Of a stretch of 64,000 nt of DNA, positions 1 through 64,000 are shown in pieces. The stretch is from a virus. Positions within the stretch are counted from its first letter, which is position 1. Every line of letters begins with the position of its first letter. The stretch spans positions 1 to 64,000 of IMG/VR virus record IMGVR_UViG_3300042402_002055; one strand, written 5' to 3'. The notes beneath the pieces were generated by a model. That model was not told where the DNA came from, searched no databases, and saw only the letters and a list, made by a program, of their open reading frames with translations. A program made the position numbers and the translations under genes.

Positions 1-2
1 GT

Positions 3-1418
3 TCTGAAGAGTGGGCTGGTGTGGCATTACCATTGGTAAGAAGAGTTTTCGGAAGCATCGCTTCTAAAGAATTCGTTTCTGTACAACCAATGAACTTGCC
101 TTCAGGTCTTATCTTCTACATGGACTTTAAATATGGTTCAAACCCAGCGGGTAATCCAAACTTTACTGGTTCTTCATTGTTCGGTAATAGTGGAACTTTT
201 GGTAAAGATTCTTTAGATGCAAACACAAACAAATTAGGTTCAACTCAAGCAGCTGAAGGTGGTTTGTATGGTGCAGGTAGATTCGGATACACTATCAATA
301 ATCAAACATCTGCTGTAGTTGCAACTATTGCTTCTGCATCTTTAGCAGACCTTTCTTATGATTTATCTGATTCTACTGTTTCTGCATCTTATGCAGCTGA
401 CAAATTAAGAAAATTAACGGTAGCATTACCTGCAGGTGCAGATTGGAATGGTGTAAGAGCATTTGAATTAATTCATTCTGGTTCTGGATATGTAACAATT
501 CCTGAATTGACGGTTAAAAATGGTTCAAACGTATCATTTGTTGCATCGTATACTTCGGCTAACCCATTAGCAGGTTTTGCAACAGTTGGTACAACTTTGT
601 ATTACCACGCTCAACCTACAGCAGCTTTAAGAGGTGACTTCGAAGATAGAGGTAATGATTTAGCTATCCCAGAAATCGAATTAGAATTGAAATCTGAGCC
701 TATCGTTGCTAAGACAAGAAAATTAAAAGCTATTTGGACTCCTGAATTAGCTCAAGACTTAAACGCTTACCATAGTGTAGACGCTGAAGCTGAGTTAACT
801 CAAATGTTGTCTGAGTACATCTCTTTAGAAATCGACTTAGAAATCTTAGAAATGTTACAACAAAATGCTTTCACAACTGACTACTGGTCTTCTAAAGTAG
901 GATATGACTGGAATGGTGCTGGATTCTCTATTGATTCTTCAGCAGCAGCAGCATCTGCTTACACTAAGAGTACTTGGTATCAAACTTTAGGTATCAAATT
1001 ACAAAAGGTATCTAACAAAATCCATCAGTTAACAATGAGAGGTGGTGCTAACTTCGTAGTAGTATCTCCAAACGTTGCAACTATATTGGAATCAATGAAT
1101 GGTTTCTCTGCTAACCCAGGTAAAGACGCTTTATCTTTCGCAGCAGGTGTTTCTAACATCGGTTCTATCTCTAACAGATATGACGTTTACAAAAACCCAT
1201 ACATGACTGAGAACGTATTATTAATGGGCTTCAAAGGTTCTAACTTCTTCGAAACAGGAGCAGTTTACGCACCATATGTACCATTGATTATGACTCCATT
1301 AGTTTATGACCCAACTAACTTCACTCCAAGAAGAGGTGTTATGACTAGATATGCTAAGAAAATCGTAAGACCTGAGTTCTACGGTAAGATTATCATTGAT
1401 GGTTTAGACACTCTTTAA
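3..1418 (+). CDS. Major capsid protein, T4 gp23-like (5' truncated by window)
   Basis: VQPMNLPSGLIFYMDFKY, AKTRKLKAIWTPELAQDLNAYHS.DAEAEL, YAPYVPL and GVMTRYA are gp23-family motifs; the frame is open upstream of position 21. Confidence 0.95.
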   Translation, partial: SEEWAGVALPLVRRVFGSIASKEFVSVQPMNLPSGLIFYMDFKYGSNPAGNPNFTGSSLFGNSGTFGKDSLDANTNKLGSTQAAEGGLYGAGRFGYTINNQTSAVVATIASASLADLSYDLSDSTVSASYAADKLRKLTVALPAGADWNGVRAFELIHSGSGYVTIPELTVKNGSNVSFVASYTSANPLAGFATVGTTLYYHAQPTAALRGDFEDRGNDLAIPEIELELKSEPIVAKTRKLKAIWTPELAQDLNAYHSVDAEAELTQMLSEYISLEIDLEILEMLQQNAFTTDYWSSKVGYDWNGAGFSIDSSAAAASAYTKSTWYQTLGIKLQKVSNKIHQLTMRGGANFVVVSPNVATILESMNGFSANPGKDALSFAAGVSNIGSISNRYDVYKNPYMTENVLLMGFKGSNFFETGAVYAPYVPLIMTPLVYDPTNFTPRRGVMTRYAKKIVRPEFYGKIIIDGLDTL

Positions 1419-1460
1419 TCTTTGAGTAGATTAGATAAGTAATAGACTTACAATAAAAGA

Positions 1461-1492
1461 AAAAGGGAGAGTAGAAATACTTTCCCTTTTTT
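1461..1492 (+). terminator. Rho-independent terminator after capsid gene
   Basis: AAAAGGGAGAGTA-GAAA-TACTTTCCCTTTT hairpin followed by a T run. Confidence 0.85.
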
Positions 1493-1497
1493 GTTTT

Positions 1498-1506
1498 ATA
1501 TTTATA
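1498..1506 (+). promoter_or_regulatory. Putative phage late promoter ATATTTATA (first of about 15 copies)
   Basis: Motif recurs shortly upstream of starts at 2200, 5986, 7244, 11267, 15530, 21338, 22350, 24110, 27128, 28901, 31138, 32771, 35660, 42445, 47422. Confidence 0.7.
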
Positions 1507-1521
1507 GTAAATTATAATACA

Positions 1522-2181
1522 ATGTCATACCCTGAACCACGTTATCATAGACAAGAAACTGCAAAAGAATATACAAAAATTTATACATTACGACAAGAAG
1601 ATGGTATGTTGGGATATATTTCAGCAGGCCAATTTGCAACAACCGGGTCAAACGAATTAATAGGAACACAAATTATAAGTGGTAGTTTACAATTGAGTGG
1701 TTCGTTATATGTTAATGGTCATAAACAATATAATTATGGCCAATTCTACGATTTAAATTCACAAAGCGGTTCATCTGGTTCTATTCAATCAATGCAAATT
1801 AGAACGACAGACTTATCAAACGGAGTATCAATAGTAAGTGGTTCACAAATAAAAGTAGAAAATGCAGGAGTTTATAATTTACAATTTAGTGCTCAATTAG
1901 AAAATACTGCAAATGTTAATATAGTATTTTATATTTGGTTTGCAAAAAACGGAGAAAATATTCCAAATTCAAACACACATGTTGATGTTGCAAAAGCACA
2001 ATCGGCACATTTGGGTAAACAAGTAGCTGCTTGGAATTTTATATTTGATTTGGAAGCAAACGATTATGTTCAAATAAAATGGTCGTCTGATAATAATGGT
2101 GGAATATTACATTATGATGCAGGAACACCATCAATTCCAGGAACACCATCGGTAATTACAACGATTACACAGATAGCATAA
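1522..2181 (+). CDS. Putative virion decoration protein with C-terminal C1q/TNF-like beta-sandwich
   Basis: Follows the capsid gene; shares the ATTGSN...GTQ..SGS fibre motif; IKVENAGVYNLQFSAQL...LEANDYVQI resembles a C1q/BclA-CTD domain. Confidence 0.5.
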   Translation: MSYPEPRYHRQETAKEYTKIYTLRQEDGMLGYISAGQFATTGSNELIGTQIISGSLQLSGSLYVNGHKQYNYGQFYDLNSQSGSSGSIQSMQIRTTDLSNGVSIVSGSQIKVENAGVYNLQFSAQLENTANVNIVFYIWFAKNGENIPNSNTHVDVAKAQSAHLGKQVAAWNFIFDLEANDYVQIKWSSDNNGGILHYDAGTPSIPGTPSVITTITQIA

Positions 2182-2233
2182 CATTCTTTTTTTATTCTTA
2201 TATTTATAGTAGTAAAACTATAAATTTTAAGTA

Positions 2234-3445
2234 ATGTCTGTAAACACATATTGGACGGGTTCATCTGCATCAGAATTTTCATCATCGGTCGTATTATCAA
2301 TTGCAACTCCATTTGGATTGTATGATAGTGATACTGATTTTAGAAACGATGCTCCAAAAACAGCAACTTGGGTAGCTAGAAGATTGGGTTATCCTATTGT
2401 AAATATTGAATTAGATAATCAACAAATTTGGGCATGTTTTGAAGAATCAGTTTCCGAATATTCCGCACAAGTTAATCAATTTAATATTAGAAATAATATT
2501 GACATTCTAAGAGGACAACCTAAAGGTAAAGTTTCAAATTATTCACAAACACTTGTAGATGGTTCATTTTTACCAACTGCAGTTCGTATGTCTCAACAAT
2601 ATGGAACTTTGGCAGGAGTTGGTGGTAATACTGCAGTTAAAAAGGCATATGTAAATTTAACATCATCTGTTCAAATATATGATTTAATAAATAATGCATA
2701 TGATGCAACAACTGGAAATAGTATTTCATCATCGTTATCAGGTTCAGCATCGACAATAGATGTATTCAAAGTATATCATGAAGCAGTTCCTGCAATTACA
2801 AGATTCTTTGACCCATATTCAGTAGGTGCACAAGGTACATTGAATTTAATGAGTGAATTAGGATTTGGTAATTTTTCACCTGCTGCACAATTCTTAATGA
2901 TGCCAATATATGAGGATGTATTGAGAATGCAACAAATTGAATTTAATGACCATATTAGAAAATCAACATTTAGTTTTAATATAGTAGATAATAAATTAGA
3001 AATATTTCCAGTTCCAACTGGTATGGGAAAAACCAGAGTTTATTTTGAATATATTAGTAGAGATGAATTTGAACACGATTCACAAACCATTCAAGCTGAT
3101 TCACTTTCCGACTATTCCGACATTCCATATGATTTTATTCAATATGCAAGTATAAATGATGTGGGTAAACAATGGATTAGAAAATATACTTTAGCACTTG
3201 CAAAAGAATTATTAGGAGCAATTAGAGAAAAGTATAGTTCAGTTCCAATTCCAGATGGTGAATTACAATTAGATGGTGCAGCATTGAGAGCAGAAGCTCA
3301 AGTTGAGAAAGATATGTTAGTTGAACAACTTAGAGGAAATTTAGAAGAAATGAGTAGAAAAAATGTGATGGAAAATAAAGCACATGAATCTACACACCAC
3401 CAAGAGATGTTAAGAAAAGTTCCTTTAAAATTATATGTAGGATAA
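2234..3445 (+). CDS. Neck/head-tail adaptor, T4 gp13-like
   Basis: RRLGYPIVNIELDNQQI and WIRKYTLALAKELLG.IR.KY motifs; synteny. Confidence 0.8.
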   Translation: MSVNTYWTGSSASEFSSSVVLSIATPFGLYDSDTDFRNDAPKTATWVARRLGYPIVNIELDNQQIWACFEESVSEYSAQVNQFNIRNNIDILRGQPKGKVSNYSQTLVDGSFLPTAVRMSQQYGTLAGVGGNTAVKKAYVNLTSSVQIYDLINNAYDATTGNSISSSLSGSASTIDVFKVYHEAVPAITRFFDPYSVGAQGTLNLMSELGFGNFSPAAQFLMMPIYEDVLRMQQIEFNDHIRKSTFSFNIVDNKLEIFPVPTGMGKTRVYFEYISRDEFEHDSQTIQADSLSDYSDIPYDFIQYASINDVGKQWIRKYTLALAKELLGAIREKYSSVPIPDGELQLDGAALRAEAQVEKDMLVEQLRGNLEEMSRKNVMENKAHESTHHQEMLRKVPLKLYVG

Positions 3446-3446
3446 T

Positions 3447-3902
3447 ATGCCAAAATTTGCAGTCGGTAGAGATATCGAATTATTTAAGAGTTTTGCCAGA
3501 GAAGTGGTAGACGATGTTGTAGAAAACATTGCAGTTTTGTTTAAAGTAAATTTGAATGAAACTAAAGTAAACCTATATGGTGAATCTACAAATAAAACAT
3601 GGTATCCAGGAGTAGAATTAAATGTACTAATCAACAAATCAGGCCAATCTGCAGGATATGAAGGATTTGGTTCGGATGTATCACAAAATGTAGAATTTAG
3701 ATTTGATAGATGGATGTTAGAGGAAAAAAATACATACCCAGAAATTGGTGATATCATTTTCTTTGACCAATCTTATTATGAAATCGATAACACTACTGAA
3801 GTTCAATATGTAGGTGGATTACCATCTAACAATTTTAGTGTAGTATGTTCTACATTTATGGTAAGAAAATCGTCTTTAAACATTGAAGAAAGAGTAAAAT
3901 AA
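3447..3902 (+). CDS. Neck/head-closure protein, gp14-like
   Basis: Lies between gp13-like and gp15-like genes; NLYGES and PEIGDIIFF..SYYEI motifs. Confidence 0.6.
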   Translation: MPKFAVGRDIELFKSFAREVVDDVVENIAVLFKVNLNETKVNLYGESTNKTWYPGVELNVLINKSGQSAGYEGFGSDVSQNVEFRFDRWMLEEKNTYPEIGDIIFFDQSYYEIDNTTEVQYVGGLPSNNFSVVCSTFMVRKSSLNIEERVK

Positions 3903-3903
3903 T

Positions 3904-5016
3904 ATGTCTACAAACCCACTTAGGAAAGACCTAAATAGAGCAGAGCAAGTCAAAGTTACTAAACAAGATTTGAAACAGAGTGTATCTCTTTTTGATATAG
4001 ACTATGCAATGATGTCTTATTTAGAAGAAACTGCATTACCAAAATTGGACGATAATGGTAAGTCAATAAGTATACCAGTTATCTATGGTAATTCGGAAAG
4101 ATGGAAGGGTGCACAAAGAGATGGTATTTTTAGAGATAACAAAGGTAGAATACAATTACCCTTAATGATGATTCGTAGAAACTCAATCTCAAAAGATGAG
4201 TCTATGCCAATGTTAAATCGTCATGTGTCATACCCAACGGTTACTAAATGGTCTAAGGATAATAGATACGATAGATTTAGTTTATTAGGTTCTGCAGTAA
4301 AACCAAAATATGAATTGTATAATATAACAATGCCTCAATATGTGGAAGTTACTTATCAATGTATGGCTTGGACTGCATATACTGAACATTTAAATAAGGT
4401 AATAGAACAATTACAATTTGCAGGTAGTTTCTGGGGAGATAAAGATAAATTCAAATTCAAAGTAACTATGTCCGATTTTGAAGTTATAAACGAAGTTGGA
4501 GAAGGAACGGAAAGAATAAATAGAATTGAATTTTCATTAGCAGTTAAAGCATATTTACTTCCAGAAAAATTTGACGGAGAAAATACTATTAAAAAGTCAT
4601 TCTCAACTAAAAGAGTTGTTATGTCTACGGAAGTTGATATTACAAGTGGTACTGGTAGATTAGAAGGAATATTGACTACACCATCACCATACTACGACAA
4701 TAAAGATTTAATTGATTACTTATCAATTAACAATAACTTGTCACAAAACCCAACAATGGATAATACTATAACATTTCAAAATATAAAGTTAATTGCAACA
4801 CCAACAACATTATCCTATGTGGTGACATCCGGTGTCGATATTGATGATGTGTTATATGATTTGAAACTTTATATAAATGGTGTAAGATATTATGACCAAA
4901 CACATTTTACTGCATCTTATTCTAATTATAATTTGACATTTAATTTTACTACACCATTTGATGTAGATAGTGGGGATGAAATTGTAATTGTAGGTAAATT
5001 TATTGAATTAACATAA
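3904..5016 (+). CDS. Tail terminator/sheath stabiliser, gp15-like, with C-terminal extension
   Basis: IPVIYGNSERWK...LPLMMIRR motif; synteny. Confidence 0.65.
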   Translation: MSTNPLRKDLNRAEQVKVTKQDLKQSVSLFDIDYAMMSYLEETALPKLDDNGKSISIPVIYGNSERWKGAQRDGIFRDNKGRIQLPLMMIRRNSISKDESMPMLNRHVSYPTVTKWSKDNRYDRFSLLGSAVKPKYELYNITMPQYVEVTYQCMAWTAYTEHLNKVIEQLQFAGSFWGDKDKFKFKVTMSDFEVINEVGEGTERINRIEFSLAVKAYLLPEKFDGENTIKKSFSTKRVVMSTEVDITSGTGRLEGILTTPSPYYDNKDLIDYLSINNNLSQNPTMDNTITFQNIKLIATPTTLSYVVTSGVDIDDVLYDLKLYINGVRYYDQTHFTASYSNYNLTFNFTTPFDVDSGDEIVIVGKFIELT

Positions 5017-5345
5017 TGAAAAGAACATTATTAGATATAACTCAAAAGATGTTCAGAAAACCTGGAAATGCAATATTAACTCCAAAAGATTTATCACATC
5101 CTGATTATTGGATTTTTGAAGCTACTGGTTGGAGATTTGTAGATATATTGAGAGAAATAGAATTAAGAGAATCACAAGATAGATTAAGGGTTTATATAAA
5201 TACTCAAAACATAAGTGCAAGAGATTATATAGTTGAACAGGGTGGTACTGGATTGTTATTGAAATTTAAAAGAGATAGTTTTGGATATCAATTGGACTCA
5301 CAAGATTTTATTGAAATTAAAGGTGACATAGAAAGATATGCTTAG
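5016..5345 (+). CDS. Hypothetical virion protein
   Basis: Translationally coupled ORF in the structural module. Confidence 0.6.
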   Translation: MKRTLLDITQKMFRKPGNAILTPKDLSHPDYWIFEATGWRFVDILREIELRESQDRLRVYINTQNISARDYIVEQGGTGLLLKFKRDSFGYQLDSQDFIEIKGDIERYA

Positions 5346-5982
5346 ACAATTTAATTCAAATAGTAGAAAACTAAATAGAGTAATCAAACAAATCAATTTA
5401 AACAATTTGAGTGGTTCTGGATATTTGGATAATATATTAAGTGATTATACTTCACAAATAAATTTTTCGGCATCAATAGACGGAAGGGGAACTATATTAA
5501 ATCCACTATCAGAAATAGAAACTGGTTCTGCCGGTCAAAATGGTTATTCAAATTTACCAAATGAATTAAGTGCATCGATTGAATATGTGTACAAACCATC
5601 ATTTGATGCAAGAATACCGACTAAATTTAGTAGTAGAACAAAATCAAATCAAAATTCTATTAAATTAGTAAATAATAAAAATAAAATAAATAATTTTTAT
5701 CAAGAGATATTACAACATAGTGCAAGAATGGTTGAAAGACAAATTGACGAATTTAACAACTCAGAAAATACACTTACAATTTACAATGTTAGTTTAGATT
5801 ATGGAACCGAAGGTGCATCATCGGATAACTTTGAAGTTTTAGTTTATGGTTTACATATTCCTGGAGATTATACCATTACCCAAATTGGAAATAATGTAGT
5901 TGTAAAATTGAATGATGAATATATAGATTTTGATTCTGTCACAATAAATGATATTTATGTTATAGGCAAATTAAAAGAATAA
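5338..5982 (+). CDS. Hypothetical virion protein
   Basis: Overlapping ORF in the structural operon; contains SGS/SAS motifs. Confidence 0.6.
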   Translation: MLRQFNSNSRKLNRVIKQINLNNLSGSGYLDNILSDYTSQINFSASIDGRGTILNPLSEIETGSAGQNGYSNLPNELSASIEYVYKPSFDARIPTKFSSRTKSNQNSIKLVNNKNKINNFYQEILQHSARMVERQIDEFNNSENTLTIYNVSLDYGTEGASSDNFEVLVYGLHIPGDYTITQIGNNVVVKLNDEYIDFDSVTINDIYVIGKLKE

Positions 5983-5998
5983 AAGATATTTATAAATA

Positions 5999-7192
5999 AT
6001 GGCAAGTTTAATAAGATTAAAACAAATAGAAAGTGGTTCTTCGTTACAAGATGCAGCCGATATCGGACAAGATTTTAGTTCGTCTGTATTTGAAATTATA
6101 GATGGAGCAGGTTTGTTTTCATCATCTGCACAAGTCAATTTAGTTTCGGCATCTAATTATGATGGATTTGTTGTTCAATTGGATATGACAATGAGTAGTG
6201 ATTTGGAAGCATCAATAATAAGTTCGTCAATTTCACAATCAGTTGCATTATTATCTCAAACATATGTTACAACTGCATCATTGGATACATTAAGTTCTTC
6301 ATTGGCAGTAACAGATAGTCAAAGTTTATATTTGATTGGATTATTAAGTTCATCCGTTCAGGCAACTACTGGAGACTTTAGTTCATCTGTTGCATCTCAA
6401 TTTAGTAGTTCTTACGCAACGATTTACTCAATCAGTTCTTCAATGAATACAACTATAAATGATTTAAGTTCTTCAGTTGCAACTTCTTTGAGTGCGTCAG
6501 AAGCTGGCCAATTGGAATTAAGTGGAGCAATTGCAACCACAATAACAAACTTAAGTTCATCATTTGATACAACTATTGACAATCTAAGTTCTTCTATATT
6601 CACATCATTAAGTGCATCGGAAGCTGGACAAACTGCATTAAGTGGAGCAATTTCGACAACTATTGACAATCTAAGTTCTTCTATATTCACATCATTAAGT
6701 GCATCGGAAGCTGGACAAACTGCATTAAGTGGAGCAATTTCGACAACTATAACAAACTTAAGTTCTTCAGTTGCAACTTCATTGAGTGCATCGGAAGCAA
6801 ATATAATTTCAATCAGTTCTTCTATCAATACATCAATTAGTAGTAGTGATGCAAGATTTGCAGGATTTAGTAGTTCAATTGATACCACGATATTGAATAA
6901 GATAAATGCAGTTGGTGTAATTAGTTCTTCTGCACAATTAACAGGTGCAACATTGAAGGGTATTACGATAGCACCGGTGGATTCCGATTCTTACTCATTA
7001 ATTATAAGTGGTGCATTGGCAGTAGTAAACGCAACTGGATTACAAGATGGCACGTTTGGAGATACGGATTCGACAGTTCCAGCTCAAATTTACTTAGATG
7101 GAAATCCAACAACAGCATCGGTTCCACCACCGCCAGACCCATCAACAAATAATCAACCTAATTCAAATCAGATAGATATGGGTGAATTTTAA
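5999..7192 (+). CDS. Ser-rich coiled-coil fibre/whisker protein
   Basis: 29-aa repeats, very high Ser content, late motif at 5986. Confidence 0.6.
   Translation: MASLIRLKQIESGSSLQDAADIGQDFSSSVFEIIDGAGLFSSSAQVNLVSASNYDGFVVQLDMTMSSDLEASIISSSISQSVALLSQTYVTTASLDTLSSSLAVTDSQSLYLIGLLSSSVQATTGDFSSSVASQFSSSYATIYSISSSMNTTINDLSSSVATSLSASEAGQLELSGAIATTITNLSSSFDTTIDNLSSSIFTSLSASEAGQTALSGAISTTIDNLSSSIFTSLSASEAGQTALSGAISTTITNLSSSVATSLSASEANIISISSSINTSISSSDARFAGFSSSIDTTILNKINAVGVISSSAQLTGATLKGITIAPVDSDSYSLIISGALAVVNATGLQDGTFGDTDSTVPAQIYLDGNPTTASVPPPPDPSTNNQPNSNQIDMGEF
6569..6750 (+). repeat. Exact 87-bp tandem repeat (29 aa), two full copies
   Basis: ACAACTAT unit starts at 6569, 6656 and 6743. Confidence 0.9.
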
Positions 7193-7288
7193 TATAATTG
7201 AAAAAAAAACTAAAATAAAAAATAGGATTTCATAATAAAAATCATATTTATTACCGAATAACCTTAATTAAGAGAATAACAATACAAT

Positions 7289-10200
7289 ATGGCACAAATC
7301 ATTAGACACAGACGTGGTAGTTTAGAAGCCCTTTCGGCAGCAACCTCATCGTTTCAAAAAGGTGAATTAATAATCGTATCAGGTTCGTCAAACATTACAG
7401 CAACCAATGGTTCTGGTATGGTGTTTGCAGCCGTAGAAAGTGGTTCGATACAAGCAGTAAATAGATTTATGATTGGTGATAACGCACCAAACACATTTGC
7501 TTCAAGTACATACAACGGATTAGTTAAAGGTGTTCCTTACTACGCGAGTGGTAGTTCAACTTTATATTTACTTGGTTCTGACGGAAATGATATTCCAGAT
7601 TTAACAGGTAACATTAGTAACTTCAGTGCATCAGTAGTAACATCATTCTCAGCAAGTAATGCAAGTATAACTTCATTATCTGCTTCAGTTGCTTCGGTAA
7701 CTGGTGATTTTAGTTCTTCAGTTGCAACTTCATTCTCTGCAAGTAATGCAAGTATAGTTGCTTTATCTGCTTCAGTTGCTTCGGTAACGGGAGATTTTAG
7801 TTCTTCAGTTGCAACTTCATTTAGTGCAAGTGAGGCTAGTTTAACTGCATTATCTGCATCGGTTGCATCAGTAACAGGAGATTTTAGTTCTTCAGTTGCT
7901 CAAACATTTACAACTCAAAGTCAAAGAATTTCTTCGTTAGAATCATTTAGTGGTTCTCAATTGACTCAAAATAGTGATTTAGCAACTATTACCGGTTCAT
8001 TGATTAGTTCAGCATCAGCTGCTAAGACAACAAATGACTCACAAGATGTTTCTATAACAAACTTAAATTCATTTAGTGCAAGTACAATAACTTCACTTAC
8101 GGAATTAAATTCATATTCATCTTCATTAAAACAAGCATTTACTGCAAGTGGTACAAGTGTAACATTTAGTGGTGATGTAACTATTCCTGGTAACTTTACA
8201 GTTAGAGGTACTCAAACTATTGTAGATTCTACAACTGTTCAATTGGGTGATAATATTATCGAATTAAATGGTTCATCGGTAGCAAATGGTGGATTATATG
8301 TAAAAGATGCAACCGCACCAAATACTGAAACTGGTTCAATAATTTGGGATTCTACAAATGACTACTGGAAGGCGGGAGTTAAAGATTCTGAATCTAAAGT
8401 TCTTTTAGCCGGTGGAGATAGTGTAGTTAGTGGTTCATCACAAATTACTATTTCTAATACAACCGGATTTACTGATTATAGTGGTTCGGTTTCTGCATCA
8501 TTAGCAGAAATAACTGCAAATGTTGGTAGTGGTGTAGGAGTTTCAATAACAAATTTAAACTCATTTAGTTCTTCTACATTAGGTAGATTATCTAATATAG
8601 AATCATTCAGTTCTTCGGCTGATACAAGATTTACTGAAATTGGAGTTGTTAGTGGAAGTTTAATTACTTCAGCATCGGCAGCAAAAACAACAAATGACAC
8701 ACAAGATGGTAGATTAACAAACTTAGAAGCAACTTCTGCAAGTGTTAATACATCGGTTTCAAATTTAAATTCAACAACTGCAAGTTTAAACACTTCGGTA
8801 TCTGCTTTAAATAGTTCATCTGAATCACAACAAATTAGTATAGATGCATTAAACACATTTAGTGGTTCTACATTGGGTAGATTAACAAACTTAGAATCAA
8901 CTTCTGCAAGTGTTAATACGTCAGTTTCTAATTTAAATACATTTAGTGGTTCATCTTTAATTAGATTTACAAACTTAGAATCTACATCAGCGAGTGTAAA
9001 TGATTCAATTGCGGCTTTAAATTCTTATACATCTTCTAATACTTCTACAACCGCATTAAATGCACATACTGCATCTGCAAACGAAAGATTTACTGAAATA
9101 GGTGTAGTAAGTGGTTCATTGATTAGTTCAGCATCAGCTGCTAAGATAACAAATGACTCACAAGATGTTTCAATAAGTAATTTAAACACATTTAGTGGTT
9201 CTCAGTTAACTCAAAATTCAACTTTAGCAACTTATACAGGTTCGGTTGAAACAAGATTAACAGAAATTGGAGTTGTAAGTGGAAGTTTAATTTCTTCAGC
9301 ATCAGCTGCTAAGATAACAAATGACTCACAAGATGTTTCAATAACAAACATAAATTCATTTACACAATCATTCTCTCAATCAGTTGCAACTGACTTCAGT
9401 GCAAGTGATGCTAGATTAGATGTAATTGAAGCTTCTTTAGGTGGTGGTGGTTCATTGGGTAGTAGAGTACTTGCATTAGAAACATCTTCTGCAAACTTAA
9501 ATACTTTCTCTGCAAGTGTATTAACACAATTAACTGAAATAGGAGTTGTAAGTGGTTCATTGATTAGTTCAGCATCAGCTGCTAAAACTACAAATGACTC
9601 ACAAGATGTTTCAATAAGTAATTTAAATACATTTAGTGGTTCATCTTTAACTAGATTATCAAATTTAGAATCTACCTCAGCAAGTTTAAATACTTCAGTA
9701 AGTAATTTAAATTCTACAACTGCAAGTTTAAATACATCGGTAAGTAATTTAAATTCTACAACTGCAAGTTTAAATACTTCCGTTGCAGAATTAAACTCTT
9801 ATTCATCTTCATTAAAATCTGCATTTGAATTTACAGGTTCTAATGTAGTAGTATTAGGTGATTTAACTGTTAAAGGTACAACTACCGCAGTAGAATCTAC
9901 AACTATCCAATTAGGTGATAACATCATCGAATTAAATGGTACAGGTGTAGCAAATGGTGGATTATTAGTTAAAGACCCAACTGCACCAAATACGGTAAGT
10001 GGTTCTTTACTTTGGGATTCTACAAACGACTATTGGAAGGCAGGAGCATTAGGAGCTGAAAGTAAATTATTAAGACAAGATGGTGATTCAGTAGTAAGTG
10101 GTTCATCACAAATTACAATTTCATCAACAACTGGATTTGACACATTTAGTGGCTCGATATCAACTGACTTTAGTGCAAGTAATGCAAGTATCACTTCATT

Positions 10201-10615
10201 ATCTGCAAGTGTTGCAAGTGTAACCGGAGACTTTAGTTCATCAGTAGCAACTTCATTCTCTGCAAGTAACGCAAGTATCACTGCATTATCTGCAAGTGTT
10301 GCAAGTGTAACCGGAGACTTTAGTTCATCGGTAGCAACTTCATTCTCTGCAAGTGCAGCATCTCAATTATCATTGAGTTCTTCATTCGCAACTTCACAAG
10401 GAGTACAAGATGGTAGATTAGATTTATTAGAAACATCAACTGGAAGTTTAAATTTATTTACTTCTTCGATTGATACTACTATTAAAACTAAATTAGACGC
10501 TGAAACGGTTGTAAGTGGTTCATCACAAATAGACATAACTGCAACTACCGGATTTACTACATTTAGTTCATCAATTGAAACAAGAATTTCATTAATAGAC
10601 GGAGGAACGTATTAA
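7289..10615 (+). CDS. Long fibre protein with Mtd-N-like anchor, coiled-coil repeats and a duplicated globular domain
   Basis: N-term IRHRRGS...FQKGEL; the QLGDNIIELNG...WDSTNDYWKAG domain occurs twice; 87-bp repeats at 7655/7742 and 10178/10265. Confidence 0.7.
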   Translation: MAQIIRHRRGSLEALSAATSSFQKGELIIVSGSSNITATNGSGMVFAAVESGSIQAVNRFMIGDNAPNTFASSTYNGLVKGVPYYASGSSTLYLLGSDGNDIPDLTGNISNFSASVVTSFSASNASITSLSASVASVTGDFSSSVATSFSASNASIVALSASVASVTGDFSSSVATSFSASEASLTALSASVASVTGDFSSSVAQTFTTQSQRISSLESFSGSQLTQNSDLATITGSLISSASAAKTTNDSQDVSITNLNSFSASTITSLTELNSYSSSLKQAFTASGTSVTFSGDVTIPGNFTVRGTQTIVDSTTVQLGDNIIELNGSSVANGGLYVKDATAPNTETGSIIWDSTNDYWKAGVKDSESKVLLAGGDSVVSGSSQITISNTTGFTDYSGSVSASLAEITANVGSGVGVSITNLNSFSSSTLGRLSNIESFSSSADTRFTEIGVVSGSLITSASAAKTTNDTQDGRLTNLEATSASVNTSVSNLNSTTASLNTSVSALNSSSESQQISIDALNTFSGSTLGRLTNLESTSASVNTSVSNLNTFSGSSLIRFTNLESTSASVNDSIAALNSYTSSNTSTTALNAHTASANERFTEIGVVSGSLISSASAAKITNDSQDVSISNLNTFSGSQLTQNSTLATYTGSVETRLTEIGVVSGSLISSASAAKITNDSQDVSITNINSFTQSFSQSVATDFSASDARLDVIEASLGGGGSLGSRVLALETSSANLNTFSASVLTQLTEIGVVSGSLISSASAAKTTNDSQDVSISNLNTFSGSSLTRLSNLESTSASLNTSVSNLNSTTASLNTSVSNLNSTTASLNTSVAELNSYSSSLKSAFEFTGSNVVVLGDLTVKGTTTAVESTTIQLGDNIIELNGTGVANGGLLVKDPTAPNTVSGSLLWDSTNDYWKAGALGAESKLLRQDGDSVVSGSSQITISSTTGFDTFSGSISTDFSASNASITSLSASVASVTGDFSSSVATSFSASNASITALSASVASVTGDFSSSVATSFSASAASQLSLSSSFATSQGVQDGRLDLLETSTGSLNLFTSSIDTTIKTKLDAETVVSGSSQIDITATTGFTTFSSSIETRISLIDGGTY

Positions 10616-10644
10616 TAATAAACAGAAAGAATAAATAAAAATAT

Positions 10645-11205
10645 ATGGCAACAAATAATCCAACTTCATCAATTTTACTGAAACGTTCAGGTGTCGCAGG
10701 TTCAGTACCTACAACCACATCGTTACAGGTAGGTGAAATAGCTTTAAATACCTATGATGGTAAAGCGTTTTTACATAAGTCAGGTTCAACCGATGAGGTA
10801 GTAGAAATCGTAGTTGCCGGAGCAACGGTAACCGGTTCAATTAGTCTTACCGGAGCAGTTAGTGCATCAATAGTATCAGCATCTACTTTCATAGGTAATG
10901 GTGCTCAATTGACCGGTGTAACCGCATCAATGAGACCTGATGATTTTGATTTCAACTCTGACCCATTTGCTGGAACAATAGGATATATTCAAGGTAGTGG
11001 TTCTCTTTACAAAGTAGCAACTACTGAAAATGCAATTGACTTTAGATATAACGATGTAACAATTGCAACTATCACAACTGCACAAGGATTTAGTGGTTCT
11101 CTTTACGGAATCGGTGATGTATTGGAATTTAGTGGTTCAGTAGCAAATAGACTATTCAATTTGGAAATATCAGCATCATTTGGTCCAGATGCAGGTCAAT
11201 TTTAA
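10645..11205 (+). CDS. Short fibre-family protein with fibre N-terminal anchor
   Basis: LKRSGVAGSVPTTTSLQVGEIALNTYDGK motif. Confidence 0.65.
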   Translation: MATNNPTSSILLKRSGVAGSVPTTTSLQVGEIALNTYDGKAFLHKSGSTDEVVEIVVAGATVTGSISLTGAVSASIVSASTFIGNGAQLTGVTASMRPDDFDFNSDPFAGTIGYIQGSGSLYKVATTENAIDFRYNDVTIATITTAQGFSGSLYGIGDVLEFSGSVANRLFNLEISASFGPDAGQF

Positions 11206-11224
11206 TATTACAAAAGATTATAAT

Positions 11225-11255
11225 AAAACCCTCACCTTAAAAAGTGGGGGTTTTT
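11225..11255 (+). terminator. Rho-independent terminator
   Basis: AAAACCCTCAC-loop-GTGGGGGTTTTT hairpin. Confidence 0.75.
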
Positions 11256-11326
11256 CATTTTATAATATATTTATGTTCGTAGTATATACTACATTTGTTG
11301 TTAAATAACTTTAAAGACTTAGCCAT

Positions 11327-14011
11327 ATGGCATCAATTGTTCAACTGAAACGCTCTGCGTTATCGGGAAAGGTACCTGATACGGGTTCACTTAATTTAGG
11401 AGAATTAGCTGTAAATACTTACGATGGTAAGATTTACTTTAAAAAATCGGGTTCAATTGAATCGGTTGAAAGTGTATTAACAACAAATTCGGTAGTAACG
11501 GGTTCTATTAGATTAGAGGGAACTGCCTCTTTTGGTTCTCTACAAGTAAACGACACACTTACCGTCAATCATGGTATTAGTGTGATAAGTGGTTCATTGG
11601 GAATTACATCCGACCTAACAGTATTGGGTACGGTCAATGCAAGACAATTTAATATTGCAATAATTTCTTCATCTGTCCTTTTTGAAAGTGGTTCATCCAA
11701 TTTTGGTAATAGTTTAGATGACACTCATACGTTCACAGGTTCGGTAAATATTACCGGTTCATTTTTATTAAACGGACAAGAAGTAGGTGGTGGTACAACT
11801 ACCGGTTCATTTACTGGTTCATTTACCGGTGATGGTAGTGGATTAAGAGGAGTAGTAAGTGATGATATACCGAGAGATGGTTGGGATTACAATGCAAATA
11901 GTTCGGCATCTATAAGTGATTTTAATAGTGTATCGGATAAATATTATATAGATTTTGAACAATCACAATCAACTGCAGTAGGAACACCGGTTGGTTTTAA
12001 AGGATTTATGACAAATGTATCGGGTAGTACACAAATATTACCTACATTGAATAGTATTGATTTTGTAGTTGGAAATAATGTTGTTGCATCAATTGGAATA
12101 AATGGTATAGAATCCGTACCACCTGCAGGAACTGTAAGTGGTTCATCACAATTGACATCTTCATACGATACAAGATATGTTTTAAGTGGAAGTATTACTC
12201 AAACAACTTGGGATAACATTGCAAGTAAACCTTCTGGAATAGTAAGTAGTTCTTCACAATTAACATCATCAGTATTAGCCACAACGGGTTCTAATCTATT
12301 TGTAGGAACTCAAACTTATAGTGGTTCAATTATACCTGCAACGGATAATACATACGATTTAGGGTCTCCTACATACCAATGGAGAGATATATATGTTTCA
12401 TCTGGTTCACTTTATATAGATGGAACAAAAGTTTTAAGTTCTACAAATCAAGAATTACAAATCACAACCGATGAAGGTCAATCTATTAAGATTTTAGAAG
12501 CAGGAAGTGATAGTATTATTTTACAATCTGCAGACGGAGATATTCAATTAAAAACATCGGGAGGTGGTAATTTATTATTCGACCCAACAACTGGATTAAT
12601 TGATGTTAGAGGAACATTACAAATACAAGATGGAAATAAAGTAACATCTTCAGGAGGAAATGGTGTTGTTTTTGGAAATAATATAGTAGTGAGTGGTTCA
12701 TTGGAAAGTACAGGAAATGTGAATGGTATAAATTTGACTACATTTAGTTCATCAATTGCAACACAAATATCAACAATTCAAACTAATACAGGTTCATCAA
12801 ATGAAAGGTTAACAAACATAGAAAATAAAACAGGTAGTTTTGCAACAACAGGTTCTAATACATTCTTTGGAACTCAAACATATAGTGGTTCGGTTTATAT
12901 TGCAAATGATTTAATTGTACAAGGTTCTTCGTCAGTTCAATATATCTCTGCATCATCGGTATCAATTGGAACAAACATAGTACAACTTAATACGGCAAAT
13001 CCATCAGTTAGATTTGCAGGTTTAACTATAATAGATAGTGGTTCAGTAGGTGGTTCTGGGTCATTCTTATATGATTCGGTACAAGATGAGTTCATATTTG
13101 TTCATAGAGGAAACGGAACGAATGTAACATCATCACATTTTGTTTTAGGACCTGAGACATATGATAGTTTAGGAAATGAAACATATCTTACAAACAATAG
13201 ATTACCAAAAGGAACAGGTAAAGAACATCTTAACGATTCAAATATTACCGATACAGGCACATTAATTACTTTGGGTTCAAATACAACAATAACCGGTACA
13301 TTATCTGCAACTGGAACAACATTAGTAAGTGGTTCATCTCAAATAACTTTTAGTGGAATAAGTTCCCTTCCTACTTTAGTAAGTGGTTCTTCACAAATAG
13401 ATGTGATGTCTACAACAAACATTACAAGATTAGCAACTACGGGTTCAAATACATTTATAGGAAACCAAACAATAACTGGTAACATATCATTAGGAGCAAC
13501 AAATACTTCGTATGTAGGCCCATCTCAATATGGTGGGGTCATGTTTCCAAGAGGTGGTATATTATTCTCAAATACCAATAGCCAAAACCAAATGTATATG
13601 GCATCAAATGCATATTTGAATGCAAGTGGTGTATGGTCGTATAGAAATTCAGCACAATCAGCAGGATGGATGGCCATCGATGGTGGTGCATTTAGTGTTG
13701 CATTGGCCGGTAATGGTACTGCAGATGGTGCAATAACATTTACTACACCACTTGCAATATCAAATGCAGGAGTTTCAACATTTGGTGGTAATGTAATACC
13801 TGATGGAAATGGAACAAGAGATTTGGGTTCATCATCTGCAAGGTGGTCAACTGTTTATACATCGGATTTATCTTTAAATAATGGAATAGGTGATTGGACA
13901 ATAGTGGAAGGTGAAGATGATTTATTCTTATATAATAACAAAAAAGGTAAAGTATATAAATTCGCATTAACCGAAGTTGACCCGAATGTGGCAACTCCTA
14001 AAAAATCATAA
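11327..14011 (+). CDS. Tail fibre protein
   Basis: LKRSALSGKVP...GELAVNTYDGK anchor; PATDNTYDLGS...WRDIY repeat; C-terminal GDWTIVEGEDDLFL domain typical of phage fibres. Confidence 0.75.
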   Translation: MASIVQLKRSALSGKVPDTGSLNLGELAVNTYDGKIYFKKSGSIESVESVLTTNSVVTGSIRLEGTASFGSLQVNDTLTVNHGISVISGSLGITSDLTVLGTVNARQFNIAIISSSVLFESGSSNFGNSLDDTHTFTGSVNITGSFLLNGQEVGGGTTTGSFTGSFTGDGSGLRGVVSDDIPRDGWDYNANSSASISDFNSVSDKYYIDFEQSQSTAVGTPVGFKGFMTNVSGSTQILPTLNSIDFVVGNNVVASIGINGIESVPPAGTVSGSSQLTSSYDTRYVLSGSITQTTWDNIASKPSGIVSSSSQLTSSVLATTGSNLFVGTQTYSGSIIPATDNTYDLGSPTYQWRDIYVSSGSLYIDGTKVLSSTNQELQITTDEGQSIKILEAGSDSIILQSADGDIQLKTSGGGNLLFDPTTGLIDVRGTLQIQDGNKVTSSGGNGVVFGNNIVVSGSLESTGNVNGINLTTFSSSIATQISTIQTNTGSSNERLTNIENKTGSFATTGSNTFFGTQTYSGSVYIANDLIVQGSSSVQYISASSVSIGTNIVQLNTANPSVRFAGLTIIDSGSVGGSGSFLYDSVQDEFIFVHRGNGTNVTSSHFVLGPETYDSLGNETYLTNNRLPKGTGKEHLNDSNITDTGTLITLGSNTTITGTLSATGTTLVSGSSQITFSGISSLPTLVSGSSQIDVMSTTNITRLATTGSNTFIGNQTITGNISLGATNTSYVGPSQYGGVMFPRGGILFSNTNSQNQMYMASNAYLNASGVWSYRNSAQSAGWMAIDGGAFSVALAGNGTADGAITFTTPLAISNAGVSTFGGNVIPDGNGTRDLGSSSARWSTVYTSDLSLNNGIGDWTIVEGEDDLFLYNNKKGKVYKFALTEVDPNVATPKKS

Positions 14012-14014
14012 AAT

Positions 14015-14773
14015 ATGCCGTTAAATATAAGTGGAAATGTTGTCAATAGTGATATAGTAAAAACTTTTTCATATAAAAATATAATAATAAGAGGATTATA
14101 TTTACATTTGGATGCAGGAGCTCCCGAATCTTATCCAGGTTCTGGTACAGTTTGGTATGATATGAGTGGTAATGCTAGAAACTTTAATATAATAGCAGGT
14201 GCATATAACTCATCCGGCCCACAATATATGGATTTTAATGGTTCATATGGCATGGCAAAAAATGCAGCTGATTTTTCTTTAGATGATACAAATGGTCTAA
14301 CATATGTATTATGGACTAGAGTAAAAAATGCAAATGCCGATTGGAGAACTTTAACTCGTTCTTATACAAATAATCACCATGTTATTATTGAAAACGGTGG
14401 ATGGGGGATTGGAATGTATGATAACGCCAATGCTACGGGATTTAATAACACCGGTTACTCTCAACAAAGTTTGCCAAACTATGGAACAACGAATTGGATT
14501 TGTATGTATTTTAGATGGAAATCAACTAGTCCTTATTATGAATTTTCATACAACGATACACCAGGAACAATACGTGGTTCTTTGACAAGTACAAATGCAA
14601 GACATATTAATGGATTCGGTGCAATTGGTGGGTATCATTCACAAAGTACAGACCCAAGTGTAGGAAGTCAATTTTGGGGAGATATTTCATCATTTATGGT
14701 ATATAATAGAAGATTGACGGATTCCGAATTATTACAAGTATATAATGTTCAAAAAGCAAGATACGGTCTATAA
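14015..14773 (+). CDS. LamG/concanavalin A-like lectin domain protein
   Basis: GLYLHLDAG..ESYPGSGTVWYDMSGN and MVYNRRLTDSEL motifs. Confidence 0.8.
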   Translation: MPLNISGNVVNSDIVKTFSYKNIIIRGLYLHLDAGAPESYPGSGTVWYDMSGNARNFNIIAGAYNSSGPQYMDFNGSYGMAKNAADFSLDDTNGLTYVLWTRVKNANADWRTLTRSYTNNHHVIIENGGWGIGMYDNANATGFNNTGYSQQSLPNYGTTNWICMYFRWKSTSPYYEFSYNDTPGTIRGSLTSTNARHINGFGAIGGYHSQSTDPSVGSQFWGDISSFMVYNRRLTDSELLQVYNVQKARYGL

Positions 14774-14785
14774 AAATAATAAACT

Positions 14786-15508
14786 ATGCCATTCGATATT
14801 GGAGGACAAATATACAACACAACTCACGCTGACTTACAAGATTATAAAAATATAATTACAAGGGGGCTGGTTTTACATTTGGATGCATCCGCATTAGAAT
14901 CGTATCCAGGTTCCGGTACAAGTTGGTTTGATATATCAGGAAATAACAATCATAGTACATTAGTAAATGGTACAACCTATAATAGTTCAAATCAAGGAAA
15001 CATTGTTTTGGATGGTGCAGATGATTACGTTGCAGTTGGTTCTTTTATGAATTATAATACATTTTCTATTTTATTATGGGTAAACCCTGGTTCAACTCAA
15101 AATATATACGCTGATATTTTTGATAATAATCATACAGGTACACAAAATTTTGTTTGCCAACAAAATGTAAATAATTTAAATCAATATGAATTTGCAATGT
15201 TAGGAACATCTACATCAAGTGGAACCGGGTTATTTACATTAACAGCAAATACTTGGACATTTTTATCATTCACATTTGATGGTAGCGTTGCTAGGGCGTA
15301 TATAAATGGTTCATTAAGTGGTACAGGTGGTTCTATGACTCCAAATTATGTTTCACCATATTTTAGACTTGGAGCTTGGGCAGGAGTTGGTAATATACAA
15401 AGATATTGGAATGGTAGGTATGGAAATTGTTTACTTTATAGTAGACAACTATCAGTTAGTGAAATTAGTCAAACCTATAACGTACAAAGAAGTAGATTCG
15501 GACTATAA
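14786..15508 (+). CDS. LamG/concanavalin A-like lectin domain protein (paralog)
   Basis: GLVLHLDAS..ESYPGSGTSWFDISGN and LYSRQLSVSEI motifs. Confidence 0.8.
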   Translation: MPFDIGGQIYNTTHADLQDYKNIITRGLVLHLDASALESYPGSGTSWFDISGNNNHSTLVNGTTYNSSNQGNIVLDGADDYVAVGSFMNYNTFSILLWVNPGSTQNIYADIFDNNHTGTQNFVCQQNVNNLNQYEFAMLGTSTSSGTGLFTLTANTWTFLSFTFDGSVARAYINGSLSGTGGSMTPNYVSPYFRLGAWAGVGNIQRYWNGRYGNCLLYSRQLSVSEISQTYNVQRSRFGL

Positions 15509-15557
15509 TAAAAGAAAAAAGATATTATTATATTTATAAGAAACATAAAAGAATTAA

Positions 15558-18500
15558 ATGGCAGCTATATTTCAATTAAGAAGAGGTTCAGGTTCAGTAT
15601 CTTTAGTAGATGGTGAATTATATATAAACAAAGGTCCGAATTCGTTACAATACGCAGTAGGTGATGGAACCGAAATAACTTTAGCAAAATTAGATGAACT
15701 AAATACTGGTTCTTTATATTTAAAAGGTGGAATTTCTGCATCTGGAGATATTACTGCATCTAATTTATTTGTGAGTGGTAATGTTGTATTGGGTGGAACA
15801 ATTACAATTGGTGATAATGATTCGGATAGTGTTATTTTTAATGCAGATTTAAGTTCTTCAATTATACCTGAGACAACTAACACTTTTGATTTAGGTTCTA
15901 CATCTAAAGTTTATAGAAATATATACGCAAGTAATATATCAGCATCGGCATTTACTGGTTCTCTTTTTGGTATGGGTGACCCTTTATCTTTTAGTACATC
16001 GGTAGATAGTAGATTGGATTATTTAGAAGTCCCGTTTAGTACATCGGTTGATAGTAGAGTAGATTTATTAGAAAACGCAATGTCTGGTTCTAAAAGATTA
16101 TATGTTTCTCCTGAAGGAAGTGACACTAATAATGGTAGTCAACAAAGTCCATTTAAAACGATTAAAGCAGCAGTTGAATCATTAGGTTCAGCAATTGCAT
16201 CAAATATACAAAGAACTACGATTTTTGTAGGTAGTGGTAATTATACCGAAAACAATCCAATAGCAGTTCCACCCGGAGTTGCAATTGTTGGTGATACATT
16301 AAGAACGGTAAGATTAACTCCATCAAATCCAACAAAAGATTTCTTTCATGTACACGATTCAAACTATTTTTATGGTTTGAGATTTTTAGATTTAAAAAAT
16401 CCTGCATTCTGTTTTTCATTCCCATGTTCTACTGCAACTGGTACAATAAGTGGTGGTGGTGTAAGTGGATTGACAATGATACATACCGAAAGTGGATATG
16501 TTGATGGTGAAAGTGTTAATGTAATTATAGAAGGACCTGATGCAAGCGGAAGTGTTGCAACTGCAACGGCAACTGTAAGTGGAGGTACTCTTTCAATTAA
16601 TATGGTAAGTAATGGTAGTGGATATGTTGCAGGTGAAAAACCACATATATCAATCCAAGCACCAACATCAAAAAGACCACTCATTGGAACATCACCATAT
16701 ATTCAGAATTGTTCGTCAATCACAGGTCCTATAACAACAGATGGTACTGCTTTGTCTTTAAATCCAAATAGTCCAAATTATGCACCACTTCCATATAACA
16801 TAAATGATGTAAGAAATACATCCAATGCCGTAATTGGTTCAGGTATAATAGATGAACAAGGAGCGGGTGGCGGTATTAGAATCGATGGTAACTTAGTAAG
16901 TGGTTCATCACCATTGGAATCATTTGTAGCAGATGCATTTACACAAGTTAATCAGGGTGGACCTGGTCACTTAGTAATTAACAAAGGATATGCACAATTC
17001 GTATCTTGTTTTACTACATTTTGTACCTATGGTTTCAAAGTAGCAAATGGTGGTTTTGCAAATATTTCAAACTCAGTAATTGACTTTGGTGCAAAAGGTT
17101 TAGTATCTAAAACATATTTCCCTCAAACATATAATACCGGTTCATCTTTACAAACATTGACATCAACAGTAGTTGGTGCAGTTATTTTAGAAAATGGAGC
17201 AGGTTATACGGGTTCAATTGCAAGTGTGACTATTAGTGGTGGTACAACGGGTACTCCAGCAACAGCGGAAGCAACTGTTAATGCAAATGGTTCAATTGAT
17301 GAAATTGTAATTTTAACTACTGGTAGTTTATATACATCACAACCAAATCTTACAATTGCAGCACCAACTGGTCCAGGTGCAATCCAAGCAACAACAGTTG
17401 CCGGTAAAGCAAATATTAGTGGTATTGCTGCAATATTATTTCAATTAGAAAGTGGAAGTAGAGGTGTTGATGTTTCTTCGAATATGATTTTAAGTGGAAC
17501 TGACTATTTAGTAACGAATGTTGCAACAGGTAGTAATTCAACTGAAAGATATGTAACAGTTTATCCTGCACCACCTTCAATTACAACCGGAGATAATGTT
17601 TATTTCCATCAATTATCAAATATCTCAACTGGTGGATTGGTAATGGAATATGTGGGTAGTGGTGTAACATACAACGCACTTCCAAAATTTGGTGGTGTTC
17701 CAAATAGAAATAGAGAAATTATTGAATATGCTCCAGGTAGAGTATTTTATTCAACGGTTGATAATATAGGTAATTTAAAAATTGGTGATTTCTTTGCAGT
17801 AAATCAATTAACTGGAGAAGTTACAATCGATGCAAACCAATTTAATTTATCAGGTTTAAGTGCAATCGGCCCATTCAAACGAAATGGTGTAGGTGTAGGT
17901 GTTGTATTAAATGAAGTTAGTAATAATACAACTTTATTAAATGCACAGGGAATTAATGGTGAAGATACCGTTCCAACACAATTTGCAGTAAAAGGATATA
18001 TTGACATTAGAGATGGTAGAATAAATAATTTAGAAATATCATCGGCATCTTTAAACACATTTAGTAGTAGTGCATTAGATAGACTAACTAATTTAGAAAC
18101 AACAACCGGTTCACATAATGGTAGATTAAATAATTTAGAAAGCAAATCTGCAAGTGTAGATATTTCAATTTCTAATTTAGATTCTTATACATCATCATTA
18201 AATAATGCAATTCAACTAACAGGTTCAACTGTTTCATTCTTAGGTAATATCGTTGTTTATGGAACACAATCCATAATCAACTCAGAAAACTTAGCAGTTG
18301 CCGATAACTTAATTTATCTTAACAATGATTCTTATGTAACAAACCCTGATTTGGGTATTGTTGGTAATTATAATGATGGGACATATGCACATACTGGTAT
18401 TTATAGAGATGCATCCGATGGTGTTTGGAGAGTATTTAAAGGATATGTTCCTGAACCAAGTGGAAATATAGATTTATCAGACCCATCATATAGATATGCT

Positions 18501-19664
18501 GACTTTTATGCAAATGCATTAAGTGCATCAACATTAAGTGGTATTGGAAATATAACATTGTATTCTACATCCGTTAATAGTAGATTGGTTGAATTGGAAA
18601 CAAAATCGGGAAGTATAGATAATTCGATTTCAATCTTAAATCAATTTACTGCAAGTGTAACGGCTTCATTGGAAAAAATATATCAAACAACATCTTCATT
18701 AAATACTGCAACTGCAAGTTTATATACTTCTGCATCTTTAATGACGGCATCGATTGTTTCATTATCATCATCAGTTGTTGCATTACAAGATTTTAGTGGA
18801 AATGTTAATAGTAGATTTACAACATTGGGAACATATACAGGTTCGGTTGATAGTAGATTTACAACATTGGGAACATATACAGGTTCCATTGAAACAAGAT
18901 TGACTCAAATAGGAGTAGTAAGTGCTTCTTTAATAACAACTGCATCTAACCATGAACAAAGATTAGGACAATTAGAAAATAAATCTGCAAGTGTAGATAC
19001 ATCTATAACAAATATAAACACATTTACTCAATCGGTTAATGATAGATTTACAACTTTAGGAATTTATACCGGTTCGGTGAATAGTGATTTAACATCGATA
19101 CATCAAACTACTGCAAGTTTAAATTTATTTACTGCAAGTGCATATGTATCGTTCTCTTTAATGACCGCTTCAATTGATGACCATGAAGATAGAATTACAT
19201 ATGTTGAAGGGACTCTTGGAATAACAGGTGGAAACCCATTAGTACCATTGAATGCATTCTCTGCATCTGCAAAAATTTCAATTGCAAATTTAGAAGCAGC
19301 AACAGGAAGTTATGAAACAATGGGTAGAGGAATTATTAGTGGCAGTTCTCAATTAAGTGGAACTACTATTACAGATTTAACTATTCTTAATTTAACAACA
19401 ATTAGTCAAACTGCTTCTGTTATATTTAGTAGTGGTTCTAATAAGTTTGGTGATTTTAGTAATGACATACATTCATTCACAGGTTCAGTTGAAATAAGTG
19501 GTTCACTTACAACAATAGGAACACAAACATTAAATTCATTTACAGTATTAAGTAATGTAGGACAAAACTTAAACTTTGCAAATGACGATGCAGCAGCAAT
19601 AGGTGGGGTTCCTTTGTACGGACTTTATAGAAACGGAAACTTTATAGTAATAAGATTAACTTAA
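15558..19664 (+). CDS. Large fibre/tailspike-like protein with probable beta-helix region
   Basis: QLRRGS...DGEL anchor; YVSPEGSDTNNGS...PFKTIKAA...VGSGNYTE pectin-lyase-like start; C-terminal coiled coil. Confidence 0.65.
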   Translation: MAAIFQLRRGSGSVSLVDGELYINKGPNSLQYAVGDGTEITLAKLDELNTGSLYLKGGISASGDITASNLFVSGNVVLGGTITIGDNDSDSVIFNADLSSSIIPETTNTFDLGSTSKVYRNIYASNISASAFTGSLFGMGDPLSFSTSVDSRLDYLEVPFSTSVDSRVDLLENAMSGSKRLYVSPEGSDTNNGSQQSPFKTIKAAVESLGSAIASNIQRTTIFVGSGNYTENNPIAVPPGVAIVGDTLRTVRLTPSNPTKDFFHVHDSNYFYGLRFLDLKNPAFCFSFPCSTATGTISGGGVSGLTMIHTESGYVDGESVNVIIEGPDASGSVATATATVSGGTLSINMVSNGSGYVAGEKPHISIQAPTSKRPLIGTSPYIQNCSSITGPITTDGTALSLNPNSPNYAPLPYNINDVRNTSNAVIGSGIIDEQGAGGGIRIDGNLVSGSSPLESFVADAFTQVNQGGPGHLVINKGYAQFVSCFTTFCTYGFKVANGGFANISNSVIDFGAKGLVSKTYFPQTYNTGSSLQTLTSTVVGAVILENGAGYTGSIASVTISGGTTGTPATAEATVNANGSIDEIVILTTGSLYTSQPNLTIAAPTGPGAIQATTVAGKANISGIAAILFQLESGSRGVDVSSNMILSGTDYLVTNVATGSNSTERYVTVYPAPPSITTGDNVYFHQLSNISTGGLVMEYVGSGVTYNALPKFGGVPNRNREIIEYAPGRVFYSTVDNIGNLKIGDFFAVNQLTGEVTIDANQFNLSGLSAIGPFKRNGVGVGVVLNEVSNNTTLLNAQGINGEDTVPTQFAVKGYIDIRDGRINNLEISSASLNTFSSSALDRLTNLETTTGSHNGRLNNLESKSASVDISISNLDSYTSSLNNAIQLTGSTVSFLGNIVVYGTQSIINSENLAVADNLIYLNNDSYVTNPDLGIVGNYNDGTYAHTGIYRDASDGVWRVFKGYVPEPSGNIDLSDPSYRYADFYANALSASTLSGIGNITLYSTSVNSRLVELETKSGSIDNSISILNQFTASVTASLEKIYQTTSSLNTATASLYTSASLMTASIVSLSSSVVALQDFSGNVNSRFTTLGTYTGSVDSRFTTLGTYTGSIETRLTQIGVVSASLITTASNHEQRLGQLENKSASVDTSITNINTFTQSVNDRFTTLGIYTGSVNSDLTSIHQTTASLNLFTASAYVSFSLMTASIDDHEDRITYVEGTLGITGGNPLVPLNAFSASAKISIANLEAATGSYETMGRGIISGSSQLSGTTITDLTILNLTTISQTASVIFSSGSNKFGDFSNDIHSFTGSVEISGSLTTIGTQTLNSFTVLSNVGQNLNFANDDAAAIGGVPLYGLYRNGNFIVIRLT

Positions 19665-19670
19665 TAAAAT

Positions 19671-20714
19671 ATGAGCAATAATTTTTTAATATTAGATGGT
19701 GTAATTTCAGGTTCACAAACATTTACCGGTTCAATGGAAATAAAAGGTGGATTTAAATTACCATCTGTGGCAGGAACTGCAGGAACAACTGAAACAAAAA
19801 TATTAGTTACGGATGATAATGGAAATATTCGTCAAAGAAGTAATTTAAGTTTAACAGGTCCAACGGGCCCAACTGGTCCAACGGGCCCAACTGGTCCACA
19901 AGGCACTCAAGGTATACAAGGACTTACCGGACCAACTGGAGCTGCAGGTGCTAAAGGAGATACAGGTGCAACTGGCCCAACTGGACCGGCAGGTACAAAT
20001 GGAACTGCAGGAGCAACAGGACCAACTGGACCAATCGGCCCAACTGGACCAAAGGGTGATAAAGGTGATACAGGTACAGCAGGTACAAATGGAACAGCCG
20101 GAGCAACCGGACCAACCGGACCAACGGGAGCAAAAGGTGATAAAGGTGATAAAGGTGATACCGGTGCAACTGGACCAACCGGCCCAACCGGTGCAACTGG
20201 AACAGCAGGTACAAATGGAACTAATGGAGGTCCAGGACCAACGGGTCCTATTGGACCAACCGGTCCAACTGGCCCTGCAGGTGGATTTACTACCAATTCA
20301 AATGCACAAGTAAACTCTTTAGGAGTTGGTACCGCTGCAAGTACTACTGCTGGTGAAATTAGAGCAACTAACAACATCACCGCATACTATTCGGACAAAA
20401 GATTAAAGAAAGATATAGAACAAATATCGGATGCATTATCTAAATTACAACAAATAAATGGTGTTTTCTATACTCAAAATGAATTAGCAGAAGAATTTGG
20501 ATATAATGATTATTCTAAACAAGTCGGAGTAATTGCACAAGAAATACAAGAAGTATTACCTGAAGCAGTTACATTTGCACCTTTTGATAGAGATGAAAAC
20601 GATAATTCAAAATCAGGTGAAAACTATTTGACTGTTAGATATGAAAAAATAGTACCACTTTTGATTGAAGCTATAAAAGAATTATTAAATAGAGTAGAAA
20701 ATTTGGAAAAGTAA
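19671..20714 (+). CDS. Collagen-like fibre with C-terminal intramolecular chaperone (peptidase S74)
   Basis: Long Gly-X-Y (GPT/GAT) tract; [11 protein letters not shown]...[15 protein letters not shown]...[15 protein letters not shown]. Confidence 0.9.
19857..20283 (+). repeat. Collagen-like Gly-X-Y repeat tract
   Basis: 9-bp periodic GGN-CCA-ACN repeats. Confidence 0.9.
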
Positions 20715-20733
20715 GATATATTTAGTATATTGA
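20702..20733 (+). promoter_or_regulatory. Bacteroidota-type promoter (TTTG-N20-TATATTGA)
   Basis: Matches the -33/-7 architecture repeated elsewhere in the window. Confidence 0.6.
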
Positions 20734-20739
20734 ATTTAT

Positions 20740-21330
20740 ATGAATATAAAACCAATTTTCAATTTAAATAATTCAATAGACCAGACAAACTATTATTCAT
20801 TTGATAGTGCATTTACTGAAGAACAACTCGGTTGGATTTCCAATTTAGTTGAAAAGTATCCATTTGAAAAGGCAACAACGGTAGGAAATAATTGTGAAGA
20901 TGTTGATATAATTAGAAAATCTAATATAAAATGGATACATCACGATAATTTATCGTATTGGCTTTACGATAAAATAGAAAATATGGTAGTTGAAGCAAAT
21001 CAAATTTGGAATTTCAATATACATAGTGTTATCGATTCAATACAATATACAGAATATTTAGAAGGTGGTGGCCACTACGATTGGCATATAGATATTGGTC
21101 CTGGTTCAATAAACCATAGAAAAATTAGCATAACCATTCAATTATCAGATTCAGCTGATTATGAAGGTGGTGATTTTGAAATATGGACAGGTGGTGAATT
21201 TAAAAAATTACAAAGAAAAAAAGGATGTGGTATTTTATTTCCATCCTTTTTAATGCATAGAGTTACTCCAATTACAAGAGGTGTACGAAAAAGTTTAGTA
21301 TTGTGGGTTGGTGGTGATTCATATAAGTAG
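20740..21330 (+). CDS. PKHD-type 2OG-Fe(II) oxygenase (prolyl hydroxylase-like)
   Basis: YDWHID, RKISITIQLSD..DYEGGDF, FPSFLMHRVTP and RKSLV motifs. Confidence 0.9.
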   Translation: MNIKPIFNLNNSIDQTNYYSFDSAFTEEQLGWISNLVEKYPFEKATTVGNNCEDVDIIRKSNIKWIHHDNLSYWLYDKIENMVVEANQIWNFNIHSVIDSIQYTEYLEGGGHYDWHIDIGPGSINHRKISITIQLSDSADYEGGDFEIWTGGEFKKLQRKKGCGILFPSFLMHRVTPITRGVRKSLVLWVGGDSYK

Positions 21331-21358
21331 TTTTTTTATATTTATATAAAAGTATAAC

Positions 21359-21802
21359 ATGCCATTATCACCAACAGGAACAATATCATTTGCAGACATA
21401 AATGTAGAATTAGGAAGAGGTTCTACGACTCAAATTGGGCTTAATGAAGCAGAAGCCGGAACTTATGGAACAATTAATACAAATAGTTCTTCTAGACCAG
21501 ATGGTTCAACTCCAAATTCAATAAATGAATGGAGAGGGTATAATCATTATGCACAAGCATTAACTTTATATCAAGGTGCTGGTAGAGGAAACACACCTGC
21601 AAGTGCTTGTAATGATACGGAAAATCTTAGAAACTTCTATTCAAATTGTGGCCCATTTGAATTAGGTATTGGGTGCACAATATATACTGATACATTCCCT
21701 AATCCATTAATAGGATATGATTATGTAGTATTAGAGGGGTCAACATATAGTCTTTATAGTGGTAATGGACAAATATCAGGTCTCGCGGGTGAACAATGTT
21801 AA
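21359..21802 (+). CDS. Small fibre-associated (tip) protein
   Basis: MPL..TG.ISFADIN.ELGR N-terminus, often seen beside S74 fibres; Cys-containing C-terminus. Confidence 0.55.
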   Translation: MPLSPTGTISFADINVELGRGSTTQIGLNEAEAGTYGTINTNSSSRPDGSTPNSINEWRGYNHYAQALTLYQGAGRGNTPASACNDTENLRNFYSNCGPFELGIGCTIYTDTFPNPLIGYDYVVLEGSTYSLYSGNGQISGLAGEQC

Positions 21803-21856
21803 AAATAAATCTATTTACAAATCATTTATAAGTTATACTTATACAAAAGTAGATAT

Positions 21857-22306
21857 ATGCCATTACAATCATCAGGACAAATATCATTCGCAGATATAAA
21901 TACAGAATTAGGTAGAACATCGGATGCTCAAATTGGACTTAATGAAGCAGAATCTGGCACTTATGCACCACTAAATCCAAATAGTCCAAATCGTCCAAAT
22001 GGTTCAACTCCAAATTCAATAAATGAATGGTGGGGATATGACCATTATATTCCACCATTAACTGTGTATACAGGATGTGGTAGGTCAAATACAATCACTG
22101 GTGTATGTGATGATTCAACTAATGCAAATAGAATATTTTATTCAGATTGTGGCCCATTTGATTTTGGTGTAAATTGTTTTGTGTATATTGATACAAGTGC
22201 AACTCCATTACAAGGTTATGATTATGTTTATATCAATTCATTTACATGGCAAATAAACAATAGTACAGGCCGTATTATAGCATTTGCAGAAGACCAACCA
22301 TGTTAA
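21857..22306 (+). CDS. Small fibre-associated (tip) protein, paralog of 21359
   Basis: Aligns along its whole length with the previous ORF. Confidence 0.55.
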   Translation: MPLQSSGQISFADINTELGRTSDAQIGLNEAESGTYAPLNPNSPNRPNGSTPNSINEWWGYDHYIPPLTVYTGCGRSNTITGVCDDSTNANRIFYSDCGPFDFGVNCFVYIDTSATPLQGYDYVYINSFTWQINNSTGRIIAFAEDQPC

Positions 22307-22349
22307 AAATAAATCTATTTACAAATCAACTTATTTAGTATATATTTCT

Positions 22350-22857
22350 ATATTTATAAGGGTATAAGCAATTTCTTATACTTTAACTAAAAAAAAGAGT
22401 AAACTAAAATGGGACTTAAATTTAGACGTGGTAGTACCGCACAACAATCCGGTTCATTAGCATTCGGAGAACCATATGTGAATACCACATTGGGAACATT
22501 AGTAGTCGGTGGTGCTACTGGTGACATCGTATTATCATCAGCAGGTACAGGAAGTACTGGAAACTTCGGAGCTATTTCGGGTTCTGGATTAGACATTACC
22601 GGAAATGCAAATATCGGTGGTAATTTATCAGTAGGTGGACAATTAACAATTGGTGATAACACATCGGACACAATTAATGTAGTAGCATCTTTAAGTTCTT
22701 CACTTATTCCTCAAACAACAAATGTATTTGACTTAGGTTCTGCAAGTAAAATTTGGAGAGACCTTTATATATCAACGGGTTCAATTAAATTTGTAAATCC
22801 AGCCGGAACAGTTGTATCGACACTATCTGTTAATGCAGATGGTTCTCAAACTTTTCC
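22350..22857 (+). repeat. Direct repeat copy 1 (promoter, 5' UTR and fibre N-terminus); copy 2 starts at 24110
   Basis: Near-identical DNA at offset 1760 for about 265 bp, then continued similarity. Confidence 0.9.
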
Positions 22858-24109
22858 AAGTGATTTAATCGTTAATGGATTAACGGTAGGTAAAGGATTA
22901 AATTCGGGATCTACTAATACTGCAGTAGGGGTAAGTGCATTAGGTGCAAATACGACAGGTACTACTAATACTGCCATTGGCCACACTGCCTTACAAAATA
23001 ATACAACAGGTGTTTCTAATACTGCAATTGGTGCATGGACTTTAACTGCTATTACAACGGCAAACGCTAATACTGCCGTTGGTTGGGGTGCTTTAAGATA
23101 TAATACTACTGCTAATTCAAATACTGCAGTAGGTTCAGGTGCCATGCAAAATAATACAACAGGTAATGGTAATACTGCAGTAGGAAATGCATCTCTAGCA
23201 ACAAATACAACAGGTGTTAATAATACGGCTTTAGGTACAAATGCTTTGGCTGATAATGTTGGTAATTATAATGTTGGTGTAGGTGCACTTGCATTAAGAC
23301 TAAATGTAAGTGGTAGTAGTAATATAGCTATTGGACATTCTGCTTTAGAATGGCATACCACAGGTCAAGGCAATACTGTAATTGGTGATACTGCAGGAAA
23401 TTTAATTACTACGGGTTCTTACAATACAATAATTGGTAAATATACAGGTGAAGAATCTTTATCTAATAATATAGTTTTAGCAGATGGACAAGGTAATATT
23501 AAATATCGTTGGGATGGAACTAATAATAATATTTATGGTAATGTAAATGTAAGTGGTTCTATTACTGGACAAATATTATCAACTAATGGTATAGTTTCGG
23601 GTTCATCACAAATAACATACGCAGATATTAGTTCAATACCAGCAGGAATAGTTAGTGGTTCATCTCAAGTAACACTATCATCAACGACTGGATATGATTC
23701 AGTATTAAACCAAGCAGTATTAACAACATCATCTCCAACCTTCACAGGTTTGACAATTAATGGAGCAATTACGGCAACGGGTGATATTACAGCATACTAT
23801 ACTTCGGATAAAAGACATAAACATAATATCGTATTAATTTCTGATGCGTTATCAAAGGTAACTAAATTGAATGGTGTAACTTGGGAATGGAATGATGATG
23901 TGAATGAAGTAACAAAATCAACTCCTAATACTGGTTTGATTGCACAAGAAGTTCAAGAAGTTTTACCAGAAGTGGTGAAAGAAAGAGAAGATGGTTTTTT
24001 AGCATTAGATTATTCAAAAATGATGGGTTTAATGATAGAAGCAATCAAAGAACAACAAAAACAAATTGATTCTTTATTAATAAAGATAAATCAACTGGAA
24101 AACAAATAG
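22409..24109 (+). CDS. Tail fibre with YadA-head-like NTAVG repeats and C-terminal S74 chaperone
   Basis: 14-aa NTA(V/I)G..AL..NTTG repeats; YTSDKRHK...GLIAQEVQEVLPE. Confidence 0.85.
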   Translation: MGLKFRRGSTAQQSGSLAFGEPYVNTTLGTLVVGGATGDIVLSSAGTGSTGNFGAISGSGLDITGNANIGGNLSVGGQLTIGDNTSDTINVVASLSSSLIPQTTNVFDLGSASKIWRDLYISTGSIKFVNPAGTVVSTLSVNADGSQTFPSDLIVNGLTVGKGLNSGSTNTAVGVSALGANTTGTTNTAIGHTALQNNTTGVSNTAIGAWTLTAITTANANTAVGWGALRYNTTANSNTAVGSGAMQNNTTGNGNTAVGNASLATNTTGVNNTALGTNALADNVGNYNVGVGALALRLNVSGSSNIAIGHSALEWHTTGQGNTVIGDTAGNLITTGSYNTIIGKYTGEESLSNNIVLADGQGNIKYRWDGTNNNIYGNVNVSGSITGQILSTNGIVSGSSQITYADISSIPAGIVSGSSQVTLSSTTGYDSVLNQAVLTTSSPTFTGLTINGAITATGDITAYYTSDKRHKHNIVLISDALSKVTKLNGVTWEWNDDVNEVTKSTPNTGLIAQEVQEVLPEVVKEREDGFLALDYSKMMGLMIEAIKEQQKQIDSLLIKINQLENK

Positions 24110-24614
24110 ATATTTATAAGGGTATAATGAATTTATTATACTTTAACTAAAAAAAAGAGTAAACTAAAATGGGACTTAAATTTAGACGTGGTAGTACCGC
24201 ACAACAATCCGGGTCATTAGCATTCGGAGAACCATATGTGAATACCACATTGGGAACATTAGTAGTAGGTGGAGCAACAGGCGACATCGTATTATCATCA
24301 GCAGGAACAGGAAGTACCGGAAATTTCGGAGCTATTTCGGGTTCTGGATTAGATATTACCGGAAATGCAAATATTGCAGGTAATTTAACATTAGGTGGAG
24401 CAATCACAATTGGTGATGCATCAGCAGATACTGTAAATGTTGTAGCATCTTTAAGTTCTTCACTTATTCCTCAAACAGATAATGTATTTGATTTAGGTTC
24501 TGCAACAAAAAGTTGGAGAGATTTATACATCTCAACAGGTTCAATTAAAGTAGTATCAAATGGTGCAGTTGTATCGACACTATCTACAAATGCGGATGGT
24601 TCTCAAACTTTCCC
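24110..24614 (+). repeat. Direct repeat copy 2
   Basis: See the repeat at 22350. Confidence 0.9.
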
Positions 24615-26145
24615 TAATGGTTTATACTCTCAAGCAAATATACAAATTGGAGATGGTTCATATCTAGACGCTGGTAAATTTCAAGTTGGTAGAAGAGGAA
24701 CTAGTCCTGACCAAAACGTTGTTTTAGGTATTGATGTAATGCCATTTTTGACAAGTGGTGTAGGTAATGTGGGTATTGGTAGACTTGCATTAAATAAATT
24801 AACAACTGGTACGTCTAATATAGGTGTTGGTGAAAGTGCAGGATATGGTATAAGTGGTAGTAATAGTCAAAATATTGCAATAGGATATGGTACTGCATTT
24901 AATATGACTGGTTCAAATGTGAGTCAGAACGTATTTTTAGGAACTAATGCGGGTACTTATCTGAATAATGGTATTTACAATACTGCAATTGGTGGTAATG
25001 CATTATTAGGTAGTATTGATTCTAATGATACCCCAACTAAAAGTACAGCATTAGGATATTCCGCAGGTGAATATTTAATAGGTAATAGTACAAACAACCT
25101 TTTATTAGGTGCAAATGCAGGCCCTAGTTCAGATACTACGGAAAGTTATAAATTGTATATAAGTAATGGTGATAGTGGTCAACAACCATTTATGCTTGGT
25201 AATATGGCAAATGATAGCAGAACATTATCTATCAATGCAGCAACAACTATAAGTGGTTCTGCGATTATTACGAATGATTTAGATTTGTACGGAAATAATA
25301 TTAATTTATATCACAACGGTACAACTATAATAAGTGGTTCTACTATTCAATTTAGATATGCAGATTTTAACTTGAATGGACTTAGACCACCTACACTTGG
25401 ACAAGGTTTAGCATTGGATTGGAGATATGGTGGAGTACCAACAGGAAGTGCAGGTGGTGCTTCGGTAGATTGGGTAATTGGTGGAACCGGTGTATCAAAT
25501 CATACAATGTTGAGTGGTCATCCAAACGGACTTAATGTTAATATAGCTCCTCAAACAGGTGGTACACTTTATCACGATTTATTATTCCCAAATAATACAG
25601 GTTCGGATTATCCAGGATACCAATATACATTCCCATCGGCAAATGGTACCATTGCTTTAACAACGGATTTAAGTTCAGGAGCAACTTCGATAACCGCTTT
25701 AAATTCATTCACTGCAAGTTTAAGTACTACATCAAATGTAAGATTTGGTTCAATCGGAGTTGGTATGGATGCAAGTGGAACATCTGGTAGAATTGATGCA
25801 GCAAATGATGTTGTAGCATTCTCTACTTCGGATATTCGTTTGAAAGAAAATATCAAACCAATTGAAAATGCATTAGAAAAGATTTCTAAGATTAGTGGTA
25901 ACACTTACGATTGGAGAGTAGAATTGAAAGATGTTCATGGATACGAAGGAAATGATGTGGGTGTAATTGCACAAGAAGTTGAAGCAGTATTACCACAATT
26001 AGTTCAAGACAGAGACAATGGATATAAGGCAGTTAAATATGACAAGTTAGTTGCATTATTGATTGAAGGTATTAAAGAACAACAAACACAAATACACTCT
26101 TTAACTTTAGAAATAGAAAAGTTAAAAGAACAAAAAGGTTTATAA
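24169..26145 (+). CDS. Tail fibre paralog with different central region and C-terminal S74 chaperone
   Basis: First ~69 aa identical to 22409; TSDIRLKENIK...GVIAQEVEAVLPQLV. Confidence 0.85.
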   Translation: MGLKFRRGSTAQQSGSLAFGEPYVNTTLGTLVVGGATGDIVLSSAGTGSTGNFGAISGSGLDITGNANIAGNLTLGGAITIGDASADTVNVVASLSSSLIPQTDNVFDLGSATKSWRDLYISTGSIKVVSNGAVVSTLSTNADGSQTFPNGLYSQANIQIGDGSYLDAGKFQVGRRGTSPDQNVVLGIDVMPFLTSGVGNVGIGRLALNKLTTGTSNIGVGESAGYGISGSNSQNIAIGYGTAFNMTGSNVSQNVFLGTNAGTYLNNGIYNTAIGGNALLGSIDSNDTPTKSTALGYSAGEYLIGNSTNNLLLGANAGPSSDTTESYKLYISNGDSGQQPFMLGNMANDSRTLSINAATTISGSAIITNDLDLYGNNINLYHNGTTIISGSTIQFRYADFNLNGLRPPTLGQGLALDWRYGGVPTGSAGGASVDWVIGGTGVSNHTMLSGHPNGLNVNIAPQTGGTLYHDLLFPNNTGSDYPGYQYTFPSANGTIALTTDLSSGATSITALNSFTASLSTTSNVRFGSIGVGMDASGTSGRIDAANDVVAFSTSDIRLKENIKPIENALEKISKISGNTYDWRVELKDVHGYEGNDVGVIAQEVEAVLPQLVQDRDNGYKAVKYDKLVALLIEGIKEQQTQIHSLTLEIEKLKEQKGL

Positions 26146-26148
26146 TAA

Positions 26149-27147
26149 ATGTATGATGTTTACTACACAACCGCTGGAGGGCCTTGGTTCAACAGTGGTG
26201 CAGATATGTGGGTAACCGAATGGATAAAAGAAGTGGCACCTCATTTAGAAGTTAAGCCACTTCTTTTGTTTCATAGAAAGAGACCCGATAATTATGAAGA
26301 ATTTCCAATTGATATAGACCATATTTGGGAAACCAATGAGTTAGATATTGATGAAATTCTAAAAGGTGCAAGAAACATTCATATATTACATGGACACTAC
26401 ACTCCTACGACCGCAATTCATAATAATTTAGATAGAATCAATTCAATTGTATTTCATAATTTGACAAAGGTATCAATGATGTCACAAATGAATAAAGATG
26501 AATATTTGCATTGGTATGGTAATTGGGAATGGGAAAGTGAATTGATAGATAAAATTAAAAATAAAGTTTGGGTAGGATTGTATCATTTTCCATACAAAAC
26601 GGAAAACTTACATCATATTCCAAACACATATCAGTTTACACATAATAAAGAATTAACAAATAATACTAAGATAGGATTTGCAGCAAGAGCAGAAGGTAGA
26701 AAGAATTTGGAATATATAGACGGAATTGATTCATACATATCTACAAATTCAGAAACATTCAACAAGTATTATAGAAAAAAATATGGATATAAATTTGAAA
26801 AATCAAAAGTTTACAAATTTGACCATAAACATAAAGAAAGATTTTACGGATTAGATTGGGGAATATCACATTCTTGTTTTGAAAATGAACCATTTGGATA
26901 TGGAATTTTTGAAGCAATAGATTGGGGCAAACTACCAATATTACATACAAAATGGGTAGACTTAATTGACTACAAATACAAAGCAGATAGTAAGGAAACA
27001 TTTAAAGAAACTTACGAAATAATTTGTAAAGATGACTATGAAACCCGTAAAGTTGAATTTGACAAACTTAAAAAGTGGATGATATCTAATTTCTCTAATA
27101 AAGATGTATGGAAACAAAAACTTTTAGATATTTATAACGGAGATTAA
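26149..27147 (+). CDS. Glycosyltransferase, GT-B fold (GT4-like)
   Basis: EPFGYGIFEA nucleotide-sugar-binding motif, R...RKN motif, N-terminal SGAD. Confidence 0.75.
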   Translation: MYDVYYTTAGGPWFNSGADMWVTEWIKEVAPHLEVKPLLLFHRKRPDNYEEFPIDIDHIWETNELDIDEILKGARNIHILHGHYTPTTAIHNNLDRINSIVFHNLTKVSMMSQMNKDEYLHWYGNWEWESELIDKIKNKVWVGLYHFPYKTENLHHIPNTYQFTHNKELTNNTKIGFAARAEGRKNLEYIDGIDSYISTNSETFNKYYRKKYGYKFEKSKVYKFDHKHKERFYGLDWGISHSCFENEPFGYGIFEAIDWGKLPILHTKWVDLIDYKYKADSKETFKETYEIICKDDYETRKVEFDKLKKWMISNFSNKDVWKQKLLDIYNGD

Positions 27148-27158
27148 TACATAAAAAT

Positions 27159-28874
27159 ATGCCAAGGACAAACTTATCATTAGGAAATTTATTTAGAGCC
27201 GTTAGTGGTTCTGCAAGAAGTGGACAAGTATCATTAGGTGGATTATCAGGAACTGCAAATAATAGTTCTTTGATTGGTTTTGCAACCGATTCAATTACAG
27301 TTACACCACCTACATTTACATATATAGTAGAGAGTACAACTGAAAATGCACAATTTACATTTAATTCAACAGGTTCTTTATTTTATTCAAAAGTACAACA
27401 ACAATTGAATAATTATACTTGTTCTTTTAATAATGCAAATTTTGCAACTGGTTCAAAATCATTTGGAACAGGTAATTCTGTTTTCCCAATAACTCCTGCA
27501 TCAATTAACTCATCTAACTATTCGGAAGCTGCCGCTACATTAAGTATGGCATATGCAGATGGATATAATTTAGCAGCAACAAACTACGGAACTACAACTA
27601 CAAAAGTATTATTTGCAGTTGATGTTTACAATACAATAAACGAACCAGATTTTTGTTTATTATTCGGTACACAAATCCAATTGGCAGATGGTACAATGGT
27701 AAATGTTGAAGATTTAAATATTGGAGACGAAATTAAATCATGGGTTCCTGCAGGATTACCTGATGAAACACAAGACCCAGAAAGTGACCAAGTTGAATGG
27801 AGATTTTATCACTCTGACGAATTATTAGGAACTACACAAAATGTAACAGTTAGTGATTTGACTTTTAATTTTGCAGAAGGATATTTTTCTTTAAATAATG
27901 GTTTAATAAAGGCAACTGAAACTCACCCACTATACGTTTGGGATAATGAGATTGGAAAATATAAGTTTAAGAATGTAGGTGATATTTTACCTGGTGATAG
28001 ACTTGTAATGCAAGATGAAACAGAAGTTGAAATAAGCAATATAGAAATTGTAAGAGAAGATGTTGAAATTGTAACTGTAAATGTGGAAAATGCCGATGTG
28101 TATATTTCAAATGGTTTAATTTCACATAACAAAGGAACAACAACTCAACCATCTATTCCTGCAAGTGGTTTAAGAATGTACTTAGACCCATCAAAAGCTG
28201 CATCTACAAATGGTACGGCAACAACTGACTGGTTAGATTTAAGTGGATATAATACGGGTGTAAGACCTGCCGGTGTTTCAAATGCAGCAGGTATTAGTGG
28301 TGGTAACCCATCATATAATAACGGAGCTAGTAGAAAAGAAAAATATTGGGCAGGAAATGGTACAAACCAATTCTGGTATAAAGATACTACGACTAATATA
28401 AATGGTGGTATTTCTCAATTTAATACTAATACTGGTACAATTCATATGTGGATTAGACCTACAACAACATTAGGTACAACTACAAGACACATTTTTGACT
28501 ACGCAGGTTTTTATGGTTTGGCAATAGAATCAACAGATAGCTCTACTTTAAATAGAATTCAATTTAGAGGTAGTTCATTAGGAAATAGTGGTCAATTTAC
28601 AACTTCATTATCATCAAATGTTTGGTATATGATTTCAGCAACTTTCCAACCTAGTGGTACAACAACAGTTTATGTGGATGGTAGTTCAATTGGAACATAT
28701 ACATCATCAGCATTTACTGCACCATCTAATAGTAACTTTGTAACAATTGGTAGTAATAGTGCAATAACAACATTTTGGAATGGCCAAATAGGACCAGTAT
28801 TGTTCTATAACACATTACAAACTTCGACATCGGTAACACAAACATATAATTATTTCTCTCCAACATATAAATAA
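27159..28874 (+). CDS. Virion protein with internal Hint domain and C-terminal LamG domain
   Basis: C166-LLFGTQIQLADG...T.THP...NGLISH-N324 Hint, followed by GLRMYLDP...WLDLSG...LamG. Confidence 0.85.
   Translation: MPRTNLSLGNLFRAVSGSARSGQVSLGGLSGTANNSSLIGFATDSITVTPPTFTYIVESTTENAQFTFNSTGSLFYSKVQQQLNNYTCSFNNANFATGSKSFGTGNSVFPITPASINSSNYSEAAATLSMAYADGYNLAATNYGTTTTKVLFAVDVYNTINEPDFCLLFGTQIQLADGTMVNVEDLNIGDEIKSWVPAGLPDETQDPESDQVEWRFYHSDELLGTTQNVTVSDLTFNFAEGYFSLNNGLIKATETHPLYVWDNEIGKYKFKNVGDILPGDRLVMQDETEVEISNIEIVREDVEIVTVNVENADVYISNGLISHNKGTTTQPSIPASGLRMYLDPSKAASTNGTATTDWLDLSGYNTGVRPAGVSNAAGISGGNPSYNNGASRKEKYWAGNGTNQFWYKDTTTNINGGISQFNTNTGTIHMWIRPTTTLGTTTRHIFDYAGFYGLAIESTDSSTLNRIQFRGSSLGNSGQFTTSLSSNVWYMISATFQPSGTTTVYVDGSSIGTYTSSAFTAPSNSNFVTIGSNSAITTFWNGQIGPVLFYNTLQTSTSVTQTYNYFSPTYK
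27654..28130 (+). other. Hint (intein-like autoprocessing) domain, 159 aa, without endonuclease
   Basis: Block A Cys, block B TxxH, terminal HN followed by Lys. Confidence 0.85.
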
Positions 28875-28944
28875 GAATTATTGTTTTGACATAAATTTTT
28901 ATATTTATAAGGAGAATTAATAAATTTAAATTAAAGCATATAAA

Positions 28945-31125
28945 ATGGCAGAAAAATTAGTATCGGCAGGTGTTTTCACAAGAGAAAATGACCTTTCATT
29001 CTTACAACAAGGTGTAGCAGATATAGGTGCAGCATTCATAGGCCCTTTCAACGAAGGTCCAGTAGTTCCAACAATCGTAAATTCACAAGCTGAGTTTACT
29101 TCATTATTTGGAGCAGCTGATGGAAAATATTATACTCCTTTAGCAGTACAAAACTATTTAAGAGAAGCAGGAACTGCAACAATTTGTAGAGTAGCAGGTG
29201 TTGGTGGATATACAGCAGGGAAACCATTGATGGTAGTAGGTTCACATGGTAATGTAACATCTTCACTTGCAATATTATTCCCAACAGGTTCTTCATTGAC
29301 AGGATTAAGTGGTTCAACAATTATATCAGACATTTCGGGTGGTGTAGTTGAATTAACAGATATCGAATCTACTTATGGAACATCTCCATTTGGTTCAAAA
29401 TCAGGATATGCTTATGGTGTATTTAAAAATACAGCTGTAACGGAATCAATCGCTACTGCAAGTGTAGTAATATTAGATGAACAAGACTTCACATTTGATG
29501 CACAAGAAGCATTGACACCGATGATTAAATCACAACAAATTAGTGGTGAAAGATACGACCTTTTCAAATTTGAAACATTGGGTGTTGGTAATTCTGCAAA
29601 TACAAAAGTAAAAATAGGTATTTCAAATATTAAAGCAGCTGGTTCAATAAACGGAACAGACTATGGAACATTTACAGTTGTAGTGAGAGATTTTAATGAT
29701 ACAAATAAGAAAAAGAATGTTTTAGAAACATTTGCAAATGTAAACTTAGACCCCAACTCCCCAAACTTTATTAGTAGAGTAATTGGTGATAGAAAATTAT
29801 CATTCGTTCCAAATTCAGATGGTAAAATACAAGAAGAAGGTGATTGGGTAAATACTTCAAAATATATTAGAGTTGCAAGCTTAAATGTAAACGCACCAAT
29901 TCAAGCAGTTCCATTCGGACATGCAGCTTATCAATTACCGGTTGTAGCTGGAGCAAACAATAGTTTAATTCCAGTAGTAACATTTGTAACTGCATCTGCA
30001 ACACAATATGGTGGTATTGATTTGGATTTCAATAATGATAATAAAGTATACTTAAAACCAATTCCAGTTTCTGCAACAATAGGTTCTAACTCTGTGTTTG
30101 GATTAGATGTAGCAAATGGAGGTTCATTATCAGTAGGTTCTACAACTGCACAATTCGTTGTAGCATTCCAAGAAGGGTTTGATGGTATGAGTCCATTAAC
30201 ACCTATTAATTTGGGTTCTGATATATCTCAAGGAAACACACAAGGATTTGATTTAACAAATTCCACATCAAATGGTTCCGTTGCATATATGAAAGCAATT
30301 AACGCTTTATCTAACGCAGATGAATTTGATATTAATATGGTTGTAGCACCTGGTGTTACAAAGAACGACCACTCATATATTCACACAGCAATTGTTGATA
30401 TGGTTGAACAAAGAGCAGATGCATTCTTTATTACTGAAATGGGTGATTCTGATTTAAGTTTAGAAACAACAATTACTAAAGCTAGTGAGTTGGATACTAA
30501 TTACGCAGCAACTTACTATCCTTGGATTAAAACAATCGATATTAATACAAATAAATTAGTAACAGTCCCACCATCGGTATTATTACCTGGAGTATTTGCA
30601 GCAAACGATAGAGTAGCAGCAGAATGGTTCGCACCAGCAGGTTTGAATAGAGGTGGATTGGTAGGAGCAGTTAGTGTATTAAATAGATTAACTCAGTCTG
30701 AAAAAGATGAATTATACGAAGGTAAAGTAAACCCAATCGTACAATTCCCAGGACAAGGTATTGTAGTATTCGGACAAAAAACATTACAAGATAGACCATC
30801 TGCATTGGATAGAATCAATGTTAGAAGATTGTTGTTAACTGTTAGAAAATACATAGCATCTACTTCAAGATTCTTAGTATTCGAACAAAATACTTCAACA
30901 ACAAGAAACACATTTTTAAATATTGTTAACCCTTATTTAGAATCAATCCAACAAAGACAAGGTTTGTACGCATTCCGTGTTGTAATGGATGAATCTAATA
31001 ACACTCCAGACGTAATCGATAGAAACATCTTAGCAGGTGCTATCTACTTACAACCAACTAAGACTGCTGAATTCATTCAAATTGATTTCAACATCTTACC
31101 AACTGGAGCAACATTTAACGGATAA
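28945..31125 (+). CDS. Tail sheath protein, gp18-like
   Basis: SAGVFTREND, WFAPAGLNRG, VVFGQKTLQ and LDRINVRRL motifs. Confidence 0.95.
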   Translation: MAEKLVSAGVFTRENDLSFLQQGVADIGAAFIGPFNEGPVVPTIVNSQAEFTSLFGAADGKYYTPLAVQNYLREAGTATICRVAGVGGYTAGKPLMVVGSHGNVTSSLAILFPTGSSLTGLSGSTIISDISGGVVELTDIESTYGTSPFGSKSGYAYGVFKNTAVTESIATASVVILDEQDFTFDAQEALTPMIKSQQISGERYDLFKFETLGVGNSANTKVKIGISNIKAAGSINGTDYGTFTVVVRDFNDTNKKKNVLETFANVNLDPNSPNFISRVIGDRKLSFVPNSDGKIQEEGDWVNTSKYIRVASLNVNAPIQAVPFGHAAYQLPVVAGANNSLIPVVTFVTASATQYGGIDLDFNNDNKVYLKPIPVSATIGSNSVFGLDVANGGSLSVGSTTAQFVVAFQEGFDGMSPLTPINLGSDISQGNTQGFDLTNSTSNGSVAYMKAINALSNADEFDINMVVAPGVTKNDHSYIHTAIVDMVEQRADAFFITEMGDSDLSLETTITKASELDTNYAATYYPWIKTIDINTNKLVTVPPSVLLPGVFAANDRVAAEWFAPAGLNRGGLVGAVSVLNRLTQSEKDELYEGKVNPIVQFPGQGIVVFGQKTLQDRPSALDRINVRRLLLTVRKYIASTSRFLVFEQNTSTTRNTFLNIVNPYLESIQQRQGLYAFRVVMDESNNTPDVIDRNILAGAIYLQPTKTAEFIQIDFNILPTGATFNG

Positions 31126-31169
31126 TTTAGAAAACAGATATTTATATAAAAGAATTAAAATAAAGTAAA

Positions 31170-31661
31170 ATGCCAGAAATATTAGAGTTTGATAAAATTT
31201 TCTACCGTAATTTTGAACCAAAGTTAGCCAATAGGTTTATAATGGAAATCAATGGTATCGAATCGTACATTATCAAAACAGCACAAAGACCTACTGTTAC
31301 ATCAGAAGTGGTTGAGTTAGACCATATAAATGTAAAAAGAAAGATTAAGGGTAAAACACAATGGGATGATGTAGAAATCACTCTATATGACCCAATCACC
31401 CCATCTGGAGCTCAACAAGTAATGGATTGGATTAGATTATCACATGAGTCAATCACAGGTAGAGATGGATACGCTGCATTCTACAAAAAAGATATCAAAT
31501 TTTGGGCATTAGGTCCAGTAGGAGATAAAGTTGAAGAATGGACATTAAAAGGTGCATTCATTGTACAAGCAAACTTTGGTGAAATGGATTGGTCAAACAC
31601 AACAGACCCGGTTTCAATCACATTGAGTTTAGCGTATGATTACGCAATCTTAGAATACTAA
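31170..31661 (+). CDS. Tail tube protein, gp19-like
   Basis: EPKLANRF...WTLKGAF...LAYDYA; follows the sheath gene. Confidence 0.9.
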   Translation: MPEILEFDKIFYRNFEPKLANRFIMEINGIESYIIKTAQRPTVTSEVVELDHINVKRKIKGKTQWDDVEITLYDPITPSGAQQVMDWIRLSHESITGRDGYAAFYKKDIKFWALGPVGDKVEEWTLKGAFIVQANFGEMDWSNTTDPVSITLSLAYDYAILEY

Positions 31662-31681
31662 TCGTATTAAAATTATAAAAG

Positions 31682-31716
31682 AAAGGGATACCCATAAAGT
31701 ATCCCTTTTTTATTTT
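31682..31716 (+). terminator. Rho-independent terminator
   Basis: AAAGGGATAC-CCATAAA-GTATCCCTTT followed by a T run. Confidence 0.85.
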
Positions 31717-31756
31717 TGAAAAACATAATATATATAATAAAGACAAAAGTTATATT

Positions 31757-32569
31757 ATGGAACAAAACATTGAACAACAAGTTACAAGAGGATTGGGTGG
31801 ATTTACACAACAAGGACAAAGGTCATTTCCTTTCCCAACCGAAATTATCAGTTTACCATCAAAAGGATTATGTTATCCTGAAAGTTCTCCACTATCCAAA
31901 GGAGAAATCACAATTAAGTTAATGACTGCAAAAGAAGAAGACATTTTAACTTCTACTAATTTGATTAAAAAAGGTATTCAATTAGATAAGTTATTAGAAT
32001 CTATTGTAGTTGAACCTGGAGTACATATTAACGATTTATTGGTAGGTGATAAGAATGCAATATTAGTTACAAGTAGAATGTTAGCATTTGGTCCTGATTA
32101 TCAAATATCAGTTAGAGATAATGGTTCTGGACAAGATGTTGAAGTTAATGTTGATTTATCACAAATACAGGTAAAAGAAGTAGACGAATCTTTATTAAAT
32201 AGACAAAATGAATACGAATATACATTACCTGTTTCAAAAACAACAATTAAATTTAAATTGTTAACACATGGTGATGAATTGGCAATAAATAAAGATATAG
32301 AGGCAACCGAAAAGGTTTTAAAACAAGGTAATGAAATTACCGCAAGATATAGAAGAATTATAGTAGAAGTTGGTGGAAATAAAGATTTAGGATTTATTAG
32401 TAATTTTGTAACAAATCAATTACTTGCAGGTGATAGTAGAGGTTTGAGAAAGTATATGAAATCTATAACTCCTGATTTAGATTTAACATTCAACTACGAA
32501 CATTCAGACGGTGAAATGGAGGCACTAAGAATCCCATTCGGGTTAAACTTTTTTTACCCTGCCGAGTAA
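31757..32569 (+). CDS. Baseplate hub/tail assembly chaperone (T4 gp26-like)
   Basis: LPSKG..Y...MTAKEEDIL motif; lies between tube and tape measure. Confidence 0.75.
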   Translation: MEQNIEQQVTRGLGGFTQQGQRSFPFPTEIISLPSKGLCYPESSPLSKGEITIKLMTAKEEDILTSTNLIKKGIQLDKLLESIVVEPGVHINDLLVGDKNAILVTSRMLAFGPDYQISVRDNGSGQDVEVNVDLSQIQVKEVDESLLNRQNEYEYTLPVSKTTIKFKLLTHGDELAINKDIEATEKVLKQGNEITARYRRIIVEVGGNKDLGFISNFVTNQLLAGDSRGLRKYMKSITPDLDLTFNYEHSDGEMEALRIPFGLNFFYPAE

Positions 32570-32771
32570 TTATTCAGTAGTTTTACATGAAAAAATATTT
32601 CAAATGATATATTTTGCCAATGGTGGATTTAATTGGCAAGACCTATATTATATGCCTATTAAATTAAGAGAATTTTATTGGAGAGAATTGTTGAAAACAA
32701 AAGAATCGGAAAAACAATCATACGAAAAGGCATCTAAAAAATCAAATACATCAAAAACATCTAGAAAGTAA
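32550..32771 (+). CDS. Chaperone frameshift extension (lambda gpT-like); alternatively a 55-aa ORF from ATG 32604
   Basis: The +1 frame is open from the T7 run: FFTLPSNYSVVLHEKIFQMIYFANGGFNWQDLYYMPIKLREFYWRELLK...; absent from the ORF track. Confidence 0.7.
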   Translation, partial: FFTLPSNYSVVLHEKIFQMIYFANGGFNWQDLYYMPIKLREFYWRELLKTKESEKQSYEKASKKSNTSKTSRK

Positions 32772-32791
32772 TATTTATACTAAAGTATTTT

Positions 32792-33040
32792 ATGCCTAAA
32801 CAAAGATTGATTGAAATGAGTGTTTTTAATAGATTATTAAATCTATTCTTAAAAGCAAAATCTAATAATAGAGAACAATCTTTTATAAGAGATATATCTA
32901 AAAAAGACCCACAGTTGGGAAAGTTATATTCTATTTGGAATGATAGAATGGATGATGCATTAATTTCTATGAAAAATACTTTACAAAAGCAAGGATTGTC
33001 AACTAAAGAAATTGACAAAATTTTGAATAAAAATTACTAA
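32792..33040 (+). CDS. Hypothetical protein
   Basis: Late motif at 32771; coupled to the next gene. Confidence 0.6.
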   Translation: MPKQRLIEMSVFNRLLNLFLKAKSNNREQSFIRDISKKDPQLGKLYSIWNDRMDDALISMKNTLQKQGLSTKEIDKILNKNY

Positions 33041-35637
33041 TGGCAAAAGAGCAATTTTCTCAAGAGGATATAAAGGATATAAAAGAATATAGAGACTTAT
33101 TAAAAAGTACTCAAGCAGAATGGACTGCCATTAATAAAGAATTAGCAAAATATAAATATGTAACCAATCAAACAAAAGAAGATTTAAAAAATAAATTAAA
33201 GGCTTTAGTAAATGAATATGGTACATATAAAGATATTATTTCTGAATTAAAAAAATATGAAAATCTTGTCAAAAAAATAGAACAAGAACAAGAAAAGAAA
33301 CTAAAAAATTTAGAAAAAGAAAAAGACTTACAGGAAGACATTGAAGAAATAACTAAAAATCAATTAATAAATTTTGATGAATTAGATGAATTACAAAGAA
33401 GTATTACATCCGAATATAAGAGACAATATATAGATGCAGGTGCAATAGAAAAAAAGATAGATTCTACAAAAGCTTTAGTAGGTGGAATTAACACATTCTT
33501 AGAAAAAAATACAGACATACAGGGTAGACAAAAAGAATTAATTGAAGAAGCAGCTGACCAGTATAAAAATATGCCTATATCGGTTGCTGATTTAAAAAGG
33601 CAATTAAAAAGTGGTAGTATTACTCAAAAAGAATATAATAAGGCTTTATATGAAATGTCAGACACATTTGAAGAAACTATTTCAAAAATAGATAAAAATG
33701 ATGAAAGACTTAAAGGTATTTTGGAGACTTTAGAAAAGATGAAGGAAGAAACCAATGCTTTTGGAACAGCAATGGGTAAAACATCAGAAGCGGGTGAATT
33801 ATTTTTTGATAAAACATTTGGAGCTATGCCTGGAGGAATTGGTGAACTTTCCAATTCAATTAAAGAAGCAAAAAAAGAATTTAAAGAAACGGGAACTCTA
33901 TCGGATTTAACACTCGCGGGAGGAGCTTATTTAGCAGCAAGAGCTAAATTTTATGCGGGTAATGCTTTTGGTATGGTTAATCCCACCGGTGCTCAACCAA
34001 TACCAGAATCAAATGATAGTAATCCATTAATACAACTTTCTTCTCAATTAAAGTATTTAGACGCACTATCTGATAAATATAACACATTAGCATCCGCATC
34101 TGAAAAGTTTTATATGAACAATTCTGGTTTAACCAAACTATTTGCAGAATTTGATTTTCAAACACAAGTTCAGCTTGCAAGAAAAGAATTTGAAAAAACT
34201 TCTAAAACTGCATTTTTTGGTAGTGGATTGGGTAGTGTAAAATATGCGGCTGACCAATTACAAATGGCAGGAATAGGTGCAGATGTAATAGTATCTACTA
34301 TGTCAGAAATGACAACAGGTGCAAATAGTGGAATTCAAGGATTAAGTGAAGATGTTGCAGTATTTTCTAAAAAAACAGGAATAGCCGCATCAGAACTTTC
34401 CGGAATAACTGGATTATTTAGAATGTTGGACAAAACGGGTGGTGCAGATGCATTTAAAGATTTAACATCGTCTTTAAGTGCAGCCGATTTGGATAAATTC
34501 AATATTGCAGATATTTCAGGGGAATTGGCCAACTCTAGTGAAATGGCATTACTTGCCAATATAAAAAGTGGTAAAGAACTAGTTAAACAGGTTAGAAATG
34601 TAAGAGAGATGGGTGGTTCTTTTGTAAAAATTGCAGAAGCTGGTAAATCTATGGTATTAAATTACAAAGATAGTATTAAAAAAGAAATGGAATTATCTGC
34701 AATGTTGGGTGAAAATGTTGACCTTTCAGAAGCTAGAGCACTATTTGCTGCAGGAAAAGATGATGAGGGGTTTAAATCATTAAAAGATTCTGGAATATTA
34801 GAAAAAGCTCAAGCACAGGGGATTTTTGCAGTAGATTTAGTCAATAGTCTTTTTCCGGCACAACAATTAGCTAAACAACCTTTGGAAAAGGGGGCATCTG
34901 CGGGAATAAAATCAAATGAAGATTTTTTAAAAACTTTACAAAATTCTTTAAAAGATTTTGAAATAGGTAGTGCTATAATAAATGTGCAAAGAGCCGGATT
35001 GAGAGAATTATTACAATTTGCTCCTGGAAATAAAGGTGATGAATCTGTAAATCAACAATTGGCAAAATTAAGAGAAAATGCATTTTCTGATGCAATTAGT
35101 ACATTAGTAGATATTCAAAAATTTGCATTAAGAGAAGGGAAAATAATTGGTGAAGTTCCAGTACTTGGGCCCCCACTAAAATCTGCACTTGATTTAATAG
35201 AGCAACCTTCCGGAATAAATAACCCATATATAACTGGTAAATTTCCAAAAAATAATGATAAATTATTCGGAACAACACCATTTTTAAATCAAACCAACCC
35301 ACAAGGAACCCCAGCCGAACAAAAAGAGAGATTAAAAAAAGCTATTGAGGAAATTAAAAATTCAATGCCAAAAGGAGGAGTTATTAAGGGTAGTACATTT
35401 GATTTTAATATGTCTGAGGTAATTTCTCAACCATTGAAGATATCAAATACTTCACTTAAAAGTATAGATGTTCAATCAACTACACAAACTGGATTATTAC
35501 AAAATTTACAAACAATAATGGCAACACTGGCAAATTTTACAGACCCAACTTTTGGATTAAAATTGTTAATAGATGGTAAGGATGTTAAAAGTAGAATTGA
35601 AAAAATCAAAATACAAGAAAAAGGAAAAACTAAATAA
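33040..35637 (+). CDS. Tape measure protein (probable)
   Basis: Long helical/coiled-coil protein after the tail chaperone; C-terminal LLIDGKDV. Confidence 0.65.
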   Translation: MAKEQFSQEDIKDIKEYRDLLKSTQAEWTAINKELAKYKYVTNQTKEDLKNKLKALVNEYGTYKDIISELKKYENLVKKIEQEQEKKLKNLEKEKDLQEDIEEITKNQLINFDELDELQRSITSEYKRQYIDAGAIEKKIDSTKALVGGINTFLEKNTDIQGRQKELIEEAADQYKNMPISVADLKRQLKSGSITQKEYNKALYEMSDTFEETISKIDKNDERLKGILETLEKMKEETNAFGTAMGKTSEAGELFFDKTFGAMPGGIGELSNSIKEAKKEFKETGTLSDLTLAGGAYLAARAKFYAGNAFGMVNPTGAQPIPESNDSNPLIQLSSQLKYLDALSDKYNTLASASEKFYMNNSGLTKLFAEFDFQTQVQLARKEFEKTSKTAFFGSGLGSVKYAADQLQMAGIGADVIVSTMSEMTTGANSGIQGLSEDVAVFSKKTGIAASELSGITGLFRMLDKTGGADAFKDLTSSLSAADLDKFNIADISGELANSSEMALLANIKSGKELVKQVRNVREMGGSFVKIAEAGKSMVLNYKDSIKKEMELSAMLGENVDLSEARALFAAGKDDEGFKSLKDSGILEKAQAQGIFAVDLVNSLFPAQQLAKQPLEKGASAGIKSNEDFLKTLQNSLKDFEIGSAIINVQRAGLRELLQFAPGNKGDESVNQQLAKLRENAFSDAISTLVDIQKFALREGKIIGEVPVLGPPLKSALDLIEQPSGINNPYITGKFPKNNDKLFGTTPFLNQTNPQGTPAEQKERLKKAIEEIKNSMPKGGVIKGSTFDFNMSEVISQPLKISNTSLKSIDVQSTTQTGLLQNLQTIMATLANFTDPTFGLKLLIDGKDVKSRIEKIKIQEKGKTK

Positions 35638-35684
35638 TCTCAACAAATTATAATATAAGATATTTATAATAAATAAAATTATAA

Positions 35685-37349
35685 ATGGCTCAATTTCTTA
35701 GAGATTTATTAAGGAATGGATATAATGGTGTTAAACCAATAGAAACCGTTGAAAAAAAGAAAGGACTAGGTCAGAGAATTAAAGATGTCGCAACGGCAGA
35801 ATTAGATAAAAATGGCCCAAGAGTTTTATTTTACAAACGATTACCAACATTATATGGTTCAGATTTAGTTAGAATATCAACTAAAGGTTCGGTTGAACCT
35901 GCAAGAACATTGACCGTTAGAGGTGCAAGATATGTAGATACAAATAATGCAGGTGGTGGTGGATTTGCTAGATTTTTAGGTAATTTATTAGGTGGTTCTG
36001 CAAATAGACCATCCGACACTATATTCCCCGCAAATGACCAGGGGCAAGGTATTGCAAGTGAACCTCCTGTTTCAATAAATGGACAACCTATCAATGGTGA
36101 TTGGAATGGTTTAAAGTATGCAGTTGAAGCTGGTAAAAATTATGCAGTATCACAAGAGCCAGCAGGTAAAAATGCACTTACTGGATTATTAAAAGGAAAT
36201 CCATCAGACATTGCAAGAAATGCAGCTGGAGCAATTACAGGTGCTGCAAAAAATGCAGTAAAAAATATTGCAGTAAATGCATTGACTTCAAGAAGGAAAA
36301 ATGCAATTGGTGATTTATCTGATAAACTAAAAAAATCAGCAAATTTAAATACAACTGTTAGAGTACCAAATACAAAAGAAAAACCTGGTAGTAAATTTAT
36401 AAAGGTAAAAGATGGTGTATTGGGGATTCCAAAATTGATTGATGTTAAACAATTAGGATTAAAAGAAAGAAATTATTTAATTGATACGATTTTACAAAAA
36501 GAATCCTTAGTAAACTACGCAAGATTAAAAGACATAGTAGAACAAAATACAGGAAATAACTTACAATTTATAAAAATAAAAAAAGAAGGAACAGGTCCAA
36601 ACGAAGGTGCATATCTATTATTTCCGGCAACCATAACCGATGTACAGGATAATATGACACCTGAATGGTCTTCATTTAAATATGTTGGTTCACCTTTTAA
36701 TACTTACAGATATACGGGTGTTGAACGAAAGATATCATTTGATTTTAGAGTTTATTATATTGAAAATGGTGACCAGATTGTAATGCGTAATAAATTGAAC
36801 TTATTAAGAGAATTGGTATACCCGTCGACAAACGTTACATCGATAAATTTAACAGGAACAGAATATACACCAATTGTATTCAAACCAAATACTATACAAC
36901 TCAGTATAGGTGCATTATATAATAACTTAAAAGGATTTATTTCAAATTTATCAATAACGGTTCCACAAGAAGCCCCTTGGGCAACATCAAATCCAAATTT
37001 TTTGAAAGAAAATGTAAATATGGTATATCCTACTTTTGTTGATGTTTCATTTGAAATGACTATAATTGAAAATCATATATTAAATCCAAATGAGGGTATT
37101 ACATATAGATTTGATGATGTTGAAGAAAAAGACCCGAGACCTACATTACAAACTCCAAATGTATCATCATTAAATGGGGTAAGAGCTGACAATGGATATA
37201 ATGATGTTGGAATTAAAACACAGTTTCAAAAAAACAGAGAAATAGATAGACTAGCTGATTTTGCAAATCCTGGATTAACAAATTCAATTTATGGTAAAGG
37301 AGGAATAGTTAAATGGGATGCATTTAAAGATAGACCAAAAGGAGAATAA
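35685..37349 (+). CDS. Baseplate tail-tube initiator-like protein
   Basis: W..FKYVGSP...YRYTGVERKISFDF tube-fold motif. Confidence 0.55.
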   Translation: MAQFLRDLLRNGYNGVKPIETVEKKKGLGQRIKDVATAELDKNGPRVLFYKRLPTLYGSDLVRISTKGSVEPARTLTVRGARYVDTNNAGGGGFARFLGNLLGGSANRPSDTIFPANDQGQGIASEPPVSINGQPINGDWNGLKYAVEAGKNYAVSQEPAGKNALTGLLKGNPSDIARNAAGAITGAAKNAVKNIAVNALTSRRKNAIGDLSDKLKKSANLNTTVRVPNTKEKPGSKFIKVKDGVLGIPKLIDVKQLGLKERNYLIDTILQKESLVNYARLKDIVEQNTGNNLQFIKIKKEGTGPNEGAYLLFPATITDVQDNMTPEWSSFKYVGSPFNTYRYTGVERKISFDFRVYYIENGDQIVMRNKLNLLRELVYPSTNVTSINLTGTEYTPIVFKPNTIQLSIGALYNNLKGFISNLSITVPQEAPWATSNPNFLKENVNMVYPTFVDVSFEMTIIENHILNPNEGITYRFDDVEEKDPRPTLQTPNVSSLNGVRADNGYNDVGIKTQFQKNREIDRLADFANPGLTNSIYGKGGIVKWDAFKDRPKGE

Positions 37350-37646
37350 ATGAGATACACATATAATAAAATATTAAAAGAAAAGGCAACACAAAAACAA
37401 TATTTTGAATCAACTATATATCCAAAAGTTAAGGCAACAGATAATGATATATACATTATATCAACACAATCTGATAGATTAGACTTATTGGCTTCAAAAT
37501 ATTTTGGCAATGCATCTTATTGGTGGATAATATCGGTTGCAAACAATTTAAATGATGCATCTTTATCAATAGAACCTGGTACACAATTAAGAATACCATC
37601 CAACATAAATTCTGTATTAAACGAATTTGAAAGAATTAATAGATAA
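37350..37646 (+). CDS. LysM-domain baseplate protein (gp53/gpX-like)
   Basis: DRLDLLASKYFGNASYWWIISVAN...PGTQLRIP. Confidence 0.8.
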   Translation: MRYTYNKILKEKATQKQYFESTIYPKVKATDNDIYIISTQSDRLDLLASKYFGNASYWWIISVANNLNDASLSIEPGTQLRIPSNINSVLNEFERINR

Positions 37647-37651
37647 GTTAT

Positions 37652-39910
37652 ATGATTTACTTAGCACCTCTCAAAAAATGGGTAGTAGATATTTTAGAAG
37701 AAAGAGAAAATAATCCAAAACTGGCAAATACAAAAATGCCATTTGTGATTATGACTTCTGGTGCAAAGGTGATTAAATCAGGAGGCCCTGCAAATACAAA
37801 AAAAGAGGCACTTGAACGAACAAAAGAAATTATACAAAATGATACCGGAGTTGAATATAAAGGATGTATAATTGCAAATCAATTTAATCCATCTTTAAAT
37901 TATTCATTAGGCCAAACTCCTGTTGGATTTGATTTTACAGGAAAACTAATAACTGCGGTTGGTGAATTTGGTAGAAAAATATCCATGCCAATTATAGAAT
38001 CGGTTGATATCAATACCGATGGTACGAATAATACATTATTGACTGCAAACGTAAATGTTAGATGTTTTTCATTAAAACAGTTTGAAATGTTTGAATTGTT
38101 TTTTTGTAAAGCAGGTATGCATATATTGATAGAGTATGGTGATAATTCGAACTCACATACATTAATTTTAGATGAAGTAATGATTGATAAGTCGGATTAT
38201 GAAACATTTGTTAAAACTTTTAAATCATTTACTGACCCAAAAATACAACAATTTGCTAAATATTTAAAAGCTTGTGAAATATCAAATGGTTCATATGCTA
38301 GAGTTGCGGGTAAATTGATAAATTATAGTTATTCAATTGAACAAGATGGAACATATTCGGTACAATTGGAAGTTGCACAATCAAATGAATACAATTTGGC
38401 ATTACCAAAGGCATTTATTACAAAGTATAAAGCCTTCGATGCACCTTCAAAGGGTGTAACGGTATGGGAACAGTGGACAAATAAATTGGTAAATGATTTA
38501 CCTGGATTGAATAAAGATATGGTGAAAAAATTAAATGAAGCGGAATGGAAAAATCATTTTTTTAATTGGGGTAAAATCAACGAAGACGAAATAGATAAAA
38601 CTGCATCAACCGAACCATACCTATCTTTAAAATTCATATTAGAAATTTTAGCAAATAATACGGCAAATCAAGGAAACAATTCTGATTTTATATCATTTAA
38701 AAGTGATTATTTTAAAATTAAAGATTCAAATGAAAAGATAATTCCAATAACTGTACATAATAATATGATATCATCCGACAATGATATAATATTTCCAAAT
38801 GAAAATTTACCTGAATTTACATTTAATTCGGGTTCTGGCCTGATTGAAAGAAAAACCAATGGTTCGATTGATGGTAGTATTGGTGTTGGTAATGATAAAC
38901 TTTCTTTAATTCCAAATAAAGAAATAACATTTATAGACCCATTAGAAAAAAATACAATATTAAAACTTGTAGAGATTAAAGATAAAAATAATCAAACATT
39001 GGTTGATTTAAAAATTGGAAATGCACTAAACATTTTTGTATCGTATAAAGTTGTTGGGGGAGCTTGGGAAAGAAATACAAAAATCATAGATTTTATAGTT
39101 GATATATTAGATAGAATAAATAAAACTTCTTTTGGTTTATTTAAATTAAGAATTGGGTCTTTATATGAGGGTGCAAAACAAACAGTAATAGACACAAAAT
39201 TATATCCGTTAAATACGGAACAACCCAGTAATAGAAAAGAATATAGATTTAAACCAACAACCATGAATTCAAATGTTAGAGATTTCAAATTTAACTTTGA
39301 ACTAACGGACCAGGTAGCTGCAGCAACTATATTCAATTCATCTAAATTTTTGGCAAATAGAAAAGCAGTAAAAGAAGGAAATCCTGAAAATAAGGATAGT
39401 ATAAATTTATCACCAGAATTATATCAAAGTATAGATTACTCTGCATTTTCAACGGCTGACGGATATTTTTCTATAAATGAAATAGAATATCAACAACTTA
39501 TAAATACTCCAGTAAAACCAAATACTGATGATAAAAATAAGACAAAAGAAGGTGCAGATGCCGAAAAAGAAGCAAAACGAAAATCTTATGATAATTTTCA
39601 AACTAAATTCAAATTCAAAAAAGGAGATATACGAACATTGGTTTACGAAGATTATAGTTTTATAAACACAGAACTTGGATTGAATACGGAGGATGTTAGA
39701 AGTAGATTTGAATTAGTGACTCCAATAAAAGTAAATTTGACAATTGATGGTATTAGTGGTATAACCTGTGGTGAAACGTTTAAAGTAGATGGTATACCTG
39801 AACAATACAATAGATTAGGACAATTTCAAATAACGAATACCAAACATGTAGTAAGTACGGACCAGGGTTGGACTACCGAAATAGAAGGTGAATTTAGATA
39901 TGGTGTTTAA
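37652..39910 (+). CDS. Baseplate hub protein (gp27/gpD-like, probable)
   Basis: C-terminal LTIDGISG...G.FQIT...H.V....WTTEIE; synteny. Confidence 0.55.
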   Translation: MIYLAPLKKWVVDILEERENNPKLANTKMPFVIMTSGAKVIKSGGPANTKKEALERTKEIIQNDTGVEYKGCIIANQFNPSLNYSLGQTPVGFDFTGKLITAVGEFGRKISMPIIESVDINTDGTNNTLLTANVNVRCFSLKQFEMFELFFCKAGMHILIEYGDNSNSHTLILDEVMIDKSDYETFVKTFKSFTDPKIQQFAKYLKACEISNGSYARVAGKLINYSYSIEQDGTYSVQLEVAQSNEYNLALPKAFITKYKAFDAPSKGVTVWEQWTNKLVNDLPGLNKDMVKKLNEAEWKNHFFNWGKINEDEIDKTASTEPYLSLKFILEILANNTANQGNNSDFISFKSDYFKIKDSNEKIIPITVHNNMISSDNDIIFPNENLPEFTFNSGSGLIERKTNGSIDGSIGVGNDKLSLIPNKEITFIDPLEKNTILKLVEIKDKNNQTLVDLKIGNALNIFVSYKVVGGAWERNTKIIDFIVDILDRINKTSFGLFKLRIGSLYEGAKQTVIDTKLYPLNTEQPSNRKEYRFKPTTMNSNVRDFKFNFELTDQVAAATIFNSSKFLANRKAVKEGNPENKDSINLSPELYQSIDYSAFSTADGYFSINEIEYQQLINTPVKPNTDDKNKTKEGADAEKEAKRKSYDNFQTKFKFKKGDIRTLVYEDYSFINTELGLNTEDVRSRFELVTPIKVNLTIDGISGITCGETFKVDGIPEQYNRLGQFQITNTKHVVSTDQGWTTEIEGEFRYGV

Positions 39911-39921
39911 ATAAAAATAAT

Positions 39922-40296
39922 ATGTATAAAGACGTTGCAAAAAATATTGAAAATTTTACATTACAAATTCCAAAAACCGTAATCCCGACTCCATCCGAAT
40001 TTGATTATGACAATGGATTTTTAAGAAGATATTTTATTCAAAAAACAAATGATTCAAATGGTTTTGTTTTTGAAGTATCCGAAGAAATACATGATGAGCT
40101 GAGAGATAACCCATTTTGGAAAGTTGCAGACTTAAAGTGGAGAATATCAGGACCAAAAGAAACGGTATATAATCAAATGGGTGAATTATCAGATGTTGGT
40201 GTTGAAATAACAAATAAACAAATTATCAATCTAACTTCTAACAAGATAAGAAATATATCATTATATCTACCAAACCTATTACAATTTCACAAATAA
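39922..40296 (+). CDS. Hypothetical protein
   Basis: Last ORF of the structural block. Confidence 0.6.
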   Translation: MYKDVAKNIENFTLQIPKTVIPTPSEFDYDNGFLRRYFIQKTNDSNGFVFEVSEEIHDELRDNPFWKVADLKWRISGPKETVYNQMGELSDVGVEITNKQIINLTSNKIRNISLYLPNLLQFHK

Positions 40297-40299
40297 TAA

Positions 40300-40331
40300 T
40301 TTGGTAAAATAAATTATTTTTACTATATTTA
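40300..40331 (+). promoter_or_regulatory. Bacteroidota-type promoter
   Basis: TTTG-N20-TATATTTA. Confidence 0.65.
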
Positions 40332-40351
40332 GTTATAAACAAATTAAAGTT

Positions 40352-41128
40352 ATGTCAAAATTTAAACATCTTACCACCGAAGAAATCCAACAAATGACAT
40401 TTGATTGGAGATATAGAGGTTGGACAGTATTGGAACTACTTACCGAATCAGAAGTTGATGAAATAAATGCAGAATTAGATAGATTGCGTTTAGAAAGAAA
40501 TGAATCTGAACCTGAAAAATGGCAAGAGTATGAACCATTTATGTATCCTCATAAATTATCTGATAAGTTAGAAAAACTATTTGCACATCCAAAGTTGATA
40601 GAGGCAATGGAGTTTTTAATGGAAGGTGAAATCGTAGGTATGCAAACTTGGGCATATTTTAAACCAAAAGGTGAGTTGGGTAGAGACCAACATCAAAATG
40701 CATTCTATACAGGTTGTGGCCATAATGAAATTGTAAACACTGCATTGGCATTAGATAATCACGACCCTGAAAATGGTTCAGTTTGGAATTATGAAGGTTC
40801 ACATAGATTACCTGTTTTACCTATGGAAGATAATGAGGAAAGAAAGGCAACTAACACTGCAAACTGGAGAAGTGAGAGAGGAATTAGTTGTGTAATGCCT
40901 GAAGGGCATGATTTCCGTAAAGTAGAAGGACATTTGAAAAAGGGACAAGTTGCACTTTTACACTCTCATGTTGTACATGGTTCTGACCCAAATAAAGATA
41001 CTACAAGAATGAGAAGAAATTTCTTAGGTGGTTATTTAAAGAAGGGTGCATATTTTAGACCAGGAAACCAAATGAAGAGAGAACCAATTGATATCTATGA
41101 AGTTAGAAAGAAACATTGGGGAGAATAA
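40352..41128 (+). CDS. PhyH-family 2OG-Fe(II) dioxygenase
   Basis: YFKP...HQN.FY, ALALD...ENG......GSH and H..VVHGS..N....RR motifs. Confidence 0.85.
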   Translation: MSKFKHLTTEEIQQMTFDWRYRGWTVLELLTESEVDEINAELDRLRLERNESEPEKWQEYEPFMYPHKLSDKLEKLFAHPKLIEAMEFLMEGEIVGMQTWAYFKPKGELGRDQHQNAFYTGCGHNEIVNTALALDNHDPENGSVWNYEGSHRLPVLPMEDNEERKATNTANWRSERGISCVMPEGHDFRKVEGHLKKGQVALLHSHVVHGSDPNKDTTRMRRNFLGGYLKKGAYFRPGNQMKREPIDIYEVRKKHWGE

Positions 41129-41130
41129 AT

Positions 41131-41160
41131 TTTGTAAATCAAAATATTTTTAGTATATTG
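41131..41160 (+). promoter_or_regulatory. Bacteroidota-type promoter
   Basis: TTTG-N19-TATATTG. Confidence 0.6.
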
Positions 41161-41166
41161 TAGGGT

Positions 41167-42438
41167 ATGAATCTAATTGAAGATAAACGTACCCTACTTT
41201 CGTTTTTAGGGGGTAATGTAAATATTGACCTTATCATTCCTGTATGGAGTTCTCATAGAGCACATCCGTTGGGGAATCGTTTGTCTTTTATATATTTTAG
41301 ACAAATCAATGGTGAAGATGGTATAATCAATTTCAATCACATAGATGCAAAGAAATTAGACAAATTCGACATATCAAAAATAGTCCATGTAAATACATTA
41401 GTTTTAGACAATAGGTATTTAAAGACCATAGGATTGGATTATGAGTGGGTATACTTTGAAGAGAATGGGAAACCATTTATCTTTAATGAAGTCGTAGAAT
41501 CGGTTTATAGAGGGTATAGAAACGACTTTAAGGAGTTGAATGATTGTGTACCTTTAATGAAGTGGTTGGAAATACTTAGAACAATCCCAAATATCAGTAC
41601 AAGACAAGATTGGTATAGAAAATATACATCAGCAATCAACATATTGGGAAGGCTGGAAGGGGCTGGGGTAAAAGTCGTAGAAGAAAAATTTATTGATAGT
41701 TTTACATTCAATCCACAATACATCAAAAAGGGTGGTATCGTTTACACACAATATAATCCATATACAACAACCGGCAGACCATCCAATCGTCATCTTAATG
41801 TCAACTACTCTGCGTTAAACAAATCCGATGGTACGAGAGAAATGTTTATTAGTCGTCATCCACACGGAACCCTAATTCAATTTGACTATGAGTCGTATCA
41901 CATTCGTTTGATTGCAAAAATGGTTGGGTATGAGTTTCCAACGGGTACAACGGCCCACCAACACCTTGCAAACCTTTATGGGTGTGATATAGAGACGGCA
42001 AAGAAAATAACCTTTACATACCTTTATGGGGGATTAGACGATAATGCTCGACAAATACCATTCTTTCAAAAGGTCGATGAATACATTAAGGAATTATACC
42101 AAAGGTTCGTCATTTCGGGAAAATTAACGACACTCTTATATAAAAGAGAAATACCATTCCATAGAATTGAGAGTGCCAACGAACAAAAGGTATTCAACTA
42201 TTTACTACAATCATTAGAGACTGAAATCAATTATATGAAGATTGGTGAGGTATTGGAGTATTTGGAGGGGAGAATGTCAAAAATGATACTTTATACTTAT
42301 GATGCCTTTCTTATAGACACACATCCTATTGAAAGAGAAAATCTTTTAAACGACATTAGAGAGATAATGGAGAAGGGTGGTTTTCCGGTAAAAATCGAAG
42401 AAGGAGAGAATTATAACAATTTAGAGGTTATAAGTTAA
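41167..42438 (+). CDS. Divergent family A DNA polymerase (polymerase domain only)
   Basis: TTTGRPSN; motif A FDYESYHIRL; motif B AKKITFTYLYGG; motif C YTYDAFLID. Confidence 0.75.
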   Translation: MNLIEDKRTLLSFLGGNVNIDLIIPVWSSHRAHPLGNRLSFIYFRQINGEDGIINFNHIDAKKLDKFDISKIVHVNTLVLDNRYLKTIGLDYEWVYFEENGKPFIFNEVVESVYRGYRNDFKELNDCVPLMKWLEILRTIPNISTRQDWYRKYTSAINILGRLEGAGVKVVEEKFIDSFTFNPQYIKKGGIVYTQYNPYTTTGRPSNRHLNVNYSALNKSDGTREMFISRHPHGTLIQFDYESYHIRLIAKMVGYEFPTGTTAHQHLANLYGCDIETAKKITFTYLYGGLDDNARQIPFFQKVDEYIKELYQRFVISGKLTTLLYKREIPFHRIESANEQKVFNYLLQSLETEINYMKIGEVLEYLEGRMSKMILYTYDAFLIDTHPIERENLLNDIREIMEKGGFPVKIEEGENYNNLEVIS

Positions 42439-42486
42439 AAAATTATATTTATATCATATAATTATATCTAAACGAAAAACTATACA

Positions 42487-43551
42487 ATGAGATTAGTAGA
42501 CTTAATGCCATTACAGGAGATTGACTTTCCAAATCAGAGAGCATTCGACCAATACAATAAAGTACATAAATTAAGACCTGATACAAAAGTAACTGTTGCA
42601 GGTAGAGTGACTACTGCAGGTAGAGCTTCTTTAAATTCTAAAGATATAAAAGGAACATCAGTTTTCGGTAAACAAAATACACCAAAAGATTTAGAATCAT
42701 CTATTGAAAATCATTTGAATAAAGTATCCGGTGGTAAAGGATATGCACAAAAAGAAGATGGTAGTGGTGCAATTGTATATAATATGGGTGATGGTGATAA
42801 TCCAACCTATACTTTATATATGGGTAAAGAAGGTGATAAACATCGTGTTACATTGGAACCTACTTATGGCAATGACCCTAAAAAACTACAAGGTAAAATT
42901 GATAAGAGTTTTGATAAAGTAAAAGATGCTGTAAAGTTTATGGGTGATGTTGCAAAGAAACATAGGAAAGAATTAGAAATGGACGATAATAGTGGTAATG
43001 CAAAAAAGAAGCCTGAACCACAAGATAATGATGTTTTCGATGGTGGTGTAGATGTTTTAGATACAGTTTCGGATTTATTACCTCCGGGTACTGGATTTAC
43101 TAACAAAAAGACAGGTGATAAGATTACCGTTCAAAGATACGATGGTGATAATATGTATGTTTCATATGACAAAGTTCCTGGAAAAGAATTAAAATGGCCA
43201 ATGAAACAATTTTTAAAAATGACGGCTAATAAAGAATTACAATTTACTCCAAAAGATAAATCAACTTCTAATCAACAACAATCATATAATCCGGCACAAT
43301 CCTTTAATACTAAGGTAAGTAAGATGACAGATGATAATCAACATTCTGCAGCCGCAGTTGAATTGGCAATCTATATGAATGACAAAGAGTCATTAAGTAA
43401 ATTACAACAAATCAAAAAGTATCACGATAATAGAGGATATTTGAGACCTGATGAAGCAAAAGAAAGAAATACAATAACAAAAGATTTATTGGTAAAAGCT
43501 CAAAAGGAATTACCTAAAAAAGATTACGATTTAGTTAGTAGTGCGTTTTAA
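42487..43551 (+). CDS. Hypothetical protein, possible internal head protein
   Basis: Late motif at 42445; N-terminal MRLVDLMPLQE leader; Lys/Asp-rich. Confidence 0.5.
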   Translation: MRLVDLMPLQEIDFPNQRAFDQYNKVHKLRPDTKVTVAGRVTTAGRASLNSKDIKGTSVFGKQNTPKDLESSIENHLNKVSGGKGYAQKEDGSGAIVYNMGDGDNPTYTLYMGKEGDKHRVTLEPTYGNDPKKLQGKIDKSFDKVKDAVKFMGDVAKKHRKELEMDDNSGNAKKKPEPQDNDVFDGGVDVLDTVSDLLPPGTGFTNKKTGDKITVQRYDGDNMYVSYDKVPGKELKWPMKQFLKMTANKELQFTPKDKSTSNQQQSYNPAQSFNTKVSKMTDDNQHSAAAVELAIYMNDKESLSKLQQIKKYHDNRGYLRPDEAKERNTITKDLLVKAQKELPKKDYDLVSSAF

Positions 43552-43566
43552 TAAAAAATAATAAAG

Positions 43567-45792
43567 ATGTCAATAGATTTTCAAGAAATCCTTAAAGAAT
43601 TGGAATATCGTGTAGAACATGGTATTATCGATTTGACTAAAGAGGAACAAGTTACAAAGTTAGTAGAAATTTTAAGAGAGAATAAGATAAGTGATGCAAA
43701 TGAGATTGCACAAAAAGTAAGAGTTTATTTCTCATACTTAAATGAAGCAGGCCCTAAGAAAATGAATGCACCTAAAAAAGAAGAACCAGAGGCAATCAAA
43801 GGTTCTTTTCCCGCATTTAGTAAAGAAGCTGAGAGAATTGTTGTATTCAAAAATAAAAAGAACTTCGATGATGCAATTTCATCTGGAAAATATTCAAAAC
43901 CAACTCCACAACAAGTTAAAGCTCAAGCCGAAAAAGATAGATTAGACGGACAAGGAGAAGATGATAAGGAAACTCCAACTGGTCAACCTGGTGAAAAACC
44001 AGAACAACCTGTTTCAAATATATCTCCTGATGAATTTAGAAATGATGCAGAAAGAAATTTAGAAAAAGAAAAAAACGATAAATCTAAATTAGATAAGAAT
44101 GGTAAGTTTATTCATTTAGATGATAATGATGCTGTTGATGTGGATGGTGAAGAAATGAGTGTTGCAGATGCAAGAGAATTGGATGATGATACAGTTTATT
44201 CTGCATTATTAAAAACCAAAGCTGAAAAAGCTGCAGAAGATGCAGAAACTTCTGGTGAGAAAAAAGGAGTTGGTGCAGGTAGTCCTGAATCTAGAGCTGG
44301 TGAGTGTGCCGTTACACATGGGGGTAAAGAAATAACTAAATTGATGAAGGAAGGTGCAACATATGATGCAGCCAAATCAAAGGTTATGAAACAATTAAGA
44401 AAGGCAGTTGTGAAAAATGGTGATGACGATGATACATTCTTAACCGATGCATGGGTAGACTCTGCAGAATCGGTATTAGACTATATAGAAGATAGTATTG
44501 GATTTGAAAATATAAGAGAATTTGTATGGGATACTCCCGCAGGTAGAGCAATTGTTGATACGGAAGGACATGGTACATCATCGGATTGTTTTGTTTTAAC
44601 AAATAATGGTTCTAGAGTTGGTATATCACTTAAAAAAGATTTGAGTGTATTCGTATTCAATGGTGGTTTAGCATCTATGATTGATGAATTGAAGAACGAA
44701 GGTATGAAAATATCAGACACATCTACCGGAGAACATTATAAAAACAGAAGAACCGAAGAATTCAAAAAACTAGCTAAAGCAATTACAACAAACGAAAACG
44801 TTAAGAAAGAATTTTGTAATGAATTTAATAAAACCAAAAAAGACCCATCTGCAACATTTGGTAAAAACGGAAATGGTAGAGCACAATCTATTATCAATGC
44901 AGTTTATGAAAAACCAGGTAGAGGTGAAGTAGACAACAGGCCGAATGTTAAAAAATCAGGTGCTGCTAAAGCTTTATCTGATGTAAATTGTAATGATGTT
45001 ATCAAACATGTCGTAAATGGTGAATTGAATGGTGATAATATGAAACTTATTGCAGATATGGCAAAGGTTTCAAATAGTGCAAAACTTAGAGCTGGATATG
45101 ATGGATTGAGAGGTTTGGATAGAGAAATGACAAATTCTATTACTGAAGATTTCTTAGACCCAGAGAATAGAGAATCTCTTATCAAATTGGTAAAAGGAGA
45201 AACACATATAGACGACATTTTATTCCCAGATAATCCTAAATTGGATGAACTTAAAGTAATTTATGGTGAGTCACCTGCAATTGAAATGAAAAAGGCAAAT
45301 TTAGTTAGTTTGATAGGAATTAAAAAAGAATATGCAGAATGGGAAAATGCAAAAACTGCATCGGAGAAAACCAGATTAAGAAAAATATTAGACCAAAAGA
45401 TAGACGAAGCAATTCAAGTAACGGATAAAGGTGGTGTTATGTCGGTTGGTATCAATGTGGGTGGTAATAATATTATTCCTGTATTTGATGCAAAAGTTAG
45501 AACAAGAGGTATAGGTGCAGCACCAACTTTTGAAATGTCTCAATCTCGTTTTGGTGGATTGGCATTTAAACATGGTACAACTGACTTTGAAAAGTGGGAT
45601 GATTTTGATAGAGAAGATGCAGTAACCGCAATGTCAAAAGAATTGATGGAAGATTTGGAAAATTTAGATATGAATGACGAACAAACTAAAAAAGAAGTTT
45701 GGAATAGAATATCTAAATTAAATAAGATTTTACCTGAAGGTGCAAAGAATAGGTCATTAAAAGCAGTATACACTGCAGTAAAAGAAGGTTAA
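43567..45792 (+). CDS. Hypothetical protein with possible PD-(D/E)xK-like nuclease motif
   Basis: RAGE...SSDCFVLTNNGSRVGISLKK; helical N-terminal leader ending YLNE. Confidence 0.45.
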   Translation: MSIDFQEILKELEYRVEHGIIDLTKEEQVTKLVEILRENKISDANEIAQKVRVYFSYLNEAGPKKMNAPKKEEPEAIKGSFPAFSKEAERIVVFKNKKNFDDAISSGKYSKPTPQQVKAQAEKDRLDGQGEDDKETPTGQPGEKPEQPVSNISPDEFRNDAERNLEKEKNDKSKLDKNGKFIHLDDNDAVDVDGEEMSVADARELDDDTVYSALLKTKAEKAAEDAETSGEKKGVGAGSPESRAGECAVTHGGKEITKLMKEGATYDAAKSKVMKQLRKAVVKNGDDDDTFLTDAWVDSAESVLDYIEDSIGFENIREFVWDTPAGRAIVDTEGHGTSSDCFVLTNNGSRVGISLKKDLSVFVFNGGLASMIDELKNEGMKISDTSTGEHYKNRRTEEFKKLAKAITTNENVKKEFCNEFNKTKKDPSATFGKNGNGRAQSIINAVYEKPGRGEVDNRPNVKKSGAAKALSDVNCNDVIKHVVNGELNGDNMKLIADMAKVSNSAKLRAGYDGLRGLDREMTNSITEDFLDPENRESLIKLVKGETHIDDILFPDNPKLDELKVIYGESPAIEMKKANLVSLIGIKKEYAEWENAKTASEKTRLRKILDQKIDEAIQVTDKGGVMSVGINVGGNNIIPVFDAKVRTRGIGAAPTFEMSQSRFGGLAFKHGTTDFEKWDDFDREDAVTAMSKELMEDLENLDMNDEQTKKEVWNRISKLNKILPEGAKNRSLKAVYTAVKEG

Positions 45793-45795
45793 TAA

Positions 45796-46203
45796 ATGAA
45801 TACACAATTACTTTGCCTTTTTACAACCAAAGAGGAGTTAGAGAAATCGATTCAATTTATATTGGGAAGTTATACCTTAACCAATCCAAATGTTTTTATA
45901 TTAGAAAATAAAACACATTTAGAAGAGTGTTATATTACTTTCAATGTGGAAAAGGGTTCGATTGCAATTCCGTCTGATTGGAAAACAATTCTTGTACATA
46001 GAAAAAAACAATCTAATACAATATACACTATTAACGCTTTAAATGAAGTAGTTAAGTCAAAAACTGGTGGTATGTTGGATAATTCATATATGATTGATTG
46101 GGAAGAATTTAGAAATTGTATTCTTACAACCTCAAATTCAGGATACAAAAAAATACCTACAAAAGTATTTAAATCTTTTAATACTCAAAATTTGGAGAAT
46201 TAA
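45796..46203 (+). CDS. Hypothetical protein
   Basis: Coupled ORF. Confidence 0.6.
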   Translation: MNTQLLCLFTTKEELEKSIQFILGSYTLTNPNVFILENKTHLEECYITFNVEKGSIAIPSDWKTILVHRKKQSNTIYTINALNEVVKSKTGGMLDNSYMIDWEEFRNCILTTSNSGYKKIPTKVFKSFNTQNLEN

Positions 46204-46222
46204 AATATTTTTCTTATATTTG
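46191..46222 (+). promoter_or_regulatory. Canonical Bacteroidota sigma-A promoter
   Basis: TTTG-N20-TATATTTG is an exact match to -33 TTTG / -7 TAnnTTTG. Confidence 0.75.
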
Positions 46223-46226
46223 ACTT

Positions 46227-46541
46227 ATGTCAATAAGAAAGAGATTTAAACCAATAGAAATAAGTGCAGACGAACCTGCAGATATATTCGAAACCAATAG
46301 GAGAGAACTTGCAAAGGCAATCGTTGCCGGTATTGAGTTTGGTCTTAGGAATAAAAAGAAAAGAGTTGATTTTGCAAAAGTCTTAATCAAAGAAATTATT
46401 GTTATTACATTATCAATTGATAGTAGAGAATTTACAGACCTTTTAGAAGAACAATTACAAATCCTTATTGATTTTGAGGAGTATGAGTCATGTGCATTAG
46501 TTGTCAAATTACAAAACAAATTAAACAAACAAAAAGTATAA
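46227..46541 (+). CDS. Hypothetical protein with UVR-like C-terminal helix
   Basis: IDFEEYESCALVVKL. Confidence 0.55.
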   Translation: MSIRKRFKPIEISADEPADIFETNRRELAKAIVAGIEFGLRNKKKRVDFAKVLIKEIIVITLSIDSREFTDLLEEQLQILIDFEEYESCALVVKLQNKLNKQKV

Positions 46542-46543
46542 TT

Positions 46544-46786
46544 ATGGAAAATTTAGAGATTTACGAAGATTGTATTATGTGTGGAAAGAAAACCACAACT
46601 CTTAAAACTGCACATGTCGATTTTAGATATGGATATGTAGATGGAGCAGGACAAATGTGTAGAGAATGTTATTTAAGTGAAAATAGAAATCTAATAACAA
46701 TAGAAGGTAGGATGGTTTTAGATACTCCTAACAATGCAGAATTGGGTGAAAAAGTTAGACAAATATATTGGGACAGTAAAAAATAG
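46544..46786 (+). CDS. Small Zn-ribbon-like protein
   Basis: CIMC...GQMCREC; start reassigned to ATG 46544. Confidence 0.6.
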   Translation: MENLEIYEDCIMCGKKTTTLKTAHVDFRYGYVDGAGQMCRECYLSENRNLITIEGRMVLDTPNNAELGEKVRQIYWDSKK

Positions 46787-46788
46787 TT

Positions 46789-47094
46789 ATGGTAGCTAAG
46801 AAAAAAGAAGAAGCAGAATTTCATATTGGAGATGGAAAACATTTAACGGTGAAAACATCAACCATTGTTCAAATGAATGACCAATTGAAATTAATGACCG
46901 GAGAAGGTAGGGGTATTACATTGGATATAGAAATTAAAGCAGACTTTGACAAAATTCCACCGGGATATCATCAGATGTTTATGCAAATGATGCAAATACG
47001 ATATGGTAGTATTGTAAACATATGGGATAATACACAACCTTTTACACCACCTGAAAAACAACCCAAAAAATGGTATCAAATATGGAAACGATAA
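46789..47094 (+). CDS. Hypothetical protein
   Basis: ORF within the operon. Confidence 0.55.
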   Translation: MVAKKKEEAEFHIGDGKHLTVKTSTIVQMNDQLKLMTGEGRGITLDIEIKADFDKIPPGYHQMFMQMMQIRYGSIVNIWDNTQPFTPPEKQPKKWYQIWKR

Positions 47095-47104
47095 AAAAAG
47101 TTAT

Positions 47105-47395
47105 ATGCCTGCAAAACCAAAAATAAGAAAAGAAGATTTATTACCGGATTTTAAACATACACCTCCGGCACCACAAAAGGAGATGGTTTACGGCCCTCAA
47201 CACTATGGGGGAGTAGACAATCCATACGAAGTAATTAAAGTATGTGAAGCATGGGGATTAGACAAAGATGCTTACCTATTCAATGTAGTTAAGTATGTTG
47301 CAAGAGCGGGTAAAAAAGACCCTCAAAAAGAACTGGAAGACCTCAAAAAAGCCGTATTTTACCTCGAAAGAAAGGTAAAAAACCTCCAAAAATAG
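47105..47395 (+). CDS. DUF3310 protein (T7 gp1.7 nucleotide-kinase-like)
   Basis: P.HY....E.I...NVVKYVARAGKK...EDLKKAVFYL. Confidence 0.85.
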   Translation: MPAKPKIRKEDLLPDFKHTPPAPQKEMVYGPQHYGGVDNPYEVIKVCEAWGLDKDAYLFNVVKYVARAGKKDPQKELEDLKKAVFYLERKVKNLQK

Positions 47396-47396
47396 A

Positions 47397-47430
47397 TTTG
47401 GTAATGTGGAAAAAAAGTCGTATATTTATA
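47397..47430 (+). promoter_or_regulatory. Overlapping host-type and late-type promoter upstream of SSB
   Basis: TTTG-N20-TATATTTATA. Confidence 0.6.
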
Positions 47431-47526
47431 GTAATAAAAGATAAAAAGGTTATATTTAGCAATAAGGAAATCGCGATAAAACCTTAAACTTTAAAACAAA
47501 TTTTTAAACCCTAAAACAACAAAACA

Positions 47527-48384
47527 ATGGACATTTCATTGGCACTAAAGAGATTTAGCTCTTTACAAAACAACACTAAAAAGTCGGATTCAATTTTCAA
47601 ACCGGCAAACGGAAAATCTCAAGTGAGAATCGTTCCTTACAAGTTCAACAAAGACATTCCTTTCATTGAACTTTACTTTCACTACAACATTAACAACAAG
47701 ACTTATTTGAGTCCAATGTCATTTGGTAGACCTGACCCTATCGTTGAGTTTGCAGAAAAACTTAAGAGAACAGGTGATACTGATGATTGGAAAGCGGGTA
47801 AGAAAATGGAACCAAAGTTAAGAACTTTTGTACCAGTTATCGTAAGAGGTAAAGAATCAGAAGGAGTAAAATTCTGGGGATTCGGTAAGACAGTTTATCA
47901 AGATATCTTAGGATATATTGCTGACCCTGATTACGGAGATATTACAGACCCAATGACAGGTAGAGATATCGTATTGGAAGTAATGTCAGCAGAAGAGTCT
48001 AACGCATCTTACCCAACAACAACAATCAGAGTTAAACCTGCAACGTCTAAATTAGCAGATTCTCCGGAAACTATCCAACAATTATTGGATGGTCAAAAAG
48101 AAATTACTGAATTATATTCGGAGTTATCTTACGCAGAATTAAAGTCAGTTTTAGAAAATTGGTTAAACCCATCAGCAGCAGTTGGTAGTGATGATATCAT
48201 TGAAGAATTAGAAGCACCAAAACCAAAAGCAATAGTTGCAACACCAAAACAATCTGATGTTTTAGTTGATATGGGTGGAACAACTGGTGAATTGGGTGAC
48301 TTACCTTGGGAAAAGGAAGAAGCTGCAAAACCAGCACAAAAGGATGATGTAGCATCAGCATTTGATGATTTATTTAACAATTAA
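47527..48384 (+). CDS. ssDNA-binding protein, gp32-like
   Basis: GVKFWGFGKTVY, DITDP..GRDI and an acidic tail ending FDDLFNN. Confidence 0.85.
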   Translation: MDISLALKRFSSLQNNTKKSDSIFKPANGKSQVRIVPYKFNKDIPFIELYFHYNINNKTYLSPMSFGRPDPIVEFAEKLKRTGDTDDWKAGKKMEPKLRTFVPVIVRGKESEGVKFWGFGKTVYQDILGYIADPDYGDITDPMTGRDIVLEVMSAEESNASYPTTTIRVKPATSKLADSPETIQQLLDGQKEITELYSELSYAELKSVLENWLNPSAAVGSDDIIEELEAPKPKAIVATPKQSDVLVDMGGTTGELGDLPWEKEEAAKPAQKDDVASAFDDLFNN

Positions 48385-48397
48385 TAATTAGGTTACA

Positions 48398-49504
48398 ATG
48401 GCCAAAAGAGAAGAGGATTTAGCAAGTATTCTTGCAGATTCATTAAACAAACAAAATAAGGATGGTAAGATTGCCTACTTTCTAAATGATGAAGGTGGTG
48501 ATGCTCCTACCAATGTTAAAGATTGGATTTCAACTGGCAATGCTATGTTGGATGTTGCAATCTCTAATAGACCTTATGGTGGCTTCCCTGTTGGACGTAT
48601 TAGTGAGATTACGGGTTTAGAGCAAAGTGGAAAATCTTTGCTCTCCGCCCATCTCCTTGCTGAAACACAACGCAAAGGTGGAGTGGCCGTATTGATTGAT
48701 ACCGAAACTGCAGTAAGTAGAGAATACTTAGAAGCAATCGGAGTAGATATTTCAAAGTTATTGTATGTTTCAGTTGACACCGTTGAAGGTATCTTTGAAG
48801 CATGTGAAACGATTATTGAAAAGGTTAGAACAGGAGATAAAGATAGATTGGTTACAATTGTAGTCGATTCAGTAGCAGCTGCATCTTCAAAGAAAGAGAT
48901 GGAAGCTGATTACGACAAAGATGGTTACGCAACTGACAAAGCTATTATTATTTCCAAAGCAATGAGAAAGATTACCAATATGATTGGTCGTCAATCAATC
49001 GCTTTAGTATTCACAAATCAATTAAGACAAAAGATGAACGCAATGTTTGGTGACCCGTGGACAACATCCGGTGGTAAGGCATTAGCATTCCATGCTTCAG
49101 TTAGATTGAGATTGAAGAATATGGGACAATTGAAACAAGGTGATAGAATTGTAGGTATTAAAGTTCGTTGTCAAGTTATTAAAAATAGAATGGGCCCACC
49201 ATTGAGACACGCAGACTTTGACATTTTCTTTGACAGAGGTATTGATAATTTCGGTGGATGGTTAGCAGTAATGAAAGACGCTAAAATCCTTAAACAAGCA
49301 GGAGCTTGGTACGAATATGTTGATATCGATTCAGGAGAAGTTATGAAGTTTCAATCTAAAGACTTTGCAAAAATGTTACAAGATGAGAAACTTAAAGAAC
49401 AAATTTATTTAAGAATTTGTGAGACTGCAATATTGCAATATAAAAACAATTCCAATTCGGATGAAGTTGAAGTAACAACGGACGAAGCAAATGAGTCAGA
49501 TTAG
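48398..49504 (+). CDS. uvsX: RecA/UvsX recombinase
   Basis: GLEQSGKS Walker A, IVVDSVAA, FTNQLR and GGKALAFHASVRL. Confidence 0.95.
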   Translation: MAKREEDLASILADSLNKQNKDGKIAYFLNDEGGDAPTNVKDWISTGNAMLDVAISNRPYGGFPVGRISEITGLEQSGKSLLSAHLLAETQRKGGVAVLIDTETAVSREYLEAIGVDISKLLYVSVDTVEGIFEACETIIEKVRTGDKDRLVTIVVDSVAAASSKKEMEADYDKDGYATDKAIIISKAMRKITNMIGRQSIALVFTNQLRQKMNAMFGDPWTTSGGKALAFHASVRLRLKNMGQLKQGDRIVGIKVRCQVIKNRMGPPLRHADFDIFFDRGIDNFGGWLAVMKDAKILKQAGAWYEYVDIDSGEVMKFQSKDFAKMLQDEKLKEQIYLRICETAILQYKNNSNSDEVEVTTDEANESD

Positions 49505-50549
49505 TAAAAAGTATTTAGATATACTAAAAGAAATAGATGAAGAACATAAAGGATTTGGAGATTTGCAACGCAACTCTAAAACTTTAGTAATTGATGGTCT
49601 TAATACCTTCATTCGTTCTTGGTCAACCGCTCCGAATCTTAATGATAACGGAGACCATATTGGAGGCATAGTCGGTACTTTAAAAAGTATCGGCTTTGCA
49701 ATCCGTACAATTAACCCAACAAGAGTTATCGTTGTATTCGACGGTAAAGGTGGTTCACAAAGTAGAAAAGACATATATTCTGGTTACAAATCGGAGAGAG
49801 GTAAGAACAAAATCAAAATGAGATTGAATCGTGCCGCAACTATCGAAATGAATCCTGAAGAAGAAAGTGCATCAATGAAAAGACAAATGTCTGCATTAGG
49901 TGAACTACTTTCATCATTACCTGTTTCCATTATGATTTATGATGGAATTGAGGCAGATGATGTTATGGCGTATATTGCTACAACCCTACGACAAGAAAAC
50001 GAAAAGGTTGTGATAATGAGTACGGATAAAGATTTCCTTCAATTGGTAAATAAAGATGTGAGTGTATATTCTCCATCTAAAAAGAAAGTTTACAATATTC
50101 CAGAAGTAGTAGAAGAATTTGGTATTCATCCACATAATTTCATTAATTTCAGAATGATTGACGGAGACAAATCCGACAATGTAGAAGGTATTAGTGGATT
50201 GGGTGTTAAATCAATTATGAAAGCATTTCCAATGTTAACGGAACACCAATTAGTTGACACCAACGATATGGTGGACTATGTAAACACATTAACAAAAAAA
50301 TCAAAAGCACACGAATTATTCTTAGATAATTTGGAAATTTGCGAAAGAAATCGTAAATTGATGCAGTTAGCAGAACCAACATTTAGTGGTAATCTCCGTA
50401 TGAAAATTATGGATAGATACAATGAACCAACAACAAAATTTGACAAACAAACTTTCTTAAAGTATGGTTTGAAGAATAGAATATTAGAAGGTTTCCCAAA
50501 TGTGTTGGACTGGTTACAATCAACATTCGCACATATAGCAAAATTTTAA
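49491..50549 (+). CDS. 5'-3' exonuclease / flap endonuclease (T4 RNase H-like)
   Basis: IDGLN, VVFDG, EADD, STDKDF.QL and GDKSDN motifs. Confidence 0.9.
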   Translation: MSQISKKYLDILKEIDEEHKGFGDLQRNSKTLVIDGLNTFIRSWSTAPNLNDNGDHIGGIVGTLKSIGFAIRTINPTRVIVVFDGKGGSQSRKDIYSGYKSERGKNKIKMRLNRAATIEMNPEEESASMKRQMSALGELLSSLPVSIMIYDGIEADDVMAYIATTLRQENEKVVIMSTDKDFLQLVNKDVSVYSPSKKKVYNIPEVVEEFGIHPHNFINFRMIDGDKSDNVEGISGLGVKSIMKAFPMLTEHQLVDTNDMVDYVNTLTKKSKAHELFLDNLEICERNRKLMQLAEPTFSGNLRMKIMDRYNEPTTKFDKQTFLKYGLKNRILEGFPNVLDWLQSTFAHIAKF

Positions 50550-50561
50550 AAACAAAAAGTT

Positions 50562-50876
50562 ATGACAAAAACAGCAGACAAATTAGCAAAACCATTAGGA
50601 GACAGAGTTCTTTTAACGGAATTAGAAGCAGAGGCTTCAAAAACTGCCGGTGGTATTATCATTCCAGATAGTGCAAAATCGGAAGATGTAAAGAGAGCAA
50701 GAGTAGACGCAGTAGGTGATGGCCTATTCACACAATCAGGAGTAGCAATTCCGATGAGTGTAAAAGTAGGTGATGAAGTAATCCTTCCACCATATCATCA
50801 AGGAGTAGAAATTAAAGTAGGTGGAAACAAATACATCTTACTTAGAGAATCAGAATTATTAATGGTTATTAGATAA
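50562..50876 (+). CDS. groES: GroES-family co-chaperonin
   Basis: KPLGDRVL...KTAGGIIIPDSAK...VKVGDEV...LLRESELL. Confidence 0.95.
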   Translation: MTKTADKLAKPLGDRVLLTELEAEASKTAGGIIIPDSAKSEDVKRARVDAVGDGLFTQSGVAIPMSVKVGDEVILPPYHQGVEIKVGGNKYILLRESELLMVIR

Positions 50877-50898
50877 CATAAAAACATGGAGGTCAACA

Positions 50899-51054
50899 AT
50901 GAAGTGTCTTAAAAGTAATAAAACAGGAAAAATTATTAGAGTTAGTGATAGAGAAGCTAACCTAGCAACGAGTGAGTGGAAGTTTATTCCAAAGAGCGAG
51001 TGGAAAACGGCAACAAGAAAAGTAAAAGTAGAAACCGATAAAACTGAAGCATAA
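50899..51054 (+). CDS. Small hypothetical protein (51 aa, below the ORF-track cutoff)
   Basis: MKCLKSNKTGKIIRVSD...WKFIPKSEWK; GGAGG upstream; TAATG overlap with the helicase start. Confidence 0.65.
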   Translation: MKCLKSNKTGKIIRVSDREANLATSEWKFIPKSEWKTATRKVKVETDKTEA

Positions 51055-52412
51055 TGCAAGAAGTAGATACACTAGTCAAATATGGCCAATCGTATCAATC
51101 TAAAGTTGTTGCTTCTCTTATAACAGATGTAAAGTTTTTAGAACAAGTAAGTGAAATTACTAAACCTTTATTCTTTGAGTCTCAAGCAAACCAATGGATT
51201 GTAAAAGAGGTTCAATCATACTTTGATGAATATAGAACAGTTCCGACAATGGAAGTGTTTAAGATTAAAGTTGGTGACATTGAAGATAAAGGATTGAAAC
51301 AAACGGTAGTTGAACAATTAAAGAATGTTTATTTACAAATTGGTGCAGAAGATATACCATATGTAAAAAAAGAATACCTTACATTTGCAAAAAATCAGAA
51401 AGTTAAAGAAGCTCTATTCAAATCGGTAGACCTATTAAAGAACGGACAATACGACCAGATTATAGATACGATGATGAAGGCATCCAAAGTGGGTGTTGAG
51501 TCGGATTTAGGTTTGGACTATATTGAAAACTTTGAGTCCATTTTAGAAGATGTTAAAAGAGATTCCACACCAACAGGATGGGATGTTATTGACGAACTAA
51601 TGGATGGTGGTTTAGGTCCCGGTGAATTAGGAGTTGTTATGGCACCATCTGGTATCGGTAAAAGTTGGTTCTTATCTAAGATTGCATGTTCTGCATTACA
51701 AAGAGGTATAGATGTATTACATTATACTTTGGAATTGTCAGAAAGTTATGTAGGTCAAAGATATACAACTATTCTTACCAACATTGCAACCGCAGACCAG
51801 AAAGATAGAAAGGATGAAATCATTCGTAAAATCAAACAAGTTCCGGGTAGAGTTCGTATTAAGTATTATCCACCACAATTTGCATCTGCAAAAACAATTG
51901 CAGCACACATTGAGAAAATAAAACAAACTGGATTCAATCCAAAACTAATTGTGATTGATTACGCCGATTTGTTAAAGAGTGGTAATGGTTCAAGAGATGG
52001 TTTATACGCTGAGTTGGGTGGTATCTACGAAGAACTTAGAGGGTTGAGTGGTGAACATAAGATTCCAGTATGGACTGCAACACAGACGAACAGAGCAGCA
52101 ATAGACCACGAAGTTATTCAAGCGGATAGTGTGGGTGATTCGTATAAGAAAGTCCAAACTGCAGACTTTATAATGTCAGTAAGTAGGAAAACAAAGGATA
52201 AGTTATCAAACACAGGTCGTATTCACATTGTAAAGAATAGATTTGGTCCTGACGGAATGACATTTCCTGCAAAGATTGATACATTTACAGGTACTATGGA
52301 TGTGTTTGCCGCCAATTCGGTTGACGGAATGTCATCTACAAAGGATAGTAAAAATGGTGAAGGATTAGAGAAAAAATTACTACATAAGAAGTATGTAGAG
52401 AATATGGGATAA
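51054..52412 (+). CDS. Replicative DnaB-like helicase (gp41-like)
   Basis: APSGIGKS, IVIDYADLL, WTATQTNR and KNRFG motifs. Confidence 0.95.
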   Translation: MQEVDTLVKYGQSYQSKVVASLITDVKFLEQVSEITKPLFFESQANQWIVKEVQSYFDEYRTVPTMEVFKIKVGDIEDKGLKQTVVEQLKNVYLQIGAEDIPYVKKEYLTFAKNQKVKEALFKSVDLLKNGQYDQIIDTMMKASKVGVESDLGLDYIENFESILEDVKRDSTPTGWDVIDELMDGGLGPGELGVVMAPSGIGKSWFLSKIACSALQRGIDVLHYTLELSESYVGQRYTTILTNIATADQKDRKDEIIRKIKQVPGRVRIKYYPPQFASAKTIAAHIEKIKQTGFNPKLIVIDYADLLKSGNGSRDGLYAELGGIYEELRGLSGEHKIPVWTATQTNRAAIDHEVIQADSVGDSYKKVQTADFIMSVSRKTKDKLSNTGRIHIVKNRFGPDGMTFPAKIDTFTGTMDVFAANSVDGMSSTKDSKNGEGLEKKLLHKKYVENMG

Positions 52413-52574
52413 GTATTAAAAAATTAAAAAAAGTGTGAATAAATATTTTCAAAAAAACCTAAAATTAACTAAAGAAAATGGAGTATAATGGCACTAGAGT
52501 CCATATATATCTTTACATTTCCCACTTTTTTAGGGAAAATATTTACTAACGAAAATTAAAAATTTACAAACAAA

Positions 52575-54431
52575 ATGGACATTTCAAACAAAATCTTATC
52601 TGAAATTACGGTTTATATGAAGTACGCAAAGTACAGACCAGAATTACAAAGGAGAGAAACATGGTATGAATTGGTTACAAGAAATATGGAAATGCATATT
52701 AAAAAGTATCCACAATTAGAACAAGAGATTAGAGACAATTATCAATTTGTATATGATAAAAAGGTATTACCATCAATGCGTTCAATGCAGTTCGCAGGTA
52801 AACCAATTGAAATGTCACCAAATAGAATTTACAATTGTGCATTTGCACCGATTGATGATTGGAGAGTATTTTCAGAAATTATGTTCTTACTTTTAGGTGG
52901 AACAGGTGTAGGTTATTCAGTTCAAAAACATCATGTAGATGCATTACCTGAAATTAGAAAACCAAATGCAGACAAAACTCGTAGATTCCTTATTGGAGAT
53001 TCTATCGAAGGATGGGCCGATTCAATTTCAGTATTAGTAAAATCATATTTCTTTGGTGGAAGTAAACCTCAATTTGATTTTAGAGATATTAGACAAAAGG
53101 GTGCAAGATTGATTACATCTGGTGGTAAAGCTCCAGGACCTCAACCACTTAAAGAATGTCTAATCAAATTAGAAGGTATTTTAGATGCTAAAAAGAATGG
53201 TGATAAATTATCTCCAATCGAAGTACATGATATGGTTTGTCATATTGCAGACGCAGTATTGGCAGGTGGTATTAGAAGAGCGGCATTAATTTCATTGTTC
53301 TCTGCAAATGACGAACAAATGATTAGTTGTAAGAGTGGTGCATGGTGGGAAACAAATCCACAAAGAGGTAGAGCAAATAACTCAGCAGTATTGATGAGAC
53401 ATAAGATTGATAAACCATACTTTATGGACTTATGGAAAAGAATTGAAGCAAGTGGAGCAGGTGAACCTGGTATCTACTTATCAAACGACAAAGATTGGGG
53501 AACTAATCCATGTTGTGAAATTGCATTGAGACCTTTTCAATTCTGTAATTTATGTGAAGTTAATGTAAGTGATGTGGTTGACCAGGATGATTTAAATGCA
53601 AGAGTTAAAGCAGCATCATTCATCGGAACATTACAAGCTGGTTATACTGATTTCCATTACCTTCGTCCAATCTGGCAAAGAACAACTGAAAAGGACGCAC
53701 TTATTGGTGTATCTATGACAGGTATCGGAAGTGGTGCAGTTTTGAAAATGAATATGAAAGAAGCAGCAAAAGTTGTTAAAGTTGAAAATGCAAGAGTAGC
53801 CGAAGTATTGGGTATCAATGCATCTGCAAGAACTACAACGGTTAAACCTGCAGGAACAACATCATTGACTTTAGGAACAAGTAGTGGCATCCACGCTTGG
53901 CATAACGATTACTATATTCGTAGAGTAAGAGTAGGTAAGAACGAAGCAATTTATTCTCACTTATTAGTAAACCATCCAGAATTAGTAGAAGATGAATATT
54001 TTAGACCACATGATACCGCAGTAATCGGTATTCCACAAAAGGCACCATCGGATGCAATCTTTAGAACTGAATCTCCAATTCAATTATTAGAGAGAGTTAA
54101 GAAAGTACATGGTGAGTGGATTAAACCAGGACATAGAACAGGAAACAACACGCATAATGTATCTGCAACGGTTTCAATTAGAGAGCATGAGTGGGATGCA
54201 GTTGGTGAGTGGATGTGGGAAAATAAAGAATATTACAACGGACTTTCAGTATTACCTTACGATGGTGGAACTTACATTCAAGCACCATTTGAAGATTGTA
54301 CAAAAGAAAAGTACGAAGAATTAATGAAAACACTTAATGAAGTAGACCTAAGTAAAGTTATTGAAATCGAAGATAATACAGATTTATCAGGTGAAGTAGC
54401 TTGTGCAGGAGGTGCGTGTGAAGTTAAATAA
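52575..54431 (+). CDS. nrdJ: Class II (B12-dependent) ribonucleotide reductase
   Basis: NCAF, TNPCCEI, TTVKPAGT, C-terminal CAGGAC; no adjacent beta subunit. Confidence 0.9.
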   Translation: MDISNKILSEITVYMKYAKYRPELQRRETWYELVTRNMEMHIKKYPQLEQEIRDNYQFVYDKKVLPSMRSMQFAGKPIEMSPNRIYNCAFAPIDDWRVFSEIMFLLLGGTGVGYSVQKHHVDALPEIRKPNADKTRRFLIGDSIEGWADSISVLVKSYFFGGSKPQFDFRDIRQKGARLITSGGKAPGPQPLKECLIKLEGILDAKKNGDKLSPIEVHDMVCHIADAVLAGGIRRAALISLFSANDEQMISCKSGAWWETNPQRGRANNSAVLMRHKIDKPYFMDLWKRIEASGAGEPGIYLSNDKDWGTNPCCEIALRPFQFCNLCEVNVSDVVDQDDLNARVKAASFIGTLQAGYTDFHYLRPIWQRTTEKDALIGVSMTGIGSGAVLKMNMKEAAKVVKVENARVAEVLGINASARTTTVKPAGTTSLTLGTSSGIHAWHNDYYIRRVRVGKNEAIYSHLLVNHPELVEDEYFRPHDTAVIGIPQKAPSDAIFRTESPIQLLERVKKVHGEWIKPGHRTGNNTHNVSATVSIREHEWDAVGEWMWENKEYYNGLSVLPYDGGTYIQAPFEDCTKEKYEELMKTLNEVDLSKVIEIEDNTDLSGEVACAGGACEVK

Positions 54432-54600
54432 AGATGATAAGGAATTATATTATTTGGAAAATGGTAAAGTGGTGTTCACTCCTGAGTATCACCTTCAACG
54501 AGGTGATTGCTGTGGGAGTGGGTGCCGCCATTGTCCATATATTCCAGTTGGTATAAAAGGAAATAAAAATACAAAACAAAAACAAAATGGTAACAGTTAA
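54418..54600 (+). CDS. Small Cys-rich protein (DUF5522-like)
   Basis: VFT..YHL.RG.CCGSGCRHCPY; start uncertain (GTG 54418 or 54403). Confidence 0.7.
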   Translation: MKLNKDDKELYYLENGKVVFTPEYHLQRGDCCGSGCRHCPYIPVGIKGNKNTKQKQNGNS

Positions 54601-54850
54601 AAAATTCTCAGCAGTATGGTGTGGCCCTTGTAGGGTGTTAGCACCGGTAATGAACGAAATCAAAGGAAATTTCTCAAATGTAAAGTTTGAAGAATATGAT
54701 ATTGACGAATATAGTGAAGTAACCGAACAATATGGAGTCCGTTCAGTTCCAACAGTAATTATCGAAAGAGATGGTGTTGAACTACAAAGGTTTACAGGAC
54801 TTTCATCTAAAATGGCATATACAAACGCAATCAATGAGGCAGTAAAGTAA
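54587..54850 (+). CDS. trxA: Thioredoxin
   Basis: WCGPC active site; VRSVPT. Confidence 0.95.
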   Translation: MVTVKKFSAVWCGPCRVLAPVMNEIKGNFSNVKFEEYDIDEYSEVTEQYGVRSVPTVIIERDGVELQRFTGLSSKMAYTNAINEAVK

Positions 54851-54851
54851 A

Positions 54852-54883
54852 TTTGGTATTGTGAGAAAAATTAGTTATATTAG
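54852..54883 (+). promoter_or_regulatory. Bacteroidota-type promoter for the HTH-Mom-Mom operon
   Basis: TTTG-N20-TATATTAG; implies the real start is ATG 54888. Confidence 0.6.
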
Positions 54884-54887
54884 ACAT

Positions 54888-55091
54888 ATGAAATTAGTAG
54901 GTGAATTACATCCAATGCATAAACTGACTGAAGAACAGGTATTGCAAATTAGGGAACTATATAAAATAGGTCATAGAAATATTAATGTAATAGCTAGGAA
55001 CTATGGAGTATCATCAGCTAATATAAAAAAAATAGTTACAAACGAAACATGGAAACACATGGTTAAGTGGCCATATGAAAGTACAAGATAA
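54888..55091 (+). CDS. Stand-alone HTH DNA-binding protein (resembles the C-terminal domain of HNH endonucleases)
   Basis: GELHPMHKLTEEQV..IR...IARNYGVS..NI..I...ETWKH. Confidence 0.7.
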   Translation: MKLVGELHPMHKLTEEQVLQIRELYKIGHRNINVIARNYGVSSANIKKIVTNETWKHMVKWPYESTR

Positions 55092-55842
55092 ACAATATTG
55101 TGATACTTCCAAGTTTAGTGTAAGGTTAATAGAAAAGTCGGTTGCAAAGAATATAATAGTAAAATATCATTATTCTAAACAATGGACAAAAGTTAGTTAC
55201 GCATTGGGATTGTTCTACGAAAACGACACCGAACATAAATTCTTTGGTGGAGTAAATCAGGAACTAATTGGAGTGATTTGTTATGGTGACCCGATTGGTA
55301 GACATTGTGGAGCATCTATAAGTGAAACATTGGATAGAACGGAAGTGATGGAATTAGTAAGACTTTTTGTATTTGACGGTTATGGTTGTAACATTGAAAG
55401 TTGGTTTGTCGGAAAGTCTTTTGAATGGTTAAAAGAAAACGCAAAACAAATAAGAGCACTGATATCATACTCCGACCCTGTGCAAGGACATAAAGGTCAA
55501 ATATATCAGGCAACAAATTGGTTATATCAAGGAACAAGTATTAGACCTAATGACACATGGTCTTTTCGTTTTGAAGAAGGTGGTAAATGGATACATGGTA
55601 GAACTATGGCACCTTATTGGGGAACAACCTCACCTTTCAAATTACAAGAACTTATTGATAAACCATTTTGGGTAAAGAGAGAACCAAAGAAACATAGGTA
55701 TATCTACATTTTGGGCAAGGATAAAAAAGATAAAAAGGAATTATCAAAAAACATAAAACATCCTTTATATCCATACCCAAAAACATTAGAGAAATATACC
55801 GAAGAAATATTAAAATTAGAACCAATTGAAAGAGTTAAATAA
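55075..55842 (+). CDS. Mom-family (GNAT-fold) DNA modification protein, copy 1
   Basis: HYS, LIGV.CYG.P, ELVRL, N.ESWFVG.S and LISYSD...H.G.IYQATNWLYQG motifs. Confidence 0.75.
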   Translation: MKVQDKQYCDTSKFSVRLIEKSVAKNIIVKYHYSKQWTKVSYALGLFYENDTEHKFFGGVNQELIGVICYGDPIGRHCGASISETLDRTEVMELVRLFVFDGYGCNIESWFVGKSFEWLKENAKQIRALISYSDPVQGHKGQIYQATNWLYQGTSIRPNDTWSFRFEEGGKWIHGRTMAPYWGTTSPFKLQELIDKPFWVKREPKKHRYIYILGKDKKDKKELSKNIKHPLYPYPKTLEKYTEEILKLEPIERVK

Positions 55843-56629
55843 GTTATATTGTGATACAAGTAGAGTATCGGTTAGAGAAATAAGCAGTTCAGTTGCAAAA
55901 GAAATTATAGTTAAGAAACACTATACACATGCATGGACTGCGTGTAGATATTCATTGGGTATCTTTTACAAAACTGATGAGTCAAATGCATTGGGTGATA
56001 ATGATAAACTAATTGGATGTTTAGTGTATGGATTCCCAGTAGGTGCAAGAGCTGCAAATTCAGTTTCAGATTCAATTACAAAAGATAACATTTTAGAATT
56101 GACACGATTGTATTGTGATGATGGATATGGTTCAAACATTGAGTCATATGCGTTAGGACAATCGTTTAAGTGGTTTAGAGAAAATGATAAAGCAATTAAA
56201 ATCTTAATCTCATACGCAGATAACGGACAAGAACATTTAGGAGGTATTTATCAGGCAACGAATTGGATTTATCAAGGAATGAATACCGATATTGCATTGA
56301 TGCCAAATTACGGAATATCACTTTCAAATGACCCTTACAAATGGATTCATAGCAGAACTGTGTTTTCAATGTGGGGTAGTGGTAATTTGGAACATCTTAG
56401 GAGAGAAATTGGTAAACAGGGATATAAAGAGTTTTGGAGAAGAGAAGAACCACCAAAACATAGATACATACAAGTATTGGGTGCAGACAAAAAAGAAAAA
56501 AGAGAATTACTTAAAACTCTAAAACACGACCCAAAGTCATATCCAAAAGATACACGTGAATTTAATAAGGATATAGAAATCCATACTACAATTGCACCTG
56601 AAACCGAACTTGCAAGTAAGTTTTGGTAA
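55826..56629 (+). CDS. Mom-family DNA modification protein, copy 2 (TTG start)
   Basis: KHYT, ELTRL and ILISYAD..QEHLGGIYQATNWIYQG motifs. Confidence 0.75.
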   Translation: MKELNKLYCDTSRVSVREISSSVAKEIIVKKHYTHAWTACRYSLGIFYKTDESNALGDNDKLIGCLVYGFPVGARAANSVSDSITKDNILELTRLYCDDGYGSNIESYALGQSFKWFRENDKAIKILISYADNGQEHLGGIYQATNWIYQGMNTDIALMPNYGISLSNDPYKWIHSRTVFSMWGSGNLEHLRREIGKQGYKEFWRREEPPKHRYIQVLGADKKEKRELLKTLKHDPKSYPKDTREFNKDIEIHTTIAPETELASKFW

Positions 56630-56653
56630 TTTGAATAATTTTTAGTATATTAC
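56622..56653 (+). promoter_or_regulatory. Bacteroidota-type promoter
   Basis: TTTG-N20-TATATTAC. Confidence 0.6.
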
Positions 56654-56657
56654 ATAT

Positions 56658-57833
56658 ATGAATAAATTTTGGGATACAGGCAATGAGCCTAAAAAATCAG
56701 ACGGATTTGATTTTGAAAAAAATAAAAGAGAGTTACTTGAAAATTTAGACTATCTAATGGGTATGTCAGTACAAGAACAAACCCTCTATAAGAAGTGGGT
56801 AGAATGGAATCAGGATTTACATGGTAGTATGAAATTACTTCCTGCATTACACCAACAATACGATAAGATTTGGGAACCCACAGACATATTGGATTATGAT
56901 AAAACTGTAAAGGAAATACAAGAACTAGAACCATTTGTTGAATTGGTAGAAGATGGTGAAGCAACTCGTTGGACACATATGAGAAAGTTAATTTCCTCAA
57001 TGGAATTCAGTGCAAATCCAGGTCGTAATGTTAAAGCATTTGTGAAAGACAGAAAATCAAATAAAATATTAGGTGTTATTTCATTGGGTTCGGATATTAC
57101 AAGTTTGGGTGTTAGAGATAATTTTATAGGTTGGAAAAAAGAAGATAAATTTCAAAATGGTAAATTAAATAACACCACAATCGGAACATCCATTATAGCA
57201 ACACAACCATTGGGTTATAATTTTTTAGGTGGTAAATTGGTCGCAGCATTAACTACATCTCCTGTTTTTAGAAAACAATGGAAAGAAAAATACAATAATA
57301 TTTTAATTGCAGTTGGAACTACTGCCTTATATGGTGCAAGTTCTCAATACAATGCAATTCCACATTTTAAAACATTAGGTGAAAGTAAAGGTTTAATTAA
57401 CATTAAACCAGATGATAAGTATTATGATATTTGGCATCAATATGTTAAAAATTTAGACCCAGTGTGGTATGATAAAGCGATAAACTCCACGGGCCCAAAA
57501 CAAAATGTTTTAATGAGAGTTTTTAAAGAAATCGATGTTAAGGCTTCTCTTTATAATCATGGTTTTAAGAGAGGTGTATATTTTGCACAAATGTATGAGA
57601 ATGGTAATGATTATCTATGTTCTAAAATTGATGAGGATAAATTGATAATGAAACCAAAGTTTGTACAAGGTGACGAATATACAATCAAATGGTGGAAAGA
57701 TAAGGCAATAAAAAGATATACAACATTACATAGTGAAGGAAGATTAAAATCGGAAAAGTTATTTTATGCTGACATCATTGGAATGACATGGGAAGAATGT
57801 AAAGAAAAATATTTAAAAGAAGTGGGAAGATAA
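56658..57833 (+). CDS. DUF4338 / Druantia DruA-like protein
   Basis: PGRN...VKD....KILGVISLGS....L.VRD.FIGW, QPLGYNFLGGKL.A and TT.LYG..SQYN motifs. Confidence 0.7.
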   Translation: MNKFWDTGNEPKKSDGFDFEKNKRELLENLDYLMGMSVQEQTLYKKWVEWNQDLHGSMKLLPALHQQYDKIWEPTDILDYDKTVKEIQELEPFVELVEDGEATRWTHMRKLISSMEFSANPGRNVKAFVKDRKSNKILGVISLGSDITSLGVRDNFIGWKKEDKFQNGKLNNTTIGTSIIATQPLGYNFLGGKLVAALTTSPVFRKQWKEKYNNILIAVGTTALYGASSQYNAIPHFKTLGESKGLINIKPDDKYYDIWHQYVKNLDPVWYDKAINSTGPKQNVLMRVFKEIDVKASLYNHGFKRGVYFAQMYENGNDYLCSKIDEDKLIMKPKFVQGDEYTIKWWKDKAIKRYTTLHSEGRLKSEKLFYADIIGMTWEECKEKYLKEVGR

Positions 57834-57834
57834 T

Positions 57835-60390
57835 ATGTATCAAAATATATTTTACGAAAGAGCAAAAAATCTCATGCACTTGTGGGATGACAAAAATGGA
57901 TATCAAACAATGCCATACCGAAAGTATGCGTATAAAAAAGACCCACAAGGACAGCATCTTTCAATGAATGGAGAAAGACTTACAAGAATTTCAAAATGGG
58001 AAAAAGAAGACAATGATGACTTATTTGAAAGTGATGTTCCAGAAACAACAAGAGTGTTAGTGGATATTTACGATAGTGATATTCCTTCGAATGGACATAG
58101 AGTATTGACTTTTGACATTGAGGTTGAAATGATATCAGGACTCCCAAACACAAAAGAAGCACAAAACGAACTGACAGCAATTGCAGCACATGATGGTGCA
58201 ACTAAATTGTATGATGTATTCGTATTAGACAAAGACAAAATAGTTAAAAATAATGCCAAAAACTTTAATAAAGATGGGAGAGAAGTTACTCTACACATTT
58301 TCGATAACGAGAAAAATCTCTTACTTGCTTTCCTTAATTATTACGAGGAAATTGACCCGACTATTCTTACGGGATGGAATATAGATTTCTTTGATATTCC
58401 GTATTTGTATAATCGTATAAAAAATGTATGTGGAGAAGGCCATGCAAAAAGACTTTCTAGAATAGGACAATGTTTCTATTCACCATATAGAGAGAAATGG
58501 TCTTTTGGTGGTGTATCAATTTTGGATTACATCAGTTTATACAAACAATACAACTTTGGACTAGAAAGTTCATACACATTGAACCACATCGCAACAAAAG
58601 AATTGGGTAGAGGCAAAGTTGAGTATGAAGGAAGCTTGGATGATTTATTTGTAAATGATTTAGAAAAGTTTATTGAGTATAATATTGTCGATGTGGACTT
58701 AGTGGTATCAATGGATGAGAAGTTAAAGTTTATTGATTTATGTCGAGCTATATGTCACGCCGGTTATGTTCCTTATGAAGATTATATGTTTTCGTCAAAA
58801 TGGTTAGAAGGAGCTTGTTTAGCATATCTTAAAACTAAAAATATGGTTGCAACAAACAAACCGGCCGATAGGAGAGAGAGAATGCAAGCATTGAAAGATA
58901 ATGACCAAGAAAAGTTTATTGGAGCATATGTAAAAGAACCCATCGTTGGTAAGTATGATTGGATTTATGATTTGGATTTGACATCACTATACCCATCAAT
59001 CATTATGACCCTAAATATCAGTCCTGAAACAAAGATTGGTAAGATTTCAAATTGGGATGCAGAACAATATATCAAAGGTGAGGAAATCACTTATAAGTTA
59101 AAGGGTAAGGATGGTGATGAATACGAATACAATCGTCAGGAATTAGCAGATGTTATTAAAGATAGTAATTTGGGTGTAGCAGCCAATGGAGTCCTTTATA
59201 TGCAAGATAAACCAGGTTTGATTGCGGATATCCTTAACACATGGTTTAACAAAAGGGTTGAATATCGTAAATTAGAAAAGAAATATGGTGAGGAAAAAAA
59301 TACCGAATTATATGAGTTCTATGGTAAGAGACAACACGTTCAAAAGATTCTATTGAACTCAATGTATGGTGTATTAGGATTACCTGCATTCCGTTTCTAT
59401 GATGTGGATAACGCAGAGGCAGTAACCCTAACAGGACAAGTAGTAATTAAAAAGACGGCTGAAATGGCAAATAGAAAATATTGGAAAGAATTAGAAACAA
59501 CTGACGACTATAATGTTTATATTGATACCGACTCAATTTATATGATGGCAGAACCTTTGGTAAAACATAGATACCCAGAATATAAGACATTTGATGAAAA
59601 GAGGATGGCAGTTGAAGTGGATAACATTGCAACCGAAACACAAACATTCTTAAACTCATTCTACGACTTATTGGCAGAGAGATTTTTCTTTATTCCAAAA
59701 GATAAACATAGATTTGAGATTAAAAAGGAATATATCAGTAAAGCAGGATTTTGGGTAGCAAAGAAACGATATGCACAATGGATGATTTTGAAAAACGGAA
59801 TACCTTGTGATAAGTTGGATGTTAAAGGTTTGGATGTAGTTAGAAGTTCATTTCCAAAAGCATTCCAAAAGTTTATGTCGACAATGTTGAAAGATATTCT
59901 AATGGGTAAAGACCATGAATATATAGATGATACTCTATTGACATTTAAGAAAAGTTTACCAACACTACCTGTAAATACAATAGCAAAAGGTGGAGCATTA
60001 AAAGAATTGAGTAAATATGATAATGGTAGTTGGAAACCTGGAAATGCAGTAGCAAATTTTGAGAAAGGAACACCTGCACACGTTAAAGCCGGAATAACAT
60101 ATAATAGATTATTAAAATTCTTTAATTGTCCATATAAGCATGAACCAATTAGAGATGGTGATAAAGTAAAATGGGTATATCTTAAAGACAACCCATTAGG
60201 ATTAGAAACAGTTGCATTCAAAGATTATAATGACCCAAAAGAAATTATGGATTTTGTGGAAACCTATGTGGATAGAAACAAAATATTTGAAGCAGAATTA
60301 GAAAACAAATTAGATGACTTTTATAACGCATTAAAGTGGGATAAAGTTACCGCAGATACAAAAACAGCAAAAAAGTTTTTCGCATTTTAA
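57835..60390 (+). CDS. Family B DNA polymerase (gp43-like)
   Basis: FDIE and GWN..FFD exonuclease motifs; DLTSLYPS, KILLNSMYG, YIDTDS, KKRY. Confidence 0.97.
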   Translation: MYQNIFYERAKNLMHLWDDKNGYQTMPYRKYAYKKDPQGQHLSMNGERLTRISKWEKEDNDDLFESDVPETTRVLVDIYDSDIPSNGHRVLTFDIEVEMISGLPNTKEAQNELTAIAAHDGATKLYDVFVLDKDKIVKNNAKNFNKDGREVTLHIFDNEKNLLLAFLNYYEEIDPTILTGWNIDFFDIPYLYNRIKNVCGEGHAKRLSRIGQCFYSPYREKWSFGGVSILDYISLYKQYNFGLESSYTLNHIATKELGRGKVEYEGSLDDLFVNDLEKFIEYNIVDVDLVVSMDEKLKFIDLCRAICHAGYVPYEDYMFSSKWLEGACLAYLKTKNMVATNKPADRRERMQALKDNDQEKFIGAYVKEPIVGKYDWIYDLDLTSLYPSIIMTLNISPETKIGKISNWDAEQYIKGEEITYKLKGKDGDEYEYNRQELADVIKDSNLGVAANGVLYMQDKPGLIADILNTWFNKRVEYRKLEKKYGEEKNTELYEFYGKRQHVQKILLNSMYGVLGLPAFRFYDVDNAEAVTLTGQVVIKKTAEMANRKYWKELETTDDYNVYIDTDSIYMMAEPLVKHRYPEYKTFDEKRMAVEVDNIATETQTFLNSFYDLLAERFFFIPKDKHRFEIKKEYISKAGFWVAKKRYAQWMILKNGIPCDKLDVKGLDVVRSSFPKAFQKFMSTMLKDILMGKDHEYIDDTLLTFKKSLPTLPVNTIAKGGALKELSKYDNGSWKPGNAVANFEKGTPAHVKAGITYNRLLKFFNCPYKHEPIRDGDKVKWVYLKDNPLGLETVAFKDYNDPKEIMDFVETYVDRNKIFEAELENKLDDFYNALKWDKVTADTKTAKKFFAF

Positions 60391-60392
60391 TT

Positions 60393-61139
60393 ATGAAAAG
60401 TTTAAATTTTTGGAAACCAGAAGGATTTGACATTGCCAGTTATAAGTGGCACCTAAAGGAAAGAGTAGATAAAGAAATATTAGGAAATGGTTCCGATGTA
60501 GGGAGTTGTTATTACACTTTCAATGAATTGGGATTTAGAGGAGACTCACCAAAAAAGAAAGGAACTAGAGTAATGTCCGTTGGTTGTTCACACACCGAAG
60601 GAATTGGTGTCCACAATCATCAAACTTGGTCACATTATTTGACTAGGAGCATGAAGTCCGCAGTTGATTTAAACTTAGGAATAAGTGGAAGGAGTAATGA
60701 TTATATTTCCAGAACAATAATATCATGGACAGATTATCTTAATCCTGATTTGGTTTTAGTGATGTACACATACCCACATAGAAGAGAATTTTATAGAGAA
60801 ACAGGTGAAGTTGAGCCATATCATCCAAATCCTTGGGGATACTTTGATGAGGATAAAGAAGGTAGAATGGTATGGGCAAATAAAATTGCCTCATCAAACG
60901 ATTCGGAAGATTTTATCAATTGGTATAAAAATCACCAACTAATAACTTATTTTTTGAAATCAAAAGAAATTCCTTTTATTTGGAATGGAACATTTGTTGG
61001 AACCGATTACACCGATGAAAATAGATTTGATGGTGATTACCCAAATTTACCAGACTCACATAGTCATGCATCCCCACAACAAAATGAGATATATTCCAAA
61101 AAACTTTTAAATCATATCAAACAAAATTTTGAAATTTAA
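60393..61139 (+). CDS. SGNH-hydrolase-like phage protein
   Basis: VGCSHTEG, NLGISGRSND and a C-terminal D..SHAS. Confidence 0.6.
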   Translation: MKSLNFWKPEGFDIASYKWHLKERVDKEILGNGSDVGSCYYTFNELGFRGDSPKKKGTRVMSVGCSHTEGIGVHNHQTWSHYLTRSMKSAVDLNLGISGRSNDYISRTIISWTDYLNPDLVLVMYTYPHRREFYRETGEVEPYHPNPWGYFDEDKEGRMVWANKIASSNDSEDFINWYKNHQLITYFLKSKEIPFIWNGTFVGTDYTDENRFDGDYPNLPDSHSHASPQQNEIYSKKLLNHIKQNFEI

Positions 61140-61158
61140 AAAATTATTCGTATATTAG
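61128..61158 (+). promoter_or_regulatory. Bacteroidota-type promoter
   Basis: TTTG-N19-TATATTAG. Confidence 0.55.
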
Positions 61159-61180
61159 TAAAATATAAAACATAAAACAA

Positions 61181-61894
61181 ATGAACAAAAACAATTTATT
61201 AAAATTTATTCAAAAGTATTCATTGGGTGGACTTATTGAATCAGTAGCATGGAATGCAGAAGGAACAAAGTTATCAGTTAGATTTATTTCAGATGACAAA
61301 ACATTATTAGGTGAAGTAGAGTTTAACGCTTACACATCAACATCAATGAATGTGGGTATTTACACAACATCATTATTGAAAAATATGATTGGTGTATTAG
61401 ACAACGATTTAACATTAAAAGTTGATAAAGCAGGTGATAAATCGGTATCATTAAAGTTATCGTCTGACGAAACTGAAACATCTTATCAATTAGCAGACTT
61501 AGGAGTTATTCCACCTGTACCAGATTTGAAAGCATTGCCTGATTTTGGTATTTCAATTGATATGGCATCTAATATGATTGACAAATTTATCAAAGCAAAA
61601 GGTGCATTGAGTGATGTAGATACTTTCACAATCTTTACCGAAGCTGGTGATTTGAAGATGGCAATTGGTTATTCTTCTATCTCTACAAACCGAGTTACAT
61701 TTACTGCACAAAAAGATTACGCAGAAACAGTAAAACCAATTTCCTTCTCAGCAAAGTATTTGAAAGAAATCTTAACTGCAAACAAAGAAGCAACATCAGC
61801 AAAGTTAAAAGTTTCAACCGATGGTTTATCGAATGTTGAATTCCAAATTGATGACTTTGTGTGTAAATATTATTTAGTAGAAATTTCAAACTAA
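61181..61894 (+). CDS. Sliding clamp (gp45/PCNA-like)
   Basis: 237 aa with two-domain size, C-terminal VEF...CKYYLV; lies between PolB and the clamp loader. Confidence 0.75.
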   Translation: MNKNNLLKFIQKYSLGGLIESVAWNAEGTKLSVRFISDDKTLLGEVEFNAYTSTSMNVGIYTTSLLKNMIGVLDNDLTLKVDKAGDKSVSLKLSSDETETSYQLADLGVIPPVPDLKALPDFGISIDMASNMIDKFIKAKGALSDVDTFTIFTEAGDLKMAIGYSSISTNRVTFTAQKDYAETVKPISFSAKYLKEILTANKEATSAKLKVSTDGLSNVEFQIDDFVCKYYLVEISN

Positions 61895-61899
61895 TAAAA

Positions 61900-62193
61900 A
61901 TGAGTGAACAATTAGAATTATTCCCACAAGAGGAAGTAAAATCAGAAATAGAACAATTACCAACAATTCAAGATGCAGAGTGGTGTTTTCAGTTTTTCAA
62001 TAATGAACCGGTAGTATTTGCATGGCAACAAGAAGGTGTAGAACCAAATCCATTGGTATTACAAATTGAACCAAAAGATGGTGATGGATTAAATTTTCAA
62101 CAAAATGGAATGTCATTTAGAATTTTTCCAAGACCAATTAGTGAAAAAACGAAACAACAAAGACAAGATGAAAGTAAAGATAAAGAAGCTTAG
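61900..62193 (+). CDS. Hypothetical protein with N-terminal QLELF
   Basis: ORF following the clamp gene. Confidence 0.6.
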   Translation: MSEQLELFPQEEVKSEIEQLPTIQDAEWCFQFFNNEPVVFAWQQEGVEPNPLVLQIEPKDGDGLNFQQNGMSFRIFPRPISEKTKQQRQDESKDKEA

Positions 62194-62602
62194 TCCGGAG
62201 GCAGTCATCCCAACTTACGCAAAAGATGGTGATGCTGGTATGGATATGGTTGCAACGAAAATTATAAGTGACAATTTAGGTGCAGTTACATACGGAACTG
62301 ATATTGCAATAGAAATTCCCAAAGGATTTGTAGGATTGATTTTCCCTCGTTCATCTATTAGAAAAACAAACTTACAATTGAGTAATTCGGTTGGTGTAGT
62401 AGATAGTGGATATAGAGGTGAAATTCAAGCCACTTTTAATAAAATTCAGGGTATTGATAATGTTGAAAGAGATAGTTATAAAATTGGTGATAGAATTTGT
62501 CAAATTATGATTATACCACATCCACCTATCGAATTTGTAGAAGTAGAAGAATTAAATAACACCGAAAGAGGCGAAGGCGGATTCGGTTCAACTGGAAAAT
62601 AA
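62168..62602 (+). CDS. dut: Trimeric dUTPase
   Basis: DAGMD, PRSS, GVVDSGYRGEI and RGEGGFGSTG; start reassigned to ATG 62168. Confidence 0.95.
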   Translation: MKVKIKKLSPEAVIPTYAKDGDAGMDMVATKIISDNLGAVTYGTDIAIEIPKGFVGLIFPRSSIRKTNLQLSNSVGVVDSGYRGEIQATFNKIQGIDNVERDSYKIGDRICQIMIIPHPPIEFVEVEELNNTERGEGGFGSTGK

Positions 62603-62606
62603 TATT

Positions 62607-63311
62607 ATGAAAAAAATATATTTTGATGGGTGTTCTTACACATTCGGCCAAAGTTTAGAATTATATTGTAATTCACATGATATATTTCAACATGATAGAT
62701 TGAGTAAATATAAATTTACAGAAAGTGATTTAAAATTTATAAAAGAAAACAGATATACTTCAATTGTATCAAAACATTTTGAATTTGATGAAGTAAATAA
62801 ATCGATACCTGGAAAATCAAATGGAAAAATTTTATTTGATTTGAATAAACAAAATATAGATTTATACGAACATGTTATAATTCAATTAACACATTTTGGT
62901 AGATATTTTACAAAAAATATGCACGAATGGCAAAGTCACGAAGCAACGATTGACTTTATGTTAAAAAATGGATATCTAACACAGGAAGAAATAGATTATA
63001 CAATAGAAAATATAGAAAAAATTCAACTTGATTATTTTTTACAATTAGAAGAAAAATTTAAAAACTATCCAAATAAACTTAAAATCATATTTCATAGTGA
63101 TGAGTGGGAAGAAATACTATCAAAAGAACAAATACAAAAATATGGTATAAATATTGAAGGTGAGTATATGATTAAGAAGTGGGCTGAAAAGAATAATATG
63201 TTTATAAATCAACAAGACGAATTTAAAAATAGTATCTTTGCAAACTACGATACACATTTAACACCTGCAGGACATAAAATATTAGCAGAATCAATAATAA
63301 AACAATTATGA
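62607..63311 (+). CDS. SGNH-hydrolase-like phage protein (second)
   Basis: FDGCSYTFG, NKSIPGKSN and DTHLTPAGH motifs. Confidence 0.6.
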   Translation: MKKIYFDGCSYTFGQSLELYCNSHDIFQHDRLSKYKFTESDLKFIKENRYTSIVSKHFEFDEVNKSIPGKSNGKILFDLNKQNIDLYEHVIIQLTHFGRYFTKNMHEWQSHEATIDFMLKNGYLTQEEIDYTIENIEKIQLDYFLQLEEKFKNYPNKLKIIFHSDEWEEILSKEQIQKYGINIEGEYMIKKWAEKNNMFINQQDEFKNSIFANYDTHLTPAGHKILAESIIKQL

Positions 63312-64000
63312 GTTTTTTCGCAAACGAAAACAATAAAAAAGAACATAGCTTGTGGGTGGAGAAATACCGTCCACAAACTCTTGCCGACTATGTTGGTAAT
63401 GAAACCATCAAAGAAACAATTCAGCAATATTTAGATGCAAATGATATACCACATTTATTGTTGTATGGAAAAGCGGGCACGGGTAAGACCACACTTGCTA
63501 AACTAATCGTAAACACAATTAAATGTGACTTTATGATTATCAACGCATCGGATGAAAACAATGTGGATACCGTAAGAACAAAAGTAAAGAACTTCGCATC
63601 ATCGGTTGGATTTGCAGGTTTCAAAGTAATCATCTTAGATGAGTTTGATTATATGACACCCGGAGCACAAGCGATTTTGAGAAACTTAATGGAAACATTC
63701 AGTAAGCATTGTAGATTTATCTTAACCTGTAATTACATTGAGAAAATCATTGACCCTATCCAAAGTAGATGTCAATCTTTCGCAATCACTCCTCCTACTA
63801 AAAAGGATGTAGCAGTTCAGGTAGCAAAGATATTAGAAGCTGAAAAGATTAAGTTTGAACCAAAGAATATGGCTGATGTGATTAATTCATATTATCCAGA
63901 CATTAGAAGGATACTTAATACTTGTCAATTACAATCTGCAAAAGGTGAATTGAAAGTAGACCATAGAGTAATGGTTGAAGCAAACTTTGCAAGTAAACTT
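63308..64000 (+). CDS. Clamp loader ATPase subunit (RFC/gp44-like), 3' truncated
   Basis: LWVEKYRP, GKAGTGKTT, NASD, ILDEFD and QSRC; absent from the ORF track because it runs off the window. Confidence 0.92.
   Translation, partial: MSFFANENNKKEHSLWVEKYRPQTLADYVGNETIKETIQQYLDANDIPHLLLYGKAGTGKTTLAKLIVNTIKCDFMIINASDENNVDTVRTKVKNFASSVGFAGFKVIILDEFDYMTPGAQAILRNLMETFSKHCRFILTCNYIEKIIDPIQSRCQSFAITPPTKKDVAVQVAKILEAEKIKFEPKNMADVINSYYPDIRRILNTCQLQSAKGELKVDHRVMVEANFASKL

Follow-up and report, generated by a model that had tools for sequence, protein, structure and literature searches.

In an uncultured T4-like phage (a myovirus), two Mom paralogs and one DruA-type protein are encoded directly upstream of the family B DNA polymerase (PolB), and the three enzymes look like separate modules, not a single pathway. 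The Moms and the DruA-type acyltransferase probably guard phage DNA from host restriction. It is proposed, with about even confidence, that they modify DNA independently of one another as a shield against restriction, are made along with the replisome, and form a variable island of the T4-like replication operon. The locus lies in a window of 64,000 nucleotides from a 118-kb record that is about 63% complete, and all of its ORFs are on the + strand (Table 1). Pfam and PHROGs assignments, which are consistent for the locus genes, bear out the gene order and identities given by an earlier sequence-only reading: HTH, Mom1, Mom2, and DruA/DUF4338 upstream of PolB. RNR and thioredoxin are the upstream neighbours, and clamp, dUTPase, and clamp loader follow downstream. 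The earlier claim that the DUF4338 stop lies 1 bp from the PolB start is also correct, as the TAA at 57831-57833 is followed by one nucleotide and then the ATG at 57835. The HTH/Mom1 and Mom1/Mom2 junctions both consist of 17-nt overlaps and are alike in sequence.

Table 1. Features of the locus, numbered from the first nucleotide of the window.
Feature	Position	Strand	Type or evidence
Thioredoxin	54587-54850	+	ORF
Promoter-like motif P1, TTTGG-N19-TATATT	54852..54881	+	6 nt before ATG 54888
Small HTH protein	54888..55091 (67 aa, ATG); longer GTG frame 54861-55091	+	ORF, weak family matches
Mom1	55075..55842, 255 aa	+	Mom-family GNAT, PF25680
Mom2	55826..56629, 267 aa, TTG start	+	Mom-family GNAT, PF25680
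KFW C-terminal tail of Mom2	56618..56626	+	Conserved across orthologues, after variable linker
Promoter-like motif P2, TTTGG-N19-TATATT	56622..56651	+	6 nt before DruA-like ATG
DruA/DUF4338-family GNAT-fold protein	56658..57833, 391 aa	+	PF14236, PADLOC DruA1
PolB (T4 gp43-like)	57835..60390	+	DNA_pol_B 4.3e-35 (Pfam)

Two promoters bounding the HTH-Mom-Mom genes and the DUF4338 gene had been suggested earlier, and both correspond to a real motif. TTTGG-N19-TATATT occurs six times in the window, always on the + strand, against an expected 0.22 ± 0.46 (100 shuffles), and precedes at least seven gene starts across the 118-kb record. P1 heads the HTH-Mom-Mom unit, and P2 heads the DruA-PolB unit. 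When the region was scanned for generic sigma-70 promoters, there was no excess (52 matches versus 45.7 ± 6.5 by chance). The HTH gene is the first of unit 1. ATG 54888 is its likelier start; a frame opening at GTG 54861 would begin within P1. Family matches of the HTH protein are weak (HTH_7 in Pfam, 1.7e-3; HEase in PADLOC, 1.2e-3), and in PHROGs it resembles the C-terminal HTH of HNH or homing endonucleases (7.9e-6). The gene is kept in relatives upstream of Mom1, of Mom2 (locus L047), or of DruA (locus L028).

The DruA-like protein belongs to PF14236 (74.5 bits, 1e-20; curated cut-off 27 bits) and matches the PADLOC DruA1 model (2.2e-23). Its predicted structure (pLDDT 94.6) has a GNAT core spanning roughly residues 86-321, flanked by helical regions at the N and C termini, and on this model a GNAT fold is assigned with confidence. 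At least 50 PDB chains match at Z ≥ 8; the matches listed align over model residues 86-333, and the great majority of them are acyltransferases of GNAT or GNAT-like type. Mu Mom ranks first at Z 10.6, followed by the next GNAT at 9.4, with generic GNATs at 8-9.4. The structural match to Mom that the earlier reading had set as a check is top-ranked for the DUF4338 protein, but it is weak and its lead over generic GNATs is only 1.2 Z units. Foldseek returned no PDB match to the model at E ≤ 1e-3, the best weak hits being acetyltransferases, and hhalign against Mom gave a probability of 2.6%, i.e., no sequence-profile link. A cyanophage DruA-like homologue is likewise reported to resemble Mu Mom in structure (PMC12801897).

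The DruA-like gene is present in 80 of 80 related IMG/VR loci, and in 75 it lies directly by PolB (type A, 49 loci) or between clamp and clamp loader (type B, 26 loci), contrary to the possibility, raised earlier, that DUF4338 is sporadic or unlinked in relatives. The DruA-PolB gap is at most 30 nt in 30 of the 49 type A loci. Homologues of 26-31% identity (T4-like gene cluster 1216; Phold preprint 10.1101/2025.08.05.668817) occur in T4-like cyanophages and pelagiphages; among them, S-SCSM2R ORF152 carries the annotation "methylcarbamoylase mom". These homologues also lie amid clamp, clamp-loader, and polymerase genes, in the order gp44-DruA-gp62 in two cyanophages and, in pelagiphages, less than 7 kb from the gene for the clamp. 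They differ in occupying the gp44-gp62 interval or the vicinity of the clamp, usually in a Mom-less genome, whereas the gene described here follows two Moms immediately upstream of PolB. Where DruA occurs without Mom in other T4-like phages, it is always amid replisome genes. The same junctions in relatives host a glycosyltransferase-like gene, a GmrSD_N-like gene, and unknown ORFs, and the replisome-adjacent gene order could mark an accessory-gene hot spot rather than a function. The term "replisome-coupled", applied to the locus earlier, holds for the order of the genes and for their probable co-transcription only.

The DruA-like gene exchanges its alleles independently of the Mom genes beside it. 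Nucleotide identity falls to 69-74% across the DruA ORF alone, with flanks at 84-99%, and dS is 1.1-1.3 in DruA versus 0.15-0.6 in the flanks. Over 1176 pairs, the Spearman correlation of identity with the clamp is 0.37 for DruA and 0.90 for PolB. Such sharp swapping in otherwise near-identical genomes is a clear signature of an arms race.

A GNAT fold alone is silent on the acceptor of the DruA-like protein. A tenable though doubtful alternative is that its acceptor is not DNA but a protein, a charged tRNA, or a small molecule, for example to disarm host defence or tune the replisome, with its operon position giving early expression only. Proteins and small molecules are the substrates of most GNATs, the lead of Mom in the structural search is marginal, and a sequence-profile link to Mom is lacking. 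In addition, classical GNATs bind acyl-CoA through motif A, Q/R-x-x-G-x-G/A after strand beta-4, which the Q183-P-L-G186-Y-N188 loop past model strand 173-181, with its conserved Q183-x-x-G186, resembles, except that its last motif position is N, not G/A; among 67 sequences the Q is found in 62, the G in 65, and the N in 54. Allele swapping would suit any counter-defence gene. However, domain fusions point to DNA, as ParB_N occurs at the N terminus of 8 of 34 longer homologues and a UDG domain in 1 of 34, and a study by Aravind's group names DUF4338 a GNAT domain and reports its fusion to DndF (PMC10853773). The position amid replisome genes, kept in very distant T4-like phages, likewise argues against a role away from DNA.

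Mom1 and Mom2 are true members of the Mom family. They score 149.0 bits (1.8e-43) and 146.3 bits (1.2e-42), respectively, against PF25680 (curated cut-off 27.1 bits) and match phrog_1384 at 5.3e-51 and 1.8e-46. The paralogs are 46% identical to each other and about 26-30% identical to Mu Mom (8bv8), to which they match in sequence at E 3.9e-7 (Mom1) and 2.6e-5 (Mom2). The structural comparison was computed on the Mom1 model (pLDDT 85.6), Mom2 being placed by its 8bv8 match and its identity to Mom1. For Mom1, the anticipated Mom structure is strongly matched, with Z 19.8 to 8bv8_B (rmsd 2.9, 181/202 residues aligned), a lead of 7.4 over the next GNAT at Z 12.4. A Mom-specific HTH-like insertion (Mu residues about 175-209) is required for Mu Mom activity. 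The sequence alignment of Mom1 with Mu Mom runs across this insertion to the C-terminal PYPK, and in the Mom1 model residues 175-182 and 187-193 each form a helix.

Both paralogs retain the equivalents of Mu H58, Y59, R111, S124, D149, Y159, and W181, and across 18 orthologues these positions vary little or not at all. The residues R111 and S124, essential in Mu, are retained in both paralogs within ELvR / ELtR and NIES in the 8bv8 alignments (chain index = native minus 9), and R96 and S109 are invariant across 18 Mom orthologues. At the position of R151, which is likewise essential in Mu, Mom1 has V and Mom2 has G, and the alignments are free of indels from D149 to Y159. None of the 18 aligned Mom sequences has R there, and all have an invariant His three residues beyond it. 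In both paralogs, S replaces W48, a residue of the Mu dimer. Since R151 and W48 are missing, the donor, product, or oligomeric state may differ from that of Mu Mom, or activity may be altered. Both Mom lineages are retained and under purifying selection, with dN/dS of 0.02-0.09 for Mom1 against close relatives (0.15-0.23 against more distant loci) and 0.03-0.13 for Mom2.

The two paralogs might form one heterodimeric enzyme, in which one of them serves binding or regulation, instead of representing two specificities. Mu Mom is described as an obligate dimer whose W48A monomer is nearly inactive (PMC13219725), and Mom1 and Mom2 are translationally coupled. It also speaks for this view that the Mom1 type stands alone in none of the sampled loci, whereas the Mom2 type does so in four (L047, L050, L061, and L066). 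However, the solitary Mom2 type needs no partner, both paralogs carry the full conserved catalytic set, and W48 is missing from both, which makes the heterodimer unlikely.

Sliding-clamp clients of T4 and RB69 bear C-terminal aromatic tails, e.g., the gp43 tail. Similarly, all 60 PolB orthologues end in (K/Q)FFxF (KKFFAF here), and all 46 Mom2-type orthologues end in (K/N)FW, with F266 and W267 invariant. The KFW tail of Mom2 resembles that of PolB, and both follow variable linkers. In the last four residues, an adjacent aromatic pair shows no genome-wide enrichment (5 of 138 ORFs versus 2.7% per 4-mer). Mom2 may be tethered to the fork or clamp by its polymerase-like tail. Mom1 and the DruA-like protein lack a conserved C-terminal aromatic tail; the latter ends in VGR in 82 of 82 sequences.

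The sequence-only reading had suggested that the three proteins may carry out a multi-step or multi-specificity base modification. In a single pathway, Mom1, Mom2, and the DruA-like protein would successively assemble a complex adduct on the same base; for example, Mom would aminoacylate adenine and the DruA-like GNAT would then acylate the new amine. All three are GNAT-type acyltransferases, their genes are tightly linked in 33 of the 36 informative type A loci (those with at least 2 kb upstream), where both Moms are present, and the glycyl-derived group left by Mu Mom (PMC13219725) is extendable in principle. Such a single pathway is nevertheless quite improbable. Of 4 complete cultured phages examined, 3 have the DruA-like gene but no Mom gene, and the same holds for 7 of 12 informative type B loci and for L028; some relatives carry Mom2 only. 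Mom is far more widespread without DruA, with 331 phage records versus 31 for DruA-like genes. Moreover, the Moms and the DruA-like gene sit behind separate promoters, and DruA alleles swap between near-identical genomes beside Moms that stay 97-99% identical.

A Druantia type I system at the locus was rejected, as the neighbours are Mom2 and PolB, with no DruB-D and no DruE (DUF1998/MZB) helicase. No other Druantia part was found in the 118-kb record, about 63% complete, and there was no MZB (PF09369) match. The protein is a member of the same family as Druantia DruA, but that it was copied from a host system and serves to inhibit host Druantia type I immunity, or to act as its decoy, is very improbable given its catalytic-looking core under purifying selection (G139, K193, Y231, and W346 invariant in 67 sequences; dN/dS 0.06-0.24), the deep rooting of the family in phages (2628 matches among metagenome proteins), its homologues in giant viruses, and the record's lack of other Druantia parts. 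The phage protein also differs from Druantia type I DruA in its additional N- and C-terminal helical regions, and its gene is solitary, without DruB-E, and probably co-transcribed with PolB.

Under the preferred reading of independent modifiers, a phage promoter would drive unit 1, which consists of the small HTH gene and the Mom pair, whose translation is coupled. Homology with Mu Mom makes it most likely that both Moms draw an aminoacyl group from a charged tRNA; the donor of Mu Mom is glycyl-tRNA-Gly (PMC13219725; Silva et al., Nat Commun 2026), and its hallmark is the aminoacyl-tRNA-dependent formation of N6-carbamoylmethyl-adenine in dsDNA. The group would be placed post-replicatively on adenine N6 in double-stranded phage DNA, where it would block host restriction enzymes. 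Chemistry other than momylation, as suggested earlier, is possible. What sets the two old paralogs apart is most likely their target context or their donor. A second copy of the same promoter would drive unit 2, the DruA/DUF4338 GNAT-fold acyltransferase and PolB, and the former may be a third, independent acyltransferase acting on nucleic acid, probably DNA, made alongside the replisome and with alleles exchanged as in an arms-race gene.

Mom1 and Mom2 share with Mu Mom the family, the GNAT fold (modelled for Mom1) with probable Mom-specific additions, and the modification expected of them. Mu mom is a single late gene under Com/C/Dam control. In contrast, the phage genes are two ancient tandem paralogs in a replication operon, their phage promoter is of the early or middle type, the place of Com ahead of them is taken by a small HTH gene, and Mom2 bears a conserved KFW tail.

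It took until 2026 to solve the chemistry of Mu Mom, tRNA-dependent DNA aminoacylation. A pair of diverged Moms without one residue essential in Mu, in an abundant uncultured clade of aquatic T4-like phages, is thus a natural search ground for new donors, targets, or products. Druantia type I immunity has components that still lack an explanation, the DruA family among them, and the conserved replisome-operon position, Mom-nearest GNAT fold, and ParB_N and UDG fusions of this family lead to the guess, concrete enough to test, that DruA marks DNA. Tentatively, DUF4338/DruA may be a second, Mom-related family of DNA-acylating GNATs, whose deeply diverged, freely exchanged T4-like alleles are made with the replisome and differ in specificity or donor, while Mom2 rides the sliding clamp via its KFW tail. 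If so, new DNA would be marked during copying, and DruA would be the modification (self-marking) arm of Druantia type I in bacteria.

The genes for a small HTH protein, the two Mom-family (PF25680) paralogs Mom1 and Mom2, a DruA/DUF4338 protein (DruA-like) and the family B polymerase (PolB) follow one another exactly as claimed in the sequence-only reading, at the same coordinates and with a single nucleotide between the DruA-like stop codon and the PolB ATG. These genes and the replication neighbours discussed here all lie on the + strand. The small HTH protein weakly matches HTH_7 and homing-endonuclease HTH domains, and a search for it within longer proteins returned one 157-aa match and nothing else. 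HTH and Mom1 overlap by 17 nt, as do Mom1 and Mom2, and the junction sequences are similar. This suggests that HTH, Mom1 and Mom2 are translationally coupled and that a duplication took in the junction.

The two promoters proposed, one for HTH-Mom1-Mom2 and one for the DruA-like gene, were borne out as copies of a motif that recurs in the phage. The window contains six copies of TTTGG-N19-TATATT, each oriented with the coding strand, versus 0.22 ± 0.46 expected; a looser form has 23 matches in the record versus 5.3 ± 2.0 in shuffles and precedes at least seven gene starts. Two of the strict copies end 6 nt upstream of ATG 54888 (HTH) and ATG 56658 (DruA-like), and the distance from motif to ATG is mostly 6–8 nt, implying leaderless or near-leaderless messages. 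Given this spacing, and since GTG 54861 falls inside the motif, ATG 54888 is the better HTH start. The TTTG ... TAnnTT shape resembles Bacteroidota promoters. A generic sigma-70 scan of the region gave matches not above chance, and one terminator-like site was found there, below the 3.4 expected.

Features of the window, of the whole 118-kb record and of related loci
Feature	Source	Coordinates	Strand
Mom1	Window	55075-55842	+
Mom2	Window	55826-56629	+
DruA-like (PF14236)	Window	56658-57833	+
PolB	Window	57835-60390	+
248-aa ORF between PolB and clamp, weak DUF6071 match	Window	60393-61139	
Clamp	Window	61181-61894	
TTTGG-N19-TATATT copies	Window	20702, 40300, 46191, 47397, 54852, 56622	Coding
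Further sites of the TTTGG-N19-TATATT promoter-like motif	Whole record	41131, 65798, 92939	Coding
423-aa ORF, partial DNA_pol_A domain (41.2 bits)	Window	41167-42438	
GroES	Window	50562-50876	
NifU/IscA-type Fe-S assembly proteins	Whole record	82787-83522	
TonB-dependent-receptor-like outer-membrane protein (CarboxypepD_reg + beta-barrel)	Whole record	84044-87322	
GroEL	Whole record	87438-89057	
17 tRNA genes including tRNA-Gly(UCC), and tmRNA gene, outside the window	Whole record	106636-111038	
Heme oxygenase and bilin reductase	Whole record	111052-112168	
Glycosyltransferase-like insert near DruA-like or upstream of PolB	Related locus L048	7226-8338	
Glycosyltransferase-like/GmrSD_N-like inserts near DruA-like or upstream of PolB	Related locus L059	7326-8867, 8871-9983	
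Glycosyltransferase-like insert	Related locus L030	776-1909	
Glycosyltransferase-like insert	Related locus L080	7220-8341	
tRNA-Gly gene	Synechococcus phage S-SSM7 (L089)	9022-9092	

Mom1 (PF25680 at 1.8e-43) and Mom2 (1.2e-42) are 46% identical, and both have sequence matches to the crystal structure of Mu Mom, 8bv8 (E 3.9e-7 and 2.6e-5, respectively). When the AlphaFold model of Mom1 (pLDDT 85.6) was compared with 48,161 chains, 8bv8 came far ahead (Z 19.8, rmsd 2.9, 181/202 residues aligned) of the second-best GNAT (Z 12.4). Mu Mom moves glycine from Gly-tRNA-Gly to the N6 of adenine in double-stranded DNA after replication, and the transfer is followed by a rearrangement on the base (PMC13219725). 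Residues R111, S124 and R151 are essential in Mu Mom, with an important part also played by H58, Y59, Y159, W181 and W48, the last a dimer residue (PMC13219725, Silva et al. 2026). Mapping through HMMER alignments (chain index equal to the native number minus 9) places H58, Y59, R111, S124, D149, Y159 and W181 in both paralogs; across 18 orthologues, these residues vary little or not at all. In contrast, R151 is replaced by V in Mom1 and by G in Mom2, and W48 by S in both. Mom1 and Mom2 are thus true but diverged members of the Mom family, and the substitutions indicate that their chemistry may differ from that of Mu in donor, target or oligomeric state.

Orthologues of Mom1 and Mom2 form two distinct groups, and both types are present in 33 of the 36 relatives having enough upstream sequence. 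Four relatives (L047, L050, L061 and L066) carry the Mom2 type without the Mom1 type; none of the relatives' loci carries the Mom1 type alone. For Mom, dN/dS is 0.02–0.13 against close relatives, reaching 0.15–0.23 for Mom1 against more distant loci. Both Mom lineages are old and maintained.

The DruA-like protein belongs to PF14236 (1e-20; PADLOC DruA1 at 2.2e-23), and its model, built with 67 diverse homologues, has a pLDDT of 94.6 and a pTM of 0.91. Foldseek found nothing in the PDB at E ≤ 1e-3, and its best weak matches were acetyltransferases throughout. A structure search independent of Foldseek placed 8bv8 first (Z 10.6, rmsd 3.7, 168/202 residues aligned, over model residues 86-321), followed by AAC(6')-Ib (Z 9.4) and then, among the matches listed, about 48 GNAT-type entries at Z 8–9.2. 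Mu Mom therefore leads the next GNAT by 1.2 Z units, versus 7.4 in the Mom1 calibration. Structural comparison of the DUF4338 protein, which the sequence-only reading had set beside Mom, accordingly upheld a GNAT fold, with Mu Mom as top match by a marginal lead: for the predicted model, the GNAT fold is firm, and a Mom-like identity is a lead. Sequence searches did not connect the two families. An alignment of 67 DruA-like sequences, compared profile to profile with one of 18 Mom sequences, showed no link (probability 2.6%), BLASTP of Mom1 against DruA-like gave no match, and phmmer of DruA-like against PDB sequences gave none with E < 0.5. Searched with the DruA-like model, BFVD returned a Mom protein only at rank 30 (E 5e-2), and the ESM Atlas returned the protein's own family only. 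Giant-virus homologues also appear in BFVD, in Faunusvirus (E 7e-20), Yasminevirus (2.5e-14) and Dasosvirus (5.8e-9).

Near-invariant or invariant residues of the DruA-like family (G139, S145-D146, R153, W159, Q183-P-x-G186, G191-G192-K193, T221-T222, Y231, R305-G306 and W346) look like those of an active enzyme. Strand beta-4 is followed by the Q-x-x-G loop, which resembles motif A, the acyl-CoA motif in classical GNATs. In published work, DUF4338 has been described as a GNAT domain that some proteins carry in fusion with DndF (PMC10853773), structural similarity to Mu Mom has been noted in the annotation of a cyanophage homologue (PMC12801897), and DruA-like proteins have been noted in six Synechococcus phages (10.1101/2025.08.05.668817).

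A search over 1.84 billion representative proteins gave 1036 DruA-like matches, and 34 of the longer homologues were covered by a Pfam scan. Eight of these carry an N-terminal ParB_N domain (seven exceeding the cut-off), one a UDG domain and one DUF3102. As ParB_N and UDG are DNA-handling domains, the fusions point to DNA as the DruA-like target. Relatives of one ParB_N-DruA fusion protein, P0150, were absent from the viral contigs searched, and the fused form was not found in cultured phages. C-terminal homing-endonuclease domains, found in seven of the 34, indicate that the DruA-like gene is targeted by mobile endonucleases, as are other conserved phage replication genes.

The DruA-like protein retrieved 80 IMG/VR loci, and all or nearly all of them encode it among replisome genes. 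It lies directly upstream of PolB in 49, with a gap of at most 30 nt in 30 loci, 400–700 nt in six, about 1.1 kb in 12 and more than 2.5 kb in one, and between clamp and clamp loader in 26; of the five unclassed loci, four lack downstream sequence and L024 lacks any reference gene. The 1.1-kb inserts encode a glycosyltransferase-like protein of about 370 aa, under Pfam cut-offs, joined in one locus by a GmrSD_N-like protein; no homologue of the glycosyltransferase-like gene was found in the window's 118-kb record. In the clamp-DruA-clamp loader group, a short Mom of 203 aa (PF25680 at 4.7e-34) lies between PolB and clamp in five of the 12 informative loci, and the other seven have no Mom. Cultured phages S-SCSM2R and S-SSM7 carry a DruA-like homologue flanked by the clamp-loader genes gp44 and gp62, and the Pelagibacter phages Mosig and HTVC008M carry one less than 7 kb from the clamp gene; a PF25680 gene occurs in one of these four complete genomes, about 70 kb from DruA-like. 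These layouts indicate that DruA-like has an old and general association with replisome genes, and the absence of Mom from many DruA-like genomes that its association with Mom is specific to the window's clade. In S-SSM7, the module gp45-gp44-DUF4338-gp62-gp43 also contains a tRNA-Gly gene. The 248-aa ORF of the window is kept in some close relatives (e.g., L006, L008 and L011) and missing in others, making it another variable slot of the operon.

Close relatives were compared that share 95–99% (RNR), 97–99% (Mom1) and 93–99% (clamp) identity with the window. Among them, DruA-like identity falls into discrete classes of 92–95, 73–74, 69–70 and 65–67%. Nucleotide identity drops in the DruA-like ORF only, to 69–74% in all three thirds, versus 84–99% in the flanks, and a milder drop of the same kind affects the 3′ third of Mom2. 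Replaced alleles, 65–75% identical, are seen for the window's gene against loci L003-L023. DruA-like dS is 1.1–1.3, versus 0.15–0.6 for its neighbours, and despite this high dS its dN/dS is 0.18–0.24. Over 1176 pairs from 49 loci (BLASTP identities), the Spearman correlation with clamp identity is 0.37 for DruA-like versus 0.90 for PolB, and where clamps are at least 95% identical, DruA-like identity spans 60 to 100%. These comparisons show that the DruA-like alleles are old, under purifying selection and exchanged by recombination, a pattern typical of an arms-race or specificity gene, unlike a housekeeping replisome part.

The C-terminal tails also differ among the encoded proteins. PolB ends in KKFFAF, with (K/Q)FFxF in 60/60 orthologues, and Mom2 in KFW behind a variable linker, with (K/N)FW in 46/46. 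The Mom1 tail is of the KLEP type and that of DruA-like is a structured ...VGR in 82/82; both being non-aromatic, Mom2 alone of the three carries a conserved candidate clamp tag in the window. Of the 138 ORFs in the record, five have two neighbouring aromatic residues among their last four, near background.

The source record (118,406 bases, about 63% complete by CheckV) is that of a T4-like myovirus, with gp23 capsid protein, gp19 tail tube, tail sheath, gp32 and a RecA/UvsX homologue, as well as a DnaB-type helicase, class II RNR, thioredoxin, family B polymerase, clamp and clamp loader. The full family B polymerase coexists with the partial DNA_pol_A ORF, upstream of which the promoter motif recurs as a TTTGT variant. 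The type of TonB-dependent-receptor-like protein hints at a host from Bacteroidota. tRNA arrays are common in large phages; the tRNA-Gly(UCC) of this one is notable given that Gly-tRNA-Gly serves Mu Mom as donor.

The mechanism of Mom, the assignment of DUF4338 to GNATs and passing mentions of cyanophage DruA-like genes are already in print (PMC13219725, PMC10853773, 10.1101/2025.08.05.668817). In the literature searched on DUF4338, on DruA, on Mom-like proteins with the sliding clamp and in the main text of PMC13219725, nothing was found on tandem Mom paralogs, DruA-like replisome linkage, allele swapping or a Mom clamp tag.

The sequence-only reading proposed that the HTH, Mom and DruA-like genes, whose place upstream of PolB is confirmed, may form a replisome-coupled system of multi-step or multi-specificity base modification. 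This is borne out in part: probable DNA-modifying genes do stand alongside the replisome, but a single pathway is not what the evidence favours. One restriction-modification-like system in the window was ruled out, as a nuclease gene is absent from 54.8-60.4 kb. Separate modules in a variable island are preferred over one multi-step pathway, and the Mom and DruA-like genes, by homology, very probably modify DNA against restriction and are expressed together with the replisome.
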